Shown: one piece after another, positions 1 through 38,123 of the stretch
How the letters are laid out: each line of letters opens with the position of its first letter
How positions within the stretch are numbered: position 1 is the first letter of the stretch
Source of the DNA: a virus
DNA length: 38,123 nt
IMG/VR virus record: IMGVR_UViG_3300043036_000143
Reading direction: 5' to 3' (one strand)
Notes under the pieces: model-generated
What the model saw: the letters and a program-made list of their open reading frames with translations, nothing else
The model's database searches: none
Told to the model about the DNA's origin: nothing
Program-made: the position numbers and the translations under genes

Positions 1-64
1 ATGAAGAGTTGATATATTTGCCTCCACCTTGTCCTTGTAAATCGTAGCTAATAGGGCTGCTCAT
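1..64 (-). other. Duplicated N-terminal fragment (21 codons) of CDS 37806..38060, created by the terminal overlap
   Basis: CAT at 62..64 corresponds to the ATG at 38058..38060. It is not an independent gene. Confidence 0.9.
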
Positions 65-70
65 GCGCGT

Positions 71-98
71 GTTTTATCATTTTGTGAGGATTTGTCAA
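71..98 (-). promoter_or_regulatory. Candidate sigma70-type promoter of the structural operon (also present at 38067..38094)
   Basis: The minus strand reads TTGACA (98..93), a 16-nt spacer, then TGaTAAAAC (extended -10, hexamer 76..71). The ATG of the first structural gene lies 7 nt after the -10 hexamer. Confidence 0.45.
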
Positions 99-221
99 GT
101 AGCCATTTAGGCATTTTTTCGGAGGGTGGGGAACCAATAGCTATACCCGCAGCCACCGCGCCCGCGACCCCCTCCCCCCCTGTTCACCCGCACACTACTC
201 ACCCGCACACCCAGCAAATCA

Positions 222-357
222 AACGCTTGTATCAATCGCCCGCTTGAATCACTCGCTTGAATCACTCGCTGGCATAGTCGAAACGTCCACCTGAAACGCC
301 CGTATGAATCACTCGCTTGATCGATCCAGTAACGTCAATAAAACACTCGCTTGAATA
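222..357. repeat. Iteron-like array of (CA)CTCGCTTGAAT motifs
   Basis: CGCTTGAAT occurs at 241-249, 254-262 and 348-356, with variants at 224-232 (CGCTTGTAT) and 314-321 (CGCTTGAT). The 16-mer TGAATCACTCGCTTGA occurs at 245-260 and 305-320. A 13-bp tandem period spans 241-270. Confidence 0.8.
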
Positions 358-417
358 GCTGGCACGCCGTCCATGCATCGCAGAAGCACAGAGCGGAATC
401 TGGCGGAAATTTTTTGC

Positions 418-447
418 TTGACATGTTTTGGGAAAGCTGTGTAGAAT
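418..447 (+). promoter_or_regulatory. Candidate sigma70-type early promoter P1
   Basis: TTGACA (418-423), an 18-nt spacer, then TAGAAT (442-447), with an A/T-rich tract upstream (ggaaatttttt). It shares the context TGTAGAA(T/A)TC with the promoter at 8544. Confidence 0.6.
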
Positions 448-560
448 CAGTACACCAAGGAATGGATGATAATGCACTGATGACATCCGTTACTTGCTTG
501 CGATTGCTTCGCGCGTGTGTTGATGATATTCTTTCAAGTGGGTGAATAGGTTTCTGAGAC

Positions 561-598
561 TCTCTCTCTTGCTCTCTCTCTCTTGCTCTCTCTCTTGC
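561..598. repeat. Tandem (TC)n-TTGC polypyrimidine repeat, 3 units
   Basis: TCTCTCTCTTGC, TCTCTCTCTCTTGC and TCTCTCTCTTGC sit inside a roughly 100-nt C/T-rich tract (556..650). Confidence 0.9.
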
Positions 599-669
599 TT
601 GATTGCCTCGACCATTGCCTCTCTCGCCTTGCTTTGCTCTCTTGTGGGTTACTTTGGAGGTAAAATACT

Positions 670-687
670 CTAACAAAATGCACGCTG
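670..687 (+). promoter_or_regulatory. Conserved 18-nt box CTAACAAAATGCACGCTG (copy 1)
   Basis: It matches 8470..8487 (CTAACAAAATACACGCTG) at 17 of 18 positions. Both copies lie in the noncoding leaders of the two rightward early operons and are followed by A-rich sequence. Confidence 0.4.
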
Positions 688-806
688 TAACCCTTGAAGA
701 ATAAGGGAAAATAAAAATAAATGAAATATTTATTAAAATGTTGTGGACAATGCCGCAAGATTTGTTAATTTCTTCCCGCCGCGCCGAACACAGCGGCACA
801 CACAAC

Positions 807-995
807 ATGAACATGACAGCAACCACACATAGCGAGACGCTCACTAACATGCTTAATTTTGCACGCTCCCACGACTGGGGGAAAAATGCACTCATACCCT
901 ACGCATCCTCCGCGCTGCACATCTACGACGAGTATGCAGACGAGATCGTAAAATTTACAGACATGCTCGCCCTTAGGACTTGGGCTGGTTATTAA
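807..995 (+). CDS. Hypothetical early protein
   Basis: ORF track 738..995. The ATG at 807 directly follows the CA-rich leader cacacacaac. The start is ambiguous (738 or 807). Confidence 0.45.
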   Translation: MNMTATTHSETLTNMLNFARSHDWGKNALIPYASSALHIYDEYADEIVKFTDMLALRTWAGY

Positions 996-1043
996 TCATC
1001 ACAACACAACACAACACACCATAACTTGAATATACTCTTGAAC

Positions 1044-1787
1044 ATGAAAACTACCACTGTAAAAACACAAGCAAGAAATGAAAAGCGCGATCTACTCACA
1101 AGTGAGAATGCAAAGACAAGCAAGGGAGAAAACCTAGGCTTTCTCACTGGCATTCTCTACCTTGCGCCCGCCAATGAGAGCGGAAAAAACACCTGCCCTT
1201 TTGCGTCGACTGGTTGCGCTGCCGCTTGTCTATTTACGGCTGGGCGCGGGGCATTCGATAGCGTGCGGGAAGCGAGACTAGCTAAGACGTATTACCTATG
1301 GCAAGGCGTGAGTCACTTTGTGGACAATCTCGAGTTTAATATCCATGCCCTAGAACGGAAAGCTAAGCGTGAGGGATTAACTCCATGCGTGAGACTAAAT
1401 GGTACAAGTGACTTACCATGGGAAACAATGAAAGGAAACAAGAAAAAATCGATCATCGCGCTTTTCCCTCACGTGCAGTTTTATGATTATACTAAAAATC
1501 CATCACGCATGAAAAAATACCTACGCGGAGAGATGCCCGCCAATTACCACCTTACATTTTCACGTTCGGAATGTAATCATGAAACATGTCTTGAGATTCT
1601 CGAGATGGGCGGGAATGTTGCCGCCGTATTTGAAAAGATGCCGGAAATATGGTGTGGAAAAGAAGTAATTTCCGGGGATGATCACGATTTAAGATTTTTA
1701 GACAAAACTGGAGTAGTGGTAGGATTAAAAGCTAAGGGAAAAGCTAAAAAAGATCTCTCCGGTTTCGTGGTATCAGCCAATGATTAA
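1044..1787 (+). CDS. GP88-family-like protein with N-terminal Cys cluster (function unknown)
   Basis: The track ORF 1026..1787 starts at TTG. The first ATG (1044) follows the (ACAAC)n leader at 998-1025. Motifs TSKGENLGFLTGILYLAP, CPFASTGCAAAC, NGTSDLPWE and GDDHDLRFLD were recalled from memory as Pfam GP88-like. Confidence 0.7.
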   Translation: MKTTTVKTQARNEKRDLLTSENAKTSKGENLGFLTGILYLAPANESGKNTCPFASTGCAAACLFTAGRGAFDSVREARLAKTYYLWQGVSHFVDNLEFNIHALERKAKREGLTPCVRLNGTSDLPWETMKGNKKKSIIALFPHVQFYDYTKNPSRMKKYLRGEMPANYHLTFSRSECNHETCLEILEMGGNVAAVFEKMPEIWCGKEVISGDDHDLRFLDKTGVVVGLKAKGKAKKDLSGFVVSAND

Positions 1788-1800
1788 ATTATAAAAATTA

Positions 1801-1850
1801 GCCACTGAAGAGCCTCCAGGCATGAGGCGAAACGCCGCAAGGCGTATGGC
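1801..1850 (+). ncRNA. Type I hammerhead ribozyme HHR-1 (predicted cleavage between 1846 and 1847)
   Basis: Sequence parses as GCCA / CUGAAGA / GCCUC-CAGGCAU-GAGGC / GAA / ACGCC-GCAA-GGCGU / A / UGGC. The full invariant core is present, with 5-bp stem II, 5-bp stem III capped by a GNRA loop, and an open stem I. Confidence 0.9.
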
Positions 1851-1867
1851 AATGCCAATAGAACAAT

Positions 1868-2077
1868 ATGAACACAATCACTACTCAAAAAGCAATTCGC
1901 GCCCAATTTTGGGCATCTCACCCAGATCTTGAAGCTCACGCGCTTATGTGGAGCATCAAGACAGCTCCGCAAAATAGACACAACACAGACACGCGCACGG
2001 CGTTTTGTGACTATGTCGATTCCCTTGCCAAGTCTGGCATGATCTCCGAAAAACTAGCGTCACGCGCTACCTTGTAA
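1868..2077 (+). CDS. Hypothetical protein
   Basis: 69-aa ORF. Its ATG lies 21 nt downstream of the HHR-1 cleavage site. Confidence 0.65.
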   Translation: MNTITTQKAIRAQFWASHPDLEAHALMWSIKTAPQNRHNTDTRTAFCDYVDSLAKSGMISEKLASRATL

Positions 2078-2104
2078 AACAATACAACACAACACACAGA
2101 CAAA

Positions 2105-2356
2105 ATGAAAACTACTATTACAAAATCAGCAGCCATCAAACACGCTCGCCAAAACGTATCCTCACTGTCAATCTTTGGGGGGCAATACAGATTCGCAACC
2201 TACGACGCGAAAATGAACGCATGGTGGGAGCATGTCCCGAAACAATTCCATGCTGCCGCTTTCGACCGCTCGCAGGCACTTATTGATGCCGCCCGTGACT
2301 ATCTCGATTTGCCATGCGTGCAATATGACGGCGGCGCATGGATCGACTATGTTTAA
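2105..2356 (+). CDS. Hypothetical protein
   Basis: 83-aa ORF. The ATG is preceded by the CA-repeat leader acaacacaacacacagacaaa. Confidence 0.7.
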   Translation: MKTTITKSAAIKHARQNVSSLSIFGGQYRFATYDAKMNAWWEHVPKQFHAAAFDRSQALIDAARDYLDLPCVQYDGGAWIDYV

Positions 2357-2393
2357 ACCACACTACCACAGAAACCGTACACAGCATAAAACT

Positions 2394-2588
2394 ATGATCA
2401 CAGGAAACATGCAAATTTCAAACACAGAAAGCTTTCTTCATTCATGCAAACTTGCCATCTCGCATGAATTTAAAACGCGCCATTACAAGGCAATCGGGCT
2501 TTACACTCCAACAGAAAACGTGCGCGATGCAATCGCCATCATTCGCAGAATTCAGCCTAAAAACATCACCAAGCAATCCAAACCATGA
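2394..2588 (+). CDS. Hypothetical protein
   Basis: This is the distal part of track ORF 2232..2588. The ATG at 2394 is the first start downstream of the preceding gene, and the stop overlaps the next ATG (ATGA). Confidence 0.5.
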   Translation: MITGNMQISNTESFLHSCKLAISHEFKTRHYKAIGLYTPTENVRDAIAIIRRIQPKNITKQSKP

Positions 2589-2731
2589 ATACACCAACTT
2601 GCTCACTCGTCCGCCGTCCCATCCGCCGCAATCCATGGCGGAAATGGATCACCACCACCGCTGAAATCATCGGGGGAGTCCTCACGATTGCTCTACTTGT
2701 AACACTCACCCTCCTGTCCTTAGCACTATGA
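2585..2731 (+). CDS. Small membrane protein (48 aa)
   Basis: Hand translation gives MNTPTCSLVRRPIRRNPWRKWITTTAEIIGGVLTIALLVTLTLLSLAL, a basic N-terminus plus one hydrophobic helix. It has ATGA overlaps at both ends and is below the track length cutoff. Confidence 0.5.
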   Translation: MNTPTCSLVRRPIRRNPWRKWITTTAEIIGGVLTIALLVTLTLLSLAL

Positions 2732-2901
2732 CCACATTCACAGCACTATCCCAGCGCATCCGCGCCGCCGTATCCACTGCCGATCTCAAAGCTTTAGAAA
2801 AGCGATGTGATAGGCACTATGAGGCAGGCACTATCACACCGAGCGAGTTTTCCCGCTTAGATGGAATGATCATGGAACGCATCGCATTACTGAACCAATA
2901 A
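2728..2901 (+). CDS. Hypothetical protein (57 aa)
   Basis: Hand translation gives MTTFTALSQRIRAAVSTADLKALEKRCDRHYEAGTITPSEFSRLDGMIMERIALLNQ. It is ATGA-coupled to the upstream ORF. Confidence 0.5.
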   Translation: MTTFTALSQRIRAAVSTADLKALEKRCDRHYEAGTITPSEFSRLDGMIMERIALLNQ

Positions 2902-2926
2902 AACACAACACAACACAAATAAGGCT

Positions 2927-3244
2927 ATGATAACAATAACACAGAAAGATTACACAATCCTGCAGAAAATCGCCGAAAAAATTAATTCTGAAATCAAAGC
3001 TTACAATGAGGCTCATGATGTCGTCCACCAAGTCATTTCCGTCAGCGTAAGCCAGGACGATGATTTCATCGATCATTATGCGTATTTTGACATCGAAACA
3101 TTCAAAACCCACAGCTCGGATGAAGAATCATACGTCCATGATGCCATACGAGGCATTGCCAGACAACTTACCGATGCACTTATCACTGACACGATCGTAA
3201 GCTCTGGAGATGGGATCTTCACGGCGGTCTATAAGCTCATATAA
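2927..3244 (+). CDS. Hypothetical protein
   Basis: 105-aa ORF following the CA-repeat leader aaacacaacacaacacaaataagg. Confidence 0.7.
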   Translation: MITITQKDYTILQKIAEKINSEIKAYNEAHDVVHQVISVSVSQDDDFIDHYAYFDIETFKTHSSDEESYVHDAIRGIARQLTDALITDTIVSSGDGIFTAVYKLI

Positions 3245-3262
3245 CCCACTATCACGGAAGCC

Positions 3263-3445
3263 ATGAATGAAATCATAATTGACGAGCTTTATATCGCTCT
3301 CAGCGTATTAGAGCAACGAGAAATTGACCTCGCCATGCTAGGCAGGGTAGAGCATAGAAACGCCGTGAGACTGGCAATGCTGCCGATCAAACGAGAAATC
3401 AACAAGCTTGAGAATAGAGAAATTTACCCTGAAACAAGCCACTGA
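3263..3445 (+). CDS. Hypothetical protein; stop codon lies inside the HHR-2 core
   Basis: 60-aa ORF ending ...ETSH-TGA. The TGA at 3443-3445 is U4-G5-A6 of the ribozyme. Confidence 0.6.
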   Translation: MNEIIIDELYIALSVLEQREIDLAMLGRVEHRNAVRLAMLPIKREINKLENREIYPETSH

Positions 3446-3485
3446 TGAGCCTCCAGGCATGAGGCGAAACCCTGCGGGGTCTGGC
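3438..3485 (+). ncRNA. Type I hammerhead ribozyme HHR-2 (predicted cleavage between 3481 and 3482)
   Basis: Sequence parses as GCCA / CUGAUGA / GCCUC-CAGGCAU-GAGGC / GAA / ACCC-UGCG-GGGU / C / UGGC. It has the canonical GUC cleavage triplet and a UNCG-type loop on stem III. Confidence 0.92.
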
Positions 3486-3519
3486 AAGAGCCAAATAACA
3501 CAACACAACACAAGACAAG

Positions 3520-3795
3520 ATGCAAACGATAACAGGCAATACATACCCCGTAAAAGAAGCCATAAAGGCACTAGGCGGAAAATGGAACAAACTAGCCAAG
3601 GGCTGGGATGTTCCCGACGAGGTAGCAGATGAAGCGCGCGCCTTAGTCTCAGGCTCGCCAAGCCGTAGCATTAGCCACAGCTATGATAAAACCACATTTT
3701 ACCGCATGAACAGCGGAGCGGTGATTTACCGCAACAGATCTGGTATGTGTGAAGATGCGCCATGCTGCGGCTGCTGCGGCACAGATAGCCACTGA
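3520..3795 (+). CDS. DUF5710-like N-terminal domain protein with Cys-rich C-terminus; stop codon lies inside the HHR-3 core
   Basis: GNTYPVKEAIKALGGKWNKLAKGWDVP resembles, from memory, the N-terminal module seen on phage replication proteins. The C-terminus is CEDAPCCGCCGTDSH. The TGA at 3793-3795 is U4-G5-A6 of HHR-3. Confidence 0.7.
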   Translation: MQTITGNTYPVKEAIKALGGKWNKLAKGWDVPDEVADEARALVSGSPSRSISHSYDKTTFYRMNSGAVIYRNRSGMCEDAPCCGCCGTDSH

Positions 3796-3838
3796 TGAGA
3801 TCCAGGCAAAGATCGAAACGCCCTGCGGGGTGTATGGC
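3788..3838 (+). ncRNA. Type I hammerhead ribozyme HHR-3 (predicted cleavage between 3834 and 3835)
   Basis: Sequence parses as GCCA / CUGAUGA / GAUC-CAGGCAAA-GAUC / GAA / ACGCCC-UGCG-GGGUGU / A / UGGC. The core is intact, and stems II and III differ from HHR-1 and HHR-2 by compensatory changes. Confidence 0.9.
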
Positions 3839-3857
3839 ACAAGCCAACTCAAAATAT

Positions 3858-4100
3858 ATGATACTATACCAGAAAACAGAAGACCCCCTTGTAATTGTAA
3901 CAGATTCCAAAACGAAAGACGTTGAGACTAAAAAACTCACTGGCACTTATTTTCGGATCATTCCCCCCGCAAATGATCGCGTGAATTGGGTGTTAACTTG
4001 CTCAGAAATGCACGTTGACCGATGGGCAAGCGCAACAGATTCCACCATGATCATTTCCGAGAATCTAAGAAAACAACTTGTCTCTTTATTCTCATGCTGA
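3858..4100 (+). CDS. Hypothetical protein
   Basis: The upstream part of track ORF 3795..4100 runs through HHR-3, and the ATG at 3834 spans the cleavage site. The first ATG after cleavage is 3858 (MILYQKTEDPL...). Confidence 0.6.
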   Translation: MILYQKTEDPLVIVTDSKTKDVETKKLTGTYFRIIPPANDRVNWVLTCSEMHVDRWASATDSTMIISENLRKQLVSLFSC

Positions 4101-4411
4101 TCGACAACAAAATCGCGCTGATACAATCCGTTGCTGATGTCCTCGGGGTGAAACCTGAAGCTATCACTGGCAAGCGCAAACGGTTCGCTGAGGCTCTCGC
4201 CAGGCAAATCGTGATGACGTTGTGGAGTGAAGCACACTCGCTCCAGGACTCAGCCGAAATCGTAAACCGAACCCATCACACCGCAGCATTTTACGCACGT
4301 AAAAAGACTTATGAACGCTTGCACTATTGTAAGAAGTCAAAAGAGCGAATGCATAAGATACTGCAAAGATACTCAGAAATTATTCTTGAACAAACCGAAA
4401 CAAACCACTAA
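4094..4411 (+). CDS. DnaA domain-IV-like (Bac_DnaA_C-like) DNA-binding protein
   Basis: IALIQSVADVLGVKPEAITGKRKRFAEALARQIVMTLWSEAHSLQDSAEIVNRTHHTAAFYARKK follows the DnaA C-terminal HTH pattern (GK-R...AR...M......S...I......HT.V..A..K). Confidence 0.65.
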   Translation: MLIDNKIALIQSVADVLGVKPEAITGKRKRFAEALARQIVMTLWSEAHSLQDSAEIVNRTHHTAAFYARKKTYERLHYCKKSKERMHKILQRYSEIILEQTETNH

Positions 4412-4459
4412 AAAAACTCTTGTGCGGGAAATTCCGCACTATCACAACACCAAAATACA

Positions 4460-5038
4460 ATGCAATTAGAACACAGCACACCTGAATTGTTTACTGCCCT
4501 AGCAAAAATGCAGGGAGAAGTAGAAAACGCCACAAAAGGCTCGCTAAATCCACATTTCAAATCGAAATATGCGGATCTTGCGGAAGTCTTGAACACCGTG
4601 CGCCCAGTATTGGCAGCAAATGGACTATCAATCATACAGTCGCCCTCATTTGACGGTGCTATTTGCCACGTTACCACCACAATCGCCCACAGCGGTGGAG
4701 GGTATATCTTCGGCACTATGTCCTGTGTCCCTGCGAAAATGGACGGGCAGGGCGTAGGAGCGGCAACAACCTACCTTCGACGCTATTCGCTCGCCGCAGT
4801 CTGTGGAGTTGCCCAGGAGGACGATGACGGACAATCGGCAGCGCATAATCGCCCCGCAGTCTATCCGCTCATTTCCAGTGGTGAAGCTGCCAGAATTCGC
4901 GAAAACATCGAAGCTCTTGCTATCGACGAACCAGCATTCCTGAAACATTACGGAGTTACGGCAGTCGCACAGCTAACCACTGACAAAATCGCCAGCATCG
5001 ATAAAGCATTTGCAATCAAAGCTAAAGCAAAACCATGA
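4460..5038 (+). CDS. erf: ERF-family single-strand annealing protein
   Basis: ALAKMQGEVENATKGSLNPHFKSKYADLAEVLNTVRPVLAANGLS and TTYLRRYSLAAVCGV are typical ERF motifs. The gene is ATGA-coupled to the exonuclease gene. Confidence 0.85.
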   Translation: MQLEHSTPELFTALAKMQGEVENATKGSLNPHFKSKYADLAEVLNTVRPVLAANGLSIIQSPSFDGAICHVTTTIAHSGGGYIFGTMSCVPAKMDGQGVGAATTYLRRYSLAAVCGVAQEDDDGQSAAHNRPAVYPLISSGEAARIRENIEALAIDEPAFLKHYGVTAVAQLTTDKIASIDKAFAIKAKAKP

Positions 5039-5841
5039 AAAACGCAACTATTGAATACAACTTGGGCAGAGCGTATTACTCACGTTCCGCATCGCCGACG
5101 AACCTGTCAGCACCTGTCAGCAAATCACTATTATGGGATTTCAACCAATCACCCTACAAATGGCGACACAGCACAGGCAAAGAGTCGACCCGCGCGATGG
5201 ATTTAGGAACGCTGATTCATGCCGCGATCCTAGAACCAAACATTCCGCTTGATGTAATCGCAGCAGTATCGCCATTCTCCGACTTTCGCACTAAAGCCGC
5301 GCAGGAGTGGAGAGACGATGCACGAGCAATGGGCAAGATGATTGCCACAGATGCCGACATTCGCGTTGCTGGAGGGTGTGAAGCGGTCTTTTCCGAAGAC
5401 TATGTGCAACGCTTTGCAGGTAGCTATAAATCCGAGGTGGCAGTTTTTGCCACTATCGGGGCAACTGAGATTAAAGGCATGATTGATCTCGTGCCTGACA
5501 ATCTTGATTTGCTGGTAGACCTCAAAACTACCGCGAAAATCGGGAGTCTTCGGAACATTACCAACACTATCATCGACCGAGGTTATCACTGGCAAGCTGC
5601 GTTATATCTCGATCTGTGGAACGCTGCCACAGAAGAGAAACGCAAACGCTTTGTGATATGCTTTATCGAGGTGGATGCACCGCATGAGTCGGCATGGGTG
5701 GAAGTCTCACCCGAACTGATTGAGGCAGGGCGCATCGGTTACATGAACGCACTTGCGAAATGGCAAGCGTGCTGTGCTACGGACACATGGCCGCGCCAGC
5801 ATGAGGGGATTACCACTATCGAGAAACCCGCATACCTATAA
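5035..5841 (+). CDS. PD-(D/E)xK (RecB/Cas4-like) recombination exonuclease
   Basis: Motifs DLGTLIHAAILEP, GMIDLV, DLKTT (D/ExK) and YHWQAALY (QxxxY) are present. It sits immediately downstream of erf. Confidence 0.75.
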   Translation: MKNATIEYNLGRAYYSRSASPTNLSAPVSKSLLWDFNQSPYKWRHSTGKESTRAMDLGTLIHAAILEPNIPLDVIAAVSPFSDFRTKAAQEWRDDARAMGKMIATDADIRVAGGCEAVFSEDYVQRFAGSYKSEVAVFATIGATEIKGMIDLVPDNLDLLVDLKTTAKIGSLRNITNTIIDRGYHWQAALYLDLWNAATEEKRKRFVICFIEVDAPHESAWVEVSPELIEAGRIGYMNALAKWQACCATDTWPRQHEGITTIEKPAYL

Positions 5842-5855
5842 ACCAAAAAGAGGGG

Positions 5856-5884
5856 GCGCGCATCTCATTCACGCGCTTTATATT
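5856..5884 (+). terminator. Weak hairpin plus T-rich tail (possible attenuator)
   Basis: GCGCG (5856-60) pairs with CGCGC (5872-76) across an 11-nt loop, followed by TTTATATT. Confidence 0.25.
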
Positions 5885-6112
5885 ATGAAGAAAAAATATG
5901 ATGCAGTCGCCACCGTGGGCAAATACACGAAGGACGGAATAGAGAAAAAGCGTTATTTGACCGTAGGAGCGGTCTTTGAGAGCGATGAGGGCAAACTTAC
6001 CCTAAAGCTGGAAGGAGTGCCTGTATCGCCCGATTGGAGCGGTTGGATCGCATTCTACGAGCCAAAGCTAGGTTACACTGGAACAACTGAGAACGACACA
6101 CCGCCATTCTGA
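5885..6112 (+). CDS. Small (75 aa) OB-like protein ending in an SSB-type tip (...ENDTPPF)
   Basis: ATG at 5885 within track ORF 5753..6112. The beta-rich sequence MKKKYDAVATVGKYTKDGIEKKRYLTVGAVFESDEGKLTLKLEGVP ends in an acidic/aromatic C-terminus, DTPPF. Confidence 0.6.
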   Translation: MKKKYDAVATVGKYTKDGIEKKRYLTVGAVFESDEGKLTLKLEGVPVSPDWSGWIAFYEPKLGYTGTTENDTPPF

Positions 6113-6369
6113 TGAGCATATTCGACGACACGCCGCTGGAGATCGGCACGCAATACTACGATAAGGAAATCATCGGGTGGAATCCTGACGAGAGAAAGTA
6201 TCTAGTCGCTTGCCCACGCTTTCGCATGAAGGAGCTTTGGCTCTCCAAGGAGAAGGTGGATGCTGAATATGGGAATAGTCTCATGGCAGGAGTTGAATGT
6301 CGTGAGTCGAAGCCAGGAAGCAGCTACAACACCCGATACTTCAGAAGTCGGGCAGATAGCCCAGAATGA
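6112..6369 (+). CDS. Hypothetical protein
   Basis: 85-aa ORF with a TGATG overlap onto the upstream gene. Confidence 0.65.
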   Translation: MSIFDDTPLEIGTQYYDKEIIGWNPDERKYLVACPRFRMKELWLSKEKVDAEYGNSLMAGVECRESKPGSSYNTRYFRSRADSPE

Positions 6370-6397
6370 AAAATATCCTTGCCACCTCCATCCAATC

Positions 6398-6610
6398 ATG
6401 CAAACTAACCATATGAAAACGCTAACGTATTCACCCGAAGAGGCAGAGAGAAACGGCTACAAGTCGATTACTACGCTTTACTTCTTCAACGATGAAGCGG
6501 ATATGAAATACCTCTCTGCTGTGTTGGCTGATATGGCAAATGTTAAACATTGCCTGATAAAAACGCTCCGAGGAGTGGAGGTGGCGAGGCTTAAGACCGA
6601 GATCCTATGA
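6398..6610 (+). CDS. Hypothetical protein
   Basis: Distal part of track ORF 6260..6610. ATG at 6398 (alternative 6413) lies after the preceding stop, and an ATGA overlap links it to the next gene. Confidence 0.55.
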   Translation: MQTNHMKTLTYSPEEAERNGYKSITTLYFFNDEADMKYLSAVLADMANVKHCLIKTLRGVEVARLKTEIL

Positions 6611-6810
6611 ACTTATTCCCAGAATTACCAGAAGAGAAATCACCCCGCCTAAAATGGATGAAAGCGAAGAATATCCACACGCTGAAAACCAAGGATGGCA
6701 GATGGGTAGCTTATAAAAGCGAGACACAGCACAATTTCACCCACGAGGATGAGATTGATGCTGTTGTCGGTCTTGCTAAGAAGCTAAAAATCAAACTCTG
6801 GAAAGAGTGA
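6607..6810 (+). CDS. Hypothetical protein
   Basis: 67-aa ORF, ATGA-coupled. Confidence 0.65.
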   Translation: MNLFPELPEEKSPRLKWMKAKNIHTLKTKDGRWVAYKSETQHNFTHEDEIDAVVGLAKKLKIKLWKE

Positions 6811-6838
6811 TTGACTCCGCGCCAGATTGTGTTAGTCT
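6811..6838 (+). promoter_or_regulatory. Possible internal promoter ahead of the 7006 gene
   Basis: TTGACT (6811-16), a 16-nt spacer, then TGtTAGTCT (extended -10). The hexamer is weak. Confidence 0.3.
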
Positions 6839-7005
6839 GCTCCCGACAGTGCTAAGTGCGCGACTCTTGCGAAGCGAACCAGACTTAGCCATTACGCTGA
6901 GGTGAGGCACGGCGCGAAGGACGCCGACATCGAATAGAAACTTTCCCGCAGTCGCCTCTACCGCCTTGTTCGGCTTTGGGGGCGCGGCACAACCAGAACG
7001 AAAAC

Positions 7006-7308
7006 ATGAATGCTAAAAAAGAACTGCTAGACCACATTGGAAACCGCGAAGTGAAATACGTCCGCGTCATCCTCGAACACTCATACGACAACAAGGAGAC
7101 GATTGAGGGCGCGCTTGACGAGGTGCTTCCGAAATTGGGCTTTGACTACGATAACGGCTACGGCGACCAATACATGGAGGGAACCATCTGGTATTCCGAT
7201 GGAACTTGGTCGGATCGCGGGGAGTATGACGGCTCCGAATGGTGGGAACACCGCGAGTGTCCTTCTCTGCCGAACACCCAGTCCATCCACCCCGAATCAA
7301 AGCCCTAA
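7006..7308 (+). CDS. Hypothetical protein (moron-like unit)
   Basis: ATG at 7006 (MNAKKELLDHIG...) within track ORF 6976..7308. It is preceded by a 195-nt spacer and followed by a strong terminator. Confidence 0.7.
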   Translation: MNAKKELLDHIGNREVKYVRVILEHSYDNKETIEGALDEVLPKLGFDYDNGYGDQYMEGTIWYSDGTWSDRGEYDGSEWWEHRECPSLPNTQSIHPESKP

Positions 7309-7336
7309 TATTATGCAAAACGAAAAGCAATCAGGT

Positions 7337-7370
7337 AACCCCGCTAGCACCCACTGGCGGGGTTTTTATT
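7337..7370 (+). terminator. Rho-independent terminator between convergent genes
   Basis: CCCCGC (7339-44) pairs with GCGGGG (7357-62), followed by TTTTTATTCTTTT. The site lies between the stops of 7006..7308 (+) and 7375..7581 (-). Confidence 0.8.
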
Positions 7371-7374
7371 CTTT

Positions 7375-7581
7375 TCATAGGGACAACTCTTTTTCAGCGC
7401 TGGCAATCACATCGTAAAGAGTTTCACCATCAAACTGCATCACGCCGTCAACCTCCCCAAGCATCACTGGTGAATCATTCCCTAGCATGAATCTCCAGGT
7501 GCCATCTTCCCACCGATAAAGGCAAAGCTCCTTATGCCCTGATTTATTTATGATTTCATTCAATCTGCTTTGTAGTGTCAT
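7375..7581 (-). CDS. Hypothetical protein
   Basis: 68-aa ORF, ATGA-coupled to 7578..7892. Confidence 0.65.
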   Translation of the reverse strand: MTLQSRLNEIINKSGHKELCLYRWEDGTWRFMLGNDSPVMLGEVDGVMQFDGETLYDVIASAEKELSL

Positions 7582-7892
7582 TTTGTTTCTTTCGTTGTTT
7601 GGTTGTTTTTAGTGTAATATGGTCGAACTTCTTTCTGCCATCGTCGTAAAAATGAATCCTCACCATCGTCACCACTAACGAGCCAATCGACCCGTTGAGC
7701 CATTTCAGCAGCTTGGCGTAAAGTATGCACTGTTTCTCTGAATTTTTCGATCACTTCAGGCGGGTAATTTCTCCCGCGAGTATCGCCCCATTCATTTTTT
7801 GACTCGTCATTGTTCGATTCAATTAATTCGTGAATATCCTTGGCAATGTCTTCAATTCTATATTGTTGGTATTGGAAATGTCCTCCGCTCAT
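7578..7892 (-). CDS. Hypothetical protein
   Basis: 104-aa ORF. It is the first gene of the short leftward module. Confidence 0.7.
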   Translation of the reverse strand: MSGGHFQYQQYRIEDIAKDIHELIESNNDESKNEWGDTRGRNYPPEVIEKFRETVHTLRQAAEMAQRVDWLVSGDDGEDSFLRRWQKEVRPYYTKNNQTTKETK

Positions 7893-8170
7893 ATCGTTCT
7901 TTCTTTCTTCTTTATTCTGTTCTTTTTATTTCTGTACACAATTAGTCTCATAACCTCCCTAGAGCACACACGATGAGAAACAATATCTACCATGCGCTTT
8001 TATGATCGGAATCAGCCCCTTAGGAGTCAACCTCCTGCCACCTCTGCTTAGTCTCATGGTGACAACACGCTGGCAGCTTTCCCGCTTCCCGTGCCTAGTG
8101 ATGAGTGTGGAAGATTCACGTCTTCTCGCGGTGTCCTTTGTTTTGGTCTGTCTTCAGAATCGAACAGGGG

Positions 8171-8210
8171 CAAATGAAAAGCCCGTTCAGGCTACTACCT
8201 CTGAACGGGC
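8171..8210 (-). terminator. Rho-independent terminator on the minus strand inside the long noncoding region
   Basis: A perfect 10-bp stem GCCCGTTCAG (8181-90) / CTGAACGGGC (8201-10) with a 10-nt loop. On the minus strand it is followed by TTTTCATTTG. Confidence 0.65.
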
Positions 8211-8436
8211 TTCGATGCTATTTGAACACACAGCAAGAAAGTCTTTTACGGCGGTAGTAGCGCACGAACGGGTGAAGAATACCGCAATGAGCGGAAAACG
8301 CAAGGATTATTTTTCAGGGGGTGAAAATATCCCCCAAGGTGCGCATCGTTGAGAGGCGTGAGGGATCTGCTGCCAGAATAGTATCAGAGAATCGGGTAAA
8401 TTCAAGCTTAGATATGGAGCAGGATCGGTATCATCG

Positions 8437-8464
8437 GACGTATGGCAGACGTATGGCAGACGTA
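8437..8464. repeat. 11-bp tandem repeat GACGTATGGCA, 2.6 copies
   Basis: Copies at 8437-8447 and 8448-8458, with a partial copy at 8459-8464. The repeat lies immediately upstream of the 18-nt box. Confidence 0.85.
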
Positions 8465-8469
8465 AATCC

Positions 8470-8487
8470 CTAACAAAATACACGCTG
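8470..8487 (+). promoter_or_regulatory. Conserved 18-nt box CTAACAAAATACACGCTG (copy 2)
   Basis: Identical to 670..687 at 17 of 18 positions. Confidence 0.4.
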
Positions 8488-8543
8488 GAGGCATTGATTT
8501 TCCAACAAAAACAAAAAAAGATGAAAAAAAGCGCAAAAAGGTA

Positions 8544-8572
8544 TTGACCTAGGTTATGAGCCGATGTAGAAA
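8544..8572 (+). promoter_or_regulatory. Candidate sigma70-type early promoter P2
   Basis: TTGACC (8544-49), a 17-nt spacer, then TAGAAA (8567-72), with an A-rich upstream tract. The ATG at 8582 is only 9 nt after the -10. Confidence 0.55.
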
Positions 8573-8581
8573 TCTCCCGCT

Positions 8582-8758
8582 ATGAACGAACACATCGCCA
8601 ACCTCACCGAGGCACAAGCCAAGATCATACTGGAATTCGCCATGCGGGAATGGCGCAACACCATATACACCCGAGATCTATATGGAGACTCCGCACGGCT
8701 TGGATTCCTCACTCAGAAAATCGAAATACTCGCCAAAGAAAATACAACACAACCATGA
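8582..8758 (+). CDS. Hypothetical protein (58 aa)
   Basis: Hand translation gives MNEHIANLTEAQAKIILEFAMREWRNTIYTRDLYGDSARLGFLTQKIEILAKENTTQP. It has an ATGA overlap with the next gene and is below the track cutoff. Confidence 0.55.
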   Translation: MNEHIANLTEAQAKIILEFAMREWRNTIYTRDLYGDSARLGFLTQKIEILAKENTTQP

Positions 8759-8958
8759 ACAATACAAAGGAACAAAGAGCGCAGAAACGCGCTATTATCG
8801 CCGCCTCAATTCATGAGCGCACCCACCGAGCCATCAGCGTCAAAATACCGATTGCGCTTGCTGACAAGCTTAAAGCTGAGGCAAAGGAAAACAACAAGAT
8901 TTTCACGGGCTATGTGCTGGAGAAGATCGAGCAAGGAATGGAGGCAAGCCGTGATTGA
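8755..8958 (+). CDS. Ribbon-helix-helix (CopG/Arc-like) DNA-binding protein
   Basis: ATG at 8755 within track ORF 8650..8958. RAISVKIPIALADKLKAEAKENNKIFTGYVLEKIEQ fits a strand-helix-helix pattern. Confidence 0.6.
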   Translation: MNNTKEQRAQKRAIIAASIHERTHRAISVKIPIALADKLKAEAKENNKIFTGYVLEKIEQGMEASRD

Positions 8959-9070
8959 CTTCGTAAAAGCTCATCCCTTTTTTACCGTGTTCTGCCTCAT
9001 CGTGGGTTTTTACATTGTGGCATTTACGCTCAGCCTAATTAACCCGCCGAAAGATGATTATGAAGACTAA
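8951..9070 (+). CDS. Small membrane protein (39 aa, GTG start)
   Basis: GGAGG (8940-44) lies 6 nt before the GTG at 8951. The product is VIDFVKAHPFFTVFCLIVGFYIVAFTLSLINPPKDDYED. Confidence 0.45.
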   Translation: MIDFVKAHPFFTVFCLIVGFYIVAFTLSLINPPKDDYED

Positions 9071-9143
9071 ATTCCTAGAAGCGTTTTACACGCTCGCAAC
9101 CGCACTCATGGCTGGACTAGTCGCCTGGGTGATTTTACCTTAA
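9054..9143 (+). CDS. Small hydrophobic peptide (29 aa)
   Basis: The product is MIMKTKFLEAFYTLATALMAGLVAWVILP. It fills the gap before 9157, and there is no other support. Confidence 0.3.
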   Translation: MIMKTKFLEAFYTLATALMAGLVAWVILP

Positions 9144-9156
9144 CCAAAATAAGAAA

Positions 9157-9549
9157 ATGAACACACAACTAAAAAAAGGCGACAAGTGCAACTCTCCGTG
9201 GGGAGTGGTGACGGTCAACAAAACGCTAAATGGCAGCGACATTATCACCATAGAAATTGACGGCGCAGAAGGAATTTACTGCATGGTGCATCGCGACGAG
9301 CTAACCCGCACCCCTAGCCACGCCGAGCGAATGCAAGCCATGCTGGACATTGCTTGGGACGTTGAAAACCGCTTGGAGGATGACGAAAACGTGCAGTTAA
9401 AAGTCGGAGAGTTTGTCGAGTTCGCGCGGCATTATTGCGCTATTGCCGACCAACTGGATGAATGTATCCAATGCTTCAAACTAAACGCAAAGACGCATCT
9501 GACTTTTGCCAAGGAAACAGAAAAGATACTGAAAGGAGAAGAGCTATGA
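9157..9549 (+). CDS. Hypothetical protein
   Basis: 130-aa ORF starting ATGAACACACAAC. Confidence 0.7.
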   Translation: MNTQLKKGDKCNSPWGVVTVNKTLNGSDIITIEIDGAEGIYCMVHRDELTRTPSHAERMQAMLDIAWDVENRLEDDENVQLKVGEFVEFARHYCAIADQLDECIQCFKLNAKTHLTFAKETEKILKGEEL

Positions 9550-9878
9550 GCGCAAAAATGAAAACATCGCCAACACAGTTATCCTTGGCGCACCTGCGCA
9601 AGACCTGTGACTTAGTGGAAGTCGTAGAGAAATGGAATAGTTTCGTCAAGATTCGCCAAGACCTATTCGGCATCATAGACATACTGGCATTGAGCGGCAC
9701 CGAGACAATAGCAGTGCAAAGCACCTCATGGAGTAATGTGAAGAGTCGTGTAGATAAGATGAGCGAGTCACCAAACATCTCAGCAATTCGTGCAGCAGGA
9801 TGGAAAATCCTCGTTCACGGATGGAAGAAGAACACAAAAACGAATAGATACGAACTGAAAGAAATAGACATATCATGA
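9546..9878 (+). CDS. PD-(D/E)xK-fold-like (Hjc/VRR-NUC-like) protein, assignment tentative
   Basis: ATG at 9546, with an AGGAG upstream and an ATGA overlap. DLFGIIDILAL...IAVQSTS resembles G..D..A...ExK, but with Q and T at the E and K positions. Confidence 0.6.
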   Translation: MSAKMKTSPTQLSLAHLRKTCDLVEVVEKWNSFVKIRQDLFGIIDILALSGTETIAVQSTSWSNVKSRVDKMSESPNISAIRAAGWKILVHGWKKNTKTNRYELKEIDIS

Positions 9879-10303
9879 GGAATACACAAATAACAGATGA
9901 GCTAGCAAGAGAATTTTTAGGAAAACGATTATCCAGCAGAGAGGCTGGTTCAGTTTGGAGCCTTTGCAGGGATTTAGAGCGCGAGCTTAACAAAGTGATA
10001 ACCTCGAAAGAAGCGAATGCAGGACTCATGCGTGCCTGCGATAACCTAGAACGCGAGCTTGCCGAAGTAAAGATAGACCGTGACGAATGGAAATCAGTGT
10101 CGGAAGGGCGACTGCTTGGCTCGATAGACAAAGTAGCAAAACTTGAACGCGAGCTTAACGAGGTGACCAAGCAACGCGATACGTTGGCTGAGGCGTTGGA
10201 GTTCTTAGAAAGAACTGCTGGTCAGTCTACATTGTGGGATGACCCAGCTAGGCACAATGCTAGAAAAGCCCTAGCAGCCATGAAAGGAGGCAGCGATGAA
10301 TGA
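9875..10303 (+). CDS. Coiled-coil protein (paralogue A)
   Basis: Contains repeated LERELxEV heptad-like segments. The C-terminal part, KQRDTLAEALEFL...ALAAMKGGSDE, is paralogous to the next gene. Confidence 0.7.
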   Translation: MRNTQITDELAREFLGKRLSSREAGSVWSLCRDLERELNKVITSKEANAGLMRACDNLERELAEVKIDRDEWKSVSEGRLLGSIDKVAKLERELNEVTKQRDTLAEALEFLERTAGQSTLWDDPARHNARKALAAMKGGSDE

Positions 10304-10565
10304 ATGTAACGACCCAGACCACAGCGCGATAAACGCTGAGAGACAAGAGACAATAGGCTTGCGTAGAGCGTGGATAGAACTTGACGATAAAAGACAATAC
10401 CTAGAGAAGCAATTGCGTGAAGTCACCAATCAGCGCGATGCGTTGGCTGATGCATTAAAATCTCTTTGCAGAGCAATTATAAGCGAGGAGACGATTGACA
10501 TTACAGATTTGTTTGAACAGTCACGAGCAGCCATTGCAGCTGTAGAAGGAGGGAGCCATGAATGA
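10296..10565 (+). CDS. Coiled-coil protein (paralogue B)
   Basis: NQRDALADALKSL...AIAAVEGGSHE. The nucleotide-level similarity to 10150-10303 is visible by eye. Confidence 0.7.
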   Translation: MNECNDPDHSAINAERQETIGLRRAWIELDDKRQYLEKQLREVTNQRDALADALKSLCRAIISEETIDITDLFEQSRAAIAAVEGGSHE

Positions 10566-10761
10566 ACGCGCCTTGGAACTAGCGACCGCGCTGGAGGCTG
10601 AGCTGCTGGCTCAATGCGACAAACTGGAGGCGACAATGCAGCGACCAGAGTTCGCATCGTTTCCAATCGACGAACGCGCCCAAATCGAGCGCAAACACGC
10701 AGAAATCAGTGGGTTATTGACTCAAGCGGATTTCATCAAGTATCAAATTTCGAGATTATGA
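10558..10761 (+). CDS. Hypothetical helical protein
   Basis: 67-aa ORF, with the same GGAGG-N-ATGAATGA junction as the previous gene. Confidence 0.65.
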   Translation: MNERALELATALEAELLAQCDKLEATMQRPEFASFPIDERAQIERKHAEISGLLTQADFIKYQISRL

Positions 10762-11234
10762 CACCAGAAAAACAACTATCGGAATCCCTGCTTGCTGCGT
10801 GCAAAGCGGCGGGGATTGAATCGCCCAGGTATATCGCGCAGAATGCGAACGGTAAAGTGATCCACCACAATGAGAGTCCAACGAGACAAGGGTGGACTCA
10901 CATTTGGGGGAATGGCGGATCTCCTAAGCGGTTAAACCACCCACCATACGCCGACGACTGGAAAGAGAGCTTGATGGAGTGGGTTGATCATATTGCTGAT
11001 GCTAGCAAAAAGATTAACAGATACACTGTCGAACCACACGGCAAAGGCTATGCCATCTACTTAGGACGTGACAACAAACACCACGGCGCGAACTTGGCGC
11101 ACCTTAGCGAGTGCTCTCCAGCGTTTGCTGATCAAGTTCAGGCGTTGCTAAATGGTAGCTACACGCCACAAGTAAATCAATCAAGCTTAGCTGACGCAAT
11201 GCTAGCAGCGAGAAAAGAGGGCGGCGATGACTAA
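10758..11234 (+). CDS. Hypothetical protein
   Basis: ATG at 10758 (ATGA overlap) within track ORF 10614..11234. The Arg-rich upstream extension overlaps the previous gene. Confidence 0.65.
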   Translation: MTPEKQLSESLLAACKAAGIESPRYIAQNANGKVIHHNESPTRQGWTHIWGNGGSPKRLNHPPYADDWKESLMEWVDHIADASKKINRYTVEPHGKGYAIYLGRDNKHHGANLAHLSECSPAFADQVQALLNGSYTPQVNQSSLADAMLAARKEGGDD

Positions 11235-11394
11235 CAAACAAAAGCAATCGCGAGTATCTCATCTTTTCCGCAAGCGCAGGAGCTTCTGGTGGGTATTGCT
11301 AGCCAATCGGAACCCCGCATGGGAGAGAGCCTACGAAGTATCGTGGGACGGTATGGCGCGACGACATAAACAAAAACAAATCAACAATCAATAA
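11227..11394 (+). CDS. Small basic protein (55 aa)
   Basis: Hand translation gives MTNKQKQSRVSHLFRKRRSFWWVLLANRNPAWERAYEVSWDGMARRHKQKQINNQ. It overlaps the upstream stop by 8 nt. Confidence 0.4.
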   Translation: MTNKQKQSRVSHLFRKRRSFWWVLLANRNPAWERAYEVSWDGMARRHKQKQINNQ

Positions 11395-11399
11395 AAAAC

Positions 11400-11756
11400 A
11401 TGAACGAACTAATCGACAAAACAAGACAATGGTTTCACGACAAGGGGATCATCGCGAACAGCAATCCGCTCAAACAATTAGAGAAAACACAGGAAGAGCT
11501 TACTGAGACGCGAGACGCTGCGGTCAAGTTGAAATACCTAGGCGCGATTGTGGAATTACAATCTGGCGTTGGTGTTGACGAATGTCTTGATCTTCTCAAC
11601 GAAATCAAAGACGGCATCGGCGACACAGTGGTCACACTCATCGGAGTCTGCGAAATGTATGGTTTTACACTTGAGGAATGTCTTCAGATGGCTTACGATA
11701 CAATCAGCAAGCGCAACGGCAAAATGATCGACGGCATTTTCGTGAAATCAAACTAA
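11400..11756 (+). CDS. mazG: MazG-like nucleoside triphosphate pyrophosphohydrolase
   Basis: LEKTQEELTETRDA, EIKDGIGDTVVTLIGVCEMYGF and AYDTISKRNGKMIDGIFVK follow the phage MazG pattern (EExxE ... E/DxxD). Confidence 0.75.
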   Translation: MNELIDKTRQWFHDKGIIANSNPLKQLEKTQEELTETRDAAVKLKYLGAIVELQSGVGVDECLDLLNEIKDGIGDTVVTLIGVCEMYGFTLEECLQMAYDTISKRNGKMIDGIFVKSN

Positions 11757-11775
11757 TCTCCAACTAATAAACAAC

Positions 11776-12105
11776 ATGCAAATACTAAAAGCAAACATCG
11801 GACTACAGAAAATCGAAGGCGTGAAAGTTTTCGACACAAAAACAGGCGAGAAATTCGTCGCAATCCCAGTAAAAGCAGCGAACATCTTTGTCTCTGACAA
11901 GGGTGGGATTTACCTGAATTGCGACATTCTTGAAAACAAGAAAGGCGAGGATCAGTATGGGAATACCCACATGATTACACTCGACATCGGCAAGGATCGA
12001 CGTAGCGCAGGTGAAAAAGGCGTAATCCTCGGCAACTGCAAAACGCTTACGATTGGTCAATCTCAGAAGTTGAAAGATGACCAAGAGGACGATATCCCCT
12101 TTTAG
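11776..12105 (+). CDS. Short SSB-like protein with canonical acidic tip (...DDQEDDIPF)
   Basis: A 109-aa beta-rich ORF whose last residues, DDIPF, match the conserved bacterial SSB C-terminal tip (DDDIPF in E. coli). Confidence 0.65.
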   Translation: MQILKANIGLQKIEGVKVFDTKTGEKFVAIPVKAANIFVSDKGGIYLNCDILENKKGEDQYGNTHMITLDIGKDRRSAGEKGVILGNCKTLTIGQSQKLKDDQEDDIPF

Positions 12106-12207
12106 ACACTTTACACACCTTCCTCGCCCAGCATTGGCTGACGCGAAGAAAACCCCCTGCCGCATCGTTCAGGCGCGGCGGGGCAACAACTCTCAAGAAC
12201 ACACAAT

Positions 12208-12588
12208 ATGACACCGATAAAACTACTACACATCCTTCGCAAGATAGATTGCGAGGCGAAACCAAGAAAAGAGCTTCCACCGTTCATCCTGCACCACAAG
12301 ATTTCCCGCGCTATTTTTTTGCTGGAATTACTAAAATACGACACTCCAGTAAGAACCGCGCAGATACCAGAGGATTCACGAATGATCGTTGATTACCGAT
12401 TCACAAAGCGATGGGAGGACGCTGGTGAATACATCATTCAAGGTTGCCAGCAACGTGCCAAATACTCACCGCAAACGGTCTATACATACATCCTAACCGA
12501 CAAGGGGCGTGATGAGGCAAAAAAGATTGAGGCGAATTTGCAGCAAATGATTGATAACGTATCGAACAAAAACAGAAAGATTGCTTAA
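12208..12588 (+). CDS. Hypothetical protein
   Basis: 126-aa ORF following a 100-nt spacer that contains a GC-rich hairpin. Confidence 0.7.
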   Translation: MTPIKLLHILRKIDCEAKPRKELPPFILHHKISRAIFLLELLKYDTPVRTAQIPEDSRMIVDYRFTKRWEDAGEYIIQGCQQRAKYSPQTVYTYILTDKGRDEAKKIEANLQQMIDNVSNKNRKIA

Positions 12589-12589
12589 T

Positions 12590-12793
12590 ATGAACACACA
12601 ACCAAGCACAACAAAGAAGATAGAAGCATGGCTTCTCAGAGGACACAAGATAACACCACTGCAAGCACTCCAGAAATGGGGATGCATGAGACTGGCGGCA
12701 CGGATTGCAGAACTCCGCAACAAGGGTATTGCTATCAGCACTACTAAGGTGAAATCCAACGGTAAAACCTACGCACAATATAAAGCCCTATGA
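12590..12793 (+). CDS. Winged-helix/HTH DNA-binding protein (HTH_39-like)
   Basis: ATG at 12590. ITPLQALQKWGCMRLAARIAELRNKGIAI matches, from memory, the pattern of that small phage HTH family. Confidence 0.65.
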   Translation: MNTQPSTTKKIEAWLLRGHKITPLQALQKWGCMRLAARIAELRNKGIAISTTKVKSNGKTYAQYKAL

Positions 12794-13083
12794 AAAAGAG
12801 AGCTAAGAGAGCGAGCGATGAAGGGTTCAGTATGATTTGCGGCAGACCGAGACACAAGCCGTGGGAGCAAAAGGCTACGATTGTCCTGCGCTTGTCACAG
12901 GAAACATATCAGCGTATCAGGCGGTTATCGTCGCACAGGAGGTGCAGCGTAAGCCAGGCGGCAGAGTTACTCATGCGCACGGAGGAATCTGAGAGGATCG
13001 AGCCGACAATGCCGATTGACTACTCATTCCTAGAAAAGAAAGGCAACAGCTACACAGTATTAGACATTCTTAATTTACCATGA
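12790..13083 (+). CDS. Possible ribbon-helix-helix protein
   Basis: ATIVLRLSQETYQRIRRLSSHRRCSVSQAAELLM fits a strand-helix-helix pattern. The gene is ATGA-coupled on both sides. Confidence 0.55.
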   Translation: MKKRAKRASDEGFSMICGRPRHKPWEQKATIVLRLSQETYQRIRRLSSHRRCSVSQAAELLMRTEESERIEPTMPIDYSFLEKKGNSYTVLDILNLP

Positions 13084-13664
13084 ACACACTAAGAGGATTT
13101 CCCAAACGATACGAGGATGCCCCGCCAGCGACAGGTGACGGATGGTTGGCAAACTATGCCAAAGCACTCGCCACAACCGATTCTGGGGGCATTACGATCC
13201 TTTACGGAGGATATGGCACAGGCAAGACACGCATGGCTTGGGAGGTGGCTAGGGCGCATAAGTCCAAGCGTCCAACAATCAGTAATGGTGGCATTGGATG
13301 GACGACAAGCACGAAGAAACGCCCGATGGTTTACACCACAGCGGTGAACTTGTTCTCAACGATCAAATCCACTTATACTTCTGGATCTGGCAAATCAGAA
13401 AAGGAAGTTGTATCGGATTACTGCGAAGCTGCACTGCTGGTGATAGATGAAGTCCAGGAGCGTGGGGAAACACAATACGAGGATAGACAGCTAACCGCTA
13501 TCATTGATGCGAGATACGCCGCAGATATGCCGACGATCCTGATTTCCAACTATACATGGGAGAGATTAGCATCTACGCTATCTCCAGCTGTGATTGATCG
13601 GATCGAGGAGAACGGGGCGAAACTACTATTCAACTGGGAATCATTTAGAACCAAAACAAAATGA
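13080..13664 (+). CDS. DnaC/IstB-like AAA+ ATPase (helicase loader)
   Basis: Walker A GGYGTGKT and Walker B LLVIDEV are present, with sensor-like PTILISNY. The size and context fit a phage replication module. Confidence 0.8.
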   Translation: MNTLRGFPKRYEDAPPATGDGWLANYAKALATTDSGGITILYGGYGTGKTRMAWEVARAHKSKRPTISNGGIGWTTSTKKRPMVYTTAVNLFSTIKSTYTSGSGKSEKEVVSDYCEAALLVIDEVQERGETQYEDRQLTAIIDARYAADMPTILISNYTWERLASTLSPAVIDRIEENGAKLLFNWESFRTKTK

Positions 13665-13861
13665 ATACACTACCAAATGACGTTGCCCGATGCAAGGGTG
13701 TGGGATTCGATGAGGACGGAACATGGGACTGGCGCGAAGGATGCGAGACATGCCTGCGCAGGACAGCACCGAGAAATGGAGTGCATTTTTTTATTGATCC
13801 GCCCGAAATCGTCGCTTTCGAGTGCGAATACCTTATTGAACCAACCAAGATAAAACCATGA
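13661..13861 (+). CDS. Small Cys-rich protein
   Basis: 66-aa ORF with RCKG...C..C.RR, ATGA-coupled. Confidence 0.65.
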   Translation: MNTLPNDVARCKGVGFDEDGTWDWREGCETCLRRTAPRNGVHFFIDPPEIVAFECEYLIEPTKIKP

Positions 13862-14109
13862 AATACAAAGAACGAATCACACAAATGACTATAACACAAG
13901 TTGATGAACCCCTGCTTTCAGAGACGGCGACAATAATTACTATTGAAGACGATGGGGTAGGTGAATATCTTTCGATCTTCCAACCAACAGGAAGCGGAAA
14001 AGACGCAATCAATATTGATCCCGATGAATGGGTGGTAATGAGATTAACTATTGATCGAATGTTTGCAGATATTAAAGAAAATGAAAACAATGAACACACA
14101 ACTAAATGA
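13858..14109 (+). CDS. Hypothetical acidic protein
   Basis: 83-aa ORF. Its TGA (14107-09) overlaps the ATG at 14106 of the +1-frame ORF. Confidence 0.65.
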   Translation: MKYKERITQMTITQVDEPLLSETATIITIEDDGVGEYLSIFQPTGSGKDAINIDPDEWVVMRLTIDRMFADIKENENNEHTTK

Positions 14110-14980
14110 GCTACACTTATTTGCAGGAGCAGGGGGAGGCATCCTTGGCGGGATGCTTTGCGGACATACCACAGTATGTGCTGTCGAGATTGAACCTTAT
14201 TGCCGAAAAGTCTTACTCCAAAGACAGCGAGACGGAATCTTGCCAAAGTTCCCAATCTGGGATGATGTGCGAACCTTTGACGGCAGACCATGGAGAGGAA
14301 AAGTTGACGTTATTTGTGGAGGATTCCCATGCCAAGACATTAGTTGCGCAGGAAAAGGAGCAGGAATTGAAGGGGAAAGAAGCAGTATGTGGAAGTACAT
14401 GGCGAGAATCATCGGTGAAGTTCGACCTAGATACGCTTTCGTGGAAAACTCACCGATGCTTGTGGGAAGAGGACTTAGCACCGTCCTCGCTGATCTTGCC
14501 GAAATGGGGTATGATGCAAAGTGGGGAATTGTGGGAGCGCATCACGTCTCCGCTCCACACAGACGAGATAGAATCTGGATTCTTGCTACCTACTCCAACG
14601 TGCGCCGATGCAACGATGGGAGCGATTCTGAACGACAATACGAAGCTAATTATGCTCAAGTCGGGCAAACTGCGGAAGATCAGCAATCAGGGAGTATCTG
14701 GCAGCATTGGACTAGCAAGAACGGTTGCTATGTATCCAACCCCATCAGCGAACGAGGATGCAGCAGGGACTCCAAATGGCAAGATGCAGAAGATGCTAGG
14801 GAACTCACCACTAATTCGGGGGACAACACCAGAAGAGTGGAATGGTGGGACTCTGAACCCAACGTGGGTCGAGTGGCTAATGGGGTGGCCTCTAGAGTGG
14901 ACAGACTTAAAGCCATTGGCAATGGGCAAGTATCAATCTGCGCAGCAAAAGCCTGGGAAATACTTTCGGAAATGGCTTGA
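14090..14980 (+). CDS. dcm: DNA (cytosine-5)-methyltransferase
   Basis: Frame A carries motif I LFAGAGGG, motif IV GGFPCQDIS (Cys codon 14330-32), motif VI FVENSPML, motif VIII APHRRDRIWILA and the C-terminal EPNVGRVANGVASRVDRLKAIGNGQV (motif X). Start is ATG 14090 (alternatives 14081 and 14051). Confidence 0.9.
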   Translation: MNTQLNELHLFAGAGGGILGGMLCGHTTVCAVEIEPYCRKVLLQRQRDGILPKFPIWDDVRTFDGRPWRGKVDVICGGFPCQDISCAGKGAGIEGERSSMWKYMARIIGEVRPRYAFVENSPMLVGRGLSTVLADLAEMGYDAKWGIVGAHHVSAPHRRDRIWILATYSNVRRCNDGSDSERQYEANYAQVGQTAEDQQSGSIWQHWTSKNGCYVSNPISERGCSRDSKWQDAEDARELTTNSGDNTRRVEWWDSEPNVGRVANGVASRVDRLKAIGNGQVSICAAKAWEILSEMA

Positions 14981-14993
14981 CTCTTTTGGTTGA
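14106..14993 (+). CDS. 295-codon ORF fully overlapping dcm in the +1 frame (candidate overprinted gene or frameshift product)
   Basis: No stop codon for 888 nt in the alternative frame. The ATG forms an ATGA junction with the upstream gene, as do the five preceding junctions. Motifs SWKT, LPKWGMMQSGELWE, LLPTPTCAD, MYPTPSANED and LNPTWVEWLMGWPLEWTD are recalled from phage/ICE proteins. Confidence 0.55.
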   Translation: MSYTYLQEQGEASLAGCFADIPQYVLSRLNLIAEKSYSKDSETESCQSSQSGMMCEPLTADHGEEKLTLFVEDSHAKTLVAQEKEQELKGKEAVCGSTWRESSVKFDLDTLSWKTHRCLWEEDLAPSSLILPKWGMMQSGELWERITSPLHTDEIESGFLLPTPTCADATMGAILNDNTKLIMLKSGKLRKISNQGVSGSIGLARTVAMYPTPSANEDAAGTPNGKMQKMLGNSPLIRGTTPEEWNGGTLNPTWVEWLMGWPLEWTDLKPLAMGKYQSAQQKPGKYFRKWLDSFG

Positions 14994-15010
14994 ATATTGG
15001 AAACTGACTC

Positions 15011-15382
15011 ATGACTTGTTCCAAACAAAAAAGCAGAGAGAGATACAAAAAATGGTATGAAGCAAACAAAGAAAAAGCTAGAGCAGACAAAGCAGCAAAT
15101 ATGCGTAGATACAGAAAAGAAAATCCAGAAAAGCATCGCGAGCAATCAAGGACTGCAAAAAAATTGTTGAGAGAAAAACTTAGAGAAATCTATGGGATTA
15201 CTTGCGTTTTATGTGGTTTTGCTGATTTACGAGCGTTAACATTGGATCACGTTTTGAAAAATGGATCAATTGAAAGAGCTGAACTAGGAGAGCGAGGAGT
15301 TTATTTGCGAGCATTAAAGCCAGAGCATAAACACGAATACAGATGCCTTTGCATGAATTGCCAATTTATAGTAAGATCATAA
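15011..15382 (+). CDS. HNH-type endonuclease
   Basis: CVLCG...LTLDHV..NG...CLCMNCQ gives CxxC...DH...N...CxxC. The N-terminal half is basic and repetitive. Confidence 0.65.
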   Translation: MTCSKQKSRERYKKWYEANKEKARADKAANMRRYRKENPEKHREQSRTAKKLLREKLREIYGITCVLCGFADLRALTLDHVLKNGSIERAELGERGVYLRALKPEHKHEYRCLCMNCQFIVRS

Positions 15383-15420
15383 CCAGCAGTGGCTGCACTC
15401 GCATGGAATATCCTAAAACT

Positions 15421-15654
15421 CTAGTTATCTGCTTGCTTATAGACATTGACATATCGCCCCTTGATTAACATCTTGCGACATGTCAACTCCCCCTTTTCAT
15501 GCATCCTTTTCACCCTGTTTCTGATGGGGTGATAAGGACCTCCTAGTTTTGCGACAACCATCTCGACTGTAAATTCATCTGGATGCATTTCTATTTGATT
15601 GAATTGCTCCAGAATCCAATCCATGCCACTTACTTTTGGTATGCTCTTTGCCAT
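15421..15654 (-). CDS. Hypothetical protein (possible winged helix)
   Basis: 77-aa ORF, the last gene of the minus-strand arm, with a TAATG overlap onto the upstream gene. Confidence 0.65.
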   Translation of the reverse strand: MAKSIPKVSGMDWILEQFNQIEMHPDEFTVEMVVAKLGGPYHPIRNRVKRMHEKGELTCRKMLIKGRYVNVYKQADN

Positions 15655-16454
15655 TATGGTATGTATTTGCGTTGATGGAATAGTGGAAGGTCGCCCTTAT
15701 CGGTCGTTCTTGCGTCTAGGATGATGCAGGACGGCTCCGAGATAGCATCGGGGACTACTTTGTAGCCGTGACGGGTAAGACCCTGCCACGCGCCTGTTAT
15801 GAGCGATGCTTGGTTGCCGTCCGTCCAGATACCGTGACGGTGACGGTGCGCCCGACAGATGACAGATGGCACACGTCTGCCTACTCTAGCACGGGTATGG
15901 GTGATGACACCGAGGGCAATGCTGTGCGCTCCTGCTTCCAGATACGGGCGGGATGTTGCAGAGATGTGGTGGGCAAAATTGATTAGCGTTCCGTTAATCT
16001 CGATGTCTAGGTTATCCCATGCGTTTTGACCATTCTCAGGATTCTTAGATGCGCCTAGTGCTTTACCAAGACGGATCTCGTCATTGCGAGTATGGCACTC
16101 AGTTCCTTTGATAATGTGGACACCTGATGCCTTACTCGCCACTGGCTCTAGGATCTCCATGACGGCAGCGGATTGATCTCCGATGTCTGCACTCATAACT
16201 TGAGTAGTGCGATGGTGCAGCCCCTCTACTAAGTCACCATTGATGACTAGCTCGTATGGCTCATCGCCCACGATTTTAGATACCCACTGATGGCAGTCTT
16301 GCCAGCAAGCCCATAGCCATTTCTGGAACGGGTTTTGACCGATGGGAAATCCTTCATTGGACACGAAGTTAGCTGGCCACAGCCCCACGACAGAACCAAT
16401 ATGCAGGTCTGACAGTAGAACGATGATTTTAGACTTGCTTTTTATTGGCTTCAT
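15654..16454 (-). CDS. Calcineurin-like metallophosphoesterase
   Basis: LLSDLHIGS (DxH), NGDLVEGLHH (GDxxE/D), IKGTECHT (GNHE-like) and CRAHRHRHG (GHxH-like) are present. Confidence 0.75.
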   Translation of the reverse strand: MKPIKSKSKIIVLLSDLHIGSVVGLWPANFVSNEGFPIGQNPFQKWLWACWQDCHQWVSKIVGDEPYELVINGDLVEGLHHRTTQVMSADIGDQSAAVMEILEPVASKASGVHIIKGTECHTRNDEIRLGKALGASKNPENGQNAWDNLDIEINGTLINFAHHISATSRPYLEAGAHSIALGVITHTRARVGRRVPSVICRAHRHRHGIWTDGNQASLITGAWQGLTRHGYKVVPDAISEPSCIILDARTTDKGDLPLFHQRKYIP

Positions 16455-16511
16455 TTGCGTATAATGTTTCTCAAACTGGACATTATTGCCCCTTTTTGCG
16501 TAGAATATTGC

Positions 16512-17030
16512 TCAGATTGTAAAGCGGATGCGTGAGCGGATCTTGGAAAGGTGCCGAGATTTCAGATAAACCCCACCTCCCTCTCTCGATCCTGCTGCGT
16601 CAGTGTTTCCTTCAGCTACTTTGACGTTGCCATCATCATCAGGAGATGATACAGCAATGCCGATATGGGAGAACGTAAAGACTACGATGTCGCCAGGGAG
16701 AATGTCACCACCATGCGGTTTCTTCGTATTAGTCGTCCTATCCTGTTCAAGTGACCAGTTCTCAAAGTCCCATGCGCCAGCGGTGCGAGGACGCTTAAAT
16801 GTCTTGGTCTGTTTGACTCCAGCGGATGCCATAGCTTCCCGCACTACCCAGCAAACGAAAGCAGCGCACCATGCCCATCCTTTCTTGGGGTTAAGCCATG
16901 TCGCCGCCTTGTATTGGTCAACTCGCTCGCCACAGTTCGTATTGGCAATCTCCCGAACGCCGACTTCCGCCTTGGCGATGCGAATGATTTCCTTCACGAA
17001 TGTAGTCATAGCTTCTTGATGATTTGCCAT
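16512..17030 (-). CDS. CHAP/NlpC-P60-type cysteine peptidase endolysin
   Basis: GWAWCAAFVCWVV (catalytic Cys context) and GDIVVFTFSHIGIAV (His) are present. The gene lies next to small membrane proteins. Confidence 0.75.
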   Translation of the reverse strand: MANHQEAMTTFVKEIIRIAKAEVGVREIANTNCGERVDQYKAATWLNPKKGWAWCAAFVCWVVREAMASAGVKQTKTFKRPRTAGAWDFENWSLEQDRTTNTKKPHGGDILPGDIVVFTFSHIGIAVSSPDDDGNVKVAEGNTDAAGSREGGGVYLKSRHLSKIRSRIRFTI

Positions 17031-17191
17031 AGGCTTAGTAATCCTACAATCAAGCCGACTAATAAACCGCTGATGCGGAGTCCATACTCAACTTGCTCTT
17101 GTAGAGATGTAATGACACCAAGAAGCGGTGCAATCGTGCCAATAGTGCTATGACCAATGTCCTTCACTTTTATTAAGCTTAGGATTTTCAA
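17006..17191 (-). CDS. Holin-like membrane protein (TTG start)
   Basis: 61 aa with two hydrophobic segments (TIGTIAPLLGVITSL and ISGLLVGLIVGLLSLWQII) and a KKL tail. There is no ATG in frame. The TTG at 17191 lies 1 nt after the upstream stop, and the gene overlaps the lysin start by 25 nt. Confidence 0.5.
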   Translation of the reverse strand: MKILSLIKVKDIGHSTIGTIAPLLGVITSLQEQVEYGLRISGLLVGLIVGLLSLWQIIKKL

Positions 17192-17192
17192 T

Positions 17193-17345
17193 TTATTTTG
17201 CGTCAGCAGCTTTGATTAGCCCGACACCAGCAACTACAGCAGCAAACGCTGCGGCGAAGTCTGGAGCTTCACCAGAGATGAACTGGATAGCTACGTTGGA
17301 AATAGTTGCTACGATTGTCAGAATGCCTAATACGGTAGTTTTCAT
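17193..17345 (-). CDS. Small membrane protein (50 aa), lysis-cassette partner
   Basis: ATG at 17345 within track ORF 17193..17594. The product is MKTTVLGILTIVATISNVAIQFISGEAPDFAAAFAAVVAGVGLIKAADAK. Confidence 0.5.
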   Translation of the reverse strand: MKTTVLGILTIVATISNVAIQFISGEAPDFAAAFAAVVAGVGLIKAADAK

Positions 17346-17364
17346 AATTATTATTTTGGTTGTA

Positions 17365-17655
17365 TCATGCCCACCAAATGTTGGGGACATCATCGGAGAT
17401 TGGTCTTGGGGTGTCAGAGGTAGATGTCCAGAAAATAAACTGCTCGCCTCCTTCGGGAATCGGGATGCCTGCAATGTCACGGAAAAGAACCCACCAATCT
17501 GAGCTATTATGCTCGCCAATGACGCACAAAGCGTGTGTATGGCTTGCGAGTGACGATTGTGGCTCTCCATTCTCATCAGTAGATGTGAAGCCATTAGTTA
17601 TACCAAATTGAACGGCTATCTCTTTGCTGGGAAATTTCAAGATGTAGTCGATCAT
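17365..17655 (-). CDS. Hypothetical protein
   Basis: 96-aa ORF, ATGA-coupled to the fibre gene. Confidence 0.65.
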   Translation of the reverse strand: MIDYILKFPSKEIAVQFGITNGFTSTDENGEPQSSLASHTHALCVIGEHNSSDWWVLFRDIAGIPIPEGGEQFIFWTSTSDTPRPISDDVPNIWWA

Positions 17656-18926
17656 AATGTTAGGGATTGGAGTTTTGCGTCTGGTAGGCGTTTCTTATAG
17701 TAGCGGATAGCGGCTATGTGGCCGTTATGAGGAGCACTGCCAAGAGACTGACTGCCAATGTTGAGAGTGGTTAGATTTGACGGGACTGTAACGGTTATAT
17801 CCGCCGTTCCTAGAGCTCCATTAAACGCAGCTCTAGCATCGTTTGTAGCATAAGACCCAGCGGTTTTATTGAATGATCCATCGGCAATAGTTGCGCTAAT
17901 AATTTGCGCTGTATATGCCCCACCACTAGCAACATCAAATCTCATATATAGTGGTGATGGGTTTCTAAAAATTGCGATCTGATTGGAATTTGCTCCAGAT
18001 GACGCCATGACTGGATAACCTCTTGTGACACCACTAGCAAATAACGTCCCCTCACTAGGATTCCAGAACCCCGTAAAATCACTCCCAGTAATACTGCACA
18101 CATCCGCGCTGCGGGTCAGGGCTGCTGTGGTAGTCGGGATGTAGCTGGTGGGGAATGAGCCTGCTTCTAGTTGTGCGCCCCATAGGAAGATTCCGTGATT
18201 ATCCGCCCCTAGATAGGCGGTGAAAAGTGTGCTAGTTGACGCTGGCACAATCCCAACAGTAATTGTTCCACTGGCGGTTGCGCTCGCTTGGGCAACAATG
18301 GAGCAACGATACCATCCGTTACCCATCGCCGTGATTGCGGAGCTGGTCGCTGTTCCAGATCCTATTGTCCCGTTTGAAAGGTCAAAGTTTTGATATGCTG
18401 ATGTAAAGTTGGCACTTGCTGTAATTTGCAAGAACGACCGCTCTGCCGCCTTGGCGTAAACGGAAAGAGTATAAGTTGTCCCACTGACAACGGAAACATT
18501 CTTCACTGATATTTTTCGAGAAACACCAGCAGAAGCTAACTCAGTAATTTTCTCCGCTGTCGTATTACCATTGGGGGAAGTGGTGGCGTTATTAACCCAT
18601 AAAATCCTATTTGAGTCCTCACTCCAGCCGTTGGCAACGGACATATCCTCAGAGTAGGTTATGATATTCGTTCTGCTCTCTTCAATAAGAAGCCCCTTGC
18701 AAGCAAGCGTGACAGGATTGTGGTCGAAGCGTGGTGTATTGATTGCCGCACTCTGGATCAGCCCATTGCTTCCGACAAACGTAGCAGTAGATGCTCGGGT
18801 AAACGTAGGAGTTGGACCTTTGCGAGCCGTTAGTGTTTTATCAGCGGCAAACTGGAGGTCAAGAGCTAACCCGTCAGGATTCAAAGCTCCACCTCTACTA
18901 AGCATATTTCCAAGTGAGTAATTCAT
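17652..18926 (-). CDS. Tail fibre / receptor-binding protein with ConA/LamG-like jelly-roll signature
   Basis: FTRASTATFVGSNGLIQSAAINTPRFDH...GLLIEESRTNI and LWGAQLEAGSFPTSYIPTTTAALTRSAD are patterns recalled from phage fibre/structural proteins. Confidence 0.65.
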   Translation of the reverse strand: MNYSLGNMLSRGGALNPDGLALDLQFAADKTLTARKGPTPTFTRASTATFVGSNGLIQSAAINTPRFDHNPVTLACKGLLIEESRTNIITYSEDMSVANGWSEDSNRILWVNNATTSPNGNTTAEKITELASAGVSRKISVKNVSVVSGTTYTLSVYAKAAERSFLQITASANFTSAYQNFDLSNGTIGSGTATSSAITAMGNGWYRCSIVAQASATASGTITVGIVPASTSTLFTAYLGADNHGIFLWGAQLEAGSFPTSYIPTTTAALTRSADVCSITGSDFTGFWNPSEGTLFASGVTRGYPVMASSGANSNQIAIFRNPSPLYMRFDVASGGAYTAQIISATIADGSFNKTAGSYATNDARAAFNGALGTADITVTVPSNLTTLNIGSQSLGSAPHNGHIAAIRYYKKRLPDAKLQSLTL

Positions 18927-19540
18927 CAGTAGCGCATTTGCATGTTAGCGTTAGTAAAGATACGGTTAGCAACCATCTGTAAAGTATGTTGTTCGTCAAT
19001 GCGAATCATTTCCTCTTGGAGCAGCATGTCTGCTTCTTGATCTGCCATCACAGCTTTCTCTTGCTGTCCTTCCGCACGGAGATAATCAGCGTAAGTGCCA
19101 TGTGCCATGTATTGAAACCATTCAGCAGGAATTTGCGTGGATTCTCCTTGTGCATCTCCGAATGTATCGGTGAACTGCCGCTTGTATGTCACATAGGCTT
19201 CCGTAGGATTCAAATCCCCAGCGACTAACGTGGCACCTTCAGCGGTAACCATGATGTCGTATTCCTGCACTGACCGATTAAGCCATGGTGCTTGTTTGTG
19301 AATACGCAGGTATGTGTCAATAGAGTCTTTATCAGTCTCAGTATATGGGACAACACTACCCACCACTGCTCTCTCTTCCCCGATTTTAAGGAAGCGAGGC
19401 CAGTAGTTTGTTGAACGAAATGCTCTTAATGCTCGGCGATTAATCAGTGCTTTGATTCGCCCAAGTTCAAGAGTAGCAAATACAACCCCGCTTAATGCTT
19501 GGATGAGAGAAAGTAGCTCGGCGTAGGTTCTAGTTTGCAT
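18926..19540 (-). CDS. Structural protein (possible head-tail adaptor)
   Basis: 204-aa ORF positioned between the capsid genes and the fibre. The function is inferred from position only. Confidence 0.6.
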   Translation of the reverse strand: MQTRTYAELLSLIQALSGVVFATLELGRIKALINRRALRAFRSTNYWPRFLKIGEERAVVGSVVPYTETDKDSIDTYLRIHKQAPWLNRSVQEYDIMVTAEGATLVAGDLNPTEAYVTYKRQFTDTFGDAQGESTQIPAEWFQYMAHGTYADYLRAEGQQEKAVMADQEADMLLQEEMIRIDEQHTLQMVANRIFTNANMQMRY

Positions 19541-19818
19541 TAAATGTTACCTGCTTTCAGGTGTGATTGTGATTTGAAAAAGTCACGAACGAATTGACGG
19601 TCATCCCAGCATTCGCTCCCGTATTTGTTTGCAAGTAGTAAATACTCACGCTGCGGAATAGATCCAACAGGCTTGCCAGCAATGGATTTCACTTCACGCA
19701 TTTTTCTCGCTTCTGCCGCTGCTTCAATTTCCCTGCGTTTCTCTAAGCTCTCTACGAACTTACGACCTGAGCAAAGCTCACGAACTAGGGCAGCGTTAAT
19801 TTCTTCGTTAGCAAACAT
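19540..19818 (-). CDS. Hypothetical protein
   Basis: 92-aa ORF with a 1-nt overlap onto the next gene. Confidence 0.65.
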   Translation of the reverse strand: MFANEEINAALVRELCSGRKFVESLEKRREIEAAAEARKMREVKSIAGKPVGSIPQREYLLLANKYGSECWDDRQFVRDFFKSQSHLKAGNI

Positions 19819-19821
19819 AAG

Positions 19822-19856
19822 TAAGAAAGGGGAGAGAGATTTTACCCTCCCCCCCC
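19822..19856 (-). terminator. Rho-independent terminator after the capsid genes
   Basis: GGGGAG (19829-34) pairs with CTCCCC (19847-52). On the minus strand the stem is followed by TTTCTTACTT. Confidence 0.5.
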
Positions 19857-19865
19857 AGTTATGGA

Positions 19866-20324
19866 TTAGGCGTTGGAGAAGGCAGCACCAGGATCAAGGA
19901 TCGTCATTGCGACAACCCACTCACCAGTTGCAACACCAGCAGCAGTGAGCGTTCCAGCAACACGAACCTGAATTGGAACCGCAGACGTTGTTGCGTTTGC
20001 AACATATCCAGCAGCGGTGTTTACCAATACCGATCCAGTATTGAAGCCCAAGACGAACGCACCACTGGTAGCGTCAATGTCAGTCGTTGCAATCATGTTG
20101 GTGGAAGTTCCAGCAACAGAACCAACACTGAAGGTTACATCAGTAGATGTTCCAGAAAACGCAACAGGCTCATAGAGTGCCACGTTGGTCACGATTCCAC
20201 CAGCAGGAATCTGAGCAATCACCCGCTCACTTGAAGTGAGGAAGGATGAGTTGATTAGATCTGCGGCAGTGAATTTGAAGTAGTGAGTAAACCCACGGGA
20301 TTCATTGTTAGCTAATTGAGGCAT
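19866..20324 (-). CDS. Structural protein (possible capsid decoration)
   Basis: 152-aa beta-rich, G/T/A/V-rich ORF directly downstream of the major capsid gene. Confidence 0.6.
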   Translation of the reverse strand: MPQLANNESRGFTHYFKFTAADLINSSFLTSSERVIAQIPAGGIVTNVALYEPVAFSGTSTDVTFSVGSVAGTSTNMIATTDIDATSGAFVLGFNTGSVLVNTAAGYVANATTSAVPIQVRVAGTLTAAGVATGEWVVAMTILDPGAAFSNA

Positions 20325-20348
20325 AATATATTTTGTTCTTGGTTAGGA

Positions 20349-21347
20349 TTAGTAAGCGATTTTGCCGTGGGCTTGTGGGTGTTTAACGCACAGAGTTCCT
20401 GCAACGTCGATGAATCCACGCTCGCCACCACCTTGGTTCTCAAGGCGAGTAGCACCCATTGGGATAAGGGTGTTGAAGCCAAGATACTTCGGATTGAGGA
20501 CGTAGCCAACATTGGTGCTACCAGTTGGCATACAGCTTGGGTTGCCGTTGACAATCTTCACAAGACCGAAGTCGGAGTCATACAAGTTCACCGAAAGGGT
20601 GATTTGCTTGCTCGTAGCGTCTTGGTTGACGTGGTAAGTAACACCAGCGGAAGCAGGAGTTGCACGGGTGAAGTTGCTGATGAGCTGGCGAAGTGCTACG
20701 TTAGCGACAAGCGTCAAGCTATTCATCTCGCCGTTCTTGGCGAAGATCGAACCAACAATGCTGTTGAACGAACTCTCCGAAAGAGTGCCAGTCGTGAAAA
20801 GCGAACCAGAAGGAGTGCGATAATCAGAAGGAACTGGGTTAGTTGCTTGAGCAGTTGACTGAATCCACTTGCCAAGACCACGCATTCCGTAAGGAGTTCC
20901 AGCACCGTTTTCAACAGTCATCTCGTTATCGGAGGCAATAGTTGCTTCGATGTCGCGTTTAATTTCACGCATCGACTTAGCTTCGGCTTGTGCTACGTTA
21001 GCAGGACCAACGCTAGTTACAGCTTGTTGCAGATTCGATACAATGTAATCACGGCGCATCAGTTGGATGTAGTTACCAAGGCGAGCGCGGTTAGCAAACT
21101 TGTCGCTGAACGAGGTCACATCGGAACCTTCACTGATACCAGTCGTTGCTGGAGCAGCCAAGGAATCAACAGTCCACTCGGAATAAGTAGCACTTGCTTT
21201 ACCTTTGCTGCAAAGCGAAAGGATAGGAGTTTCTTCTGGAGCAAGGATAGCAAGTTCGTTGCTAAGATCCTCGCGGTTGGACACGGCGGAACCCTGACCT
21301 GCTTTTGCGGTAGGGGCGGATGGTTGATAAGTATTTGAGATAGGCAT
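20349..21347 (-). CDS. Major capsid protein (HK97-fold, SU10/DUF5309-like by memory)
   Basis: 332 aa. NREDLSNELAILAPEETPILSLCSKGKASATYSEWTVDSL resembles the N-terminal signature of that family. The gene follows the scaffold gene. Confidence 0.85.
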   Translation of the reverse strand: MPISNTYQPSAPTAKAGQGSAVSNREDLSNELAILAPEETPILSLCSKGKASATYSEWTVDSLAAPATTGISEGSDVTSFSDKFANRARLGNYIQLMRRDYIVSNLQQAVTSVGPANVAQAEAKSMREIKRDIEATIASDNEMTVENGAGTPYGMRGLGKWIQSTAQATNPVPSDYRTPSGSLFTTGTLSESSFNSIVGSIFAKNGEMNSLTLVANVALRQLISNFTRATPASAGVTYHVNQDATSKQITLSVNLYDSDFGLVKIVNGNPSCMPTGSTNVGYVLNPKYLGFNTLIPMGATRLENQGGGERGFIDVAGTLCVKHPQAHGKIAY

Positions 21348-21365
21348 AGTCTTAGTTGGTTGAAA

Positions 21366-22463
21366 TTATTTGTATTTAGCAATTCGTGCAGCAACCCATT
21401 CTTCTGGACTTCCGCTCTTTTCAAAGCGAGTATAAGCATCGGCAACTTTGCTCTTCGGGGATGTCGAGGACTTCGCGGCTCCTGCTCCAAATGGGGAAGA
21501 TGATGGACTGACTTTCAGTCTATTCCCCACCGCAGGTTGCTTCTTGATCCTCGTTCCTCCGTTGATGGAGTTGGCGGCATGTGCCAGAATGTATTCGATT
21601 TGGTAGCCAATTTCAGGAACTTGTTTGCGTAGCTTTTCGATAAGCGGGTCAGACACTAAACTTCGGAATTGTTTCCCTACGACTGAGGTTTCATCCTTAA
21701 TGTCGGGAACTTCTTCTTCTGCCGCTGCGATGTATTGACCTTTCAACTGTTCCAGTTGGGCGATCTGCTGGAGATGCGCTTGCTGGGCAGGCAAGAATTT
21801 AGTCAACGCTTCGCGGGAGTTGCGGTTAGCTTTACGAATCTGCTGTTTGGTGAACTCCTTGTCTCCAACTAAGATTATATCTTCGGCGCGATAATCTTCG
21901 TATTCCTCAAGTAATTCATCTGTTGTTTCAAGGGTTCGCTCAAGTTCTTGATACTTCGCTTTCAAGTCATCAAATGACTGGATTTCACGAAATGGATTCT
22001 CGTCTTGAGGGACTTCCTTGACTGCTGGTTGAGATTGAATCTTTTCCTCTAAGGCTTTCTTCTGAGCGGTTAGCTCGCCAATGCGTTGCAGCAATCGGCT
22101 CTTACCTTTTTTGGCTAAGGATTGAATCTGTTCAGCCGTCAACGACAGTAGATCAATTTCACTTTCCTGCTCCTCCTCTTCCTCTTCGGCTTCTTCCTCG
22201 GCTTCGGCTTCCTCTACTTCAGCGGAAATTTCTTCCTCCTCGGCTTCGGGTGCTTCTTCTTCGGGTTGCTCCTCAGATTCAGGTTCGGGATTATGTCTTG
22301 CCGTTCTCTGAGCTACAAGCTCTTCAAATGACATGTTTGACACTGATTCAATAGCTTCAGCGGTAGCTTCTGGATTACTCATATTAGGAACGCCATTTAC
22401 GCTCGGCGGTGCGATTCGCGAGGACGTTAACGCAAAAGTAGTGCATTTGTCAATAGTAAACAT
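21366..22463 (-). CDS. Scaffolding protein
   Basis: Contains an acidic E-rich block (EEEAPEAEEEEISAEVEEAEAEEEAEEEEEEQE) and a long helical region, and sits between portal and capsid. The track start at 22469 is TTG. The first ATG is 22463, with an alternative ATG at 22382 (MSNPEATAE). Confidence 0.75.
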   Translation of the reverse strand: MFTIDKCTTFALTSSRIAPPSVNGVPNMSNPEATAEAIESVSNMSFEELVAQRTARHNPEPESEEQPEEEAPEAEEEEISAEVEEAEAEEEAEEEEEEQESEIDLLSLTAEQIQSLAKKGKSRLLQRIGELTAQKKALEEKIQSQPAVKEVPQDENPFREIQSFDDLKAKYQELERTLETTDELLEEYEDYRAEDIILVGDKEFTKQQIRKANRNSREALTKFLPAQQAHLQQIAQLEQLKGQYIAAAEEEVPDIKDETSVVGKQFRSLVSDPLIEKLRKQVPEIGYQIEYILAHAANSINGGTRIKKQPAVGNRLKVSPSSSPFGAGAAKSSTSPKSKVADAYTRFEKSGSPEEWVAARIAKYK

Positions 22464-22484
22464 TTGCAATCATGTTTTTTATGC

Positions 22485-22519
22485 AAAATAAAACCCGTAG
22501 AGGGTTTAATCTCTACGGG
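22485..22519 (-). terminator. Rho-independent terminator upstream of the scaffold gene
   Basis: A 9-bp stem CCCGTAGAG (22494-502) / CTCTACGGG (22511-19). On the minus strand it is followed by TTTTATTTT. Confidence 0.65.
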
Positions 22520-22581
22520 TCTATGAACACAAGAGCTGAAAACAAAACAGCGAGGAAATAAAAGCAGAACGTGGACGGATG

Positions 22582-22794
22582 TCAACCTTCTTTTTTCAGA
22601 AGAATTAAAAGCTCGTCTAGAGTAGAAACACTGCCGACGATTTTCATAACCTCGTTTGGCTCTACGCATTGGCGCAAGTCACCAAAGAAACGCTCACGCT
22701 CATCTCGGATGAATTGGATGATTGCTTTGAACTCGTCGCGGTCGGATAGAGCTTCAACAGCTTGAACAATAGTTGGCTTGGGTAGTGGTGTCAT
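22582..22794 (-). CDS. Hypothetical protein
   Basis: 70-aa ORF, ATGA-coupled. Confidence 0.65.
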   Translation of the reverse strand: MTPLPKPTIVQAVEALSDRDEFKAIIQFIRDERERFFGDLRQCVEPNEVMKIVGSVSTLDELLILLKKEG

Positions 22795-23123
22795 TTGAAT
22801 GGACTAAGTTTTTTATCTAATCTAAGTTTAGCATGTTGAATTGCTTTCTGCATAATAGCTTCTGGAATTGGCTTCTTATTTGGAATAATATCATTTTGCA
22901 TCAACGTAATTTCATCCTTGCTTAGTGTAGGAACAAGTGTTGGAAAGTCAATTTGTTTTCCATTAACTTGCACGGCTTTACTTTGCGTAGAATATTCTGT
23001 AGCAACTGATCCATCTGGAAGTTTTATTTCTCCAAGAAATCCTGTATTTTTCTTAGATCCATCTGGACGCTTGCCATAATCCTTCTTTAATATTAACGGC
23101 AAACCTGTTATTGGGTATGGCAT
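22791..23123 (-). CDS. Hypothetical protein
   Basis: 110-aa ORF. Confidence 0.7.
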   Translation of the reverse strand: MPYPITGLPLILKKDYGKRPDGSKKNTGFLGEIKLPDGSVATEYSTQSKAVQVNGKQIDFPTLVPTLSKDEITLMQNDIIPNKKPIPEAIMQKAIQHAKLRLDKKLSPFK

Positions 23124-23135
23124 AGAATTGCTTTA

Positions 23136-23258
23136 TTATTTTCTTGCTTTCTTTTTAGGCATCTTGCCCATCTTGATTTCAATTTCAACGTAACCTTTGC
23201 CTTTGCCTTTACGTTCCATCTTTTCGCGATCATTGCCGCATGATTTAGTTTTCTTCAT
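23136..23258 (-). CDS. Very basic small protein (40 aa)
   Basis: Hand translation gives MKKTKSCGNDREKMERKGKGKGYVEIEIKMGKMPKKKARK. It is below the track cutoff. Confidence 0.45.
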   Translation of the reverse strand: MKKTKSCGNDREKMERKGKGKGYVEIEIKMGKMPKKKARK

Positions 23259-23262
23259 AGAG

Positions 23263-23505
23263 TTATTTCATTGATTTACTTCCGCTGCATTTCCATTTTT
23301 TGCGGGATAGGTTATTCGGTGAATTAGGATCACTGCGCCAGTTGCCTTTAATAGCATTAGATCGAGCGCAATAGGCATCGCCTTTGGCAGTGCCAGGACG
23401 AATGCGATCACCACCGTCTGCGGCTTTACCTGCTTGCCCATACTTGATGGTTTTCTTACGACCAGTAGCTGGGTTTGTGATTACTTTCTTAAATCTCTTT
23501 TCCAT
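23263..23505 (-). CDS. Basic small protein (80 aa)
   Basis: ORF rich in K, R and G: ...GRKKTIKYGQAGKAADGGDRIRPGTAKGDAYCARS... Confidence 0.65.
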   Translation of the reverse strand: MEKRFKKVITNPATGRKKTIKYGQAGKAADGGDRIRPGTAKGDAYCARSNAIKGNWRSDPNSPNNLSRKKWKCSGSKSMK

Positions 23506-23565
23506 GATTATGCTTATTTATACAGGCTTATACACATTTTGGAGTATAATTGTGGTTAGCGTTTC

Positions 23566-23712
23566 TCACTTTTTCTTGGCGGTTTTAGCTGATTCGCGGA
23601 AGTCTTTTGCAGTTGGTGCTTTCTTGCTGCCAACTTTATTCATTTTCTCTCCGCTACCTGCTGCGATACGTTTGCGTTTCGCTGCGATGTTACTGTATAG
23701 TCCTTGTTTCAT
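23566..23712 (-). CDS. Basic small protein (48 aa)
   Basis: Hand translation gives MKQGLYSNIAAKRKRIAAGSGEKMNKVGSKKAPTAKDFRESAKTAKKK. Confidence 0.5.
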   Translation of the reverse strand: MKQGLYSNIAAKRKRIAAGSGEKMNKVGSKKAPTAKDFRESAKTAKKK

Positions 23713-23714
23713 TG

Positions 23715-23918
23715 TTATTGTTTAGGTTGTTGATGTTCAGACTTCAAGTTATTTAACTGTGATTCAATATTGCAAGATTCTTTATACATTGCCCAAGCCA
23801 CTTTTTCCCAATCAACATCCCATACTGGACTGCCATCTTCGTTTCGTTGCGCTAAATCCCAAGCTTTCCACGTTTGAGGATTGAGATTTACACCATTTGT
23901 GAACCATGATAATGACAT
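23715..23918 (-). CDS. Hypothetical protein
   Basis: 67-aa Trp-rich ORF immediately downstream of the portal gene. Confidence 0.65.
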   Translation of the reverse strand: MSLSWFTNGVNLNPQTWKAWDLAQRNEDGSPVWDVDWEKVAWAMYKESCNIESQLNNLKSEHQQPKQ

Positions 23919-23931
23919 CTTTTGCGTTCCG

Positions 23932-25998
23932 TTATTGTTCCATTCCTTGAGTTGTCATTCCACCCATTTCAGCAGGTGCTGTTCCAATGCGTCCAATCTC
24001 GGCGTTCTGAGCCTGTTGTAGCTGGAATTGATACTGCCCCATATACTTCTGCAAGCGAGCAGCAAAAGCCTCGTCTTGCTGAGCTCTAGCTGCAACATCG
24101 GGTTGCTGAACGTAAGCCTGAACCATCTGCATGGCAATTTGCGCTCCGTTTGGTTGTGCGGGAACTTCGATGCCAGAGAAGATCTTGGAAAGATCATCGG
24201 TGACGTTTTTCGCGATCTTCTGTTGTGCCTCCTCCACTGGTTGCAGGACGTAGTCAGCAAAGATTGGATTGATAGAAGATGCTGCGAACTCCAGTAGTTT
24301 GTTTACATCGAGAATGCCATTGCGATCCAGTTGGACAAGAGATACCATATTCTTCAACTGAGTCTCTGCTGTTTCTGGATCACTTGCCAAGGAGTCAAAC
24401 GATACCATAATTGAATAGTTCTCATCTGGACTACCCTTGGTCATCACTTGTGGATTGGGATTCCCTGTAACTTGGAAGAAGATTTCATCAGGTCCCATAC
24501 GTTGATACAGCTTCCATGCCATTGTGAGAACGTCTTTAACGTGGTCTAGGAACTTGCCGATATAATACTGTTGGCGTGCCGATGATAGAGGATTTGTAAG
24601 ATCAAGTCCAATAGCACGGTCTGCTTGTCCACGCATGGAAAGCTCGCTTTCTACTGAGCCGTCATCCCGTGGGGGAATAGGACCGAATGCAATTTCACCT
24701 AATCGGCGATACGGCACTCTACGTCCAGGACCCCAATCGGATGGTGGGCGACCAGCAGGGTGCATAATCGGAGGCAATGTTGCCAAAGACGCACGGTCGA
24801 TACGACTGTCACGTTCTGTCTTAATTTGCATCTGAGGACCACGGAGAATGTCAGAGAATGTCTGCACTTCATACATCCGCTTCTGGTCGTTAGCTAACCG
24901 AGTTACCACAAATGGATAGTCGTCGTAACCGTTGAGAAGTTCATGCTTGGCATAGCCATCTGTCTGCGGATGGAACACTGTGCAGTAAATACCCTCAGAA
25001 CCATCATCCTCGTCAATTAAACGTTGATACGCATAAACTACCATGACAAGATCGTTGTCGTCAGTGATTGGCAAGCGAGTCTGAGTCTTTACTTTCTCGC
25101 CATCAAGATACATGGAGTCTTTACCACGAAGTGTTTCAATAGCGTTATCTACCCATTTACGATCCCATCCTTCGTTTGCCACCTTTTTCTCAAGCTCTTG
25201 AGCTGTGAGGAATGTTCGCCAGAACATGTATGGTGCGCGTTGTGGATCTGAGATGTAAGATGGATACATCACCTCTCCATCGGGAGCGCAAGCATAAACT
25301 ACAGGGCAGTCAACAGTTTGGCGTGATAGCGGGATTTCAGCAACACCCATCTTGCGTAGGTCTTTGATTGCCTTCTTAGCTCGCTTAGTAGATAGGTCAG
25401 GAAATGAGTCTTGAAGCAACTCAATCAACATATCGTCGTCTTGCTCACTTAGAATCAACTCAACAAGATCAGGTGATGCTTGCTGAATTTGCTCAAGACT
25501 AACGCTTTGTAAGTAAGTGCGTTTCTCACGGTTCCAACCAACGTAGGTAACCATGATGCCTTTCTCCATGAGGTAGTTGCCACCAAGTTCCATCTGACGC
25601 TTGAAGTCGGGGATGTAGGATGCTCGCATCCATTTTAGGAAGCCAGAAACCACCGCTGCTTTTGGCATTGCTGCCATAGACGTTGGGAACGCTTTGATGT
25701 GAGAGCGAGACAACGCTTGGTCAAACAACGCAACATACATGTCAATACGCTCACCGACTACGTTTACCTCTTGGTCGGATGCGCCTTGCCACGGAAAAGC
25801 ATTAGCTCCGTTCTTGCGTAGGTCATCCGACTTGCCATCCCAGATGTTTCTGCGGTCGTTGTAAGAACGTAGGCAGGATTCAAAATAGTAATCTAGATCA
25901 ACTAGGCAGGTATCATAAGCATTAGATAATGCACCAATATCAGGCTTCTTGTCTAAATAAACAAGGGACTCATCTTCAATTTGTTGAATGTCATTCAT
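23932..25998 (-). CDS. Portal protein
   Basis: 688 aa, the second gene after terL (a small 86-aa ORF lies between them). The size and a Q-rich helical C-terminus are typical. The assignment rests on position and size. Confidence 0.8.
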   Translation of the reverse strand: MNDIQQIEDESLVYLDKKPDIGALSNAYDTCLVDLDYYFESCLRSYNDRRNIWDGKSDDLRKNGANAFPWQGASDQEVNVVGERIDMYVALFDQALSRSHIKAFPTSMAAMPKAAVVSGFLKWMRASYIPDFKRQMELGGNYLMEKGIMVTYVGWNREKRTYLQSVSLEQIQQASPDLVELILSEQDDDMLIELLQDSFPDLSTKRAKKAIKDLRKMGVAEIPLSRQTVDCPVVYACAPDGEVMYPSYISDPQRAPYMFWRTFLTAQELEKKVANEGWDRKWVDNAIETLRGKDSMYLDGEKVKTQTRLPITDDNDLVMVVYAYQRLIDEDDGSEGIYCTVFHPQTDGYAKHELLNGYDDYPFVVTRLANDQKRMYEVQTFSDILRGPQMQIKTERDSRIDRASLATLPPIMHPAGRPPSDWGPGRRVPYRRLGEIAFGPIPPRDDGSVESELSMRGQADRAIGLDLTNPLSSARQQYYIGKFLDHVKDVLTMAWKLYQRMGPDEIFFQVTGNPNPQVMTKGSPDENYSIMVSFDSLASDPETAETQLKNMVSLVQLDRNGILDVNKLLEFAASSINPIFADYVLQPVEEAQQKIAKNVTDDLSKIFSGIEVPAQPNGAQIAMQMVQAYVQQPDVAARAQQDEAFAARLQKYMGQYQFQLQQAQNAEIGRIGTAPAEMGGMTTQGMEQ

Positions 25999-26255
25999 GC
26001 TGTATATTGGTAGTAATCTTCAGGTTCGGAATTGACGAGAATAACATTAACTTGCTTTCCTAGCAAGCCTTTTGATATTTGAGCGGGACATTTTACGTTA
26101 ACGCTGAATCCGTCGATCCGCGCTTTTAGCCATGTCGGGTTATTGCAAACTCCTACAATCAACGCTTTTAATGGCGATTCTTGTATGTCTTGCATAATTT
26201 CTTCAACAACCTTAGCGGGTCGCCCTCGTTTCTTTGCTTCTTTTTTGGTATTCAT
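25995..26255 (-). CDS. Hypothetical protein
   Basis: The track start at 26270 is GTG. The ATG at 26255 has a GGAGG 8 nt upstream. An ATGA overlap links it to the portal gene. Confidence 0.65.
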   Translation of the reverse strand: MNTKKEAKKRGRPAKVVEEIMQDIQESPLKALIVGVCNNPTWLKARIDGFSVNVKCPAQISKGLLGKQVNVILVNSEPEDYYQYTA

Positions 26256-26256
26256 A

Positions 26257-27855
26257 TTAGTAACCTCCACCTCCTTGGATTGTGGCTAAACTTACGGAAC
26301 TGTCAACATGATCTATTCCTGAGATTGCAGCATAGCGTAAAACATCTATTGGATCTTTGTGAGCTTCCTTTAATCCGCCATCTCCCGTGTATTCTGACAA
26401 TGCTTGGATGATATTCTCGCAATCGGAACTGATGTAGAAATGTGGACGATTGATAGCGTCTAATGGCTTGCTTGTGTCCCATGCCATTTTCCCAATCAAT
26501 GCCTGTAATCCGTCATCAATATCAAGTCCAGGCGCTGGGATGCAAACCATGCCAGCATCGTTCAAATCTTCGATAATGGAAGATGATCCATCCTGCACTT
26601 GATACTTTGCAGCACCAAGGCGCGGGTCAATCAATCGTTCAAAGATTTCTTCTTCACCTTCCATTTCTTCGATAAGCTCAACGTAGTCGCGAATGCCGAA
26701 TCCTTGCCCCTTAGCTCCCTCTCCAGGCATCCACTTACCACCGCGCCATTCAGCCCAGTCACCAACATCCACGCTAGGCCATTCGCGATAAACCCACATT
26801 GTTCCAGTCTCATCCACTGCAATCCAGCACATGAACCAGTTCTTAGATCCAGCAGGGTCGATAACATGATACTTGGTGATGTTGTTTCTAGGAATCTTAT
26901 CAGGCTCTACCACGTTCACGATCTTGTTGAATTTCGGGAACTTTGTAGCATGCGACTTCATCGGCACACCATAGGCACGAATAAGGATTTCCTCCCGTGT
27001 TCTCCCTTTCAGCGTTTCCTTAATGCGATCATATCCACCGAAGGCATTGTCTTGCGAGTGGAAGTAATGCACGGAAGCATTTAGCTTCTTTGATCTTTGA
27101 ACGTAAGGAACAAGCTCGTTATTAAGCAGTTCTGCTTCTCGGCTTTCGATAGTTGTTGCGCCATCAAGATACTCCTTGATAACCTCAGTCCACCCGTCAA
27201 TCGGCGTAAACGTAACAAGCATCTTGGAGTTCCGAGTAGCAAGACGGAATCGCATGGTATTTATCAACTCTGGACCAAGAAGATATTCGTCGAGCCATAC
27301 GCCAATGTTGTGCCAGACTGGATTGCGAGAGCCAAGTTCAGCACCTTCCAAAATCGTAGGGTTATTTTGATATTGTGAATATGTCTTGAATATGATCTGC
27401 GAACCGTTAGGGAGAATTAGCGATGAATCTGTAAATCCAGTTTTTTTCTTGTATGAAATATAAGCATTTGCGCTTGTGTATTTCGTCTTGAGATACTCAG
27501 GAAGCCATGCCCATACAGCACTTTGTTGCTGACGGATAGACACTTCGGACGTTTGCGCGAAGCAGAATATCTCAGAGTTGGGATTTTCCACAGCAGCACG
27601 GACAACGGAGAACGCACCCCATTGAGTTTTGCCAGAACGGTTGCCTCCCAATGCTAGGATTTCATTTACTTCTTGAAGTTGCTCCTCGGCTTTTACCCAG
27701 TGTGGCAAACGGAACCCATACTGATACGGGTCTTTTTCGGCATTCTCAATAGCTTCGTGGTAAATACGATGGATAGATAGCACCTCTTCTGGTGTCATCT
27801 GAATCAGCTCCTCATCCGTGGGAGGCTTTAGAATCTGATGTTGTCTCCAAATCAT
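26257..27855 (-). CDS. terL: Terminase large subunit
   Basis: Walker A GGNRSGKTQWG and Walker B VWLDE are present, with C-terminal nuclease motifs (HVIDPAG, ...DPID). 532 aa. Confidence 0.93.
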   Translation of the reverse strand: MIWRQHQILKPPTDEELIQMTPEEVLSIHRIYHEAIENAEKDPYQYGFRLPHWVKAEEQLQEVNEILALGGNRSGKTQWGAFSVVRAAVENPNSEIFCFAQTSEVSIRQQQSAVWAWLPEYLKTKYTSANAYISYKKKTGFTDSSLILPNGSQIIFKTYSQYQNNPTILEGAELGSRNPVWHNIGVWLDEYLLGPELINTMRFRLATRNSKMLVTFTPIDGWTEVIKEYLDGATTIESREAELLNNELVPYVQRSKKLNASVHYFHSQDNAFGGYDRIKETLKGRTREEILIRAYGVPMKSHATKFPKFNKIVNVVEPDKIPRNNITKYHVIDPAGSKNWFMCWIAVDETGTMWVYREWPSVDVGDWAEWRGGKWMPGEGAKGQGFGIRDYVELIEEMEGEEEIFERLIDPRLGAAKYQVQDGSSSIIEDLNDAGMVCIPAPGLDIDDGLQALIGKMAWDTSKPLDAINRPHFYISSDCENIIQALSEYTGDGGLKEAHKDPIDVLRYAAISGIDHVDSSVSLATIQGGGGY

Positions 27856-28406
27856 ACTGTTTCCGCTTCAACTACTTTACCTTTGGCAATACGGCTCCTT
27901 GCTTCGTTGATTAGATTGGCAGCATCATCGAGACTTGCACCCTTACGATGCTCAACCACGGTTGTCGCCATGCCAGTAAGCTGTGCCGCTTTGTCTGTGA
28001 GAATGCCAACGGTGATTGCCAGCTTCTCAGGGGAGATTTTAGCAAGGCTATCAGGATCGTCAAAGAGTTGCGTAGCTCGTTCAAACAACAAGTCAGTGTA
28101 TTCCTGCGCTGCAATAGCGTAACGCATGGAAAACTCTTTGCGCTTTGTCTCTAGCGTATCGTTATGCCGCCATTCTAATTGGCGAATAGTTTCCCTGCCA
28201 ACTCCAGTTTTCTTGGATATTTCAGTAATCTTGGCTCCTTGAGATAAGAGAAACAATGCTAATGCAGCCTTGTGCGGCGCGTAATGTTCTATGTTGTTCC
28301 GTGGCAGCAACTTAGCACGTTCTCTTACCTCAAGAAACCACTCGCTCTTGTCGGGACGATCATCGTAGTAATTGTCTTTCAGTTTCTGGAGTTGTTCTTC
28401 GCTCAT
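27852..28406 (-). CDS. terS: Terminase small subunit (HTH-containing)
   Basis: 184 aa, ATGA-coupled upstream of terL, with the HTH AKITEISKKTGVGRETIRQLE. Confidence 0.65.
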   Translation of the reverse strand: MSEEQLQKLKDNYYDDRPDKSEWFLEVRERAKLLPRNNIEHYAPHKAALALFLLSQGAKITEISKKTGVGRETIRQLEWRHNDTLETKRKEFSMRYAIAAQEYTDLLFERATQLFDDPDSLAKISPEKLAITVGILTDKAAQLTGMATTVVEHRKGASLDDAANLINEARSRIAKGKVVEAETV

Positions 28407-28442
28407 AAGTTTGCGCCTTGCTGAAAGAAGTAAACTTTAGTT

Positions 28443-31400
28443 TTATTCTGAATACAAGTTTTGTTTTTCGTCAAATTGTTTCGCCATGTTAATCAATTCA
28501 GCAGAGAACTCTGGATCACTAGATGCTTGGTGTGCTAGTGCTGTTGCTCCAGTTCTAGTCAAAAACATCTGCTTTGCCATTTGGTTGTATGCGTTATTGG
28601 CAGTGCCAGGAATAGCACTTTTAGCTAGAGCTGATTTAACCATATTGCTATTAATGCCAGATGAAAGCATTGCAGTGATAAATCTATTTCTGCTTGCATC
28701 AACCATGTTTTTAAGTGATACAATTACTGTTCCACCTTGTGGGCTTCCTATTACCCTAAAAGTAGATCCTGTTTTTGCAACATCAGCAATAGCATTTGCT
28801 TCAGCTGTAGCAGCCAAATCATAAAGGAAGTCAGCTTCTTCTTTACCAAGAACAGTTTGAAGTTTTTTAGCGAATGTAGTTACGTTGCCACTAGAAGGTC
28901 GATAATCATTCATGAATCTCTTTGTGTCAAAAATTGCCCTAAAAGGAACATTTGCATTTGGATCTCCACCTGAATAAGCATCAAGAAGCTCTCGCCTAAA
29001 ATCACCTTTGTAAAGATTCCTTGACTCTAGCGATGACTTGCTTAGTTGAGACATCGCATATTGAGTGTCTTTGATAGTGCTTGATGGAGACAATATTGAT
29101 TTTGAAAGAGCATCTGCATCAATGTTTTTGAAGTCTCCTTTTTGCGCAAGACTGAATATGGTTGACCGTGTTAGTGCATCTTCTTCTTTTTCTGCTTGAA
29201 TTCTCTTCGCGATCGTTTTTGCTAGAGCTTTTCTCTCAACTTCAGAAAGAGGTTTCCCCATTTTTTGTAAATCATCCATTGTAAGCTTGCTTGAACCAAG
29301 ATCACCAATGTTTTTGAGGTTGTTATTCAAATCAGAAATTGCTCTTAATTGAGCATCAGCTTGATTTCCGAAAAGAGCTTTAACCATGTTCTCATTTACA
29401 TCAACGCTTCTAGCACCTTTTCCTCGCAAACTTGGCTTAATGCCAATGTTATTCATGTATTCCAATTGAAGTAATCCAAGGATTCTATCAGCTTCTCCTG
29501 CTTTGCTAGGATCAAGCTGTCCAAGCTCACGAAGCGATTTGACAACTCTATCAATAGTAGCTGGTTCTTTTATTACTGCACTTACAATGTCTCTAGGTGT
29601 TTTTGATTTCTCACCAGCAGCTTCTTTCAAGACCGATCCTAAAAGATTTTTTTCGTAAGCGTTTCTTTCTTGAACCAATAGAGTGGTCTTGTCAAATTCA
29701 TCACCAAGATTTACTAGTGTTCCATTTGGCAGCTTAGCATTAATTCCACCGTAAATTTGTCTTCGCAATCCGCTTAATTCATTGGAAATAGCTACACCAA
29801 AAGCATCTTTGGTAGTTCCACCAACAGCATTATCTGGTCTAGCATCGCTAAATCGGCGGATAAAACCATCAAAAGATTTGAAATTTAATGGTTTATTGAT
29901 TGATTGGAGTTCTTCAACTTCTTTATTTAAATTATCAATTTGATTATTGGTTCTTAATTCTTCAGTCTGAATCTCTCGCAATCGAGTTTTTGATATTTTT
30001 TTATTTATATTCTTTTCTTTTGATAAATCTCTAAGATATTTCTTAGAGTTCCTAATCGCAGATTGAGCATCAGCAATTAAAACTGGAGCGTCTCTAATTC
30101 TAACCAAGTCATCTTCTATTCTTTTTACAGCAGCTTGATCCATTGATCCGCCCGCATTAACGCTTGATTTGATTCTTGGAAGCATTTTAAGCATTTCTCT
30201 TGCTTCCATCTTAAATCCTCCAGCATCAGCAATTTGAGAAAGGCGTTCATATTCTTGATTTTTCAAGTCTGTAATTTTTGTTTCTGCATCTTTGATAGAA
30301 TTAAACAAAATATCACCAAGCTCATCAGTATCACTTAACGCCCCTCTTGTCTGGCGATCTAGCGATCCTTCAATAAGTCTGGCGTTTCGTCCAGTTGCTG
30401 AAGCAATCTGTTGAGCTAAAGCTTTTTTTTGCTCCTGTTTTTGCAATGCAATATCTGCATAGTTGTTTGGATTTGCTGGAATGTTTGTTTTCCAATCGTC
30501 CGATAGTCGCAGCAAGGTTTCTTGAGTTCTACGAGCAGACGATGCAATGTTAGATTTTGGATATATTCCAGCAAGTTGAGATTGAGTCTCCATTCCTTGT
30601 GGACCAGCTAACTTAGCAGCAAATGGTGTGCTTACTTCACCTACTGCTCGACCTTGCTTCGCTGCCAGTTTCTGCTCTCTAACCATCAAGTTCTCTGCTG
30701 ACCTCTCAAGGTTTTTAGCAAACTCATTAACAAATTCATTACCTATTCTTGACGCTCTAAATGTTGGAATAGCTATATCAGTAACACCACCAATGCCAGC
30801 ACCAATTACAGCTTGAGTTCCACGTCTTGCGATTGTTCCGCCAATATCAGGTTTAAGACCATAAGCGTATCTTAATCCTTCGTCCATAAGCGCACCTGTT
30901 GCTGCACCAGCAGCGGAAGATACTCCAACTGCTGCTACTGGGCTTTTTGTTGTCCCAAGTGTTCCTAGAAACGTTCCAATTTCTACTGCTGTAGAAGGAA
31001 TTTCAGCGGCTACTCCTGCAAGCTCTGCAGCTCCCTTGTTCAATGTAGTTTTTACACTTCCATCAGGTTGAGTGATCAAGAACTCAGTATTCCCAGCAAC
31101 ATCTATTGGTCTTACATTTCCTTCTCCAAAGTAATTTGTTAGTAGTTGCGCTTTACTTGTTGGATCGTAAAGAGTTTCTAATTGCCCCATTAAAGAAGTT
31201 GGTAGCTTTTCAGCTTCAACACCTTTGCTTGGTGGCAAGTTAAAACGCTCACCAATAAGTTCACGTTTTCTTGCTTGTTGCTGCTCAACAGAAGGCATAT
31301 TATAGATTGGCGTAGGCATACCCATGCCACCTTTCCCACCCATGTTCATGTAGTTAGCTGTAGGACTAACTATTGGCGCACGAAGCTCTTCACCAATTGC

Positions 31401-31634
31401 TTGAATCCTTTCCAGTTCTGGCTTTTTTTCTTGCTCTGCAAGTTGTGCAAATTCATTATTAAGAGACTCTTCTAATTTAGTTGCTTCTCTTAAGTCATTA
31501 AGTAAAAGTTGACGTTTCCCTGCATTTTCATCACCAGATAATTCATCAATTTGTTTAGCAATTACTTTGCCAACATTAAATACTCGTTGAAGTTCAGAGT
31601 TAACGACTTCTTTTGATCTTTTAATTTCACTCAT
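28443..31634 (-). CDS. Large internal virion / ejection-type protein (1063 aa)
   Basis: Long and mostly helical with a Gly/Ala-rich hydrophobic stretch. The position is analogous to podovirus internal core proteins. The function is inferred only. Confidence 0.6.
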   Translation of the reverse strand: MSEIKRSKEVVNSELQRVFNVGKVIAKQIDELSGDENAGKRQLLLNDLREATKLEESLNNEFAQLAEQEKKPELERIQAIGEELRAPIVSPTANYMNMGGKGGMGMPTPIYNMPSVEQQQARKRELIGERFNLPPSKGVEAEKLPTSLMGQLETLYDPTSKAQLLTNYFGEGNVRPIDVAGNTEFLITQPDGSVKTTLNKGAAELAGVAAEIPSTAVEIGTFLGTLGTTKSPVAAVGVSSAAGAATGALMDEGLRYAYGLKPDIGGTIARRGTQAVIGAGIGGVTDIAIPTFRASRIGNEFVNEFAKNLERSAENLMVREQKLAAKQGRAVGEVSTPFAAKLAGPQGMETQSQLAGIYPKSNIASSARRTQETLLRLSDDWKTNIPANPNNYADIALQKQEQKKALAQQIASATGRNARLIEGSLDRQTRGALSDTDELGDILFNSIKDAETKITDLKNQEYERLSQIADAGGFKMEAREMLKMLPRIKSSVNAGGSMDQAAVKRIEDDLVRIRDAPVLIADAQSAIRNSKKYLRDLSKEKNINKKISKTRLREIQTEELRTNNQIDNLNKEVEELQSINKPLNFKSFDGFIRRFSDARPDNAVGGTTKDAFGVAISNELSGLRRQIYGGINAKLPNGTLVNLGDEFDKTTLLVQERNAYEKNLLGSVLKEAAGEKSKTPRDIVSAVIKEPATIDRVVKSLRELGQLDPSKAGEADRILGLLQLEYMNNIGIKPSLRGKGARSVDVNENMVKALFGNQADAQLRAISDLNNNLKNIGDLGSSKLTMDDLQKMGKPLSEVERKALAKTIAKRIQAEKEEDALTRSTIFSLAQKGDFKNIDADALSKSILSPSSTIKDTQYAMSQLSKSSLESRNLYKGDFRRELLDAYSGGDPNANVPFRAIFDTKRFMNDYRPSSGNVTTFAKKLQTVLGKEEADFLYDLAATAEANAIADVAKTGSTFRVIGSPQGGTVIVSLKNMVDASRNRFITAMLSSGINSNMVKSALAKSAIPGTANNAYNQMAKQMFLTRTGATALAHQASSDPEFSAELINMAKQFDEKQNLYSE

Positions 31635-33203
31635 TTATTTTTTCTGTGTGGAATATTTCTCTTCAAGAGCTTTTAATGAATCAGCAACTGGAGTGGCTGT
31701 CGGCGCAGGAGTAGCAGCAAGACCAAGAATTTGCTCTCTATACATTTGTTCAACTTGGTCATTTTGTTCTTTTGTTATATCCCCATCTGCAAGAGCTTTT
31801 TCACGCTCGCTTTTAGTTCCATGGATGTAGTCAAAAACTGTTTGCTTAAGTCTTTTTAAGTCATTTTTTAAGGTCGCTTTATCTCCGCCTACATCAAGAA
31901 CACCATACATATTCTCAAGCCTCTTGCCTTCTTTTTCAGTAAGTGAACCAAGCCCAGAAGCACCAGTAGGCGATGCTGCTTTTAATTGTTTCAAGGAACT
32001 CAAAGCAATACTATCTTTTATCGCAGGTAAAATTTGATTTTTCAATTTATACTCCTGCGTTCCAGGTATTGTAGATTTAGCCATGTCAATAAGCGTTCCA
32101 GGACCATATGTTGAAATACTATAATCAATAATTTCTTCAGCTTCATTTGCTTTATCAGTAATGAAATTAGATTGTCTAGTTTCTTCAAATTCAGATGCTC
32201 TTTTTGTTTTGGCTAATGCTTCTGCTTTACCACCAACTCCAGCACCTTGTCTATAAGTTGTGCTTCCATCTGGATTTACTGTAAACTCAGTTCCAGAAGG
32301 TGGTCTAATTGGATAAAATTTACCAGTTAACTCGCTTATTTGTCCAGGAACACCATAAGGAGCTGATTCTTCAGCAGTTGCAATACGAAATGTTTCAACT
32401 TTTTTACCATCTTCTACAGGAATCGCATACGAAGGAACTGAAGCATTTGGTTGCGATCCTTCAAATGGAGGCAATGTAGGCACTTCGCTTTCTACTCCAG
32501 TATTAAGAGGTGGCAACAAACTTGGGTCATTAGTATAAAGATTATCAGCAGGAAGCTCTGAGGCATTAACAATTGCATTAGATTTATTCTGAAGCCCACC
32601 TGTTGCTTGAGAAGCAGGCAAGTTTAATGCAGAAGTAATTCCTGATGCTGTAGTAGGAGTTCCAACAACTGTTCCATCAGGTCTTGTTCTTATGCCTGTT
32701 GCGGGGTCAAAAGAAACTGGCACTTTATACTGCTTGCCATTTATAGTTTCTATAATTTCACCTTGTTGAAAGTTTACGTTTTTGCCACCTGTAGTGTTTC
32801 TTGCATTCATCAATTGATCCTGATCAAATCGACCAAACACGTTAGGAATCATCGCCTTGCCTTCATCCAGCAATGCAGCTTTCTCGATAGGGCTAAGATT
32901 AGGATCATTGTATGATTGCAAGAATGGAGCTAGAGTTTCTTCTACTCCTTTAATTTCATACGATTTACCTAGAGTAATCGCAGCTTCGATAGACTTAGCA
33001 GATGCTTTGTTGTAAGCGTCAACTTTCTTCTGCTCTTTTTTCACTTCACCGTAGTTTTGAATAGCTCCCCCGATACTCTGTCCTAGCCCAGCAATTCCCT
33101 GTGCTTGCATTCTAGCCGCATCAGCGAATCCACCGAAATCTAGTTTGAATGACTCAGGGTTAATTCCTGAACCTAGCATTTGTCCTTTTCCGTAAGCTGC
33201 CAT
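31635..33203 (-). CDS. Internal virion-type protein (522 aa)
   Basis: ORF contiguous with its neighbours. No catalytic motif was recognised. Confidence 0.6.
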   Translation of the reverse strand: MAAYGKGQMLGSGINPESFKLDFGGFADAARMQAQGIAGLGQSIGGAIQNYGEVKKEQKKVDAYNKASAKSIEAAITLGKSYEIKGVEETLAPFLQSYNDPNLSPIEKAALLDEGKAMIPNVFGRFDQDQLMNARNTTGGKNVNFQQGEIIETINGKQYKVPVSFDPATGIRTRPDGTVVGTPTTASGITSALNLPASQATGGLQNKSNAIVNASELPADNLYTNDPSLLPPLNTGVESEVPTLPPFEGSQPNASVPSYAIPVEDGKKVETFRIATAEESAPYGVPGQISELTGKFYPIRPPSGTEFTVNPDGSTTYRQGAGVGGKAEALAKTKRASEFEETRQSNFITDKANEAEEIIDYSISTYGPGTLIDMAKSTIPGTQEYKLKNQILPAIKDSIALSSLKQLKAASPTGASGLGSLTEKEGKRLENMYGVLDVGGDKATLKNDLKRLKQTVFDYIHGTKSEREKALADGDITKEQNDQVEQMYREQILGLAATPAPTATPVADSLKALEEKYSTQKK

Positions 33204-33216
33204 ATTGTTTTATTTT

Positions 33217-34062
33217 TTATTTAATGCGGTTGCCTACAACTTTAGTAACAGATCCGCCAATTTCACCAATCGCATTGAACATTGCTGCGTTCTGCGCTGC
33301 TTTAGCTTGTGCATTTGCGGCAGCAGCTTGCAATTGGTTTGACCGTTGAGCGGCACCAAGGTTCAATCCAACAGATGTATCAAACAACTGTGGTGTTCCT
33401 GCGCCGATTGCGCCAAGACCTGTATTAATAAATTGTTGACCCTGTTGATACGACAATGGTGCATTGCTAAGTAATCCTAACCCAGGCTGCGTGTAGAATC
33501 CTTGCGCAACATTGTAGGCATTTTGCCCTGCTTGTGCTGCTTCGGCACGTTTGCGAGCAAATACATCCTCACGCCCCATGACTTCAGAGGCGATAGCTGC
33601 ATTCCCACCTAATCTACCAGCCGCTGCTGCGCCTTCACGGGCTGTTTGCTGGTATCCGCGCTGTTCTTGTGGGCTAATCATCTGAGAGGCTGCTAATGCA
33701 CGTTGTGCTTCAGTATTGAATCCTTGCACCACGCCAGCTTGCTCTGGAGATAACGCTTGCATCAACCCACGGGTTAATCCTGCTTGTCCAGTCATCTGTC
33801 CAAGTTCTGCTTGGCGAGCGTCACCTAGTCCCATGCCAGCTTGTTGTGCTGCTTCATTGCTAAGACCAAAGATTCCTTGTTGCCCACCTGCTCCAGTTAA
33901 GAACGATTGGATATCACCAAGATTCAATCCTTGAAATTGTGGACGAAATTGTTGTTCTTGCGTGAAAATCTGCGGCAGAGATTGCGACATTCCTGAAACG
34001 TAACTGCTAATATCTTTAGCAATATCCATCTTCGGAGCTTTGACTTTTGGTGCTGATCCCAT
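33217..34062 (-). CDS. Q/G/A-rich structural protein (281 aa)
   Basis: A low-complexity, Gln/Gly/Ala-rich ORF in the structural operon. Confidence 0.6.
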   Translation of the reverse strand: MGSAPKVKAPKMDIAKDISSYVSGMSQSLPQIFTQEQQFRPQFQGLNLGDIQSFLTGAGGQQGIFGLSNEAAQQAGMGLGDARQAELGQMTGQAGLTRGLMQALSPEQAGVVQGFNTEAQRALAASQMISPQEQRGYQQTAREGAAAAGRLGGNAAIASEVMGREDVFARKRAEAAQAGQNAYNVAQGFYTQPGLGLLSNAPLSYQQGQQFINTGLGAIGAGTPQLFDTSVGLNLGAAQRSNQLQAAAANAQAKAAQNAAMFNAIGEIGGSVTKVVGNRIK

Positions 34063-34065
34063 AAT

Positions 34066-34398
34066 TTATCGTAGTTTAGAGTAAAAGGTTTTCATGCTCA
34101 ACAAGCGATTGCGACTTGATTGTTTAAAGTCACGCCGAAAAGCGATGTATTTGTATTTGTTTTTAAAAGGCTTAAGCGCATCCAACATGTTTCCACAACA
34201 CATAGTAACGTAAAGTGTATCCGATTCTTCAAACGTAACAGCTTCTTCAAGATTCTTACTGCTGGTGTGGAATCCCATAGCGAAAGCATATGGAGTAGAA
34301 ACAACAATGCCATGACACAAATGCCAACCAATAAAGCTTTGAATGTCGATGTTGTTTGATTCATAAAGGTTAAGAACTATGGCGAGGTGTGGATTCAT
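34066..34398 (-). CDS. Hypothetical protein
   Basis: 110-aa ORF, ATGA-coupled to the fibre gene. Confidence 0.6.
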   Translation of the reverse strand: MNPHLAIVLNLYESNNIDIQSFIGWHLCHGIVVSTPYAFAMGFHTSSKNLEEAVTFEESDTLYVTMCCGNMLDALKPFKNKYKYIAFRRDFKQSSRNRLLSMKTFYSKLR

Positions 34399-35372
34399 CC
34401 AATGATTGCTACGCTATTGCACTCAGCATCAATCGCAGTGCTAGACGTGTTAATAGTCAAGATTCGTGCGCATTGTGCGTTGTATGGAGAGCCAGATAGA
34501 ATGTCATTACCAGAAGTTGTTGCAAAAGCCTTGGCTTCACTACAAGTTCCTAGCACAGAAAAGTTTGCATTCGGCAGAGCTACAGAGAAATTGGCAACAT
34601 AGTAACCGTCTGCTGGTGTATCGCTTGTTGATGGAGGAATAACTGGACTAGGAGCAGCAGCAGAAACGCATGAGATATTGCCACTAGATTTGATTTCTTT
34701 TCTCAGCAAGTTTGCTGTCCCAGTTCCGCTTGCAGATGCTACACTTGTTACGGTAAATGTATTTGCATCAGTAACTGTAGCCACTTGATAAAGACCATCA
34801 GGAGCAACCGTTCCAGTTAAAAAATCAATAAAGATAAGGTTTCCAGCAATTAACCCATGCGCAGTTGCGGTAATTGTTACAGTAGTTCCAGACCTAGAAA
34901 AGTTTGCTGAAAGGTCAGTATCTACAGTTGCGTCAAAGTTTACCCATGCTCTCACCCCATAAACTGGAGCAGTGCCAGTCTGCGCTCCACTGAGCTTAGG
35001 TGCTGTCACATTGGCATCAAGGATCTTGGTAGTAGTCACATTAGCATCCAAGATGTTAGCAGTTGCTACTGTAATGCCAGTCGGCAATGCTTCTGATGCT
35101 AACTTGGAAAGCGAAATGGCAGCAGATGCGCTAATTTTAGCATTGGTAATAACTCCACTTGCAATAGAGTTTGCTGTAACAGCATCAACACCCATTTCAT
35201 TAGAAGTAATACCAGATGTAGCTACTTTTAATTTGCCAGAAGTCAGCGCAAGAGTTGTTCCAGAAATAGCATCAGTCGTAAATAACGTCTGGTCGATGAT
35301 GTTGTTCATCAACGTGCTGGTAATAACCTCGTTCGTTGCAAAAGTGTGCGTTGTTTCTACTACTCCAGCCAT
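34395..35372 (-). CDS. Tail fibre-like protein
   Basis: Contains short repeats (ILDANVTTTKILDANVTAPKL) and one copy of the HGL...G(D/N) beta-domain also present three times in the 810-aa protein. Confidence 0.65.
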   Translation of the reverse strand: MAGVVETTHTFATNEVITSTLMNNIIDQTLFTTDAISGTTLALTSGKLKVATSGITSNEMGVDAVTANSIASGVITNAKISASAAISLSKLASEALPTGITVATANILDANVTTTKILDANVTAPKLSGAQTGTAPVYGVRAWVNFDATVDTDLSANFSRSGTTVTITATAHGLIAGNLIFIDFLTGTVAPDGLYQVATVTDANTFTVTSVASASGTGTANLLRKEIKSSGNISCVSAAAPSPVIPPSTSDTPADGYYVANFSVALPNANFSVLGTCSEAKAFATTSGNDILSGSPYNAQCARILTINTSSTAIDAECNSVAIIG

Positions 35373-35373
35373 A

Positions 35374-37806
35374 TTATTTTTGTGAGATGATTTGTCGGTT
35401 TGTCACAGAGCCTGTAACTTTTATGGATGTGATTTTAGGGGAACCAATTGTCCGTGTCAAGGTTAGCGTTCCTAGATAGCCTCTAATGCCACCAAGACGG
35501 AAGCGGATATTACCTGTTTCGTCCTCGTTGGTAGATCCTGTGCCAAGCACTACACCATCAAGGAACATAGTCGTCGTTCCAATGCTTTGATTGTTGTCTG
35601 GATCTTCTGCTGCGAAAGAAATATCATACTCACCTAGACCACCATCGACACATTGCATGGTAATTTGCCCATCTGTAAAGCGTTTGCGGTCAAGATTTCC
35701 TAGCGCATAGCCTCTAGTTGTCAAAGATGACTCAATAGGGAAGCTAGTTACTAAGCCAGCAGACACTAAACTGTCATTAGATGTCTCAACAGCTTCTAAT
35801 TCATGCACTCCACCTAGTGAAGTTACGGCATAAATGTTATTTCGCTCGGCAGCACTGCCAATAATTATGTTTTTGATGATGAAATCACCAGCACCGAACG
35901 TATCTATAGACTCCCATCCTTTGTTTAGGAAATTGAATATCAAGATTGTGTTGTTTCCAGTAGCATCGTTAGCTCCAGCAATGGAATCTAAGGCTACAGC
36001 AAGGTAATATCGGTTATTGAACAGAGTTCCAACCGCCTCGGCAGCTAGATTCTTGTTGATTCTGTCAATATACGGTTGGATGTTCTTAGAAATAGGCTCA
36101 TCTGCACCGCGAAGGTTGTAGTCATTTAAGAACTCAACAGCATACACACCTTCATCCGAAAGGAAAAACATAGCATTGCCTTTCATGACAACGCTTTTTT
36201 TAGCTAAGCACCCGACTTCGTTAGTCAGCGCAGTCACACGGGTGTCATTTAAGCTCCCAGTAGTGCCGCTAATAAGGTGCAAGCTATTGCGATTAAGGAC
36301 AACTAGCTTGTCGTCGTAAAATCCTTGCATCGCCACAACATAATCTGCTGTGCCACCAGTAATTCGGAACTGATTGGCAATCTGGTCAAACGTATGGCTA
36401 TCTAAAATATCCGATACTGCAATCTCATCTGTGATATTTCGATTCGTATAGGTAGGAGAACTAAATGTTCCAGCAGGTTGATAGTAGAATGGAACCCACA
36501 ATCTACGTTGGAAGTAAACTCCCCATGGCGGAGCGGGTTGATGAATGAATCCTAGACCTTCGCTGAAGCGTCCACCGAACTCAACTTGCAATCCACCACC
36601 AAGGGTAGCCAAATCGCCGACTGGGGCAATAAAAGAAATGTTTGTGGTAGTTGCACTCAGCACCTCAAACGACTTACCAGAGATGGCACTGAACTCAGGA
36701 ACGGTAGTCTCGTAGATGACAATAGTATCTCCAGCGACAATCGTCGTATTGCCTGTAACTATTAAGCTGACAACACCTCCAGATACAGAGCCGTCATTCC
36801 CAACTGTGGTAAAGATTTGTGGTTGCGTATAAGCGCCTCCTGGCACAAGCGTGAACCCAGCTTTCAACACGCCAGCAGTAACACCGAATGTCACCGTCTG
36901 CGAGGTTGTAAAGGTATAGGTAAAGACATCTTTGTCTGTCACCGCCAACACAGTAAACGTGCCATCGGCAGGAGTGCCACCAGTAAGCCCACTGACTACG
37001 ATGCTATCGCCGACAGTTAATCCGTGGTCTTTCACACGCATTGTTACAGTAGTCGTTCCAGCTTGACTTGCGCTTTCAATCTGACGACCATTAGGGAACC
37101 ATTCAAACGCTTGAGACCCATTACGGAACAAAAACACGCGATCAAACGCTTGTATCATGTCAGTGTCGCTAGTAACGGATTGACTTGTAGGATACTCAAT
37201 ATCCTGCTGCGTATATCCATCTAAATCTACTAAGATAGCCTTAGTATCCAATGCCAGCACGATGCTTTCTGAATTGCCTGTGTTTGGATCGCTGAACAAG
37301 CAAGATGCTCGAACGTTGACGTTAGCGGCATCGTTTATCGGAGTTGTGGACAATGTGCCAGTCTGGTCACTAATGGATGTTAATCCAGCTACGGAATACG
37401 TCAGCGTGTTAGCACTAGCTACGGTCAACGTAAAGTCACCGTTCATCTCGACATTGCCGACAAGTCCAGTAATCCTTCCTAGTGCCGTGCCAGTCAACCC
37501 GTGACCTGTAATCGTAATCGTAACCACGCCAGCAGTTACACTAGCGGCAGTGATGTTCTTAGCTACGTCAATCAGAAAGAACGGCAACTGTAACGGACTG
37601 CCACCACTGGTTAACGATCCAGTCCTAGCTAGAATACCTCTGCGTGGCTTCCAATATCCTTCCATCCTGCCATTCAACGACTCACGCACCTCACCAACTT
37701 CTAGCTGGTTCAACTGCAATCGCTGATTCACACTCAGAAACCCACCATCCCCATCTGAGGATTGCGCTTCGTCCATCGCACTGCCGCTCTGTGCAAACTG
37801 ACTCAT
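35374..37806 (-). CDS. Tail nozzle/tubular-type protein with three inserted repeat domains (810 aa)
   Basis: Carries three repeats of about 50 aa (aa ~90-140, 250-300 and 342-392) plus a C-terminal beta-rich region (FFLSDEGVYAV, NNRYYLAV, ILIFNFLNKGWESIDTF). The function is inferred from size and position. Confidence 0.6.
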   Translation of the reverse strand: MSQFAQSGSAMDEAQSSDGDGGFLSVNQRLQLNQLEVGEVRESLNGRMEGYWKPRRGILARTGSLTSGGSPLQLPFFLIDVAKNITAASVTAGVVTITITGHGLTGTALGRITGLVGNVEMNGDFTLTVASANTLTYSVAGLTSISDQTGTLSTTPINDAANVNVRASCLFSDPNTGNSESIVLALDTKAILVDLDGYTQQDIEYPTSQSVTSDTDMIQAFDRVFLFRNGSQAFEWFPNGRQIESASQAGTTTVTMRVKDHGLTVGDSIVVSGLTGGTPADGTFTVLAVTDKDVFTYTFTTSQTVTFGVTAGVLKAGFTLVPGGAYTQPQIFTTVGNDGSVSGGVVSLIVTGNTTIVAGDTIVIYETTVPEFSAISGKSFEVLSATTTNISFIAPVGDLATLGGGLQVEFGGRFSEGLGFIHQPAPPWGVYFQRRLWVPFYYQPAGTFSSPTYTNRNITDEIAVSDILDSHTFDQIANQFRITGGTADYVVAMQGFYDDKLVVLNRNSLHLISGTTGSLNDTRVTALTNEVGCLAKKSVVMKGNAMFFLSDEGVYAVEFLNDYNLRGADEPISKNIQPYIDRINKNLAAEAVGTLFNNRYYLAVALDSIAGANDATGNNTILIFNFLNKGWESIDTFGAGDFIIKNIIIGSAAERNNIYAVTSLGGVHELEAVETSNDSLVSAGLVTSFPIESSLTTRGYALGNLDRKRFTDGQITMQCVDGGLGEYDISFAAEDPDNNQSIGTTTMFLDGVVLGTGSTNEDETGNIRFRLGGIRGYLGTLTLTRTIGSPKITSIKVTGSVTNRQIISQK

Positions 37807-38060
37807 TATGCGTAATAGGCAATTACAGAGCCACTAGTAAGTGAAATCGCAGAAAATTTACCACCAATTCCAATACCAGCAGGGACAGTAACACCAACAA
37901 TGTCTTCTATTGATAAGATGTTAGCAGATCCAATATCGCTAAACACTGTGTCTGTAATAACTTGAATCCAACGGAAATCGCCAGCAACAACACCAGATGA
38001 AGAGTTGATATATTTGCCTCCACCTTGTCCTTGTAAATCGTAGCTAATAGGGCTGCTCAT
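37806..38060 (-). CDS. Hypothetical structural protein (first gene of the minus-strand operon)
   Basis: 84-aa ORF with a TAATG overlap onto the next gene. Its ATG lies 7 nt downstream of the -10 of the candidate promoter. Confidence 0.65.
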   Translation of the reverse strand: MSSPISYDLQGQGGGKYINSSSGVVAGDFRWIQVITDTVFSDIGSANILSIEDIVGVTVPAGIGIGGKFSAISLTSGSVIAYYA

Positions 38061-38123
38061 GCGCGTGTTTTATCATTTTGTGAGGATTTGTCAAGTAGCC
38101 ATTTAGGCATTTTTTCGGAGGGT
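37997..38123. repeat. Second copy of the 127-bp terminal overlap
   Basis: Identical to 1..127. Confidence 0.95.

Follow-up and report, generated by a model that had tools for sequence, protein, structure and literature searches.

The sequence analysed here, referred to throughout as the window, is the 38,123-nucleotide stretch of IMG/VR record IMGVR_UViG_3300043036_000143, and its matches to Erf, exonuclease, major head, terminase and tail proteins identify it as all or a large part of a phage genome. Its plus strand carries, between approximately 700 and 15400, genes for an Erf-like annealing protein, an exonuclease, a DnaA-C-like helix-turn-helix protein and a methyltransferase, whilst the major head protein, the large terminase and the tail proteins are encoded on the minus strand. 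Three hammerhead elements (HH-1, HH-2 and HH-3) are situated among the early genes, on their sense strand (Table 1). Searches for cultured relatives by megablast and blastn against GenBank phages returned nothing for the early region or for HH-1, and the nearest terminase record, that of Phage C75C1, is 42% identical and has no host given. No Shine-Dalgarno motif was found before any gene of the window, and many early genes are preceded by CA-repeat leaders. A scan for the Bacteroidota-type promoter TTTG...TAnnTTTG produced two matches, against 1.2 expected, with none upstream of the operon; consequently, the host guess that might be drawn from the missing Shine-Dalgarno sites gains no further support. 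A TGGCA...TGCCA palindrome was also considered as a sigma-54 site or operator and was dropped by eye, its spacing being wrong for sigma-54 and variable for a dimer site. Tentatively, the terminator-like hairpin listed in Table 1 may end the transcription unit that holds the three hammerheads. No other ribozymes and no tRNAs were found on searching the window.

Table 1. Features of the early region of the window, with the basis of each assignment.
Feature	Position	Strand	Basis or remark
Sigma-70-like promoter match, strong	418-447		consensus scan only
Gene upstream of HH-1, 253 aa (Pfam PF17338 GP88, PHROG 1617)	1026..1787	+	
HH-1, type I hammerhead and 3' tail box	1801..1857	+	descriptor, 0/300 shuffles; family covariance model 75.7 bits; MFE fold is the hammerhead
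HH-1 stem I, GCCA/UGGC	1801-1804/1847-1850	+	sequence; 4 bp, open
HH-1 core strand CUGAAGA (C3 U4 G5 A6 A7 G8 A9)	1805..1811	+	sequence; family-invariant except N7
HH-1 stem II, GCCUC/GAGGC, loop CAGGCAU	1812-1816/1824-1828	+	sequence
HH-1 loop II GGCAU, proposed pseudoknot 5' arm	1819..1823	+	complementary to 1852-1856; duplex estimate -7.1 kcal/mol
HH-1 G12 A13 A14	1829-1831	+	sequence
HH-1 stem III, ACGCC/GGCGU, GNRA loop GCAA	1832-1836/1841-1845	+	sequence
HH-1 H17 (A1846)	1846	+	sequence
HH-1 tail AUGCC, proposed pseudoknot 3' arm	1852..1856	+	family-conserved tail GCCA box
Gene after HH-1, 69 aa	1868..2077	+	moves with HH-1 as a cassette
HH-2, type I hammerhead and tail box	3438..3493 (hammerhead 3438-3485)	+	predicted cleavage C3481/U3482; covariance model 69.1 bits; MFE fold
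HH-2 pseudoknot core	G3456 G3457 C3458 with G3490 C3491 C3492	+	complementarity
HH-2 stem III loop, UNCG (UGCG)	within 3438-3485	+	sequence
91-aa gene flanked by HH-2 and HH-3, PHROG 2656/5664 (unknown function)	3520..3795	+	
HH-3, type I hammerhead and tail box	3788..3846 (hammerhead 3788-3838)	+	predicted cleavage A3834/U3835; covariance model 71.9 bits; MFE fold
HH-3 pseudoknot core	3805-3807 with 3843-3845	+	complementarity
Gene after HH-3, 80 aa	3858..4100	+	HH-3 position syntenic in nearly all relatives
Terminator-like hairpin and U tract	7337..7364	+	consensus scan only

Hammerheads are chemically the best understood of the small ribozymes. A sequence-only reading of the window had described positions 1801-1850 as a canonical type I hammerhead, and a direct reading of the sequence gives a parse identical to it letter for letter. 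The strands follow the type I order (5' stem I, core, stem II, GAA, stem III, H17, stem I 3' strand), with stem I open and stems II and III closed by loops, in the sequence as well as in the minimum free energy (MFE) fold. All positions of the hammerhead core are present, including the A15.1-U16.1 pair and the G10.1-C11.1 pair that closes stem II, and stem III carries the GNRA tetraloop that had been reported. The placement of the predicted cleavage site at 1846/1847, 21 nt upstream of the ATG at 1868, is confirmed, as is the location of the element behind an early open reading frame, the 253-aa frame ending 14 nt before it. Every feature that defines a type I hammerhead in sequence is thus present in 1801-1850, which supports the original interpretation, and this stretch is almost certainly a genuine, conserved member of the hammerhead class. 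The same reading had cautioned that stem I is only 4 bp long and that no tertiary contact was evident. The first of these points stands. The second requires amendment, as a candidate pseudoknot between loop II (1819-1823) and the 3' tail (1852-1856) has been found, and with it the functional element would reach to approximately 1857.

HH-1 had also been described as one of three copies in the same operon, and further copies do occur at 3438-3485 and 3788-3838, on the coding strand of the early operon. The A15.1-U16.1, G10.1-C11.1 and N1.1-N2.1 pairs are A-U, G-C and U-A, respectively, in all three, and the GCCA/UGGC stem I, the GGC of loop II and the GCCA of the tail are common to all hammerheads of the window. 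Folded in isolation, each of the three has the hammerhead secondary structure as both its MFE and its centroid structure. A strict descriptor that comprises the whole core plus three helices, run on both strands of the 38-kb window, matches these three elements and no other site, and the same descriptor has no match in 300 dinucleotide-preserving shuffles. A loose IUPAC hammerhead pattern gave 17 matches in the window against 13 expected and is uninformative until the helices are demanded.

A search with the Rfam hammerhead models, which the sequence-only reading had proposed as a check, did not bear out its expectation: no hammerhead model reached its gathering threshold in the window, where the sole match of any kind in gathering mode was an abiF RNA motif on the minus strand (8329-8365). 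In E-value mode, RAGATH-1-hammerhead (RF03152) aligns to the three sites with 21.5, 19.9 and 19.5 bits (gathering score 56.3), Hammerhead_HH9 (RF02275) reaches 19.7 bits (gathering score 52) and Hammerhead_3 (RF00008) 18.6 bits (gathering score 48.5). The partial, sub-threshold alignments to HH9 and RAGATH-1 put the core and the stems correctly. At the gathering level, the type I hammerheads of ten other phage loci tested were likewise all missed, including arrays of seven (L138), four (L389) and four (L159), with one type III example being detected in these loci and nothing else. As the other phage type I hammerheads tested are missed too, the silence of Rfam is uninformative on the membership of HH-1, HH-2 and HH-3; the failure reflects the coverage of the models and not the absence of the motif. 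Annotation pipelines based on Rfam would therefore overlook these elements, phage type I hammerheads being missed.

Relatives of the elements were collected by pattern scans of IMG/VR and by protein-anchored retrieval of viral and metagenome contigs around homologues of the gene at 4022-4411. The resulting family contains at least 63 distinct hammerhead-plus-tail sequences, with one to four per contig, from freshwater viral and metagenome contigs whose proteins are 60-98% identical to those of the window. A family covariance model (R1), built from 38 family sequences, scores HH-1, HH-2 and HH-3 at 69-76 bits, the next-best site in the window reaching 15 bits. A sequence-only nhmmer profile, in which the core is not required, detected 85 copies, which come from 48 of the 80 loci retrieved around the 4022-4411 homologues, and the core is intact in 82 of these copies. 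The three that are not intact comprise a truncation at a contig end, a truncated relic and one copy with a stem I mismatch. Among the 63 listed family sequences, the core is invariant except at N7 (U in 43, C in 14 and A in 6), and H17 is C in 45 and A in 18. Free variation at N7 and a C or A at H17 are expected for hammerheads.

The stems of the family vary freely, with 36 variants of stem II and 23 of stem III among the 63 listed sequences, and GNRA or UNCG loops cap stem III in 15 of 19 distinct hairpins. An initial MAFFT alignment (A1) misaligned the stems of variable length, and covariation was instead counted on a gapless, fixed-length alignment (A2) of 40 distinct hammerheads, which holds the inner four pairs of each stem together with the 7-mers centred on the GGC of loop II and the GCC of the tail. 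In A2, each of the three stems has three pairs out of four that change on both sides. The covariation score of the stems is 0.378, compared with 0.113 for column shuffles, none of 500 of which reaches it, and with at most 0.045 when the partners are slid. The sequences were chosen by a descriptor that requires pairing and are consequently 100% paired by construction, so that the compensatory changes alone constitute evidence. The A15.1-U16.1 pair is invariant in all 40 sequences and G10.1-C11.1 is retained in 38.

These data also bear on the suggestion that HH-1, HH-2 and HH-3 are chance look-alikes, or decayed and inactive relics. The lack of an Rfam model at threshold and the minimal stem I would fit such a view, as would the relics or core-adjacent variants present in a few relatives (L610:3109, truncated; L629, with a stem I mismatch; L015, with U10.1-U11.1). 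However, not one of the 300 shuffles yielded a full match, the core is intact in the great majority of the copies found by the profile, all stems show compensatory changes, and Rfam also misses the phage type I hammerheads of L138, L389 and L159. An origin by chance or decay is, on this evidence, extremely improbable.

In contrast to the freely drifting stems II and III, the GCCA/UGGC stem I and the tail box are near-invariant, being kept in 55 of the 63 listed members. Loop II retains GGC, usually GGCA, over a changing stem II, the one exception being L205, and a GCCA box is found 3-4 nt past stem I in all listed family members. The two are complementary: HH-1 can form 5 bp (GGCAU:AUGCC), whilst HH-2 and HH-3 can form three G-C pairs each, and the Watson-Crick run of loop II averages 3.7 with the 3' tail versus 2.4 with the 5' flank. 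The core pairs of this putative pseudoknot are invariant in the family and therefore show little covariation. Beyond them, 22 of 42 distinct loop/tail combinations have a fourth pair, compared with 17.1 by permutation (p=0.025), which is A-U in 15, U-A in 6 and G-C in 1; in a further 16 of the 42 this position is an A-A mismatch. Looser scans of the collection gave mostly chance matches, and lineages L159, L361, L365, L411, L138 and L389 are among the matches listed. Among these, 5-bp versions of the form UGGCU:AGCCA occur once in L365 and twice in L411, over differing stem I sequences, and L361 has UAGCU:AGCUA, which amounts to a compensatory change from G-C to A-U in the pseudoknot core. In L037, GCAU pairs with AUGC directly after a CCGC/GCGG stem I. 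Among natural hammerheads, approximately 40%, with all three types represented, are known to be stabilised by pseudoknots, which are needed for fast cleavage (PMC3088659). Judged from the complementarity and its distribution, the loop II-tail pseudoknot is a likely candidate for the tertiary stabiliser of a hammerhead with a 4-bp stem I, and as such it would answer the concern that had been raised over the shortness of this stem. The active, parallel geometry of stems I and II would then probably be held by pairing of a GGC(A/U) in loop II with a (U/A)GCC situated 3-4 nt past stem I.

The tail has, nonetheless, a second potential partner. Its GCCA (1854-1857 in HH-1) can instead pair with the UGGC 3' strand of stem I (1847-1850 in HH-1), and the box might therefore represent the 3' arm of a UGGC-N3-4-GCCA hairpin that rivals stem I and not a pseudoknot partner. 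Such a hairpin could act before cleavage as an off-switch, or after cleavage as a 5'-terminal structure that blocks religation and protects the new 5'-OH, and it may coexist with pseudoknot-aided self-cleavage. The hairpin can be drawn in 55 of the 63 listed family members; each of the three 3' products is predicted to adopt it locally (-3.7 to -5.0 kcal/mol), and nested folding of 100-nt contexts places it where stem I would otherwise form. Hammerhead and hairpin folds are estimated at -19.7 and -19.6 kcal/mol for HH-1, -17.5 and -18.8 for HH-2 and -17.0 and -18.2 for HH-3, such that nearest-neighbour folding in context slightly favours the hairpin over stem I in the latter two. The pseudoknot duplex, which is compatible with the hammerhead fold only, adds approximately -7.1, -5.6 and -5.6 kcal/mol for HH-1 to HH-3, respectively. 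Two further observations suit the hairpin: the final A of GCCA is conserved, even though it pairs with loop II only where a U is found there (10 of 42 distinct combinations), and L205 retains the tail box over a loop II that lacks GGC. No compensatory change in favour of the hairpin was observed, however. In L014 and L175, position 1.1 is C, with a compensating G2.1, yet the tail is still GCCA, which leaves the hairpin with a C-A mismatch and without a compensatory change. The joint change of loop II and tail in L361 is explicable by the pseudoknot only, and the complementarity in L037 accompanies a different stem I that offers no hairpin option. Furthermore, the enrichment of U before the GCC cannot serve to lengthen an RNA hairpin, whose loop would drop to 1-2 nt. 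A hairpin in place of the pseudoknot is accordingly a serious possibility, albeit one held at clearly less than even probability. The two pairings can be reconciled if stem I and the pseudoknot form together in the precursor and if, following cleavage, the weakly bound 3' product is released and its first 11-12 nt snap into the hairpin.

The elements have a characteristic relationship to the genes on either side of them. In HH-2 the core nucleotides U4 G5 A6 (3443-3445) are the stop codon of the open reading frame 3263-3445, and in HH-3 the same nucleotides (3793-3795) terminate the frame 3520-3795. More broadly, the stop codon of the longest upstream frame is this core UGA in 23 of 38 distinct contexts, often within CUGAUGA, and in a further 8 of the 38 it directly precedes the GCCA of stem I. 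With the stop codon in the core or just before stem I, it would remain with the predicted 5' product. On the other side, the start codon lies at a median of 20.5 nt past the predicted cleavage site (range 4-49), the intervening sequence being a CA-rich leader.

Comparison with the relatives indicates that the hammerheads travel with the genes that follow them. Blocks of homology between the window and its relatives start exactly at hammerhead 5' edges, namely at 1800 in eight loci (L028, L030, L034, L203, L597, L600, L614 and L623, with blocks of 1800-2096 from the 5' edge of HH-1) and at 3787/3788 in approximately 19. No family locus contains a homologue of the gene that precedes HH-1. Reciprocally, a linkage of HH-1 to this GP88-like gene was considered and rejected, none of 80 fetched GP88-relative loci having a family hammerhead. 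Block starts at the hammerhead 5' edge, together with an upstream gene that has no homologue, imply that the hammerhead is inherited with the downstream gene, in the manner of part of a 5' UTR. A hammerhead precedes the homologue of the 2105-2356 gene at L175:1068, where the window has none. In some relatives the equivalent junctions have no hammerhead, so that the downstream genes do not strictly depend on one.

The same boundaries invite an explanation at the level of DNA, in which the elements are conserved linkers of approximately 60 bp for the exchange of cassettes by recombination, with ribozyme activity being secondary or lost. Besides the blocks that begin at hammerhead 5' edges, others end inside or just past hammerheads (3494-3498 and 3803-3807), and the outer edges of the elements, stem I and tail, vary far less than the interior. 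At L028:453, where the gene 3520-3795 is missing, there is one hammerhead that looks like a hybrid, with an HH-2-like 5' half and an HH-3-like tail. Block boundaries also cluster, however, at junctions that are free of hammerheads (approximately 2050-2100, 2550-2600, 2700-2750, 2900-2950 and 4400-4500), and a mere linker would not hold 13 core positions invariant together with compensatory stems and GNRA/UNCG caps. A purely DNA-level role is therefore considered unlikely.

The observed family membership, conservation, covariation and gene context of the three elements suggest the following scheme. HH-1, HH-2 and HH-3 would act in cis as type I hammerheads in a plus-strand, polycistronic early RNA, each folding as a three-way junction with a 4-bp GCCA/UGGC stem I, and would self-cleave after H17, that is, at 1846/1847, 3481/3482 and 3834/3835. 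The upstream product of each event would carry a terminal 2',3'-cyclic phosphate on a compactly folded hammerhead and would keep the upstream stop codon. The downstream product would have 5'-OH-UGGC-N3-4-GCCA at its start, able to refold into a small hairpin at the 5' terminus, followed by a short, unstructured, CA-rich leader that lacks a Shine-Dalgarno motif and then by the next start codon. The early transcript would in this way be cut into separate mRNAs, including a monocistronic RNA of 353 nt (3482-3834) predicted to be released between the HH-2 and HH-3 sites and to carry the gene 3520-3795, and these mRNAs could differ in stability or translation. That the predicted ribozymes actually cleave themselves is probable, whilst the chances that segmentation of the transcript serves gene expression are about evenly balanced. 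As an explanation of the locus as a whole, pseudoknot-aided self-cleavage that segments the early polycistronic transcript is probable.

There is a clear precedent for such an arrangement. Perreault et al. (2011, PLoS Comput Biol; PMC3088659) described clustered hammerheads of prophages and phages that cleave in vitro and in E. coli, including a triple arrangement around ardA in Agrobacterium tumefaciens, and the processing of long phage transcripts was proposed as the function of the prophage clusters (PMC3088659); according to reviews, the part that hammerheads play in bacteria and phages has yet to be settled (PMC6765202). In common with those clusters, at least two sense-strand hammerheads flank phage genes here: the window has three copies, with HH-2 and HH-3 placed around 3520-3795. 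In both cases several sense-strand hammerheads lie near one another in a phage transcript, on either side of one gene or a short run of genes, and the genes so flanked vary. The present copies differ in belonging to another, uncultured phage lineage, related to freshwater contigs and known here from sequence alone; in being all of type I, with one stem I and one tail box throughout; and in having the upstream stop usually inside the catalytic core, the hammerhead being inherited with the downstream gene. They resemble the pseudoknot-stabilised hammerheads (PMC3088659) in their short stems and in the replacement of a loop-loop contact by Watson-Crick pairing between loop II and the stem I side. 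In the present family, however, loop II is inferred to pair with a single-stranded 3' tail past the open, 4-bp stem I, three G-C pairs form the core of this pairing (3-5 bp in total), and the tail has an alternative partner in the 3' strand of stem I. The core and the three-way junction are those of the Rfam families Hammerhead_1 (RF00163), HH9 (RF02275), Hammerhead_3 (RF00008) and RAGATH-1 (RF03152), although the elements score only 18.6-21.5 bits against gathering scores of 48.5-56.3. A further parallel is the HHphage element of haloviruses HF1 and HF2, which lies just upstream of an early gene and at which a mapped transcript 5' end adjoins the cleavage site (PMC3088659); it differs from the present family in being from an archaeal virus, in occurring as a single copy and in possessing a core variant suited to high salt.

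Given that clustering, activity, pseudoknots and the halovirus example are already contained in this earlier work (PMC3088659), the arrangement in the window has been known in kind since 2011. Less familiar are the near-invariant stem I and tail, the dual pairing of the tail, the stop codon in the core and the cassette formed with the downstream gene. The family leaves the general picture unchanged, yet it offers an unusually clean comparative system, with dozens of related contigs bearing one to four copies each. The presence or absence of hammerheads at equivalent junctions, the core stop codon and the two-way tail furnish testable hypotheses on the cutting of early transcripts by phages.

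The uniformity of stem I leaves room for two further accounts, compatibility of the copies in trans (with ligation or circularisation as the outcome) and homogenisation by recombination. Since stem I, loop II and tail are shared, the 5'-OH end produced by one hammerhead would fit the core of the next perfectly as its substrate strand. Fragments between hammerheads might thereby be religated or circularised, either through reversal of the hammerhead reaction or by an RtcB-type ligase of the host; a related proposal is that cleavage makes cistrons 5'-proximal and so switches on their translation in a host that lacks Shine-Dalgarno sites. Both are regarded as very unlikely. The 353-nt fragment with its one 91-aa gene provides an example, as its circular form would join 3834 to 3482 across the back-junction GGGGUGUA/UGGCAAGAGCC. 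If religation did occur, it would generate exonuclease-resistant circular, or reshuffled, phage mRNAs. As a separate observation on stem I, the unrelated L389 array has one stem I common to its four copies, without any pseudoknot.

In comparisons of the window with related phage contigs (family loci L002-L623), blocks of homology start or end at the hammerheads, with edges at window positions 1800, 3488-3501 and 3787-3807. This placement indicates that a hammerhead and its downstream gene together behave as a mobile cassette, as judged from sequence comparison. Equivalent gene junctions also differ among relatives in whether they possess a hammerhead. In one contig (L175:1068-1110) the homologue of window gene 2105-2356 is preceded by a hammerhead, whilst the counterpart of this junction in the window (2078-2104) is a CA-rich spacer of only 27 nt, without a hammerhead. 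At another locus (L028:453), the gene that lies between HH-2 and HH-3, the second and third hammerheads of the window, is absent and the sequence looks like a hybrid, in which the 5′ half of HH-2 is joined to the tail of HH-3.

U4, G5 and A6 of the hammerhead core spell the UGA that terminates the upstream gene in 23 of 38 family contexts, and in a further eight the stop codon is located directly 5′ of stem I, so that a terminating ribosome would occupy the 5′ strand of the ribozyme. Stem I itself is near-invariant, with GCCA/UGGC found in 55 of the 63 unique family sequences; stems II and III drift. Dense intergenic arrays of type I hammerheads are present in other viral contigs (L138, L389 and L159); Rfam models at gathering thresholds detected none of these array members. 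All four hammerheads of L389, an unrelated phage contig, share a single stem I (GAUUAA/UUAAUC).

Natural variants and relics are present within the family. Positions 10.1 and 11.1 form a U-U mismatch in L015 and an A-U closing pair in L597; stem I is mismatched (UAGC) in L629, the L610 copy is truncated, and CUGAUGA is missing from the L035 copy. The last of these sits at the junction of an inverted-duplicate contig, which is probably chimeric.

Coordinates of hammerhead-associated and other RNA features
Feature	Sequence	Position	Strand	Remark
Core-embedded upstream stop codons	window	3443-3445, 3793-3795
Type I hammerhead array	L138	548-4545	-	seven within 4 kb
Type I hammerhead array	L389	2409-3875	+	four
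Type I hammerhead array	L159	11649-13181	+	four
Family variants and relics		L015:6715-6779, L597:3774-3816, L629:126-188, L610:3109-3137, L035:5976-6035
TGGC-N3-GCCA palindromes outside hammerheads	window	5788-5798, 23385-23395, 24948-24958, 28598-28608
abiF RNA motif (Rfam RF03085)	window	8329-8365	-	41.8 bits, above gathering threshold (37)
abiF RNA motif (Rfam RF03085)	L034	3449-3485		45.3 bits, above gathering threshold (37)

The window contains seven TGGC-N3-GCCA palindromes against 1.4 expected, four of them outside the hammerheads. The palindrome at 23385 underlies the weak fourth match to the family covariance model (15 bits; 23383-23428, minus strand), which has no hammerhead core.

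No Shine-Dalgarno motifs were found upstream of the approximately 38 ORFs of the window, and a Bacteroidota-type promoter motif was not enriched. Several early genes (1026, 2105, 2927 and 3520) are preceded by CAACACAACACAA-type leaders. Neither an abiF-like gene nor a Pfam domain was found in the ORFs neighbouring the abiF RNA motif; the motif belongs to a short minus-strand stretch, with ORFs 7578-7892 and 7375-7581, that is surrounded by the plus-strand early region.

Follow-up and report, generated by a model that had tools for sequence, protein, structure and literature searches.

Natural hammerhead ribozymes need a tertiary contact that joins stem I to stem II for fast cleavage at cellular Mg2+ concentrations, and hammerheads with tertiary contacts ligate appreciably. 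5'-terminal stem-loops stabilize E. coli mRNAs, and the glmS ribozyme yields a 5'-OH product that RNase J1 degrades. Perreault et al. (2011, PLoS Comput Biol; PMC3088659) found stem I/II pseudoknots in about 40% of hammerheads, in all three types, showed by mutation and compensation that rapid cleavage at 0.5 mM Mg2+ requires them, and reported phage-associated hammerheads that occur in threes between genes.

The window, by which we mean the whole 38,123-nucleotide stretch of viral DNA that was analyzed (IMG/VR record IMGVR_UViG_3300043036_000143), holds three elements that by their sequence are canonical type I hammerheads, with cleavage predicted in each (Table 1). As in prophage and phage type I hammerheads (Rfam CL00010; RAGATH-1, RF03152), the core follows the scheme C3 U4 G5 A6 N7 G8 A9 ... 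G12 A13 A14 A15.1-U16.1 H17, here realized as CUGAAGA or CUGAUGA ... GAAA with an A15.1-U16.1 pair and the triplets GUA, GUC and GUA (H17 not G); stems II and III are closed and stem I is open; and the ribozymes are intergenic in a phage early operon, which encodes a GP88-family protein, an ERF recombinase, a PD-(D/E)XK nuclease and a DnaA-C-like HTH protein. Unlike in RAGATH-1, the upstream hairpin of that motif is not evident here, and the Rfam scores lie far under the gathering thresholds. With the set of Perreault et al. the locus shares the arrangement of phage-associated hammerheads in threes between genes and a proposed pseudoknot of the kind that occurs in all three types: as in the type I human C10orf118 hammerhead, for example, loop II would pair just beyond the open end of the neighboring stem, with stems I and II parallel. 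The helix proposed here differs, however, in having 3-4 bp, all or nearly all G-C, beside a stem I of 4 bp, and in that the pseudoknot sequence is also the stem I sequence, such that the tail can pair with either GGC. Like ompA-type 5' stem-loops and the RiboJ hairpin (PMC6206723), a hairpin predicted at these sites would be flush with the processed 5' end of the mRNA, directly upstream of the translation start region, and like that of RiboJ it would be a terminal hairpin generated by hammerhead cleavage. In contrast to the RiboJ hairpin, which is separate, longer and appended, it is predicted to have 4 bp and to reuse a strand of stem I.

Table 1. Hammerhead elements of the window and the sequences that follow their predicted cleavage sites
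Feature	Position	Strand	Basis or remark
Hammerhead 1, type I	1801..1850	+	sequence; weak Rfam match; helices covary in homologues
Hammerhead 1, stem I	GCCA 1801-1804 with UGGC 1847-1850	+	sequence
Hammerhead 1, core	CUGAAGA 1805-1811; GAAA 1829-1832	+	sequence
Hammerhead 1, stem II and stem III hairpin	stem II 1812-1816 with 1824-1828; stem III 1832-1845	+	sequence
Hammerhead 1, predicted cleavage	after A1846	+	sequence
Hammerhead 1, loop II GGCA	1819..1822	+	proposed pseudoknot with UGCC 1853-1856, 4 bp
UGGC-AAU-GCCA (TGGCAATGCCA)	1847..1857	+	stem I 3' strand and proposed pseudoknot partner (U)GCC 1853-1856; alternative 4-bp hairpin
Hammerhead 2, type I	3438..3485	+	core CUGAUGA 3442-3448; predicted cleavage after C3481
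Hammerhead 2, stem I	GCCA 3438-3441 with UGGC 3482-3485	+	sequence
Hammerhead 2, loop II GGC	3456..3458	+	proposed pairing with GCC 3490-3492, 3 bp; flanking position A.A
UGGC-AAGA-GCCA (TGGCAAGAGCCA)	3482..3493	+	stem I 3' strand, linker, proposed pseudoknot partner; alternative hairpin
Hammerhead 3, type I	3788..3838	+	core CUGAUGA 3792-3798; predicted cleavage after A3834
Hammerhead 3, stem I	GCCA 3788-3791 with UGGC 3835-3838	+	sequence
Hammerhead 3, loop II GGC	3805..3807	+	proposed pairing with GCC 3843-3845, 3 bp
UGGC-ACAA-GCCA (TGGCACAAGCCA)	3835..3846	+	stem I 3' strand, linker, proposed pseudoknot partner; alternative hairpin

At gathering thresholds, which range from 48.5 to 56.3 bits, Rfam detects no hammerhead in the window; run in E-value mode, its hammerhead models give 18.6-21.5 bits, low scores that we attribute to models ill-fitted to the short stem I and the loop II layout found here. 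Despite these sub-threshold scores, 49 homologues support the hammerhead fold through numerous compensatory changes in stems II and III: three of four stem II pairs and four of five stem III pairs change on both sides, as does one pair of stem I. With stems II and III closed and stem I open, 100%, 93.5% and 100% of the cells are paired in these homologues, and over all cells of the fixed-register alignment the proportion is 91%, compared to 15-35% when the partners are slid. This condensed alignment (A2) replaced a full-length alignment made with MAFFT and RNAalifold (A1), in which stems II and III were misaligned and stem I alone was recovered.

The homologues come from pattern scans of viral contigs, in which the tail was never specified, and from one genome scan and one metagenome scan, both of which returned mostly chance matches and added at least about one and nine hammerheads, respectively. 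A structural filter left at least 333 distinct type I hammerheads, 331 of them with a tail long enough for the counts given below. The hammerheads were called by regular expression and helix filter, not by a calibrated model, and since the scan patterns fixed either stem I or loop II, every homologue count is a count among the matches listed.

The earlier note had placed UGGC-N3-4-GCCA right after all three cleavage sites, and direct reading of the sequence confirms it: the first base of each element directly follows the cleavage nucleotide of its hammerhead (GUA/U at 1846/1847, GUC/U at 3481/3482 and GUA/U at 3834/3835). In the window as a whole, TGGC-N3-4-GCCA occurs seven times against 1.37 expected from shuffles, none of 100 shuffles reaching seven, and three of the seven occurrences are these cleavage sites. 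The other four are TGGC-N3-GCCA palindromes away from the hammerheads (5788-5798, 23385-23395, 24948-24958 and 28598-28608), two of them identical (TGGCAGTGCCA). On the minus strand the pattern CTGANGA...GAAAC is matched a fourth time, at 16605-16642, where ORF 16512-17030 is located.

The downstream GCC is complementary not to one but to two GGC triplets, that of the stem I 3' strand and another in loop II. The earlier note had considered pairing of the GCCA with the stem I UGGC and missed the loop II triplet, which is invariant. Hammerhead 1 has the stem II loop CAGGCAU, hammerheads 2 and 3 follow the same overall plan, and all three share AGGCA in loop II despite differing stems II (GCCUC/GAGGC versus GAUC/GAUC). 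Complementarity between loop and tail covers GGCA:UGCC in hammerhead 1 and GGC:GCC in hammerheads 2 and 3, in which the core of the putative pseudoknot is just three invariant G-C pairs.

Homologous phage hammerheads show which of its two possible partners the tail goes with. The check proposed in the earlier note, whether they retain the second GCCA, comes out in favor of retention: GCC is found 3-6 nt after UGGC in all three window ribozymes and, among the matches listed, in 56/56 homologues that have both UGGC in stem I and GGC in loop II, although the linkers between UGGC and GCC vary (AAU, AAGA, ACAA, AAAU, AAAC, AUA and others). When stem I is GCCA/UGGC and loop II lacks GGC, however, the tail GCC is present in only one of ten hammerheads among the matches listed. 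With other stems I the tail GCC accompanies a loop II GGC in 48 of 89 cases and occurs in 22 of 176 in its absence, again among the matches listed. The corresponding tables among the matches listed are 56/0/1/9 for the UGGC class (Fisher 2.7e-10) and 48/41/22/154 for other stems I (odds ratio 8.2, p = 1.7e-12), and without a loop II GGC the UGGC stem I brings no excess of tail GCC at all (1/10 versus 22/176, p = 1); because the sequences are related and the patterns fixed loop II or stem I, these p-values are not to be taken as independent-sample probabilities. Across the 331 type I hammerheads among the matches listed, then, a GCC in the tail goes along with GGC in loop II rather than with a particular stem I.

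Individual lineages show the same association of loop II with the tail. Tail GCC goes together with loop II GGC behind other stems I in UGGGA-AGCCA, GCGGA-AGCCA and UAGGA-AGCCA; at L655 the loop UAGGC is complementary to the tail GCCUA; at L157 the loop GGGA goes with the tail UCCU, and the hairpin is absent; and in another lineage loop II GGAUA is accompanied by the tail UAUCC. A helix of at least 4 Watson-Crick bp between loop II and tail can be formed, among the matches listed, in 34/63 members of the UGGC class versus 4.6 expected, in 55/93 of the GCGG class versus 19.6, and in 42/118 of the UGGG class versus 20.1. Three UGGG-class hammerheads (L542 -96, L545 -8026 and L546 -2888) have loop II GUGGGAU and the tail AUUCCCCA; in them loop II repeats the stem I 3' strand, and, just as in the window's clade, either of these two can be the partner of one tail CCCA.

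Within that clade the three core G-C pairs are invariant under the pseudoknot and the hairpin alike, and thus uninformative either way. The pair that flanks GGC/GCC on the loop II side is A-U in 21, G-C in three, U-A in three and mismatched in 22 of the 49 sequences of alignment A2; on 53 sequences the counts are A-U 26, U-A 3 and G-C 3, with a permutation p of about 0.002 that, given related sequences and patterns that fixed loop II or stem I, is likewise not an independent-sample probability. One pair of the hairpin varies, that between U1 and the A of GCCA: 46/49 homologues keep it, and it is never compensated. With a GCCG/CGGC stem I (L014, L130) the tail is still GCCA, so that the U-A pair is lost, and at L147 the tail is GCCU. 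The hairpin of the window's clade is fully confounded with the pseudoknot and has zero compensatory changes, and the limited covariation seen in this clade would support the loop II-tail pseudoknot only. The A of GCCA itself is near-invariant, yet it faces an A of loop II in most members of the clade (U-A in nine, other combinations in 40), and classes in which stem I begins with a base other than U likewise often have this A behind the pseudoknot partner; it is fully explained by neither the pseudoknot nor the hairpin.

We therefore read the downstream GCC(A) as one strand, that of the 3' tail, in a short pseudoknot whose other strand is the invariant loop II GGC, a reading based on sequence comparison to which we would give a probability of roughly 70%. 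The main cause of GCC conservation is thus probably an already described hammerhead feature, the loop II-tail pseudoknot; the remark in the earlier note that the element had not been seen described as part of hammerhead motifs does not hold for this cause, a pseudoknot between loop II and the 3' tail having been reported before (PMC3088659). In the sequence of events that we envisage, the 4 bp of stem I would pair during transcription, and the tail GCC, emerging 3-4 nt further on, would then pair with the loop II GGC and tie stems I and II side by side, allowing fast cleavage. Because the tail would contact loop II in the active fold, the conserved GCC would be part of the active ribozyme. After cleavage the 3' product, which only 7-8 bp split over two short helices would keep in place, would depart and probably fold into the UGGC/GCCA hairpin at its 5'-OH end; since loop II and stem I share GGC in this clade, the tail can also fold back on UGGC.

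That UGGC could pair with the downstream GCCA as well as with the upstream one was a claim of the earlier note that fares well in folding predictions. The isolated hairpins are predicted at -2.9 (1847-1857), -4.2 (3482-3493) and -4.2 (3835-3846) kcal/mol, and for the leading 30 nt of the 3' product the hairpin is the minimum free energy fold (-3.7, -5.0 and -5.0 kcal/mol), its pairs having probabilities of 0.8-1.0, so that on these models it is likely to form after release of the 3' product from the ribozyme. The hairpin and the active fold are mutually exclusive, the former taking UGGC from stem I and GCC from the pseudoknot. The further suggestion that the hairpin competes with the active fold agrees with modeled nearest-neighbor energies of the precursor, in which the hairpin fold nearly matches or surpasses that with stem I: -19.6 versus -19.7, -18.8 versus -17.5 and -19.1 versus -17.0 kcal/mol for the three hammerheads, with no pseudoknot term. 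This modeled near-tie would be expected to count against a view that admits the pseudoknot only, given that an optimum for cleavage alone would avoid it. Taken together, the interpretation in the earlier note is partly supported. An alternative hairpin that uses a strand of stem I finds no mention in Perreault et al. (PMC3088659) nor in the further literature searched.

A class of hammerheads in which the two partners of the tail are separate also bears on the hairpin, and lends indirect support to the switch and the 5'-end protection that the earlier note put forward as possible roles. The CCGC/GCGG class was collected without reference to the tail and comprises 93 members among the matches listed, of which 52 can form a hairpin of at least 4 Watson-Crick bp from product nucleotide 1-2, compared to about 10.4 expected. 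Their tails contain CCGC in 47/93 cases among the matches listed, versus 7-11 for control 4-mers and 0 for GCGG. The start of CCGC is sharply peaked at product nucleotide 9, which corresponds to GCGG-N4-CCGC, and it is found, among the matches listed, in 27/56 sequence clusters and with 38 different loops. Variants carry the complement of their own stem I, as in ACGGGAA...UUCCCG and UGCGGA-AGC-UCCGCA. As at the three window sites, the 5' strand of stem I recurs 3-4 nt behind the stem I 3' strand, at product nucleotides 9-12 (L183, L229, L268, L273, L297 and others), and this copy overlaps the pseudoknot partner of loop II, in 19/31 cases, for example in GCGG-AUAU-CCGC with loop II GGAUA:UAUCC. 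Unlike in the window's clade, where the two coincide, CCGC is not the full pseudoknot partner in the GCGG class, and the hairpin is therefore seen independently there. The UGGG class, in contrast, shows no excess of product hairpins (13/118 versus 9.4 expected, among the matches listed), which rules out the product hairpin as a general rule for phage type I hammerheads and makes it class-specific rather than universal. GCGG-N4-CCGC is present, besides the loci just named, at L257, L269, L280 and about 40 other viral loci; no description of it at the new 5' end of phage hammerheads was found in the literature searched. A different use of the stem I 3' strand is seen at L176 (plus strand, 1526 and 1975), where in two type I hammerheads it is a Shine-Dalgarno sequence (AGGAGG, then UAAAAA...AUG), and where stem I would thus mask the ribosome-binding site until cleavage or refolding.

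These data can be used to weigh what else, besides the pseudoknot, may have shaped the tail. An addition to the pseudoknot rather than an alternative to it, and one that we regard as possible though somewhat against the odds, is that the tail GCCA has been selected twice over, first for its part in the pseudoknot of the uncleaved RNA and then for forming the 3' arm of the product hairpin. The hairpin would then undo both contacts of the product, stem I and the pseudoknot, drive its release and block re-ligation, and the downstream mRNA would keep a flush 5'-OH hairpin hindering 5'-end-dependent decay of the RNase J or RNase E type. Consistent with such a double role, the hairpin is the predicted fold of the 3' product and the two precursor folds are mutually exclusive and nearly isoenergetic; the GCGG class has its excess of product hairpins, its variants following their own stem I, and its CCGC peak overlapping the pseudoknot partner, all among the matches listed; given a loop II GGC, the tail GCC is found in 56/56 of the UGGC class versus 48/89 elsewhere, among the matches listed; and the A of GCCA is not accounted for by the pseudoknot. 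RiboJ provides a synthetic precedent, its terminal hairpin being a suspected mRNA stabilizer (PMC6206723). On the other hand, the hairpin undergoes no compensatory change in the window's clade, as L014 and L130, which keep GCCA, and L147 with its GCCU illustrate; nine of ten UGGC-class hammerheads without loop II GGC have no tail GCC, among the matches listed; the UGGG class speaks against a general feature; and a stem I of 4 bp should release its product fast anyway.

A hairpin-only reading after the framing of the earlier note, with GCCA conserved through its pairing with UGGC and loop II not involved, appears very improbable to us. It is true that a perfect 4-bp complement with a loop of 3-4 nt is present at all three sites and that the U-A pair is kept in 46/49 homologues, but the same missing tail GCC in nine of ten hammerheads with the same stem I and no loop II GGC (among the matches listed) is hard to accommodate, as is its occurrence next to many different stems I if a GGC is present in loop II. 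Moreover, covariation was found just for the loop II partner, and pairing with stem I cannot account for an invariant loop II AGGCA beside a freely varying stem II. Still less credible is that the repeat has no function and was either inherited around a duplicated ribozyme cassette or created by a target-site-like duplication of GCCA. The GCCA of the 5' strand and that of the tail are indeed direct repeats flanking the ribozyme, and many copies are clearly paralogous; however, GCC has stayed fixed while linkers and stems II and III diverged freely, and in other lineages the tail element changes along with loop II. Target-site duplication as the origin of GCCA...GCCA was rejected, as the identity ends at four bases and the tail follows loop II elsewhere.

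If the pseudoknot reading is right, the three ribozymes should be drawn with GCC in the active fold, and a construct or search model that ends at UGGC misses it. The design is unusually self-similar, with stem I, loop II and tail using the same three bases, and leaves room for a latch of dual use. Our wider and equally tentative proposal is that such a latch may be found in many of the phage type I hammerheads whose stem I is very short. The loop II-pairing tail would serve a second time, as 3' arm of a hairpin with the 3' strand of stem I, and a single intramolecular refolding after cleavage would break both ribozyme contacts. Were this true, cleavage would be irreversible and the downstream mRNA would be capped by a flush 5'-OH hairpin, and in the window's clade both partners would have been merged into one GCCA, since loop II and stem I share GGC. 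The over-representation of the stem I copy in GCGG-class tails suggests that selection in phage operons may act on what becomes of the new 5' end of the 3' product, and such selection would bear on the long-open question of what purpose intergenic phage hammerheads serve.

A blastn search with window positions 1000-4500 against 50,697 phage records gave no matches, and a search with the tail protein returned only distant matches, at no more than 35% identity, to Synechococcus, Klebsiella and Pseudomonas phages. Eighty viral loci that encode relatives of the upstream GP88-family protein contained zero type I hammerheads, and the ribozymes are thus not tied to the GP88-family gene. On the minus strand, positions 8329-8365 match the abiF RNA motif of Rfam (41.8 bits versus a gathering threshold of 37, E = 1.8e-4); the ORFs downstream of it on the same strand have 104 and 68 aa, neither being an obvious AbiF protein.

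Closer to the ribozymes, the TGA stop codons of ORF 3263-3445 (3443-3445) and ORF 3520-3795 (3793-3795) are contained in the core CUGA of hammerheads 2 and 3, respectively, so that a ribosome ending the upstream gene would sit on the ribozyme core. The leaders 3' of the ribozymes are rich in CA repeats, as in AAUAACACAACACAACACAAGACAAG (window 3494-3519), which precedes the ATG at 3520 and has no obvious Shine-Dalgarno sequence, and many homologues, such as L014, L015 and L130, have CA-rich leaders in their tails as well. By its sequence, a CA-rich leader of this kind suggests an unstructured leader and a host with Shine-Dalgarno-independent initiation. Finally, ATATGATACTATACCAGAAAACAGAAGA (window 3855-3885), which lies 3' of hammerhead 3 within a gap of ~175 nt that precedes the next sizeable ORF at 4022, is near-identical across many related contigs (L002, L014, L021, L027, L036 and others), and a promoter, a small ORF or an RNA are candidates for what it encodes or specifies.

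Follow-up and report, generated by a model that had tools for sequence, protein, structure and literature searches.

Where a gene ends inside the catalytic core of a ribozyme, the question arises whether the overlap couples translation to RNA cleavage or reflects the packing of a compact genome. Such a locus is found in the window analysed here, a 38,123-nt stretch of viral DNA (IMG/VR record IMGVR_UViG_3300043036_000143). An earlier note, made from the sequence alone, had read positions 3438-3485 as a hammerhead ribozyme (HHR-2) containing the stop codon of the upstream ORF 3263-3445, and had proposed that a terminating ribosome would unfold it, giving a possible coupling of translation to cleavage. 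It appears fairly probable that the region 3438-3493 acts as a type I self-cleaving hammerhead, predicted to split the early operon into gene-sized mRNAs, with the stop overlap as a by-product.

A type I hammerhead family in the early region of an uncultured phage

HHR-2 (3438-3485, + strand) is a complete type I hammerhead, for which self-cleavage is predicted from the sequence. On rereading the window, the parse given in the earlier note was reproduced base for base. The elements follow one another in the order stem I 5' strand, core, stem-loop II, GAA, stem-loop III, H17 and stem I 3' strand. The 5' strand of stem I (GCCA, 3438-3441) pairs with its 3' strand (UGGC, 3482-3485) and leads into the core strand C3-U4-G5-A6-U7-G8-A9 (CUGAUGA, 3442-3448). 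This is followed by stem-loop II (GCCUC/GAGGC with the loop CAGGCAU, 3449-3465), the core strand G12-A13-A14 (GAA, 3466-3468) and stem-loop III (ACCC/GGGU with the loop UGCG, 3469-3480), which is closed by the pair A15.1-U16.1 (A3469-U3480). Both core strands occupy invariant columns in the alignment of relatives (alignment A1), and both stem-loops show compensatory changes. The loop II triplet GGC (3456-3458) is invariant in the family, being present in 74 of 74 contexts, and loop III fits the UNCG type to which it had previously been assigned. From the hammerhead consensus, the cleavage site is predicted between C17 and U1.1 (3481/3482), in agreement with the earlier assignment. Hammerhead chemistry leaves a 2',3'-cyclic phosphate at the end of the 5' product and a 5'-OH at the start of the 3' product. 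Four nucleotides past stem I lies a conserved tail, GCCA (3490-3493, + strand), to which the functional unit very probably extends. The tail is followed by the CA-rich leader of ORF 3520-3795 (3494-3519, + strand), which is predicted to be unstructured and is devoid of a Shine-Dalgarno sequence.

With regard to class, HHR-2 contains the whole conserved hammerhead core (C3 U4 G5 A6 N7 G8 A9, G12 A13 A14, A15.1-U16.1 and an H17 other than G), and none of these positions varies among 55 aligned relatives. The three helices each present a core-adjacent pair, namely G3449-C3465 (10.1-11.1), A3441-U3482 (2.1-1.1) and A3469-U3480 (15.1-16.1). Stem I is open and stems II and III are closed by loops, which is the type I topology. 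The minimum free energy (MFE) structure of the 48-nt element is the hammerhead fold. The folding energy itself is ordinary for the base composition (z = -0.06).

Two sister copies accompany HHR-2, so that the motif script finds three complete type I hammerheads in the window, all on the + strand (1801-1850, 3438-3485 and 3788-3838), co-oriented within a few kb and flanking phage genes. HHR-1 (1801-1850; 72.4 bits with the family covariance model) has the core CUGAAGA and a predicted cut at 1846/1847, and is followed by the spacer AAU and a GCCA tail at 1854-1857 (unit 1801-1857). HHR-3 (3788-3838; 79.7 bits) has an A at H17 and a predicted cut at 3834/3835, and is followed by the spacer ACAA and a GCCA tail at 3843-3846 (unit 3788-3846).

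The window is a phage genome encoding Erf, an exonuclease, the large terminase, a major head protein and tail proteins, together with GP88-like and DnaA-C-like proteins. The three ribozymes are located in the early region of the + strand, among the genes for the GP88-like protein, Erf and the exonuclease. Their host genome is that of an uncultured podovirus-like phage. The closest isolate by protein similarity is phage C75C1, with about 54% amino-acid identity, whose genome is without a copy of the ribozyme. More distant relatives of the capsid protein are found in the Methylophilales phage Venkman and in the Bruynogheviruses. Shine-Dalgarno sequences are absent across the whole phage, including the leaders after the ribozymes, and their absence downstream of the ribozymes is therefore not special.

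The gene upstream of HHR-2, ORF 3263-3445 (+ strand, stop TGA 3443-3445), encodes 60 amino acids without a Pfam match. It has four orthologues with 80-98% amino-acid identity (L133, L265, L139 and L123), and third codon positions differ most among orthologues, clearly so for ORF 3520-3795 and modestly for ORF 3263-3445. An independent JGI annotation calls the ORF identically (contig Ga0377191_000250, metagenome 3300036945). On the strength of the orthologues, the codon-position bias and the matching call, ORF 3263-3445 is a real gene. Downstream, ORF 3520-3795 (+ strand, 91 amino acids, stop TGA 3793-3795) is the single gene bracketed by HHR-2 and HHR-3.

The three strict pattern matches in the window compare with 0.00 expected from 100 dinucleotide-preserving shuffles. 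Nevertheless, a search of the window with Rfam at gathering thresholds returned no hammerhead (RF00163, RF00008, RF02275, RF02276, RF02277). At relaxed thresholds, a local match to Hammerhead_HH9 (RF02275) was obtained at 3438-3485, with 19.7 bits against a gathering score of 52, while Hammerhead_1, Hammerhead_3, Hammerhead_II and HH10 had no listed match at E <= 10, overlaps within the same clan having been collapsed to the best. These low scores are a failure of the curated models and not of the definition of the hammerhead class. A family covariance model was built from relatives after the Rfam search had given no hammerhead above threshold, and with this model the three window copies score 72-80 bits (E about 1e-20), the next best match reaching 13.8 bits.

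Relatives were collected by pattern scans, the motif script and the model. A first scan of viral contigs, tied to the loop sequence, was too loose and returned 120 mostly unrelated loci; a second pattern worked. More than 70 distinct copies were found, often two to four on a relative's contig, and all in uncultured viral and metagenome contigs. No match was detected among GenBank phages by megablast of window positions 1000-5000 or by blastn of the ribozyme, and no family member was present in 185,579 representative genomes searched by a pattern scan followed by the motif script and the covariance model. The 70 pattern matches in the representative genomes, many of them in Comamonadaceae, were rejected as chance or coding matches, none of which passed the motif script or the model.

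The members of the family share one layout, which consists of a stop codon, the 48-nt ribozyme, the conserved tail, a leader of about 10-25 nt and a start codon. All copies are co-oriented with the flanking genes, and the ribozyme fills the intergenic gap. Near-identical ribozymes follow at least 40 unrelated upstream gene families. In the model-based alignment A2, 98.3% of cells pair, and 157 cells carry double-sided changes compared with 42.7 +/- 5.6 in shuffles, a value reached in 0 of 500 shuffles; such changes affect 8 of the 14 pairs. When the partners are slid against each other as a control, pairing falls to 22-44%. Because alignment A2 was fitted to the model, it is biased towards pairing, but the raw motif list displays the same changes. 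Pairs in stems II and III switch freely among CG, UA, AU and GC with compensatory changes, while the unpaired core is invariant, a combination which is the signature of a functional hammerhead rather than of a plain hairpin.

Short stem I, loop II and the conserved tail

Unlike stems II and III, stem I hardly varies. It is nearly always the 4-bp helix GCCA/UGGC, and change is limited to the core-adjacent A-U pair, which is replaced by G-C or G-U in 7 of 80 aligned sequences. The tail is similarly constant: of the 102 strict matches to the type I hammerhead in the scanned loci, 91 have GCCA, which in the family stands 2-4 nt after stem I. Moreover, each of the 74 family contexts has both the GGC of loop II and the GCC of the tail. 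More distant hammerheads mostly have neither element; among the exceptions, L226 and L217 have a GCC tail without the loop GGC, and L266 has the loop GGC and a mutated tail. A relative whose stem I has 6 bp (L033) is also without both elements, which fits a stabilising role for tail-loop pairing beside a short stem I.

Two partners are available to the tail, namely the GGC of loop II, in a pseudoknot of 3-5 bp, or the UGGC strand of stem I, in a 4-bp hairpin. The pseudoknot would be a contact between the regions of stem I and stem II, such as natural hammerheads make through loop-loop, loop-bulge or pseudoknot interactions. The pairings of the tail were tabulated by script, as MAFFT and model-based alignments misplace the tail when the length of the spacer varies. 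The core of the candidate pseudoknot consists of three base pairs between GGC and GCC, triplets whose complete invariance leaves no covariation to measure. At the neighbouring y-y' position, pairing is seen in 48 of 74 contexts, compared with about 59% expected, which supports the pseudoknot weakly. With regard to the hairpin, it is present in the MFE folds of HHR-2 and HHR-3 when the tail is included. A nearest-neighbour model that ignores tertiary contacts puts the hairpin and stem I folds close together in energy: the hairpin is favoured in 50 of 73 sequences, and the median difference is -1.2 kcal/mol on its side. Owing to this slight preference, the ribozyme might act slowly or under regulation instead of constitutively. 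The two pairings may also follow one another, the pseudoknot forming in the uncut RNA and the hairpin on the 3' product once it is released.

Position of the upstream stop codon

The overlap that first drew attention to the locus is borne out by the sequence. The TGA of ORF 3263-3445 (3443-3445) corresponds to U4-G5-A6 of the core, and the last two sense codons, AGC and CAC (Ser-His), supply the 5' strand of stem I; in the frame of this ORF, the core CUGAUGA reads TGA TGA. A second overlap, absent from the earlier note, occurs at HHR-3, where the TGA of ORF 3520-3795 (3793-3795) likewise forms U4-G5-A6. At HHR-1, ORF 1026-1787 shares its frame with the core TGA and ends 13 nt ahead of stem I.

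A survey of 74 distinct contexts, in which the longest upstream open frame was taken as the gene, revealed that these arrangements are variable. The upstream stop is the core UGA in 29 contexts, directly adjoins stem I in 13 (as TAA or TGA at -3, or as a TAG overlapping one base), stands 2-37 nt ahead of stem I in 27 and is unclear in 5. Altogether, the stop lies in the core, adjoins stem I or stands at most 13 nt upstream in 63 of the 74 contexts. The core stop is used by 14 of 40 upstream gene families (about 36%), and of the 15 gene families represented more than once, 6 combine different arrangements. For instance, orthologues of ORF 3520-3795 end either as ...GTDSH* in the core or as ...CCS*, with a TGA or TAA just 5' of stem I (L138 and L130).

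The core stop can also outlive the ribozyme. In three relatives (L009, L032 and L258), the core TGA is the ordinary stop of the ORF 3520-3795 orthologue within a ribozyme remnant, GCCACTGATGAGATCC. The remnant in these loci and in L136 has lost the 3' strand of stem II, GAA, stem III and the cut site; in L136, the TGA has become TTA and the ORF continues for one codon to the second TGA. In L009 and L032, the remnant is followed by an extra gene and then by a complete ribozyme, and a 16-nt direct repeat of the 5' half of the ribozyme flanks the insert. Furthermore, the tandem stop UGAUGA (N7 = U) is not enriched among the users of the core stop, with 19 of 29 compared with 30 of 45 otherwise.

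These results speak against the proposal that the overlap is a purpose-built coupling of translation and cleavage, since the stop position varies among orthologues, the stop persists in a dead remnant and the tandem stop is not enriched. A translation-coupled RNA switch requires a conserved position of the stop relative to the structure, and the positions found are spread over the core, the border of stem I and sites farther upstream (29, 13 and 27 of 74, with 5 unclear). In the comparative sequence data, nothing indicates that selection keeps the exact overlap in place. It is best explained by compaction and a ready-made stop codon, rather than by a conserved regulatory device. As CUGAUGA always supplies a UGA in one frame, an upstream gene in that frame ends in the core. 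The other two frames run far into or through the ribozyme, their first stops being reached 22 to 310 nt from where stem I starts, and genes in them need a stop of their own ahead of stem I. The price for the genes that end in the core is a C-terminal tail of two residues (Ser, Arg, Cys or Gly followed by His), which is Ser-His in 22 of 29.

The frequency of in-frame genes comes near to what random frames would produce. Of the 74 contexts, 40 have an upstream gene in the frame of the core UGA; weighted by family, the figure is 18.2 of 35 compared with 11.7 expected (binomial p = 0.02), a modest excess over random frames. This excess fits joint inheritance and exchange of genes and their 3' ribozymes, and a pure by-product model accounts for it only through the shared ancestry of gene-plus-ribozyme units.

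Proposed transcript processing, rival readings and related systems

In line with the work of Perreault et al. and later reviews, the most likely function of the ribozymes is to cleave the polycistronic early transcript so that gene-sized mRNAs result. Each would fold while the transcript is being made, with the 4-bp stem I probably reinforced by the short pseudoknot between the GGC of loop II and the GCC of the tail, and would then cut after H17 (3481/3482 in HHR-2). The upstream mRNA would keep its stop codon and gain a structured 3' end, made up of stems II and III and the cyclic phosphate. The downstream mRNA would start with a 5'-OH, possibly followed by a 12-nt hairpin (UGGC-N3-4-GCCA) and then by a short, unstructured, CA-rich leader. 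From the predicted cut to the AUG, the distance is 21 nt at HHR-1, 38 nt at HHR-2 and 23 nt at HHR-3; the median of the family is 21 nt. The operon would thereby be divided into gene-sized mRNAs, with each translation start insulated from the upstream neighbour. In a compact mosaic genome, an upstream ORF in the right frame would simply run on to the core UGA, at the cost of the two-residue tail. Clustered prophage hammerheads flanking genes cleave in vitro and in E. coli, and pseudoknots between stem I and stem II are common among them, rapid cleavage being dependent on these contacts (Perreault et al. 2011; PMC3088659). In a 2019 review, the leading proposal for the hammerheads of bacteria and phages is that they process polycistronic transcripts.

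A direct role for the ribosome would give the overlap a different meaning. Given the size of the ribosome footprint, a ribosome at the HHR-2 stop would be expected to extend over the 5' strands of stems I and II and the core between them. In 57 of 74 contexts, the stop is either the core UGA or no more than about 12 nt ahead of stem I, and a ribosome terminating there would cover part of the ribozyme. By hiding GCCA, it could leave UGGC to pair with the tail and hold off cleavage, in which case cleavage and the fate of the downstream gene would depend on the level of upstream translation. The nearly isoenergetic competitor hairpin and the modest enrichment of upstream ORFs in the frame of the core UGA are consistent with such gating, as is the near-invariance of GCCA, the loop GGC, UGGC and the tail GCCA beside the free variation of stems II and III, which a partner swap would require. 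However, this gating seems unlikely, as the stop position is not conserved among orthologues, the stop stands 14-37 nt upstream of stem I in about 15% of contexts and the tandem stop is not enriched where the core provides the stop. A stop codon close to the next element is in any case expected in a compact phage genome, and a terminating ribosome stays only briefly compared with typical hammerhead cleavage times. It is also quite unlikely that the four invariant short elements constitute a balanced partner-swap switch, tipped by a ribosome terminating on or beside the core. The active state of such a switch would combine stem I with the pseudoknot between loop II and the tail, and its inactive state would be the hairpin between UGGC and the tail. 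If this were true, the ribozymes would read upstream translation and set the fate of the downstream mRNA, as natural ribosome-gated ribozymes.

The ribozyme could, in addition to or instead of a role at the RNA level, mark the border of exchanged gene-plus-ribozyme units, its roughly 50 nt serving as a homology patch for recombination and its in-frame core stop travelling with the gene. The inserted gene between the 5' remnant and a complete ribozyme in L009 and L032, with its 16-nt direct repeat, points in this direction, together with the comparable remnants after the same gene in L258 and L136, the near-identical ribozymes behind at least 40 unrelated gene families and the excess of ORFs in the core UGA frame, which fits co-inheritance of gene and ribozyme. 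Conversely, all clear remnants follow an orthologue of ORF 3520-3795 and may trace back to one or two events, and the kept catalytic nucleotides and the compensation in stems II and III show selection on the RNA fold rather than merely on DNA homology. Recombination as the role of the element is doubtful, and it is compatible with transcript processing. It is very improbable that the ribozymes serve to circularise or splice RNA, with the 5'-OH UGGC end docking into the GCCA and core of the next ribozyme and being joined by the reverse reaction or by RtcB, for instance to yield a 353-nt circular mRNA of ORF 3520-3795 (3482-3834). This possibility has been raised for clustered phage hammerheads (PMC3088659), and it would suit the invariance of the stem I sequence across copies within a genome and across the family, and the bracketing of a single gene by HHR-2 and HHR-3. 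Nevertheless, circular or spliced products were sought in other clustered hammerheads and none was found (PMC3088659), a 4-bp stem I is a weak docking site, and the stop codon would still lie inside the circle, with no obvious coding advantage. Finally, a chance match or ordinary intergenic hairpins, such as terminators or RNA-stabilising stem-loops, would agree with the scores of the curated Rfam models below gathering and with the ordinary folding energy of the 48-nt element. Such an origin is nonetheless extremely improbable, considering the three matches against none expected in shuffles, the absence of a U-tract after the stems and the invariant unpaired core next to covarying pairs, where simple hairpins would show the opposite.

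Phage hammerheads that cluster between genes and make tertiary contacts by base pairing were already described in 2011. As in those described by Perreault et al. (PMC3088659), co-oriented copies within a few kb bracket single genes or short blocks in phage DNA, and the proposed role is the processing of long phage transcripts. A pseudoknot connects the regions of stem I and stem II in those hammerheads, and a candidate for the same kind of contact is present here. The present family differs in its invariant 4-bp stem I, in the small size of the candidate pseudoknot, with three invariant base pairs, and in the tail, which can fold back on the UGGC strand of stem I instead. With Hammerhead_HH9 (RF02275), HHR-2 shares the type I topology, the same core and the local alignment over 3438-3485, whereas the long stem I of HH9, with an internal loop that contacts loop II, is absent in HHR-2.

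A parallel can also be drawn with RiboJ, said to go back to Lou et al. in 2012 and reportedly an engineered hammerhead insulator derived from sTRSV, which stays on the downstream mRNA. Like RiboJ, the present hammerheads are placed just upstream of a gene, where cleavage would remove the upstream RNA and leave a 5'-OH and a small hairpin before the start. Unlike RiboJ, their type I topology would leave the ribozyme on the upstream fragment, and insulation is only presumed. A hammerhead with a pistol-like fold, in which a 6-bp pseudoknot takes the place of helix II, was reported in 2024 (Nat Commun; PMC11300833). Its core is stabilised by a pseudoknot helix in place of contacts between loops, and the same may apply to the present family. 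However, helix II is here a normal hairpin of 4-6 bp to which the candidate pseudoknot of 3-5 bp would be an addition, and the different topology rules out that the two forms are identical.

The Bruynogheviruses, to whose capsids the capsid protein of the window is distantly related, include phage PaP3. A hammerhead has been found in an intergenic region of PaP3, and the report that describes it makes no mention of stop codons inside the core, the term 'stop codon' occurring 0 times (PMC3088659). No description of the family itself, of its invariant short stem I with a tail that can serve two pairings, or of genes that repeatedly take the core UGA as their stop was found in PMC3088659 or in later reviews. 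A large, coherent family from uncultured phages, which standard Rfam annotation misses, can now be added to the clustered phage hammerheads known since 2011. Its compact layout makes it a convenient natural system for the study of gene insulation, mRNA stability and the response to translation. With regard to genome annotation, the built-in UGA of the hammerhead core repeatedly serves as the stop of a gene. Additionally, an AUG lying across the cut site of HHR-3 has been annotated as a start codon, which is likewise of relevance to annotators.

Remnants and a different hairpin behind the ORF 3520 orthologues

In several of the viral and metagenome contigs recovered by the pattern scans, the orthologue of ORF 3520, the 91-aa gene that lies between HHR-2 and HHR-3 in the window, is followed by only part of a ribozyme. 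On the minus strand of locus L009 (12290-12740), the orthologue ends in a hammerhead remnant, GCCACTGATGAGATCC, beyond which the sequence is unrelated. The orthologues of L032, L258 and L136 likewise terminate in a hammerhead remnant, those of L258 and L136 being comparable. In L009 and L032, the remnant is followed by an additional gene of about 107 aa (displayed for L009) with a complete hammerhead at its end, and thus a 16-nt direct repeat, corresponding to the 5' half of the ribozyme, brackets the insert. The remnants, together with the direct repeat around the inserted gene, point to recombination inside the ribozymes. Two further loci, L137 (4931-5010) and L229 (about 240-330), have no complete hammerhead behind the orthologue and present instead a different GC-rich hairpin, CAGGCGGGGGAAAAATCCCCTGCC, with repeated CCACTATCA motifs.

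Disabled copies and hammerhead-like matches

Seemingly disabled family copies were found in L300 (about 1817-1886), L139 (5976-6039) and L075 (6715-6783), with defects among them that comprise a C3-to-G change in the core (GCCAGTGATGAG), deletion of the CUGAUGA strand and a mismatched closing pair of stem II. Judging from these copies, ribozymes evidently decay as well as spread in the phages concerned. Within the window, the top sub-threshold match to the family covariance model is found at 13166-13231 (+), with 13.8 bits. This segment contains GCCAC...UAUGGCACAGGCAAG and is possibly a decayed hammerhead copy; it lies inside ORF 13080-13664, has no catalytic core and is probably a chance match. 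A scan of representative genome contigs with a loose hammerhead pattern returned matches of about 50 nt (L143-L212) in many Comamonadaceae (Limnohabitans, Polaromonas, Rhodoferax) and Chloroflexota genomes. These were rejected as hammerheads, as none has the hammerhead fold or matches the family model, and their recurrence across the genomes suggests conserved coding sequence.

Gene starts and leaders

Nucleotides A17, U1.1 and G1.2 of HHR-3, the third hammerhead of the window, form an ATG across its cut site (3834-3836), and the JGI gene call lets the following gene begin there, giving 88 aa. Because the predicted cleavage of HHR-3 would destroy this ATG, translation more likely begins at the conserved start at 3858, giving 80 aa. 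Several early genes have a CA-repeat leader (ACAACACAAC...), located at 1000-1025, 2900-2926 and 3497-3519 in the window, and such leaders are also found in many relatives. Even under lenient matching, a Shine-Dalgarno-like sequence was detected for only 3 of the 26 window genes checked, and therefore the host probably initiates translation without Shine-Dalgarno pairing.

An abiF motif and tandem repeats in the window

The minus strand at 8329-8365 matches the Rfam abiF RNA motif (RF03085) with 41.8 bits (E = 1.8e-4), which exceeds the gathering score of 37. Only one copy of the motif is present, and the phage early genes lie on the other strand. It may be a mimic, carried by the phage, of an RNA from a defence system, or a hairpin that arose by chance. 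An 11-nt tandem repeat, GACGTATGGCA (2.5 copies), lies nearby at 8437-8464. Close to the window's left end, at 560-599, the CT-rich unit CTCTCTCTCTTG is repeated in tandem in about 3 copies. This repeat overlaps two ORFs of the minus strand (335-895 and 534-758) and lies upstream of the early genes on the plus strand, which start at about 1026. Along with two more short tandem repeats at 224-270, it may represent regulatory or origin-like sequence.

Follow-up and report, generated by a model that had tools for sequence, protein, structure and literature searches.

Three same-strand type I hammerhead motifs mark module ends in an uncultivated phage and probably divide its early transcript into separate units

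The window analysed here is a 38,123-nucleotide stretch of DNA from a virus (IMG/VR record IMGVR_UViG_3300043036_000143) and is phage, with genes for Erf, an exonuclease, an SU10-type capsid, a terminase and tail proteins; a search of the deposited phages in INPHARED, in near and distant modes, gave no match by DNA similarity. Clustered within 2 kb on its plus strand are three elements, HHR-1, HHR-2 and HHR-3 (Table 1), which, judged by their sequence, are genuine and complete type I hammerhead motifs, stem I being open and the other two stems capped. We applied the core criteria of Perreault et al. 2011, under which H17 is not G, and found the positions C3 U4 G5 A6 N7 G8 A9, G12 A13 A14 and A15.1-U16.1 to be canonical in all three with zero deviations, H17 being A, C and A in HHR-1, HHR-2 and HHR-3, respectively, and never G. 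HHR-2 is chimeric, its stem II being identical to that of HHR-1 and the core of its stem III resembling that of HHR-3. The genes flanked by the elements are small, their function is not known and they vary between genomes.

Table 1. Positions of the hammerhead elements, their tails, the predicted processed units and neighbouring features in the window.
Feature	Position	Strand	Remarks
Candidate early promoter, TTGACA-18-TAGAAT, 11/12 matches	418..447	+	Consensus match only; upstream of all three ribozymes
HHR-1, type I hammerhead	1801..1850	+	Sequence, descriptor scan, R1 78.1 bits
HHR-1 parts	GCCA 1801-1804; CUGAAGA 1805-1811; stem II 1812-1828; GAAA 1829-1832; stem III 1832-1845; A17 1846; UGGC 1847-1850	+	Predicted cut 1846/1847
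HHR-1 3' tail, AAU-GCCA-A	1851..1858	+	Could pair with loop II (GGCAU:AUGCC) or with UGGC 1847-1850
Predicted processed unit, 1,635 nt	1847..3481	+	Seven small ORFs
ORFs of the 1,635-nt unit	1868-2077, 2105-2356, 2394-2588, 2585-2731, 2728-2901, 2927-3244, 3263-3445	+	
HHR-2, type I hammerhead	3438..3485	+	Sequence, descriptor scan, R1 77.6 bits
HHR-2 parts	Stem I 5' strand GCCA 3438-3441; CUGAUGA 3442-3448; stem II hairpin 3449-3465; GAAA 3466-3469; stem III hairpin 3469-3480; C17 3481; UGGC 3482-3485	+	Predicted cut 3481/3482
HHR-2 3' tail, AAGA-GCCA-A	3486..3494	+	GCCA 3490-3493 can pair with UGGC 3482-3485
Predicted processed unit, 353 nt	3482..3834	+	One ORF
ORF, 91 aa, hypothetical	3520..3795	+	Stops at the UGA in the CUGA box of HHR-3
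HHR-3, type I hammerhead	3788..3838	+	Sequence, descriptor scan, R1 77.7 bits
HHR-3 parts	GCCA 3788-3791; CUGAUGA 3792-3798; stem II 3799-3814; GAAA 3815-3818; stem III 3818-3833; A17 3834; UGGC 3835-3838	+	Predicted cut 3834/3835
HHR-3 3' tail, ACAA-GCCA-A	3839..3847	+	GCCA 3843-3846 can pair with UGGC 3835-3838
First gene of the distal mRNA, 80 aa	3858..4100	+	ATG 3858, 24 nt past the cut
Candidate intrinsic terminator, 11-bp stem then U tract	7337..7364	+	Consensus match only

The elements are placed precisely with respect to the ORFs around them. As in HHR-3, the UGA of the CUGA box in HHR-2 (3443-3445) is the stop codon of the ORF upstream (3263-3445), and HHR-1 starts 13 nt after the stop codon of a GP88-like gene (1785-1787). 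Among 62 hammerheads of related phages, the stop codon of the upstream ORF was the core UGA in 32 and abutted stem I in 10 more. On the downstream side, start codons follow the predicted cuts at HHR-1, HHR-2 and HHR-3 at 21, 38 and 24 nt. An earlier note on this DNA had proposed cuts at 3481/3482 and 3834/3835 and, between the ribozymes, units of 353 and 1,635 nt; on our reading of the letters both predicted cut sites and all its coordinates are borne out, and ORF 3520-3795 lies wholly inside the shorter unit. The predicted order of that unit is 5'-OH, hairpin, (ACAAC)n leader, 91-aa ORF, HHR-3 body and 2',3'-cyclic phosphate. For the 80-aa gene beyond HHR-3, the JGI gene call begins at 3834, with an AUG that straddles the cut (A17 before it and UG after it, 3834-3836), and the true start is most likely the ATG at 3858. 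The idea that the junction AUG is a real start destroyed by cleavage was rejected, as the frame is lost in a relative with the same downstream gene (L026) and the AUG opens an ORF of a mere 2-6 codons in three other hammerheads (L048, L075 and L033).

The 91-aa protein has a weakly DUF5710-like N terminus and a C-terminal CEDAPCCGCCG motif, and all of its more than 324 homologues are annotated as hypothetical. The window and L048 are the only places where its gene has a unit to itself; it lies in multi-gene units of 906-1,838 nt in four further contigs (L019, L034, L047 and L071). We rejected the description of it as a ribozyme-associated gene: homologues at 55-60% identity (L205-L210) and relatives sharing the C-terminal motif (L076-L083) had no hammerhead next to them and no Rfam ribozyme, and no ribozyme adjoined the gene in four distant homologue contexts (six loci); of these homologues only L208 has a hammerhead, about 1.3 kb upstream. 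The labels of metagenome-assembled genomes carrying homologues (Chthoniobacteraceae, Ca. Binatus) were too distant to be used for naming a host, and a scan of one genome per species for GCCACTGATGAG..CGAAAC returned at least 120 stretches, with a match to the covariance model described below in none of the 80 loci searched.

The three elements are more than chance would give. The pattern GCCACTGANGAG-N8-30-CGAAAC had three matches in the window and none in 100 shuffles, and an independent descriptor scan of both strands returned exactly HHR-1, HHR-2 and HHR-3. We built a covariance model, R1, from 41 distinct relatives and observed high scores for all three (Table 1), the next-best match in the window reaching 10.6 bits; a scan with R1 and the Rfam models found no other ribozyme classes or further hammerheads in the window. 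Orthologues were present in at least 30 related contigs. Across 64 distinct relatives, stems I and II were each 99.2% paired with three of four pairs covarying, and stem III was 94.6% paired with four of five pairs covarying. Changes on both sides were seen in 10 of the 13 stem pairs, and the observed covariation was reached by none of 500 shuffles. A 4-bp stem I (GCCA/UGGC), a loop II containing GGC and an N3-5-GCCA 3' tail set these predicted ribozymes apart as a distinct phage lineage.

We consider it probable, at about 0.65, that HHR-1, HHR-2 and HHR-3 are active cis-cleaving hammerheads at the 3' ends of modules that cut a rightward early operon of this tailed phage into context-independent units. 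Cleavage at each would be site-specific, leaving 2',3'-cyclic phosphate and 5'-OH ends. Co-transcription of the region is suggested by a candidate early promoter upstream of the ribozymes and by the position of the first strong terminator-like site downstream of them on the plus strand, at 7337-7364, with no plus-strand terminator-like site found in between; the numbers of promoter-like and terminator-like sites in the window were no higher than in shuffles. The earlier note had seen the ribozymes as punctuation that divides the transcript into the units 1847-3481 and 3482-3834, with a distal mRNA beyond them, a reading supported by the canonical and covarying motifs, their precise positions at ORF ends, the lack of plus-strand terminator-like sites between the 418-447 and 7337-7364 sites and the in vitro cleavage of equivalent prophage arrays (PMC3088659). 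Triples are known from prophages of Agrobacterium tumefaciens, Azorhizobium caulinodans and Clostridium scindens; in comparable arrays every predicted site was cleaved in vitro, and the A. tumefaciens array was cleaved in E. coli as well (PMC3088659).

According to this scheme of operon cutting, each ribozyme would fold as the polymerase passes and then cut after H17. The upstream products would keep their complete ORF or ORFs and have the compact body of the ribozyme, bearing a 2',3'-cyclic phosphate, at their 3' ends, the stop codon in two of the three being the UGA of the CUGA box. The downstream products would start with 5'-OH-UGGC, which could swap from the upstream GCCA to the copy 3-4 nt downstream, forming a 4-bp hairpin at the terminus. 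Next would come a CA-rich leader free of structure, and the start codon would lie 21-38 nt beyond the cut. Transcription from the 418-447 site to the 7337-7364 site would give fragments of ~1.4 kb, 1,635 nt, 353 nt and ~3.5 kb. As the 5' and 3' ends of the fragments would be independent of whichever neighbouring module recombination supplies, the expected outcome is module-specific stability and translation, much as with the synthetic RiboJ insulator, of which this would be a natural counterpart. Whatever effect cleavage has on stability would depend on the RNase set of the host; in Bacillus, RNase J1 degrades the 5'-OH glmS product.

The arrangement was published for prophages in 2011, when Perreault et al. 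found hammerheads flanking single genes and proposed processing of mRNAs to gene length (PMC3088659), and the window is a further example of a functionally unsolved phenomenon, the role of phage and bacterial hammerheads being called "elusive" in reviews of 2017 and 2019 (PMC6155905, PMC6765202). Arrays occur also in related phages, and in an unrelated IMG/VR sample 21 of the 79 hammerhead-bearing loci contained at least two same-strand hammerheads, the median unit being 534 nt and 16 of the 38 units being 500 nt or shorter. Like the prophage arrays of 2011, the present one has same-strand hammerheads flanking single genes or short blocks of variable small hypothetical genes in an early-type region, a proposed role in operon- or gene-length mRNA processing, and candidate pseudoknot-type contacts between stems I and II. 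Unlike those, it belongs to uncultivated phages with no INPHARED match and, in comparison with the body of that paper, is of type I throughout, has a stem I of 4 bp (GCCA/UGGC), often uses the CUGA box as a stop codon and repeats the 5' strand of stem I in its tail. Added here are this distinct lineage with a 4-bp stem I, the CUGA-box stop codons, the conserved 3' tail and the overlap with module boundaries. The locus leaves the question of the role unanswered and offers a compact, well-conserved test case, with three near-identical ribozymes in 2 kb, products of distinct predicted sizes, natural variants from at least 30 related contigs and two directly testable hypotheses for the 3' tail.

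The predicted ribozymes coincide with the boundaries of mosaic modules. Breakpoints of BLAST homology piled up at 1797-1801, 3430/3438, 3488-3509 and 3787-3807, and a cassette consisting of a 60-aa gene and HHR-2 with its tail travels as a single unit. Downstream of HHR-2 the homology with relatives ends at 3494-3509, and the tail thus belongs to the ribozyme module. Ordinary gene borders, 2392, 2593 and 2917-2920 among them, are also breakpoints, and the ribozymes are therefore not the only boundaries. These patterns could arise, though we find it unlikely, if the repeats of ~50-75 nt were crossover sites that shuffle cassettes, or selfish passengers, and the cleavage of RNA were incidental. 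Such an explanation would fit the pile-ups at ribozyme edges, the chimeric make-up of HHR-2 and the variation of the inter-ribozyme genes from phage to phage, the last noted also in PMC3088659. However, a role in DNA leaves unexplained the conservation of the catalytic nucleotides and the compensation in three stems, as well as the uniform strand and the placement immediately 3' of ORFs, and breakpoints fall equally often at ordinary gene borders.

If the motifs do cut the transcript, as we propose, the conserved N3-5-GCCA tail could act either through a pseudoknot with loop II or through a hairpin at the 5' terminus after cleavage. The hairpin is the predicted minimum-energy state in the contexts of HHR-2 and HHR-3 and at all three new 5' ends, each of which is predicted to start with a hairpin of 4 bp (-3.7 to -5.0 kcal/mol) and to continue as an unstructured leader. 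Positions 1847-1880 folded as ((((...)))) at -3.7 kcal/mol, and the tail hairpin of HHR-2 was present in the minimum-energy folds of both 3434-3500 and 3482-3525 (-5.0 kcal/mol, z = -3.3). A copy of the 5' strand of stem I was found in the tails of 41 of the 48 lineage members and recurs in other lineages with different letters (GUCUAA, CUGCCA, CCGC and, more weakly, CCAC); counted by lineage, 7.6 copies were observed in comparison with 3.6 +/- 1.7 for permuted tails (p ~0.02). Stem I is just 4 bp, and the candidate for the tertiary contact that fast cleavage requires at physiological Mg2+ is the pseudoknot, in which the GGC of loop II and the GCC of the tail could form 3-5 Watson–Crick pairs in 46 of 48 family members; in other hammerheads, a tertiary contact of the loop II type is required for fast cleavage (PMC3088659). 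The three core pairs of the pseudoknot hardly vary and the flanking ones covary poorly, 27-122 being paired in 10 of 59 sequences and 34-116 in 32 of 55, with clearer examples in L030, L033 and L042. The pseudoknot is possible and the hairpin is not in L005 and L042, and separate partners for both exist in L231 and L003:2874. Within the family the GCC/GGC core does not vary, and each model of the tail is uniquely supported by a few divergent sequences.

One tentative explanation of the tail, to which we assign rather less than even odds, is a built-in strand swap: the 3' strand of stem I would re-pair with the downstream copy of its partner, making cleavage irreversible and capping the new 5' end. 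If true, nature would have reached the RiboJ design independently, and the swap would explain how the shuffled modules of mosaic phages stay expressible beside any neighbour. RiboJ, reportedly the work of Lou et al. in 2012, combines the sTRSV hammerhead with a 23-nt hairpin as a synthetic insulator. In E. coli, a terminal hairpin is left on the transcript and the levels of mRNA and protein are ~2-fold and 2- to 10-fold higher, respectively (PMC6206723). The two systems are alike in a hammerhead that removes the upstream context and a hairpin ahead of the start codon on the new 5' end, both predicted for the phage; the RiboJ outcome of a context-independent 5' UTR with more mRNA and protein in E. 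coli is for the phage elements a functional analogy only. They differ in that RiboJ is engineered, derives from a type III hammerhead and has a separate 23-nt hairpin, whereas the hairpin predicted here would have only 4 bp and come from a swap by the 3' strand of stem I itself.

As a competitor of stem I, the modelled hairpin could also lower cleavage instead of helping it. We regard it as quite doubtful that the tail GCCA is an anti-ribozyme, one that competes with stem I, restricts cleavage to a kinetic window and lets polycistronic and processed RNAs coexist in fixed proportions. Consistent with this, HHR-2 and HHR-3 in their contexts have minimum-energy folds with the tail hairpin and without stem I, and the tail is as widely conserved as stated above, but the same GCC may pair with the GGC of loop II as a stabilising pseudoknot, a type of contact needed for speed elsewhere (PMC3088659), and in some relatives (L005 and L042) the pseudoknot alone is possible. 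Thermodynamic folding is, moreover, blind to pseudoknots and to the order of co-transcriptional folding.

The earlier note had gone further and compared the 353-nt RNA to the circularising monomers of viroid-like RNAs and retrozymes, which our analysis does not support. It appears very improbable that the double-cut unit, perhaps along with others, is closed by host RtcB, or by the hammerhead reaction run in reverse, into a circular mRNA that encodes the 91-aa protein and resists exonucleases, and a shade more so that host RtcB in particular circularises doubly cut units, the 353-nt one first, into translatable, exonuclease-resistant circular mRNAs. If it did, phage hammerhead arrays would be a natural bacterial system for producing circular mRNA. 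Ligation by RtcB does not require base pairing at the junction, and circles therefore keep some probability. By established chemistry, 5'-OH and 2',3'-cyclic phosphate ends are the substrates of RtcB (PMC8782182). The note was right that joining 3834 to 3482 would rebuild a hammerhead, HHR-2 and HHR-3 using the same UGGC, and the unit folds more stably than its shuffles (z = -3.4). On the other hand, a circle would be reopened by the hammerhead rebuilt at its junction, and the 5' UGGC is predicted to be sequestered by the tail hairpin. Relatives do not conserve the unit as such, more distant homologues of its gene have no link to ribozymes, 276 of its 353 nt (78%) are coding and its predicted fold is multibranched, not rod-like, with an ensemble frequency of 0.0001. 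The scanned ORFs of the window yielded no phage-encoded RtcB domain, and Perreault et al. considered circular and spliced products of comparable arrays, looked for them and detected none (PMC3088659). The circle-junction 17-mer GGTGTATGGCAAGAGCC had 89 matches in 241 M metagenome assembly records, roughly the number to be expected by chance, and a hammerhead of this lineage was absent from all 80 loci listed; the letters diagnostic of the 3834-to-3482 junction are GGGGUGUA followed directly by UGGCAAGAGCC or, in a longer form, ...CCCUGCGGGGUGUA followed by UGGCAAGAGCCAAAUAAC. As in viroid-like RNAs, retrozymes and Obelisks, two predicted cuts would free a monomer a few hundred nucleotides long, its termini being 5'-OH and 2',3'-cyclic phosphate, but those RNAs are autonomous or retrotransposed, mostly non-coding or equipped with their own replicase-associated ORF, highly self-paired and conserved as units, whereas here an arbitrary stretch of a dsDNA-phage mRNA, not conserved among relatives, makes up the unit.

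That the motifs are chance resemblances or decayed, inactive copies, as their very short stem I and failure to reach any Rfam gathering score might suggest, is effectively refuted because their stems covary, and it is opposed also by the lack of matches in shuffles, the three same-strand copies inside 2 kb and the orthologues in related contigs. The best scores of the Rfam hammerhead models in the window were 18.6-21.5 bits in comparison with cut-offs of 48.5-56.3, and the same models were silent in L003, L007 and L016, where 10 hammerheads pass the descriptor; we thus read their silence as insensitivity to a lineage with a short stem I. This lineage, missed by the existing models, could be represented by a new one seeded with R1 and alignment A2. 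The core and the three-stem architecture are those of RF03152 (RAGATH-1), RF00163, RF00008 and RF02275-7, and the elements differ from RF03152 in the absence of the upstream RAGATH-1 hairpin and in scores below the gathering threshold. The RAGATH-1 model aligns with HHR-1 and HHR-2 over its full length.

The + strand of the window carries exactly three hammerhead motifs (HHR-1, HHR-2 and HHR-3). They share one type I layout, GCCA / CUGANGA / stem II hairpin / GAAA / stem III hairpin / U-H17 / UGGC, and the accepted catalytic core is complete in each. The hammerhead coordinates, the lengths of the units between predicted cuts and their ORF content, as described in an earlier note, all proved correct in the sequence, and the feature is real. 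The window covers almost all of JGI metagenome contig 3300036945, Ga0377191_000250 (38,436 nt), and has the gene content of a tailed phage; its relatives are numerous in IMG/VR, and no DNA relatives were found among deposited phages. In a consensus scan whose counts of promoter- and terminator-like sites were not above those in shuffles, one site of each type bracketed the hammerhead region, and the + strand of the interval was free of terminator-like sites; a single polycistronic early transcript therefore fits.

Features of the window and their coordinates
Feature	Position	Strand	Remarks
Rightward early region			GP88-like protein, many small ORFs, DnaA-C-like HTH protein, Erf recombinase, PDDEXK exonuclease
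Leftward late region			SU10-type major capsid protein, large terminase, tail proteins, CHAP lysin
Candidate promoter-like site	418-447	+	strong; consensus scan only
(ACAAC)n pentamer repeats	1001-1020, 2079-2093, 2900-2919, 3495-3514, 8744-8753	+	few nt upstream of early-gene starts
GP88-family protein	1026-1787	+	PF17338, E = 6e-50; phrog_1617
HHR-1	1801-1850	+	predicted cut after A1846; AUG 1846-1848 spans cleavage site
HHR-2	3438-3485	+	predicted cut after C3481
HHR-3	3788-3838	+	predicted cut after A3834; AUG 3834-3836 spans cleavage site
Predicted units	1847-3481, 3482-3834	+	1,635 and 353 nt
ORF upstream of HHR-2	3263-3445		stop codon within HHR-2 CUGA box
91-aa ORF	3520-3795		stop codon is UGA of HHR-3 CUGA box
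Homology limits at ribozyme edges	1797-1801, 3430/3438, 3488-3509, 3787-3807		BLAST, window 1-7500 vs related loci
Candidate terminator-like site	7337-7364	+	strong; consensus scan only
ORFs next to abiF motif	7375-7581 (-), 7578-7892 (-), 8002-8352 (+)		no Pfam match
abiF RNA motif (RF03085)	8329-8365	-	41.8 bits vs threshold 37; full-length model match
Tandem direct repeat	8437-8464	+	GACGTATGGCA GACGTATGGCA GACGTA

The best-supported reading, to which we assign a probability of roughly 0.65, is that co-transcriptional self-cleavage would divide the early operon into modules whose ends are defined. What was observed is at sequence level, and from it we infer that the ribozymes are active, that the region is co-transcribed and what consequences follow. 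That the ribozymes punctuate the early transcript, as the earlier note proposed, is reasonable though already published, and its observation and both its interpretations restate ideas that are in print. Perreault et al. 2011 (PMC3088659) found that multiple hammerheads often flank single genes or short gene blocks of varying identity in prophages; three of their arrays cleaved at every predicted site in vitro, and one also did so in E. coli. They considered spliced or circular products, which went undetected. The observation was repeated by De la Pena et al. 2017 (PMC6155905) and by Weinberg et al. 2019 (PMC6765202), who called the biological role open. The locus would not surprise a specialist and offers a clean experimental test case.

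The placement of the motifs relative to genes is consistent with such modules. Among 62 hammerheads of nonredundant related loci, the upstream ORF stops at the core UGA in 32, and in a further 10 it runs right up to stem I; that the CUGA box can supply the stop codon is possibly new. The next start codon usually lies 5-40 nt downstream, the cut-to-start distances in the window being 21, 38 and 24 nt. In HHR-1 and HHR-3, where H17 is A and is followed by UGG, an AUG spans the cleavage site. The JGI gene call begins at the latter, AUG 3834, across the cut, but that reading frame is lost in locus L026, where the downstream gene is the same; translation thus more likely starts at ATG 3858, and AUG 3834 is probably an annotation artefact. 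The leaders consist of CA-rich (ACAAC)n repeats with no clear Shine-Dalgarno sequences. The motif ACAACACAAC has 15 matches at one mismatch or fewer, compared with 2.6 expected, and (ACAAC)n is also found 3' of the hammerhead tail in many relatives; the repeats may serve as CA-rich translation leaders in place of Shine-Dalgarno sequences.

Upon cleavage, the upstream fragments would retain their stop codons, and at the 3' end each would carry the compact ribozyme body of two hairpins, terminating in a 2',3'-cyclic phosphate. As bacterial 3' exonucleases and poly(A) polymerase require a 3'-OH, slower 3' decay would be expected. The downstream fragments would begin with a 5'-OH, a kind of end that serves poorly for 5'-monophosphate-dependent RNase E entry, and continue through a terminal hairpin into a CA-rich leader without predicted structure. 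The predicted downstream products have the same architecture as the synthetic RiboJ insulator, in which a hammerhead leaves a 5' terminal hairpin. In E. coli, RiboJ increases mRNA levels about 2-fold and protein levels 2- to 10-fold, possibly via that hairpin (PMC6206723).

Homology with related loci begins or ends at ribozyme edges, a 60-aa gene is shared together with HHR-2 and its tail as one block by L011, L044 and L050, and HHR-2, with a stem II identical to that of HHR-1 and a stem III core matching that of HHR-3, looks like a chimera of the two. Together these patterns suggest recombination within or beside the ribozyme repeats. Ordinary gene borders are breakpoints as well, and the ribozymes thus mark module boundaries rather than unique hot spots; their coincidence with mosaic boundaries is possibly new. 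That the ribozymes are instead recombination linkers or selfish passengers is unlikely, though less so than the other alternatives. The edge limits were seen with L002, L011, L044, L047, L050 and others. L050 also carries a truncated hammerhead (5972-6043, +; 43.2 bits) on the strand opposite to its others, lacking the CUGAUGA box and retaining stem II, GAAA, stem III, UGGC and the tail; since window region 3787-4416 is present there in both orientations, we read this as an inverted duplication ending inside a ribozyme. Directly upstream of HHR-1, the DNA of the GP88-like gene has no counterpart in any related IMG/VR locus while both its flanks do, which suggests a cassette peculiar to this phage.

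Within the lineage, stem I is 4 bp in 41 of 48 members, compared with mostly 6 bp in the other phage type I hammerheads sampled; loop II nearly always contains GGC, and the 3' flank has the sequence UGGC-N3-5-GCCA, in most cases with another A after it. Both the 4-bp GCCA/UGGC lineage and a tail repeating a stem I strand are possibly new, and the locus is useful for the question of what the tail does. The tail has two competing pairings. Its GCC can pair with the loop II GGC, clearly so in L030 (UGGCGG:CCGCCA), L033, L042 and L298, and in L005 and L042 this pseudoknot is the sole possibility; Perreault et al. (PMC3088659) showed that fast cleavage depends on a stem I/stem II pseudoknot of this kind, which by their estimate about 40% of hammerheads have. 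Alternatively, GCCA can pair with the cleavage-released UGGC in a 5'-terminal 4-bp hairpin, the predicted minimum-energy state. The hairpin pair U107-A122 is formed in 54 of 63 sequences and explains the conserved A of GCCA, the pseudoknot alternative being found in 10 of 59. Unrelated lineages carry tail copies of other stem I strands: GUCUAA in L212, L233 and L273, CUGCCA/CUGUCA in L009 and CCGC in L238, L250 and L308; the CCAC of L302 is not distinct from shuffled tails (p 0.15-0.75). Counted by lineage, tail copies are enriched (7.6 vs 3.6 +/- 1.7 for permuted tails, p ~0.02). As L231 and the hammerhead L003:2874 hold separate partners for both pairings, the two may operate one after the other, with the pseudoknot present in the active fold and the hairpin forming once the cut is made. 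That the tail is instead a brake setting partial cleavage appears improbable.

The 353-nt unit is not special. The product of the 91-aa gene is one of many related small hypothetical proteins (>324 homologues), and only in the window and L048 (349 nt) does the gene have a unit between two ribozymes to itself; in L019, L034, L047 and L071 it lies in multigene units of 906-1,838 nt, and homologues at 55-60% identity had no ribozyme 3' of them in the contexts examined. In a separate, unrelated sample of 118 IMG/VR loci, 79 had a strict type I hammerhead and 21 of these at least two on one strand; the units ranged from 167 to 2,016 nt with a median of 534 nt, and 16 of the 38 were no longer than 500 nt. 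The unit is thus an ordinary outcome of ribozyme placement in a mosaic early region. A circular mRNA made from it, as the earlier note speculated, is disfavoured and very unlikely: the unit is not conserved, is mostly coding and has no rod-like predicted fold; the phage ORFs that were scanned showed no RtcB domain; a rebuilt hammerhead would cut the circle again; the tail hairpin is predicted to sequester the 5' UGGC; comparable arrays gave a negative result (Perreault et al., PMC3088659); and a junction 17-mer scan gave no hammerhead-bearing match among the loci checked. Circles are thus unlikely, even if a host RtcB could still act.

Chance or inactive motifs are the least credible explanation, with a negligible probability, as the motifs exceed chance. 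The sequence pattern matched three times in the window and never in 100 dinucleotide-preserving shuffles. Using 41 of 55 distinct relatives gathered from IMG/VR, we built a covariance model (R1), which scored the window copies at ~78 bits and the next-best match in 38 kb at 10.6 bits. When 64 distinct sequences were aligned with the model, pairing reached 99.2% in stem I, 99.2% in stem II and 94.6% in stem III, and 10 of 13 pairs showed compensatory double changes, with shuffles and slid registers nowhere near. No Rfam hammerhead model reached gathering score in the window; since these models were also silent on 10 hammerheads of L003, L007 and L016 that passed the descriptor scan, we attribute this to insensitivity to the short-stem-I lineage and do not count it against the motif. 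In L061 (5261-5337, +), the HHR-3 orthologue reads CUGAUGA-U...U-GAAAC, with U at 10.1 and 11.1 replacing a G-C pair, a change that may have weakened or inactivated this copy. The uncultivated phages L212, L302, L278, L327 and L268 carry arrays of 4-6 type I hammerheads at intervals of 240-1,700 nt; their stem I is uniform within each array and array specific (e.g., GUCUAA/UUAGAC or xCCAC/GUGGx), as if homogenised within a genome.

The sole Rfam gathering-score result in the window was the abiF RNA motif, which lies in a leftward-facing stretch between two rightward gene blocks. Downstream of it, in + coordinates, is a tandem direct repeat.

What the first reader, a model, noticed from the sequence alone, without database searches (positions are those of the whole stretch)
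14090..14993. dcm gene completely overlapped by a 295-codon ORF in the +1 frame: candidate dual-coding locus
Frame A (14090..14980) is an unmistakable C5-cytosine methyltransferase, carrying FAGAGGG, GFPCQDIS, ENSPML, HRRDR and LKAIGNGQV. Frame B (14106..14993, shifted +1) runs 888 nt without a stop. Under a uniform-codon null the chance of that is about (61/64)^295, on the order of 1e-6. I did not compute a composition-corrected value. Three observations suggest frame B is not an accident:
- Its ATG forms an ATGA stop-start junction with the upstream gene, continuing an unbroken chain of five such junctions (12790, 13080, 13661, 13858, 14106). The dcm ATG instead lies 20 nt inside the upstream gene.
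- Frame B encodes motifs I recall from stand-alone or C-terminal regions of phage/ICE proteins: SWKT..., LPKWGMMQSGELWE, LLPTPTCAD, MYPTPSANED and LNPTWVEWLMGWPLEWTD.
- Both minus-strand frames are also unusually open here (ORFs of 78-120 aa), as expected when two frames are constrained.
Alternative: programmed frameshifting (A to B is +1, B to A is -1) could produce chimeric methyltransferase isoforms with different target-recognition regions.
Basis: partly seen in the sequence, partly recalled or inferred. Interest (0 to 1): 0.9.

Follow-up and report, generated by a model that had tools for sequence, protein, structure and literature searches.

The report
One methyltransferase encoded in two frames
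This phage DNA cytosine methyltransferase is written in two fully overlapping reading frames, with the catalytic domain in one and the DNA-recognition domain in the other; thousands of related genes share this layout, but annotation pipelines record only one of the two frames.

Summary
Frame A (14090..14980) and frame B (14106..14993, +1) are both open. In 73 unique loci retrieved by frame-A similarity alone, frame B almost always starts at the same position and runs to about the end of frame A.

Substitution analysis shows a mosaic:
- Purifying selection acts on frame A over motifs I-VIII.
- It acts on frame B over the variable region (TRD) and motif IX. Between the window and its closest relative, 23 of 23 differences there are silent in B and replace an amino acid in A.
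- It returns to frame A over motif X.
- The unselected stretches of each frame are kept free of stops but not conserved in sequence.

Best explanation: two polypeptides from one initiation region. Alpha carries the catalytic large domain plus motif X. Beta carries a leader, the TRD and motif IX. They would assemble into one C5-methyltransferase, as shown experimentally for M.EcoHK31I and M.AquI.

Programmed frameshifting is not supported: no slippery sites were found, and it would not need both frames open throughout.

I rate this a new variant of a known kind. The overlap is complete, the TRD lies on beta, and the family is very large (about 6,800 clusters at 50% identity) and annotated in only one frame. 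Expression of both proteins is inferred, not shown.

The parts
14090..14980 (+). Frame A ORF, the alpha chain (296 aa from ATG 14090; 299 aa from ATG 14081). Contains motifs I-VIII, an unconserved linker, pre-X and motif X.
   Evidence: PF00145 at 4.7e-33 and phrog_363 at 2.6e-69. In the AF2 model residues 1-168 fold, and Foldseek matches M.HaeIII, M.HhaI and DNMT1 at about 1e-9.
14106..14993 (+). Frame B ORF, the beta chain (295 aa), +1 relative to A. Contains a leader, the TRD, motif IX and a tail.
   Evidence: 6,724 homologues, none with a Pfam domain. phrog_1008 at 9e-23. The start position is conserved in about 72 of 80 loci.
14081..14109 (+). Shared initiation region: frame-A ATGs at 14081 and 14090, and the frame-B ATG at 14106 overlapping the TGA of the upstream ORF (ATGA).
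   Evidence: Relatives show the conserved RTGA-ATG-AGYT, with the A and B starts 4 nt apart behind one purine-rich tract.
14105..14581 (+). Frame A catalytic N-terminal block of 159 codons: motif I 14117-14140, IV 14318-14344, VI 14438-14461, VIII 14558-14587 (VIII runs 6 nt past the block).
   Evidence: Length is fixed in 65 of 70 unique homologues. Frame A pN/pS is 0.17-0.36 with pS saturated at up to 0.73.
14106..14411 (+). Frame B leader (residues 1-102): translated but not constrained in sequence; kept free of stops only.
   Evidence: Frame B pN/pS is 1.1-1.8. pLDDT is below 40. There are no stops in 14 lineages sharing less than 75% nt identity, against 1.2-3.8 expected in each.
14412..14587 (+). 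First doubly constrained stretch: frame B SVKFDLDTLSWKT...LPKWGMMQSGELWE over frame A motifs VI-VIII.
   Evidence: Three frame-A four-fold sites never vary: Val112 is always GTG (B Trp113), Ala131 always GCC (B Pro132), Gly134 always GGG (B Gly135). Mean third-position entropy is 0.94 bits against 1.58 upstream, P = 3e-4. AF2 predicts hairpins at B residues 104-115 and 137-142.
14583..14852 (+). Frame B variable region, the putative TRD (LLPTPTCAD...MYPTPSANED...).
   Evidence: Frame B pN/pS is 0.28 against 1.07 for frame A. Against L008, 23 of 23 differences are silent in B and non-synonymous in A, binomial P = 1.4e-14.
14588..14848 (+). Frame A linker (TYSNVRRCNDGSDSERQ...RRVEWW): the out-of-frame reading of the TRD, kept open so that alpha reaches motif X.
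   Evidence: Frame A pN/pS is 1.07. pLDDT is about 30. Whenever motif X is in frame A, the frame is uninterrupted (62 of 62). Where X is in frame B, frame A ends early.
14853..14906 (+). Frame B motif IX, LNPTWVEWLMGWPLEWTD.
   Evidence: Frame B pN/pS is 0.33 against 1.10 for frame A. The motif is found only in frame B in every locus. hhalign's only alignment places it on M.HhaI motif IX, KLHPRECARVMGYPDSY, at E = 0.048.
14855..14932 (+). Frame A pre-X and motif X (EPNVGRVANGVAS-RVDRLKAIGNGQV). It overlaps motif IX, giving the second doubly constrained stretch.
   Evidence: Motif X segment: frame A pN/pS 0.25. At the RVDRL/WTDLK junction both frames give 0.55. The pre-X sequence is nearly identical to the in-frame pre-X of relatives that carry IX and X in a single frame.
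13858..14109 (+). Upstream ORF (83 aa). Its TGA overlaps the frame-B ATG. It is the last link in a chain of five ATGA-coupled genes running from 12790.

Best explanation
The locus encodes one DNA (cytosine-5) methyltransferase as two co-extensive polypeptides read from the same mRNA in two frames.

Alpha (frame A) supplies the catalytic large domain. It has motifs I-VIII, then an unstructured linker that is simply the out-of-frame reading of the TRD, then pre-X and motif X, which pack back onto the large domain.

Beta (frame B, +1) starts 16 nt downstream of the alpha ATG. In most relatives the gap is 4 nt, within ATGAATG. In this window the beta ATG overlaps the stop codon of the preceding gene. 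Beta begins with a leader of about 100 residues whose only requirement is to contain no stop. It then supplies the small domain: two hairpin-like elements, the target-recognition (variable) region and motif IX.

The two chains would assemble into an active heterodimer, as M.EcoHK31I and M.AquI do.

Shown here: both ORFs exist; both are conserved as open frames; the selected frame switches A to B to A; the start architecture is conserved.

Inferred: both proteins are made; they associate; the complex methylates DNA; beta needs the upstream start because no ribosome-binding site can be placed inside alpha's constrained coding sequence.
For: Frame B is kept open and starts at a fixed place.
- Loci were sampled by frame-A similarity only (50-84% identity).
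- About 72 of 80 have a frame-B ATG exactly 11 nt upstream of the motif-I Leu codon, and three of the exceptions have GTG at that position.
- The frame-B ORF ends within roughly 40 nt of frame A's stop.

Stop avoidance in the unselected segments.
- The frame-B leader has no stops in 14 lineages sharing less than 75% nt identity, against 1.2-3.8 expected in each. The joint Poisson probability is about 1e-16.
- The frame-A linker is uninterrupted in 62 of 62 loci where motif X lies in frame A.
- The third forward frame has 14-28 stops per gene.

Selection mosaic, pN/pS for frame A / frame B.
- N-terminal block: 0.17-0.36 / 0.95-1.77.
- Middle region: 1.07 / 0.28.
- Motif IX: 1.10 / 0.33.
- Motif X: 0.25 / 0.83.

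Window against L008 in the TRD: 23 of 23 differences are silent in B and non-synonymous in A, P = 1.4e-14.

Frame-B-specific constraint on three frame-A four-fold sites that never vary.

AF2 gives complementary pictures. Alpha folds over residues 1-168 and is disordered over 170-285. Beta is disordered over 1-101 and is most confident over about 175-265.

Natural controls.
- Where motif X sits in frame B (L002, L003, L015, L071, L082), frame A terminates early.
- L084 is a decayed copy with broken frames.
- In Bacillus and Methanomethylovorans plasmids the frame-B ORF starts at an internal ATG but still about 100 codons upstream of the TRD.

No single-chain version. None of the best 150 of 6,852 representative TRD+IX homologues carries motifs I, IV and VI in the same chain.

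Precedent. M.EcoHK31I beta is encoded within the alpha gene in another frame, and both chains are needed. M.AquI is also made of two subunits (PMC2836561, PMC3404938).
Against: - No direct evidence of translation of either frame: no proteomics or ribosome profiling is available.
- The frame-B AF2 model is poor (mean pLDDT 49) and has no Foldseek match.
- The identification of motif IX rests on the pattern and a weak hhalign hit (E = 0.048). Pfam and PDB profile searches did not reach motifs IX or X.
- An alpha chain with an 80-250 residue disordered linker and a beta chain with a 100-residue disordered leader are unusual proteins.
- The selected segments A(I-VIII) + B(TRD, IX) + A(X) would also join into a canonical single chain, so recoding cannot be formally excluded.
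- This window has no obvious Shine-Dalgarno sequence ahead of either start.
Confidence: 0.72

Rival explanations
1. Recoding. Ribosomes start in frame A, shift +1 after motif VIII into the TRD and motif IX, then shift -1 back to frame A before motif X. This would give a canonical single-chain methyltransferase. The full-length frame-A and frame-B products would be by-products or minor isoforms.
For: The segments under purifying selection, A(I-VIII), B(TRD+IX) and A(X), join into a canonical motif order. In relatives with motif X in frame B, a single +1 shift would be enough.
Against: - No X_XXY_YYZ heptamer occurs in frame B at the B-to-A junction in any of 47 loci, and there is no invariant motif at the A-to-B junction.
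- The return point differs between lineages: before IX, after IX, or never.
- Frameshifting does not explain a conserved frame-B start codon about 160 codons upstream of the shift site.
- It does not explain the absence of stops in the frame-B leader or the frame-A linker.
- Two efficient shifts within one gene are not known to me in bacteria or their phages.
Confidence: 0.1
2. Frame B encodes a real protein whose function is separate from the methyltransferase, for example a DNA-binding regulator or an anti-defence factor. Frame A alone would be a complete small methyltransferase with a degenerate recognition region.
For: Frame A matches phrog_363 from end to end and is what annotators call the methyltransferase. 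Frame B has no Pfam domain.
Against: - Frame A's region between motifs VIII and X evolves neutrally (pN/pS 1.07), varies from 37 to 250 codons and is predicted to be disordered. Alpha therefore has no selected recognition domain or motif IX.
- The only selected sequence at that place is in frame B.
- In some relatives frame B continues in the same frame into motif X, which ties it to the enzyme.
Confidence: 0.12
3. Artefact or decay. The open +1 frame would be a chance or compositional effect, or the gene would be a methyltransferase pseudogene carrying two compensating indels or sequencing errors.
For: A few database proteins are A/B chimeras that look like indel products (P0254, P0273, P0339, P0377). 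One locus, L084, is clearly broken.
Against: The same two-frame layout recurs in dozens of independently assembled contigs and in finished genomes of cultured phages and plasmids: Salmonella, Pseudomonas, Acinetobacter, Bacillus and Methanomethylovorans. Both frames show frame-specific purifying selection. GC content is 50%, so this is not a high-GC open-frame effect.
Confidence: 0.02

Closest known systems
M.EcoHK31I (E. coli HK31; Lee, Kam and Shaw 1995, as described in PMC2836561 and PMC3404938)
   Same: - A C5-methyltransferase made of two polypeptides.
- Beta is encoded inside the alpha gene in a different reading frame.
[quoted passage not shown]
- The N-terminal part of beta is largely dispensable.
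- Silent removal of the beta start codons abolishes activity.
   Different: - The beta ORF here is co-extensive with alpha (295 against 296 codons), not a 176-aa ORF nested in a 309-aa one. It starts 4-16 nt from the alpha start.
- Selection shows the variable/TRD region is read in beta's frame, whereas the literature assigns the TRD of M.EcoHK31I to alpha.
- This is an orphan enzyme in a phage replication module, not part of a restriction-modification pair.
- Sequence homology to M.EcoHK31I could not be tested because its sequence is not in the available tools.
M.AquI (Agmenellum quadruplicatum; Karreman and de Waard 1990, as cited in PMC3404938)
   Same: A two-subunit C5-methyltransferase split within the variable region. 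Relatives of the window (L002, L003, L015, L071, L082) have just this division: alpha carries I-VIII, and beta carries the TRD, IX and X.
   Different: In the window motif X is on alpha, not beta. In this family beta's ORF overlaps the whole alpha catalytic domain rather than only a short junction. The extent of the M.AquI overlap is from my own recollection.
Out-of-frame 'hidden HNH' insertions in phage methylase genes (ShiLan domain; PMC11855218)
   Same: A phage methylase ORF that stays open across a stretch whose real coding sense is in another frame. The host-frame reading is disordered filler. The same kind of insertion, an HNH ORF in a third frame between IX and X, is seen in relatives L003, L004 and L015.
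   Different: There the second frame encodes a selfish homing endonuclease, not a part of the methyltransferase itself. That paper does not describe the alpha/beta two-frame architecture.
Canonical monomeric C5-methyltransferases (M.HhaI, M.HaeIII; PF00145)
   Same: Same catalytic motifs and the same predicted large-domain fold. Foldseek gives about 1e-9 over roughly 170-190 aligned columns. The logical order I-VIII, TRD, IX, X is the same.
   Different: Those are single chains. Here the small domain (TRD and IX) is read in the +1 frame, and no single-chain relative turned up among the closest 150 TRD+IX representatives.

Membership tests
DNA (cytosine-5) methyltransferase, PF00145 | Motif I FxGxGG (AdoMet binding), motif IV PCQ (catalytic Cys), motif VI ENV-type, motif VIII QxRxR-type | tested here: met
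   Frame A has LFAGAGGG at 14117-14140, GGFPCQDIS at 14318-14344, FVENSPML at 14438-14461 and HRRDRIWILA at 14558-14587. PF00145 scores 115 bits against a cut-off of 22. The Foldseek search matches M.HaeIII and M.HhaI.
DNA (cytosine-5) methyltransferase, PF00145 | Motif X (GN.V) at the C-terminus | tested here: met
   Frame A has RLKAIGNGQV at 14903-14932. Frame A pN/pS there is 0.25. G277, N278 and Q280 are invariant in 78 sequences.
DNA (cytosine-5) methyltransferase, PF00145 | Motif IX (L.P.E...[LV][MQ]G[FYW]P) between the TRD and motif X in the same chain | tested here: not met
   The motif-IX pattern LNPTWVEWLMGWP occurs only in frame B, in the window and in every relative where it was found. 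Its register on M.HhaI motif IX is right but statistically weak (E = 0.048).
M.EcoHK31I-type heterodimeric C5-methyltransferase | [quoted passage not shown] | tested here: met
M.EcoHK31I-type heterodimeric C5-methyltransferase | The beta ORF lies within the alpha gene in another frame and carries motif IX | tested here: met
   Frame B 14106..14993 is +1 relative to frame A 14090..14980, with motif IX at 14853-14906. The arrangement is conserved in 62 of 73 unique loci. The IX motif itself matched my regex in 32 of those 62.
M.EcoHK31I-type heterodimeric C5-methyltransferase | TRD located on alpha (as stated in the literature) | tested here: not met
   The region between motifs VIII and IX is under purifying selection in frame B (pN/pS 0.28) and evolves neutrally in frame A (1.07). 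Against L008, 23 of 23 differences are silent in B.
M.EcoHK31I-type heterodimeric C5-methyltransferase | Both polypeptides are made, associate, and are both needed for activity | not testable with these tools
   Needs expression, pull-down and methylation assays. Only indirect evidence exists here: conserved starts and stop avoidance.
M.EcoHK31I-type heterodimeric C5-methyltransferase | Sequence homology to M.EcoHK31I alpha and beta | not tested
The original papers (PMC306636, PMC208427) are not held.
M.AquI-type split C5-methyltransferase | Alpha carries I-VIII; beta carries the distal variable region, IX and X | tested here: not met
   In the window motif X is in frame A. The feature is met by relatives L002, L003, L015, L071 and L082, and by 13 of the top 120 frame-B proteins.
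Programmed ribosomal frameshift genes | Conserved slippery site at the shift point, with the zero frame closed soon after and the new frame unconstrained upstream | tested here: not met
   None of 47 loci has a canonical heptamer at the B-to-A junction, and there is no invariant motif at the A-to-B junction. Both frames stay open well beyond the junctions, and frame B has a conserved start about 160 codons upstream.

The most novel reading that the evidence does not exclude
A very large and ancient clade of C5-methyltransferases on phages, plasmids and other mobile elements of Bacteria, and at least one archaeon, may be obligatorily encoded as two overlapping ORFs.
- The DNA-recognition subunit would always lie in the +1 frame of the catalytic subunit, with both launched from one initiation region.
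- Long stretches of each protein would be translated filler, selected only to lack stop codons.
- The motif IX / pre-X module would be truly dual-coded. It appears to have been un-overlapped by duplication in some lineages.
- The published assignment of the TRD to the alpha chain of M.EcoHK31I might then need revision.
- Current annotation would miss half of each enzyme.
Probability: 0.55. Interest if true: 0.8.

Novelty: new variant of a known kind. Interest (0 to 1): 0.7.

Why it matters
**Scale.** Long same-strand overlapping genes with evidence of selection in both frames are rare in prokaryotes and their viruses. Here the overlap covers a whole gene of about 890 nt, and thousands of homologues are available. 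That makes it an unusually good natural system for studying how two proteins share one sequence, including translated segments selected only for the absence of stops.

**Annotation.** Gene finders forbid such overlaps. Databases therefore hold either alpha (named 'DNA cytosine methyltransferase', but lacking a real recognition domain) or beta ('hypothetical protein'), never both. Specificity prediction for these phage methyltransferases from the annotated protein alone would be wrong, because the recognition domain is in the other frame. This affects REBASE-style target inference.

**Mechanism.** The ATGAATG twin start suggests a simple way to make two subunits from one ribosome-binding site.

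**Earlier work.** The result places the single experimentally studied case, M.EcoHK31I, within what appears to be a widespread architecture.

Tried and rejected
- Pfam scoring of frame A against an A-to-B-to-A chimera. The HMM aligns only the N-terminal domain in either case, so this was uninformative.
- phmmer of frame A and of the chimera against PDB sequences. Both align only over residues 4-168.
- A profile of the IX-to-X segment against PDB, and the same segments against Pfam. No methyltransferase hit; the profile was too short and narrow.
- Foldseek with the frame-B model. Nothing significant, and the model is low-confidence, so this is not evidence against.
- NCBIfam. Only TIGR00675, below its cut-off, for frame A. 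Nothing for frame B.
- Reading the original M.EcoHK31I and M.AquI papers. Not held. I relied on two later open-access papers that describe them.
- Four literature searches for a family-wide description of two-frame phage C5-methyltransferases, plus two searches on the M.EcoHK31I and M.AquI names. None found. The library lacks most subscription journals and REBASE, so absence is weak evidence.
- My first test of stop avoidance in frame A's linker was biased by ascertainment, because I had selected loci with motif X inside the frame-A ORF. I replaced it with an unbiased tally.
- I first thought frame A's VGRVAxGVA was only a mechanical by-product of frame B's WVEWLMGWP. Relatives with IX and X in one frame show a near-identical in-frame pre-X element, so that stretch probably serves both frames.
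- I considered, and rejected, frame A alone being a complete small methyltransferase. Its region between motifs VIII and X is unselected.
Full report
**1. What is in the sequence**

- Frame A runs from ATG 14090 to the stop at 14978-14980. Other in-frame starts are ATG 14081 and TTG 14051.
- Frame B runs from ATG 14106 to the stop at 14991-14993. It is +1 relative to A and 295 codons long.
- The frame-B ATG overlaps the TGA of the upstream ORF (13858-14109). This is the fifth ATGA junction in a row: 12790, 13080, 13661, 13858, 14106.

The locus sits in a phage replication module. A DnaC-like helicase loader lies upstream and an HNH endonuclease downstream. Endolysin and tail genes follow on the other strand.

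For this gene alone, a null that permutes frame A's own synonymous codons expects about 8 stops in the +1 frame. None of 5,000 permutations was open. The +2 frame has 22 stops. Two antisense frames are also depleted in stops. That is the expected by-product of having two sense frames with normal codon usage.

**2. Both translations match real database families**

Frame A matches PF00145 at 4.7e-33 and covers phrog_363 from end to end at 2.6e-69. Frame B has no Pfam domain but matches phrog_1008 ('DNA methyltransferase') at 9e-23.

In the 5.8-billion-protein collection, 6,724 proteins match frame B. Many share only 43-55% identity yet cover about 97% of the query, and none of the top 120 has a Pfam domain. 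Frame A's relatives in the same collection all carry PF00145. Gene callers evidently pick one frame or the other.

In GenBank, the Pseudomonas phage VB_PaD_phPA-G record annotates frame B as 'hypothetical protein'. The Salmonella phage S9-5 and Acinetobacter phage ABMM1 records annotate frame A as the methyltransferase. In all three genomes both frames are open.

**3. The layout is conserved in an unbiased sample**

I fetched 80 viral loci using frame A alone as the query, at 50-84% identity.
- In about 72 of them frame B has an ATG exactly 11 nt upstream of the motif-I Leu codon. This ATG is the aAT-Gag of a conserved Asn-Glu pair.
- Three apparent exceptions have GTG at that same position.
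- The frame-B ORF ends within a few tens of nucleotides of frame A's stop.
- The initiation region is conserved as RTGA-ATG-AGYT. The frame-A start and the frame-B start are usually 4 nt apart (ATGAATGAG) behind one purine-rich tract.
- The window is a variant, with the frame-A ATG 16 nt upstream and the frame-B ATG coupled to the preceding gene.

Over 73 unique loci, motif X was found in 68. I located motifs in any frame to avoid ascertainment bias.

| Position of motif X | Loci |
|---|---|
| Frame A, no stop back to motif I | 62 |
| Frame B, open | 5 |
| Third frame, 10 stops (L084, a decayed copy) | 1 |
| Frame A but interrupted | 0 |

Where motif IX was found, it was in frame B in every locus except the decayed L084, and never in frame A.

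**4. Selection is a mosaic**

I pooled Nei-Gojobori estimates over pairs of unique sequences.

| Region | Frame A pN/pS | Frame B pN/pS |
|---|---|---|
| N-terminal block (159 codons, motifs I-VIII) | 0.17-0.36 | 0.95-1.77 |
| Middle region between VIII and IX (37-250 codons) | 1.07 | 0.28 |
| Motif IX | 1.10 | 0.33 |
| RVDRL/WTDLK junction | 0.55 | 0.55 |
| Motif X | 0.25 | 0.83 |

In the N-terminal block, frame A's synonymous sites are saturated (pS up to 0.73). The block has a fixed length in 65 of 70 unique sequences.

Window against its closest relative with DNA (L008, 89% nt identity):
- N-terminal block: 36 of 53 differences are synonymous in A.
- Middle region: 23 of 23 differences are synonymous in B and non-synonymous in A (binomial P = 1.4e-14).

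The unselected stretches are nevertheless kept open. The frame-B leader has no stops in 14 lineages sharing less than 75% nt identity, against 1.2-3.8 expected in each. The joint probability is about 1e-16.

Frame B's own constraint begins before the middle region. Three frame-A four-fold sites never vary in 39 sequences that share less than 90% identity:
- Val112 is always GTG, fixing frame-B Trp113.
- Ala131 is always GCC, fixing Pro132.
- Gly134 is always GGG, fixing Gly135.

Stop avoidance alone would not require these choices. Third-position entropy is 0.94 bits over codons 100-139 against 1.58 over codons 60-99, P = 3e-4.

So about 250 nt of the window carry constraint from both frames (14412-14587 and 14855-14932). 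The rest is selected in one frame and merely open in the other.

**5. Structure predictions agree**

With family alignments, AF2 folds frame A over residues 1-168 (pLDDT 60-85). Foldseek matches this part to M.HaeIII, M.HhaI and DNMT1 at about 1e-9. Residues 170-285 are left at pLDDT about 30.

Frame B is the converse. Residues 1-101 are below 40. Short hairpins appear at 104-115 and 137-142. Its best region is about 175-265. That model is too weak for fold search.

hhalign's only alignment between a motif IX-to-X profile and M.HhaI places LNPDWVEWLMGWPIGW on KLHPRECARVMGYPDSY, which is motif IX. The register is right but the statistics are weak, E = 0.048. I wrote the M.HhaI sequence from memory and verified it against 10mh_A.

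**6. How it most likely works**

The functional residues are A(I-VIII) + B(TRD, IX) + A(X). [quoted passage not shown] The two frames therefore correspond to the two structural domains.

I propose two polypeptides:
- Alpha: the large domain, with a disordered linker where the small domain would normally be inserted.
- Beta: a disordered leader followed by the small domain.

Beta must be translated from the shared 5' start, which explains why its leader must stay open. Alpha must read through the TRD DNA to reach motif X, which explains why its linker must stay open.

There is experimental precedent. M.EcoHK31I beta (motif IX) is encoded entirely within the alpha gene (I-VIII, X) in another frame. 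Both chains are needed, and silent removal of the beta starts abolishes activity. M.AquI is split into I-VIII and IX-X (PMC2836561, PMC3404938).

Expression, association and activity of the present pair are inferred, not shown.

**7. Rivals**

- **Double frameshifting** (+1, then -1) would give a canonical single chain. However, no slippery heptamer occurs at the B-to-A junction (0 of 47 loci), and there is no invariant motif at the A-to-B junction. The return point differs between lineages. Frameshifting also explains neither the conserved frame-B start about 160 codons upstream nor the stop-free filler.
- **Beta with an unrelated function.** This is unlikely because alpha then has no selected recognition region, and because in some relatives beta continues in frame into motif X.
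- **Artefact or pseudogene.** Excluded by recurrence in finished genomes and by frame-specific selection.

**8. Breadth and evolution**

The window's TRD+IX segment matches 6,852 representative clusters at the 50% identity level. None of the best 150 has motifs I, IV and VI in the same chain. Four are A-to-B chimeras of the kind a single indel produces when both frames are open.

The layout also occurs in these plasmids:
- Acinetobacter baumannii: same type as the window.
- Bacillus thuringiensis and the archaeon Methanomethylovorans hollandica: the frame-B ORF starts at an internal ATG 50-65 codons into frame A.
- Streptomyces platensis: only the LLPTP-type TRD is in the +1 frame, and motifs IX and X are back in the methyltransferase frame.

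The common feature in all loci I inspected is that the TRD lies in the +1 frame of the catalytic domain. What varies is where, or whether, the reading returns.

Relatives with IX and X in one frame carry an in-frame pre-X element, VPRVATGVAARVDRLKAIGN. It is almost identical to the window's frame-A reading of the motif-IX DNA, NVGRVANGVASRVDRLKAIGN. Each of their two copies still shows a relic of the other motif in the alternative frame. This suggests that a dual-coded IX/pre-X module was un-overlapped by duplication. That is an inference.

**9. Novelty and verdict**

The kind is known: heterodimeric C5-methyltransferases, one of them with nested frames. Features I could not find described are:
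- the complete overlap;
- the twin start;
- the TRD on beta;
- the translated filler segments;
- the size and phylogenetic spread of the family.

I ran four searches for such a description and two on the M.EcoHK31I and M.AquI names. The library is incomplete, and I could not compare directly with the M.EcoHK31I sequence.

I rate this a new variant of a known kind, interest 0.7, with confidence 0.72 in the two-polypeptide mechanism.

Noticed in passing
L003:3001-4452, L004:496-1947, L015 (proteins P0019, P0043, P0048, P0069; a similar case is P0080): Between motif IX and motif X these relatives carry an insertion of about 130 codons. A third frame of the insertion encodes an HNH endonuclease with zinc-finger-like CxxC pairs (...CEACGYMRALQAHHIDQDIRNNQPENIQTLCKHCHDFWH...). 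The frame-B ORF stays open across it. This is the same kind of element as the 'hidden HNH' ShiLan insertion in actinophage methylases (PMC11855218).
   Followed up: partly
window:15011-15382 (+): A free-standing HNH endonuclease ORF lies immediately downstream of the methyltransferase (phrog_2255 at 5.8e-7; ...LTLDHVLKNG...CMNCQF). Given the HNH insertions inside relatives' methyltransferase genes, it may be a homing endonuclease associated with this locus.
   Followed up: partly
window:12790-14109 (+): Five consecutive genes are joined by ATGA stop/start overlaps, at 12790, 13080, 13661, 13858 and 14106. Together with the ORF 12551-12793 at the head of the chain, they form a translationally coupled string through the replication module. 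The module includes a DnaC-like helicase loader at 13080-13664.
   Followed up: partly
L002:3001-4209 and L003:3001-4452: In relatives with IX and X in one frame, the -1 reading of the motif-IX copy still shows a decayed pre-X (EPRLGRVAHGVA..., WWATEPDVGGKTDGLATKMDGG). The +1 reading of the X copy still shows a decayed motif IX (AWPLGWTDSKPLETDR). This suggests that an ancestral dual-coded IX/pre-X module was duplicated and that each copy then specialised.
   Followed up: partly
L091:481-1452 (Streptomyces platensis plasmid NZ_CP108975): A third arrangement. Motifs I-VIII, IX and X are all in the annotated frame, but the LLPTPRTSD...LLPTPTVAD recognition-type region is in the +1 frame and stops before motif IX. 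The genome is high-GC, so the open frames alone mean less here.
   Followed up: no
L089:725-1270 (Bacillus thuringiensis p05) and L090:689-1290 (Methanomethylovorans hollandica pMETHO01): In these distant plasmids frame B has stops in its first 50-65 codons. The ORF then starts at an internal ATG, still about 100 codons upstream of the TRD, and carries LLPTPTA/LIPTPTH and motif IX. Only frame A is annotated, as dcm.
   Followed up: partly
L084:1505-2440: The one clearly decayed copy. Frame A stops 161 codons after motif I, frame B stops after 180 codons, and motifs IX and X lie in the third frame behind 10 stops. It serves as a natural example of what loss of selection looks like.
   Followed up: no
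Proteins P0254, P0273, P0339, P0377: These database proteins begin in the frame-A reading (motif I) and switch to the frame-B reading at or just after motif IV, losing downstream catalytic motifs. They are probably indel errors or decayed genes that still give long ORFs because both frames are open. I did not examine whether the recurring switch near motif IV means anything.
   Followed up: no
window:14855-14932, and hits H15-H22: The roughly 75-nt IX/pre-X/X stretch is 79-83% identical at the DNA level to methyltransferase genes of phages infecting very different hosts (Salmonella, Lacticaseibacillus, Brochothrix). This fits double-frame constraint on these nucleotides.
   Followed up: partly
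L005 (PP083311), L006 (MW722521), L007 (OQ471969), L088 (NZ_CP050417): Annotation is inconsistent. One cultured-phage record annotates only frame B ('hypothetical protein'). The others, including the RefSeq (PGAP) record L088, annotate only frame A. No record annotates both.
   Followed up: yes

Follow-up and report, generated by a model that had tools for sequence, protein, structure and literature searches.

Two signatures that mark the C-terminal end of many annotated phage Dcm-like proteins can be read from the same 80 nt of DNA in an IMG/VR virus record (IMGVR_UViG_3300043036_000143), in frames that lie one base apart. The original prediction for this locus was made from the 38,123 nt stretch that we analysed here as a whole (hereafter the window), and it offered two explanations: either a single gene family has been annotated in two shifted frames as two protein families, or the overlap is ancient and conserved. 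We asked which of these holds, and what the two reading frames may encode.

Organisation of the two reading frames

The signatures belong to two long open reading frames (ORFs) on the same strand, alpha in frame A and beta in frame B, which overlap almost totally in a +1 relationship over ~890 bases (14106-14980):

14081..14980, + strand: frame A ORF, alpha, 299 aa from the ATG at 14081
TTG 14051 and ATG 14090, + strand: alternative starts of alpha (299-309 aa, depending on the start codon)
14106..14993, + strand: frame B ORF (A+1), beta, 295 aa
14106..14109, + strand: ATGA, in which the beta start (14106-14108) overlaps the stop TGA of the upstream ORF (14107-14109), read off the sequence

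Beta starts 25 nt past the ATG of alpha and ends 13 nt past its stop, so that frame B is not strictly within the alpha gene; the ORF upstream of beta spans 13858-14109. Alpha is made up, in order, of the C5-methyltransferase motifs I-VIII, an unconserved linker, a pre-X motif and motif X. Beta consists of an N-terminal extension followed by xPTPxAxD repeats, then a motif-IX-like element and, last, a short tail. No restriction partner is visible, and the window gene is a phage orphan methyltransferase. The original prediction had covered just 80 bases of this overlap.

Two motifs on the same 80 nt

Translation placed both peptides where they had been predicted, frame A reading EPNVGRVANGVASRVDRLKAIGNGQV at 14855-14932 and frame B reading LNPTWVEWLMGWPLEWTDLKPLAMGK at 14853-14930. 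The following elements are superimposed:

14853..14906, + strand: motif-IX-like element of frame B, LNPTWVEWLMGWPLEWTD (translation, alignment)
14855-14905, + strand: pre-X motif of frame A, EPNVGRVANGVASRVDR, on the same DNA as the IX-like element of frame B (translation)
14906..14932, + strand: motif X of frame A, LKAIGNGQV (translation; consensus alignment)
14907 onward, + strand: beta tail, LKPLAMGKYQ, frame B, on the same DNA as motif X (translation)

It had been proposed that genes with one motif would carry the other in the neighbouring frame, and this is what we found. Among 139 related loci that carry E.[LM]MG[WF]P..W in frame B, the pattern R[VM][AV].G....[VLM][DE][RG] occurred exactly one base upstream in 126, and G-N-G/A-Q followed within the next 14 residues, in the frame of the R[VM][AV].G pattern, in 134. 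The pairing of the two motifs is not due to chance. The accompanying derivation, codon by codon, of one motif from the other was largely right, with one small slip: the aromatic Trp forces Ala (GCC), not Ser or Pro, after Gly-Val, and from Leu not just Ala but also Val can result. Both signatures are also widespread, as had been stated, with at least 8000 homologues for frame A and 6724 for frame B, many of the latter full length at 45-55% identity.

Across 48 representatives (<85% nucleotide identity) the consensus is EPxVGRVAxGVAxRVDRLKAIGNGQVP in frame A and LNPxWVEWLMGWPxGWTDLKPLExDKF in frame B, each position being 80-99% conserved. Where frame B requires Pro, Asp or His, the wobble base of frame A is fixed (Ala as GCC in 45/48, Gly as GGA in 38/48 and Ala as GCA in 39/48), and the wobble of Val and Thr in frame B is limited to A or C, by which Arg is retained in frame A (47/48 and 48/48 representatives). 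Identity at 4-fold sites in the core was 0.835 in frame A (expected 0.28) and 0.55 in frame B (expected 0.33).

Openness and selection in both frames

The original prediction had also asked whether both frames are open throughout the family. In 79 of 80 viral relatives, and in ~75 of 79 prophage relatives taken from many phyla, neither frame is interrupted at any point (~97% of the 159 sampled loci). This holds even where alpha is just ~31% identical to that of the window, while the open stretch in frame C has a median of 20-36 codons only. The exceptions are a stop in frame A in 4/79 prophage loci and a stop in frame B in 1/80 viral loci; one frame may be lost in such loci, or these genes may be decaying.

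There are 0 frame B stops in the 290 overlapping codons of the window, where synonymous shuffling predicts 6.2-6.4 stops in B and 9.5 in A, and shuffles of the window free of stops numbered 0 of 200 and 0 of 1000. Permutation of synonymous codons across loci gave ~5 expected stops in B and ~9.7 in A, an expectation on the low side, as the codon pool has itself been depleted; the shuffle tests, like the pairwise statistics given here, ignore kinship (phylogeny). The idea that the +1 frame would be open in any C5-methyltransferase gene was ruled out with the single-chain E. coli dcm, which has 14 +1 stops.

In the catalytic half of the gene, frame A wobble identity was 0.46 vs. 0.30 expected, even in codon boxes unable to make frame B stops, and frame B identity in the most distant pairs was 0.28-0.34 vs. 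a null of 0.26-0.28. Each frame constrains the other at its synonymous sites. With both frames open and under selection in ~97% of the 159 loci, down to ~31% alpha identity, the second of the two explanations, an ancient and conserved overlap, is directly supported.

The start of beta is conserved as well. In most relatives its ATG lies 4 nt after the alpha start (NTG-AATG), with one common Shine-Dalgarno site, and in 136/136 loci it is made by the Asn codon AAT (giving AATG). A Shine-Dalgarno-like 4-mer was found in 92/115 loci vs. 16/115 in the control, at 3-5 nt from the alpha start and thus 7-9 nt from the beta ATG. The window does not have this arrangement, its beta ATG overlapping the stop of the upstream ORF instead.

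The frame A polypeptide

The set of motifs expected of a single polypeptide, I, IV, VI, VIII and X, is complete in frame A (X being AIGNGQV):

14120..14140, + strand: motif I, FAGAGGG, frame A, invariant in alignments
14321..14344, + strand: motif IV with the catalytic Cys, GFPCQDIS, frame A, invariant in alignments
14444..14452, + strand: motif VI, ENS, frame A, invariant in alignment
14555..14578, + strand: motif VIII, PHRRDRIW, frame A, its tail overlapping the approach to the first PTP repeat of frame B

Pfam PF00145 matched frame A with 115 bits (cut-off 22) at aa 21-229 of the 309-aa form, a match that spans positions 4-210 of the 324 in the profile only, and phrog_363 matched alpha over its full length (E 3e-70). 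In the AlphaFold2 (AF2) model the pLDDT was 76-90 for aa 5-173, ~80 for 281-299 and 25-36 for 174-280; the modelled alpha is a Rossmann-type large domain and an X helix, joined by a low-confidence linker. Its top Foldseek matches were M.HhaI and M.HaeIII (E 3e-11), and DNMT1 was matched too (E 3e-11 to 1e-9 for the three, over 173 columns).

Between motifs VIII and X we found neither motif IX nor a target-recognition region in frame A, the IX-like element being in frame B only. In the 299-aa form, residues 174-255 show no conservation, their identity of 0.136 being like that of the frame C control. Longer alpha homologues carry their extra length in this linker only, and there it is the other-frame reading of added repeats (DVADT = MWPTP).

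The frame B polypeptide

Beta is matched by phrog_1008, "DNA methyltransferase" (E 9e-23), and frame B sequences form 36,373 clusters at 50% identity. Outside the 80 nt core, its conserved parts are as follows:

14499..14516, + strand: PKWGMM, frame B, on frame A wobble positions (Pro in 50/50 and Gly in 50/50 representatives)
14582..14852, + strand: middle region, xPTPxAxD repeats in frame B and an open, unconserved polar linker in frame A (pairwise identity)
14583-14600 and 14733-14759, + strand: repeats LLPTPT and YPTPSANED, frame B

PKWGMM is the best-conserved stretch of the N-terminal half of beta, and its Pro and Gly require C and G at third codon positions of frame A, where these bases are fixed. 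In the middle region pairwise identity was 0.21 in frame B, 0.136 in frame A and 0.134 in the non-coding frame C control. Here the xPTPxAxD repeats are conserved but vary in copy number, and they are the likely target-recognition part; in relatives, one stretch of DNA reads RIWIVAN in A and SGLWPTP in B.

The IX-like element was compared with M.HhaI. BLASTP of the C-terminus of a natural relative against residues 269-327 of M.HhaI placed LNPDWVEWLMGWP on LHPRECARVMGYP (E 7e-5), and in this one comparison LNPxWVEWLMGWPxxW falls on LHPRECARVMGYPDSY of M.HhaI; hhalign gave the same register weakly (probability 0.2). Pfam and NCBIfam had no match to beta or to the longer L001-type betas described below, even at E 10. 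AF2 of beta alone was unusable (mean pLDDT 50, aa 1-100 unstructured) and Foldseek found no match to it, while a profile of 78 beta sequences searched against PDB sequences gave a chance apolipoprotein E match only (E 0.24). A phmmer search of the natural IX-X C-terminus against the PDB found no match, and in an artificial fusion (the N-terminal half of A, the repeats and IX of B, then motif X of A) the PF00145 match was not extended to the C-terminus. The reading of beta as a motif-IX small domain rests on a short, motif-level alignment, since neither a beta model nor Pfam or the PDB supports it.

Relatives in which the overlap may be partly resolved

In two relatives, L001 and L002, the frame A ORF ends shortly past motif VIII, and motif IX and then motif X are found in frame B. 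Because motifs IX and X sit on frame B there, frame B must be part of the enzyme in L001 and L002. The beta of this type still runs across the entire alpha ORF, one frame further on (+1), starting 4-7 nt after alpha, and the pre-X motif is still under selection after its separation from motif IX. Such genes would have arisen by duplication of the doubly coding segment, after which each copy would keep the motif of one frame while the other frame decays. Four further loci (L113, L116, L119 and L158) were considered for this type and rejected, as they have an internal frame A stop with the A-frame motif X intact downstream.

A probable two-polypeptide methyltransferase encoded by one stretch of DNA

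A precedent for such a design exists. M.EcoHK31I has an alpha polypeptide with motifs I-VIII plus X, together with a beta polypeptide with motif IX, both of which are needed for activity; its beta is encoded entirely inside the alpha gene in another frame, and its predicted target-recognition domain is on alpha (PMC2836561, PMC3404938). M.AquI (CYCGRG) is divided within its variable region, with I-VIII on alpha and IX-X on beta (PMC3404938). Two-polypeptide C5-methyltransferases have been treated as rare exceptions, M.AquI and M.EcoHK31I being the only ones named (PMC3404938). Neither the two-subunit idea nor the M.EcoHK31I precedent was part of the original prediction.

We consider it probable, from the sequence and by analogy, that both frames of this locus are coding and together specify a two-polypeptide DNA (cytosine-5) methyltransferase of the same kind as M.EcoHK31I. 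Alpha would be the AdoMet-binding, catalytic large domain (I-VIII), followed by a long, probably disordered tether and by the pre-X/X helix that would complete the large domain. Beta would have an N-terminal extension written over catalytic-domain codons, and its repeats, motif-IX-like element and tail together would correspond to the small domain. We infer that both are translated from one mRNA and, by analogy with M.EcoHK31I, for which this was demonstrated by experiment, that they associate into a heterodimer with enzyme activity, the repeats recognising the target. The 80 nt segment would then be motif IX and the tail of beta superimposed on the pre-X motif and motif X of alpha.

We also lean, with less confidence, towards a wider reading in which these orphan enzymes of phages and prophages would form a very large, ancient family and be obligately heterodimeric, with a full-length +1 overlap (~230-370 codons) and starts 4 nt apart behind one Shine-Dalgarno site, such that start choice would set the alpha:beta ratio. 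M.EcoHK31I, for long cited as an isolated oddity, would simply be the member that came to be studied, and the overlap would have been partly undone by duplication in others.

Alternatively, beta could be a protein unrelated to methylation, such as a regulator or an anti-defence protein, that was overprinted for space, with alpha alone as the enzyme. This is unlikely. It would fit a beta that has no recognisable Pfam, NCBIfam or PDB domain and is predicted to be largely disordered, like many overprinted proteins, and an alpha that keeps motifs I-VIII and X, but this alpha lacks motif IX and a conserved variable region, its linker being conserved no better than a non-coding frame, and the best-conserved element of beta aligns with motif IX of M.HhaI. 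Furthermore, motif X is on the frame B protein in L001-type relatives, where alpha ends after VIII, and it is the other-frame product of M.EcoHK31I that supplies motif IX and is required.

Somewhat less likely again is programmed frameshifting, by which frame A would be read through I-VIII, followed by a +1 shift into frame B for the repeats and IX and a -1 shift back to frame A for X, yielding a monomeric enzyme. Along the DNA the parts follow one another as in a monomeric enzyme (I-VIII, repeats, IX, X), the first PTP repeat of frame B starts within a few codons of motif VIII in frame A, and a single +1 shift would be enough in L001 and L002, where frame A ends soon after VIII. However, this leaves unexplained ~150 open, partly conserved frame B codons upstream of the supposed shift site, the AAT-kept beta ATG (136/136) with its well-spaced Shine-Dalgarno site, and the openness of frame A through ~90 unconserved linker codons. 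A_AAG does occur at the IX/X boundary of the window (gac tta aag), but shifting at tta-aag would leave out the conserved pre-X motif, and by eye the X_XXY_YYZ heptamer is absent at both window junctions. In a frameshifting gene the zero frame closes shortly after the site and the shifted frame is closed before it, whereas both are open for all 290 codons here, and likewise in ~97% of relatives.

That only frame A is functional, with the openness of frame B due to composition or chance and its "family" a gene-calling artefact, is contradicted and highly improbable: part of the frame B similarity does follow automatically from frame A conservation, but frame B is open in ~97% of the 159 loci against 5 stops expected (14 in the dcm control), frame A wobble is fixed where frame B needs given residues, frame B is the better-conserved frame in the middle region, and the beta start codon is kept.

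Comparison with known methyltransferases and overlapping genes

The proposed two-polypeptide enzyme resembles M.EcoHK31I (E. coli HK31, YGGCCR), as far as descriptions of the latter go, in its large polypeptide of ~300 aa with I-VIII and X and without IX, and in its second ORF in another frame of the alpha gene. It differs in that the window beta is 295 aa and co-extensive with alpha, that the conserved repeats of the variable region are in beta while the variable region of alpha is unconserved, and that the window gene is a phage orphan. The alpha and beta of M.EcoHK31I are reportedly 309 aa and 176 aa, according to a 1995 paper.

The exact motif split of M.AquI is found in L001 and L002 and in proteins P0048 and P0019. 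In the window, unlike in M.AquI, motif X is on alpha (frame A), and the L001-type beta is not a downstream gene but lies across the entire alpha ORF. With the monomeric M.HhaI, M.HaeIII and E. coli Dcm, alpha shares the predicted fold of its first 173 residues (Foldseek E 3e-11), and the motif order along the DNA is the same, with I, IV, VI, VIII and X recognisable; the window differs from monomeric enzymes in having motif IX and the variable region in another frame, where dcm has its 14 +1 stops.

As in overprinted viral genes, the overlap is on the same strand in the +1 frame, with disorder predicted in parts of each product where the other frame carries conserved sequence. Here, however, the overlap takes in nearly the whole of both ORFs (~250-370 codons), the products appear to be parts of one enzyme, and conserved motifs occupy both frames simultaneously over the final 80 nt.

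Annotation and occurrence

The other explanation in the original prediction, frame-shifted annotations of one family, was right in part: two families have indeed been called on the same genes, but neither frame is an artefact. PHROGs keeps the two frames as two separate families, phrog_363 and phrog_1008. On the window contig, frame B is the JGI call ("hypothetical protein", P0001) and frame A the Logan call (P0121), and similarly frame B is annotated in Pseudomonas phage phPA-G and frame A in Salmonella phage S9-5. The S9-5 gene lies at 32172-32906 of MW722521, and gp60 of Acinetobacter phage ABMM1 is a further relative from a cultured phage. The second subunit was annotated in none of the records examined. 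Gene callers keep one ORF, and many records lose the methyltransferase call where this is frame B ("hypothetical protein").

The design is known but supposedly exceptional, and its scale, full-length overlap and consequences for annotation appear to be undescribed; we found no description of a wide two-frame family in the searchable literature, which leaves out most subscription journals. For enzymology, a design counted as exceptional would be present here in tens of thousands of protein clusters. Among overlapping genes, a same-strand overlap of 250-370 codons that is kept across bacterial phyla, with selection measurable in each frame, would rank with the longest and best supported in prokaryotic viruses, and the family could serve as a model system for two proteins sharing one sequence, with superimposed motifs and natural "resolved" forms via duplication. 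In practice, cloning the annotated ORF alone, or recoding it, would destroy the second subunit. The same design was found in phages of Salmonella, Pseudomonas, Acinetobacter, Vibrio, Microcystis, Bacteroides and Porphyromonas.

Two overlapping reading frames at the methyltransferase locus

The original prediction that one 80-nt segment (14853-14932) encodes two methyltransferase motif peptides in alternate frames was borne out exactly, as translation of the window gives EPNVGRVANGVASRVDRLKAIGNGQV at 14855-14932 in frame A and LNPTWVEWLMGWPLEWTDLKPLAMGK at 14853-14930 in frame B, the frame one base downstream. Both motifs do lie within these bases, but the segment is only the tail of an overlap of approximately 890 bases between the first two of these features:

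14051..14980, frame A (alpha) ORF, 309 aa from TTG, or 299 aa from ATG 14081
14106..14993, frame B (A+1; beta) ORF, 295 aa
14106-14109, ATGA in the window sequence, the beta ATG overlapping the TGA of the preceding ORF

Both frames are very probably functional coding sequence. The most likely mechanism would be a methyltransferase with two subunits, each made from one of the overlapping frames, and we consider such a heterodimer, for which we infer translation, assembly and activity, to be probable.

Judged by its sequence, the frame A product is a C5 cytosine methyltransferase. PF00145 (Pfam) matches it with 115 bits over profile positions 4-210 of 324 only, while the phrog_363 match (PHROGs) spans its full length, and motifs I (FAGAGGG), IV (GFPCQDIS), VI (ENS) and VIII (PHRRDRIW) are present, followed by approximately 90 polar residues and then EPNVGRVANGVASRVDR-LKAIGNGQV (motif X). 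In the alpha model a Rossmann domain (aa 5-173, pLDDT 76-90) and a C-terminal helix bearing motif X (281-299, pLDDT about 80) are both predicted with confidence and are connected by a low-confidence stretch (174-280, pLDDT 25-36); Foldseek matches the model to M.HhaI, M.HaeIII and DNMT1.

Frame B had no match in Pfam or NCBIfam and matches phrog_1008, a family likewise labelled 'DNA methyltransferase'. It carries xPTPxAxD-type repeats, and its LNPTWVEWLMGWPLEWTD fits the pattern of C5-methyltransferase motif IX. When the C-terminus of a natural relative was compared by BLASTP with M.HhaI 269-327, the sequence of which was verified, LNPDWVEWLMGWP aligned to LHPRECARVMGYP (E 7e-5), and hhalign gave the same register, weakly. 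Modelled alone, beta has a mean pLDDT of 50 with its first 100 residues unstructured, and no structural match was found for the model.

Conservation of both frames

Homologues of frame A number at least 8000 and those of frame B 6724, many of the latter at 45-55% identity over 97-100% of the frame; a frame B profile search gave 36,373 clusters at 50% identity, most with the same start Met. Two explanations were originally offered, an ancient conserved overlap or two annotations of one gene family. The former is supported by 80 IMG/VR loci that were sampled on frame A alone, 79 of them with a frame B open from a few bases from the frame A start to approximately 20 bases from its stop (median open length of the third, non-coding frame C, 20 codons), and by 79 prophage loci with the same layout and few exceptions with a stop, from Acinetobacter, Pseudomonas, Betaproteobacteria, Verrucomicrobiota, Planctomycetota, Synechococcus, Spirochaetia and others. 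The latter is true in practice, since pipelines differ on the frame: for the contig of the window, one pipeline reports a frame B 'hypothetical protein' where another reports frame A. The layout is also found in cultured phages (Salmonella S9-5, Pseudomonas phPA-G, Acinetobacter ABMM1, Microcystis Mel-JY01, Vibrio 1.003.O) and in the more distant Porphyromonas phage032a and Bacteroides BS-TP4, where alpha is only 31% identical to that of the window.

Stops interrupt frame A in four prophage loci (L113, L116, L119, L158) and frame B in one viral locus (L085). In these 5 of 159 loci the motifs 3' of the stop remain intact in the interrupted frame; the loci could be recent pseudogenes, MAG assembly errors or genes with an internal restart. 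When the synonymous codons of frame A are permuted, frame B is expected to acquire about 5 stops, and the reverse permutation gives about 9.7; for the window, 6.2-6.4 are expected in B and 9.5 in A, and 0 shuffles were stop-free. The +1 frame of E. coli dcm, a control gene for a monomeric enzyme, contains 14 stops.

Selection region by region

Across the catalytic half (159 codons, indel-free in 86 loci) frame A is dominant, with entropies of 0.60/0.38/1.24 at its codon positions 1/2/3. Its wobble is still constrained, as 4-fold sites show an identity of 0.46 where 0.30 would be expected, an excess that holds even for codon boxes unable to make frame B stops, and fixed wobble sites give frame B PKWGMM its Pro (50/50) and Gly (50/50). 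In the middle region the conserved frame is B (identity 0.21); frame A (0.136) is no better than frame C (0.134), yet it is open. Longer alpha homologues are extended only in the linker, the other-frame reading of added repeats.

Within the 80-nt segment both peptides are 80-99% conserved per position, entropy (0.67/0.31/0.60) has no wobble-like codon position, and 4-fold site identity is 0.835 in frame A and 0.55 in frame B. Third bases of frame B Val/Thr codons are only A or C, so that the overlapping frame A codon stays Arg (CGA or AGA) in 47/48 and 48/48 representatives, and those of frame A Ala/Gly codons are fixed where frame B requires Pro, Asp or His; the silent sites of each frame are thus constrained by the other.

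A second superimposed motif pair lies at 14567-14600, also in relatives, where the motif VIII tail in frame A (RIWILAT in the window, RIWIVAN in most relatives) falls on the first PTP repeat in frame B (SGLWPTP or GFLLPTP). At 14106-14200 two versions of the beta N-terminus differ solely through frame A wobble choices, MSYTYLQEQGE... (alpha NELHLFAG) in the window's clade and MSWLFSQALVxEYS... (alpha NELALFAG) in most others, each conserved inside its own clade.

Start codons

The usual arrangement in relatives is NTG-AATG-AG, with ATG (67), GTG (36) or TTG (19) starting frame A. The beta ATG is formed by an Asn codon and the G of Glu, and this Asn is AAT in 136/136 cases and AAC in 0. An SD-like 4-mer occurs upstream in 92 of 115 NTG-AATG loci, whereas a control interval has one in 16 of 115; the upstream 4-mer lies 3-5 nt from the alpha start and therefore 7-9 nt from the beta ATG. 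The window departs from this arrangement, its alpha ATG lying 16-25 nt upstream and its beta ATG running into a stop codon, as listed above (ATGA).

Relatives with separated motifs

Frame A ends beyond motif VIII in two relatives, L001 (an NCBI genome) and L002, where frame B reads EWLMGWPxxWT and, farther on in the same frame, RVxxGxxxRVxRLKAIGNGQVP. The remaining frames hold decayed copies, the 5' copy reading RLGRVAHGVAYWLD... and then stops in frame A, and the 3' copy reading ECLTISKTG*TDLKPLVMDRFHSWQQLHG in the +1 frame. The simplest reading would be that the doubly coding segment was duplicated and changed frame, each copy then retaining one function, which would mean that selection acts on each motif separately. 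Because motif X lies on frame B in these genes, frame B would be part of the enzyme.

L001:4990-5206 and the proteins P0048 and P0019 are 'resolved' forms, with motif IX and pre-X/X in tandem in one frame and a decayed other-frame relic in each copy, which suggests that the overlap was partly undone through duplication. The protein sequences of P0048 and P0019 have an insert of roughly 150 aa separating motif IX from pre-X/X. In L002 a 153-aa ORF in the third frame (A+2; 4824-5285, +) lies within the frame B ORF between motifs IX and X; it has a zinc-ribbon-like N-terminus, a weak match to PF01844 (HNH endonuclease; E 0.006, under the cut-off) and a C-terminus (..SATDKCHRWQRWHGIY) resembling the beta tail in decayed form. 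Possibly a homing-type endonuclease has entered the doubly coding segment between its two duplicated halves, in which case three frames would be used within one stretch.

Comparison with known split methyltransferases

M.EcoHK31I (alpha with motifs I-VIII, X and the predicted target-recognition domain, beta with motif IX and read from an alternate frame within the alpha gene) and M.AquI (alpha with I-VIII, beta with IX-X) are cited as the exceptions among monomeric C5-methyltransferases (PMC2836561, PMC3404938). At sequence level the window follows the described design of M.EcoHK31I, feature by feature, with a candidate motif IX on beta, and L001-type relatives have the motif split of M.AquI. 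Three features set the window apart from M.EcoHK31I: alpha and beta are co-extensive, it is beta that carries the conserved variable-region repeats, and the gene is a phage orphan. A literature search reaching few subscription journals found no description of such a wide two-frame family.

Neighbouring genes and a divergent relative

The window is nearly all of a roughly 38.4-kb metagenomic contig. Directly 3' of the methyltransferase, a 123-aa ORF (15011-15382, +) is very basic over its N-terminal half, and its C-terminal pattern (CVLCG...DHV...N...CMNCQ) recalls an HNH or zinc-finger nuclease; it has no Pfam match at E 0.01. The neighbours at 13080-13664 (+) and 16512-17030 (-) encode an IstB/DnaC-like ATPase (PF01695, E 7e-9) and a CHAP-domain protein (PF05257, E 2e-7), consistent with a region of replication and lysis genes in a phage.

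In Bacteroides phage BS-TP4 (L168:976-2094) the N-terminal half of frame B differs, reading ..SGRKCYERYG..LLESSQW..RLLFRLVPSERRTEE..LLPTP.., a type of sequence which we take to be common among prophage 'hypothetical proteins'. If that holds, the second frame of methyltransferase genes may be the source of many more of these proteins.
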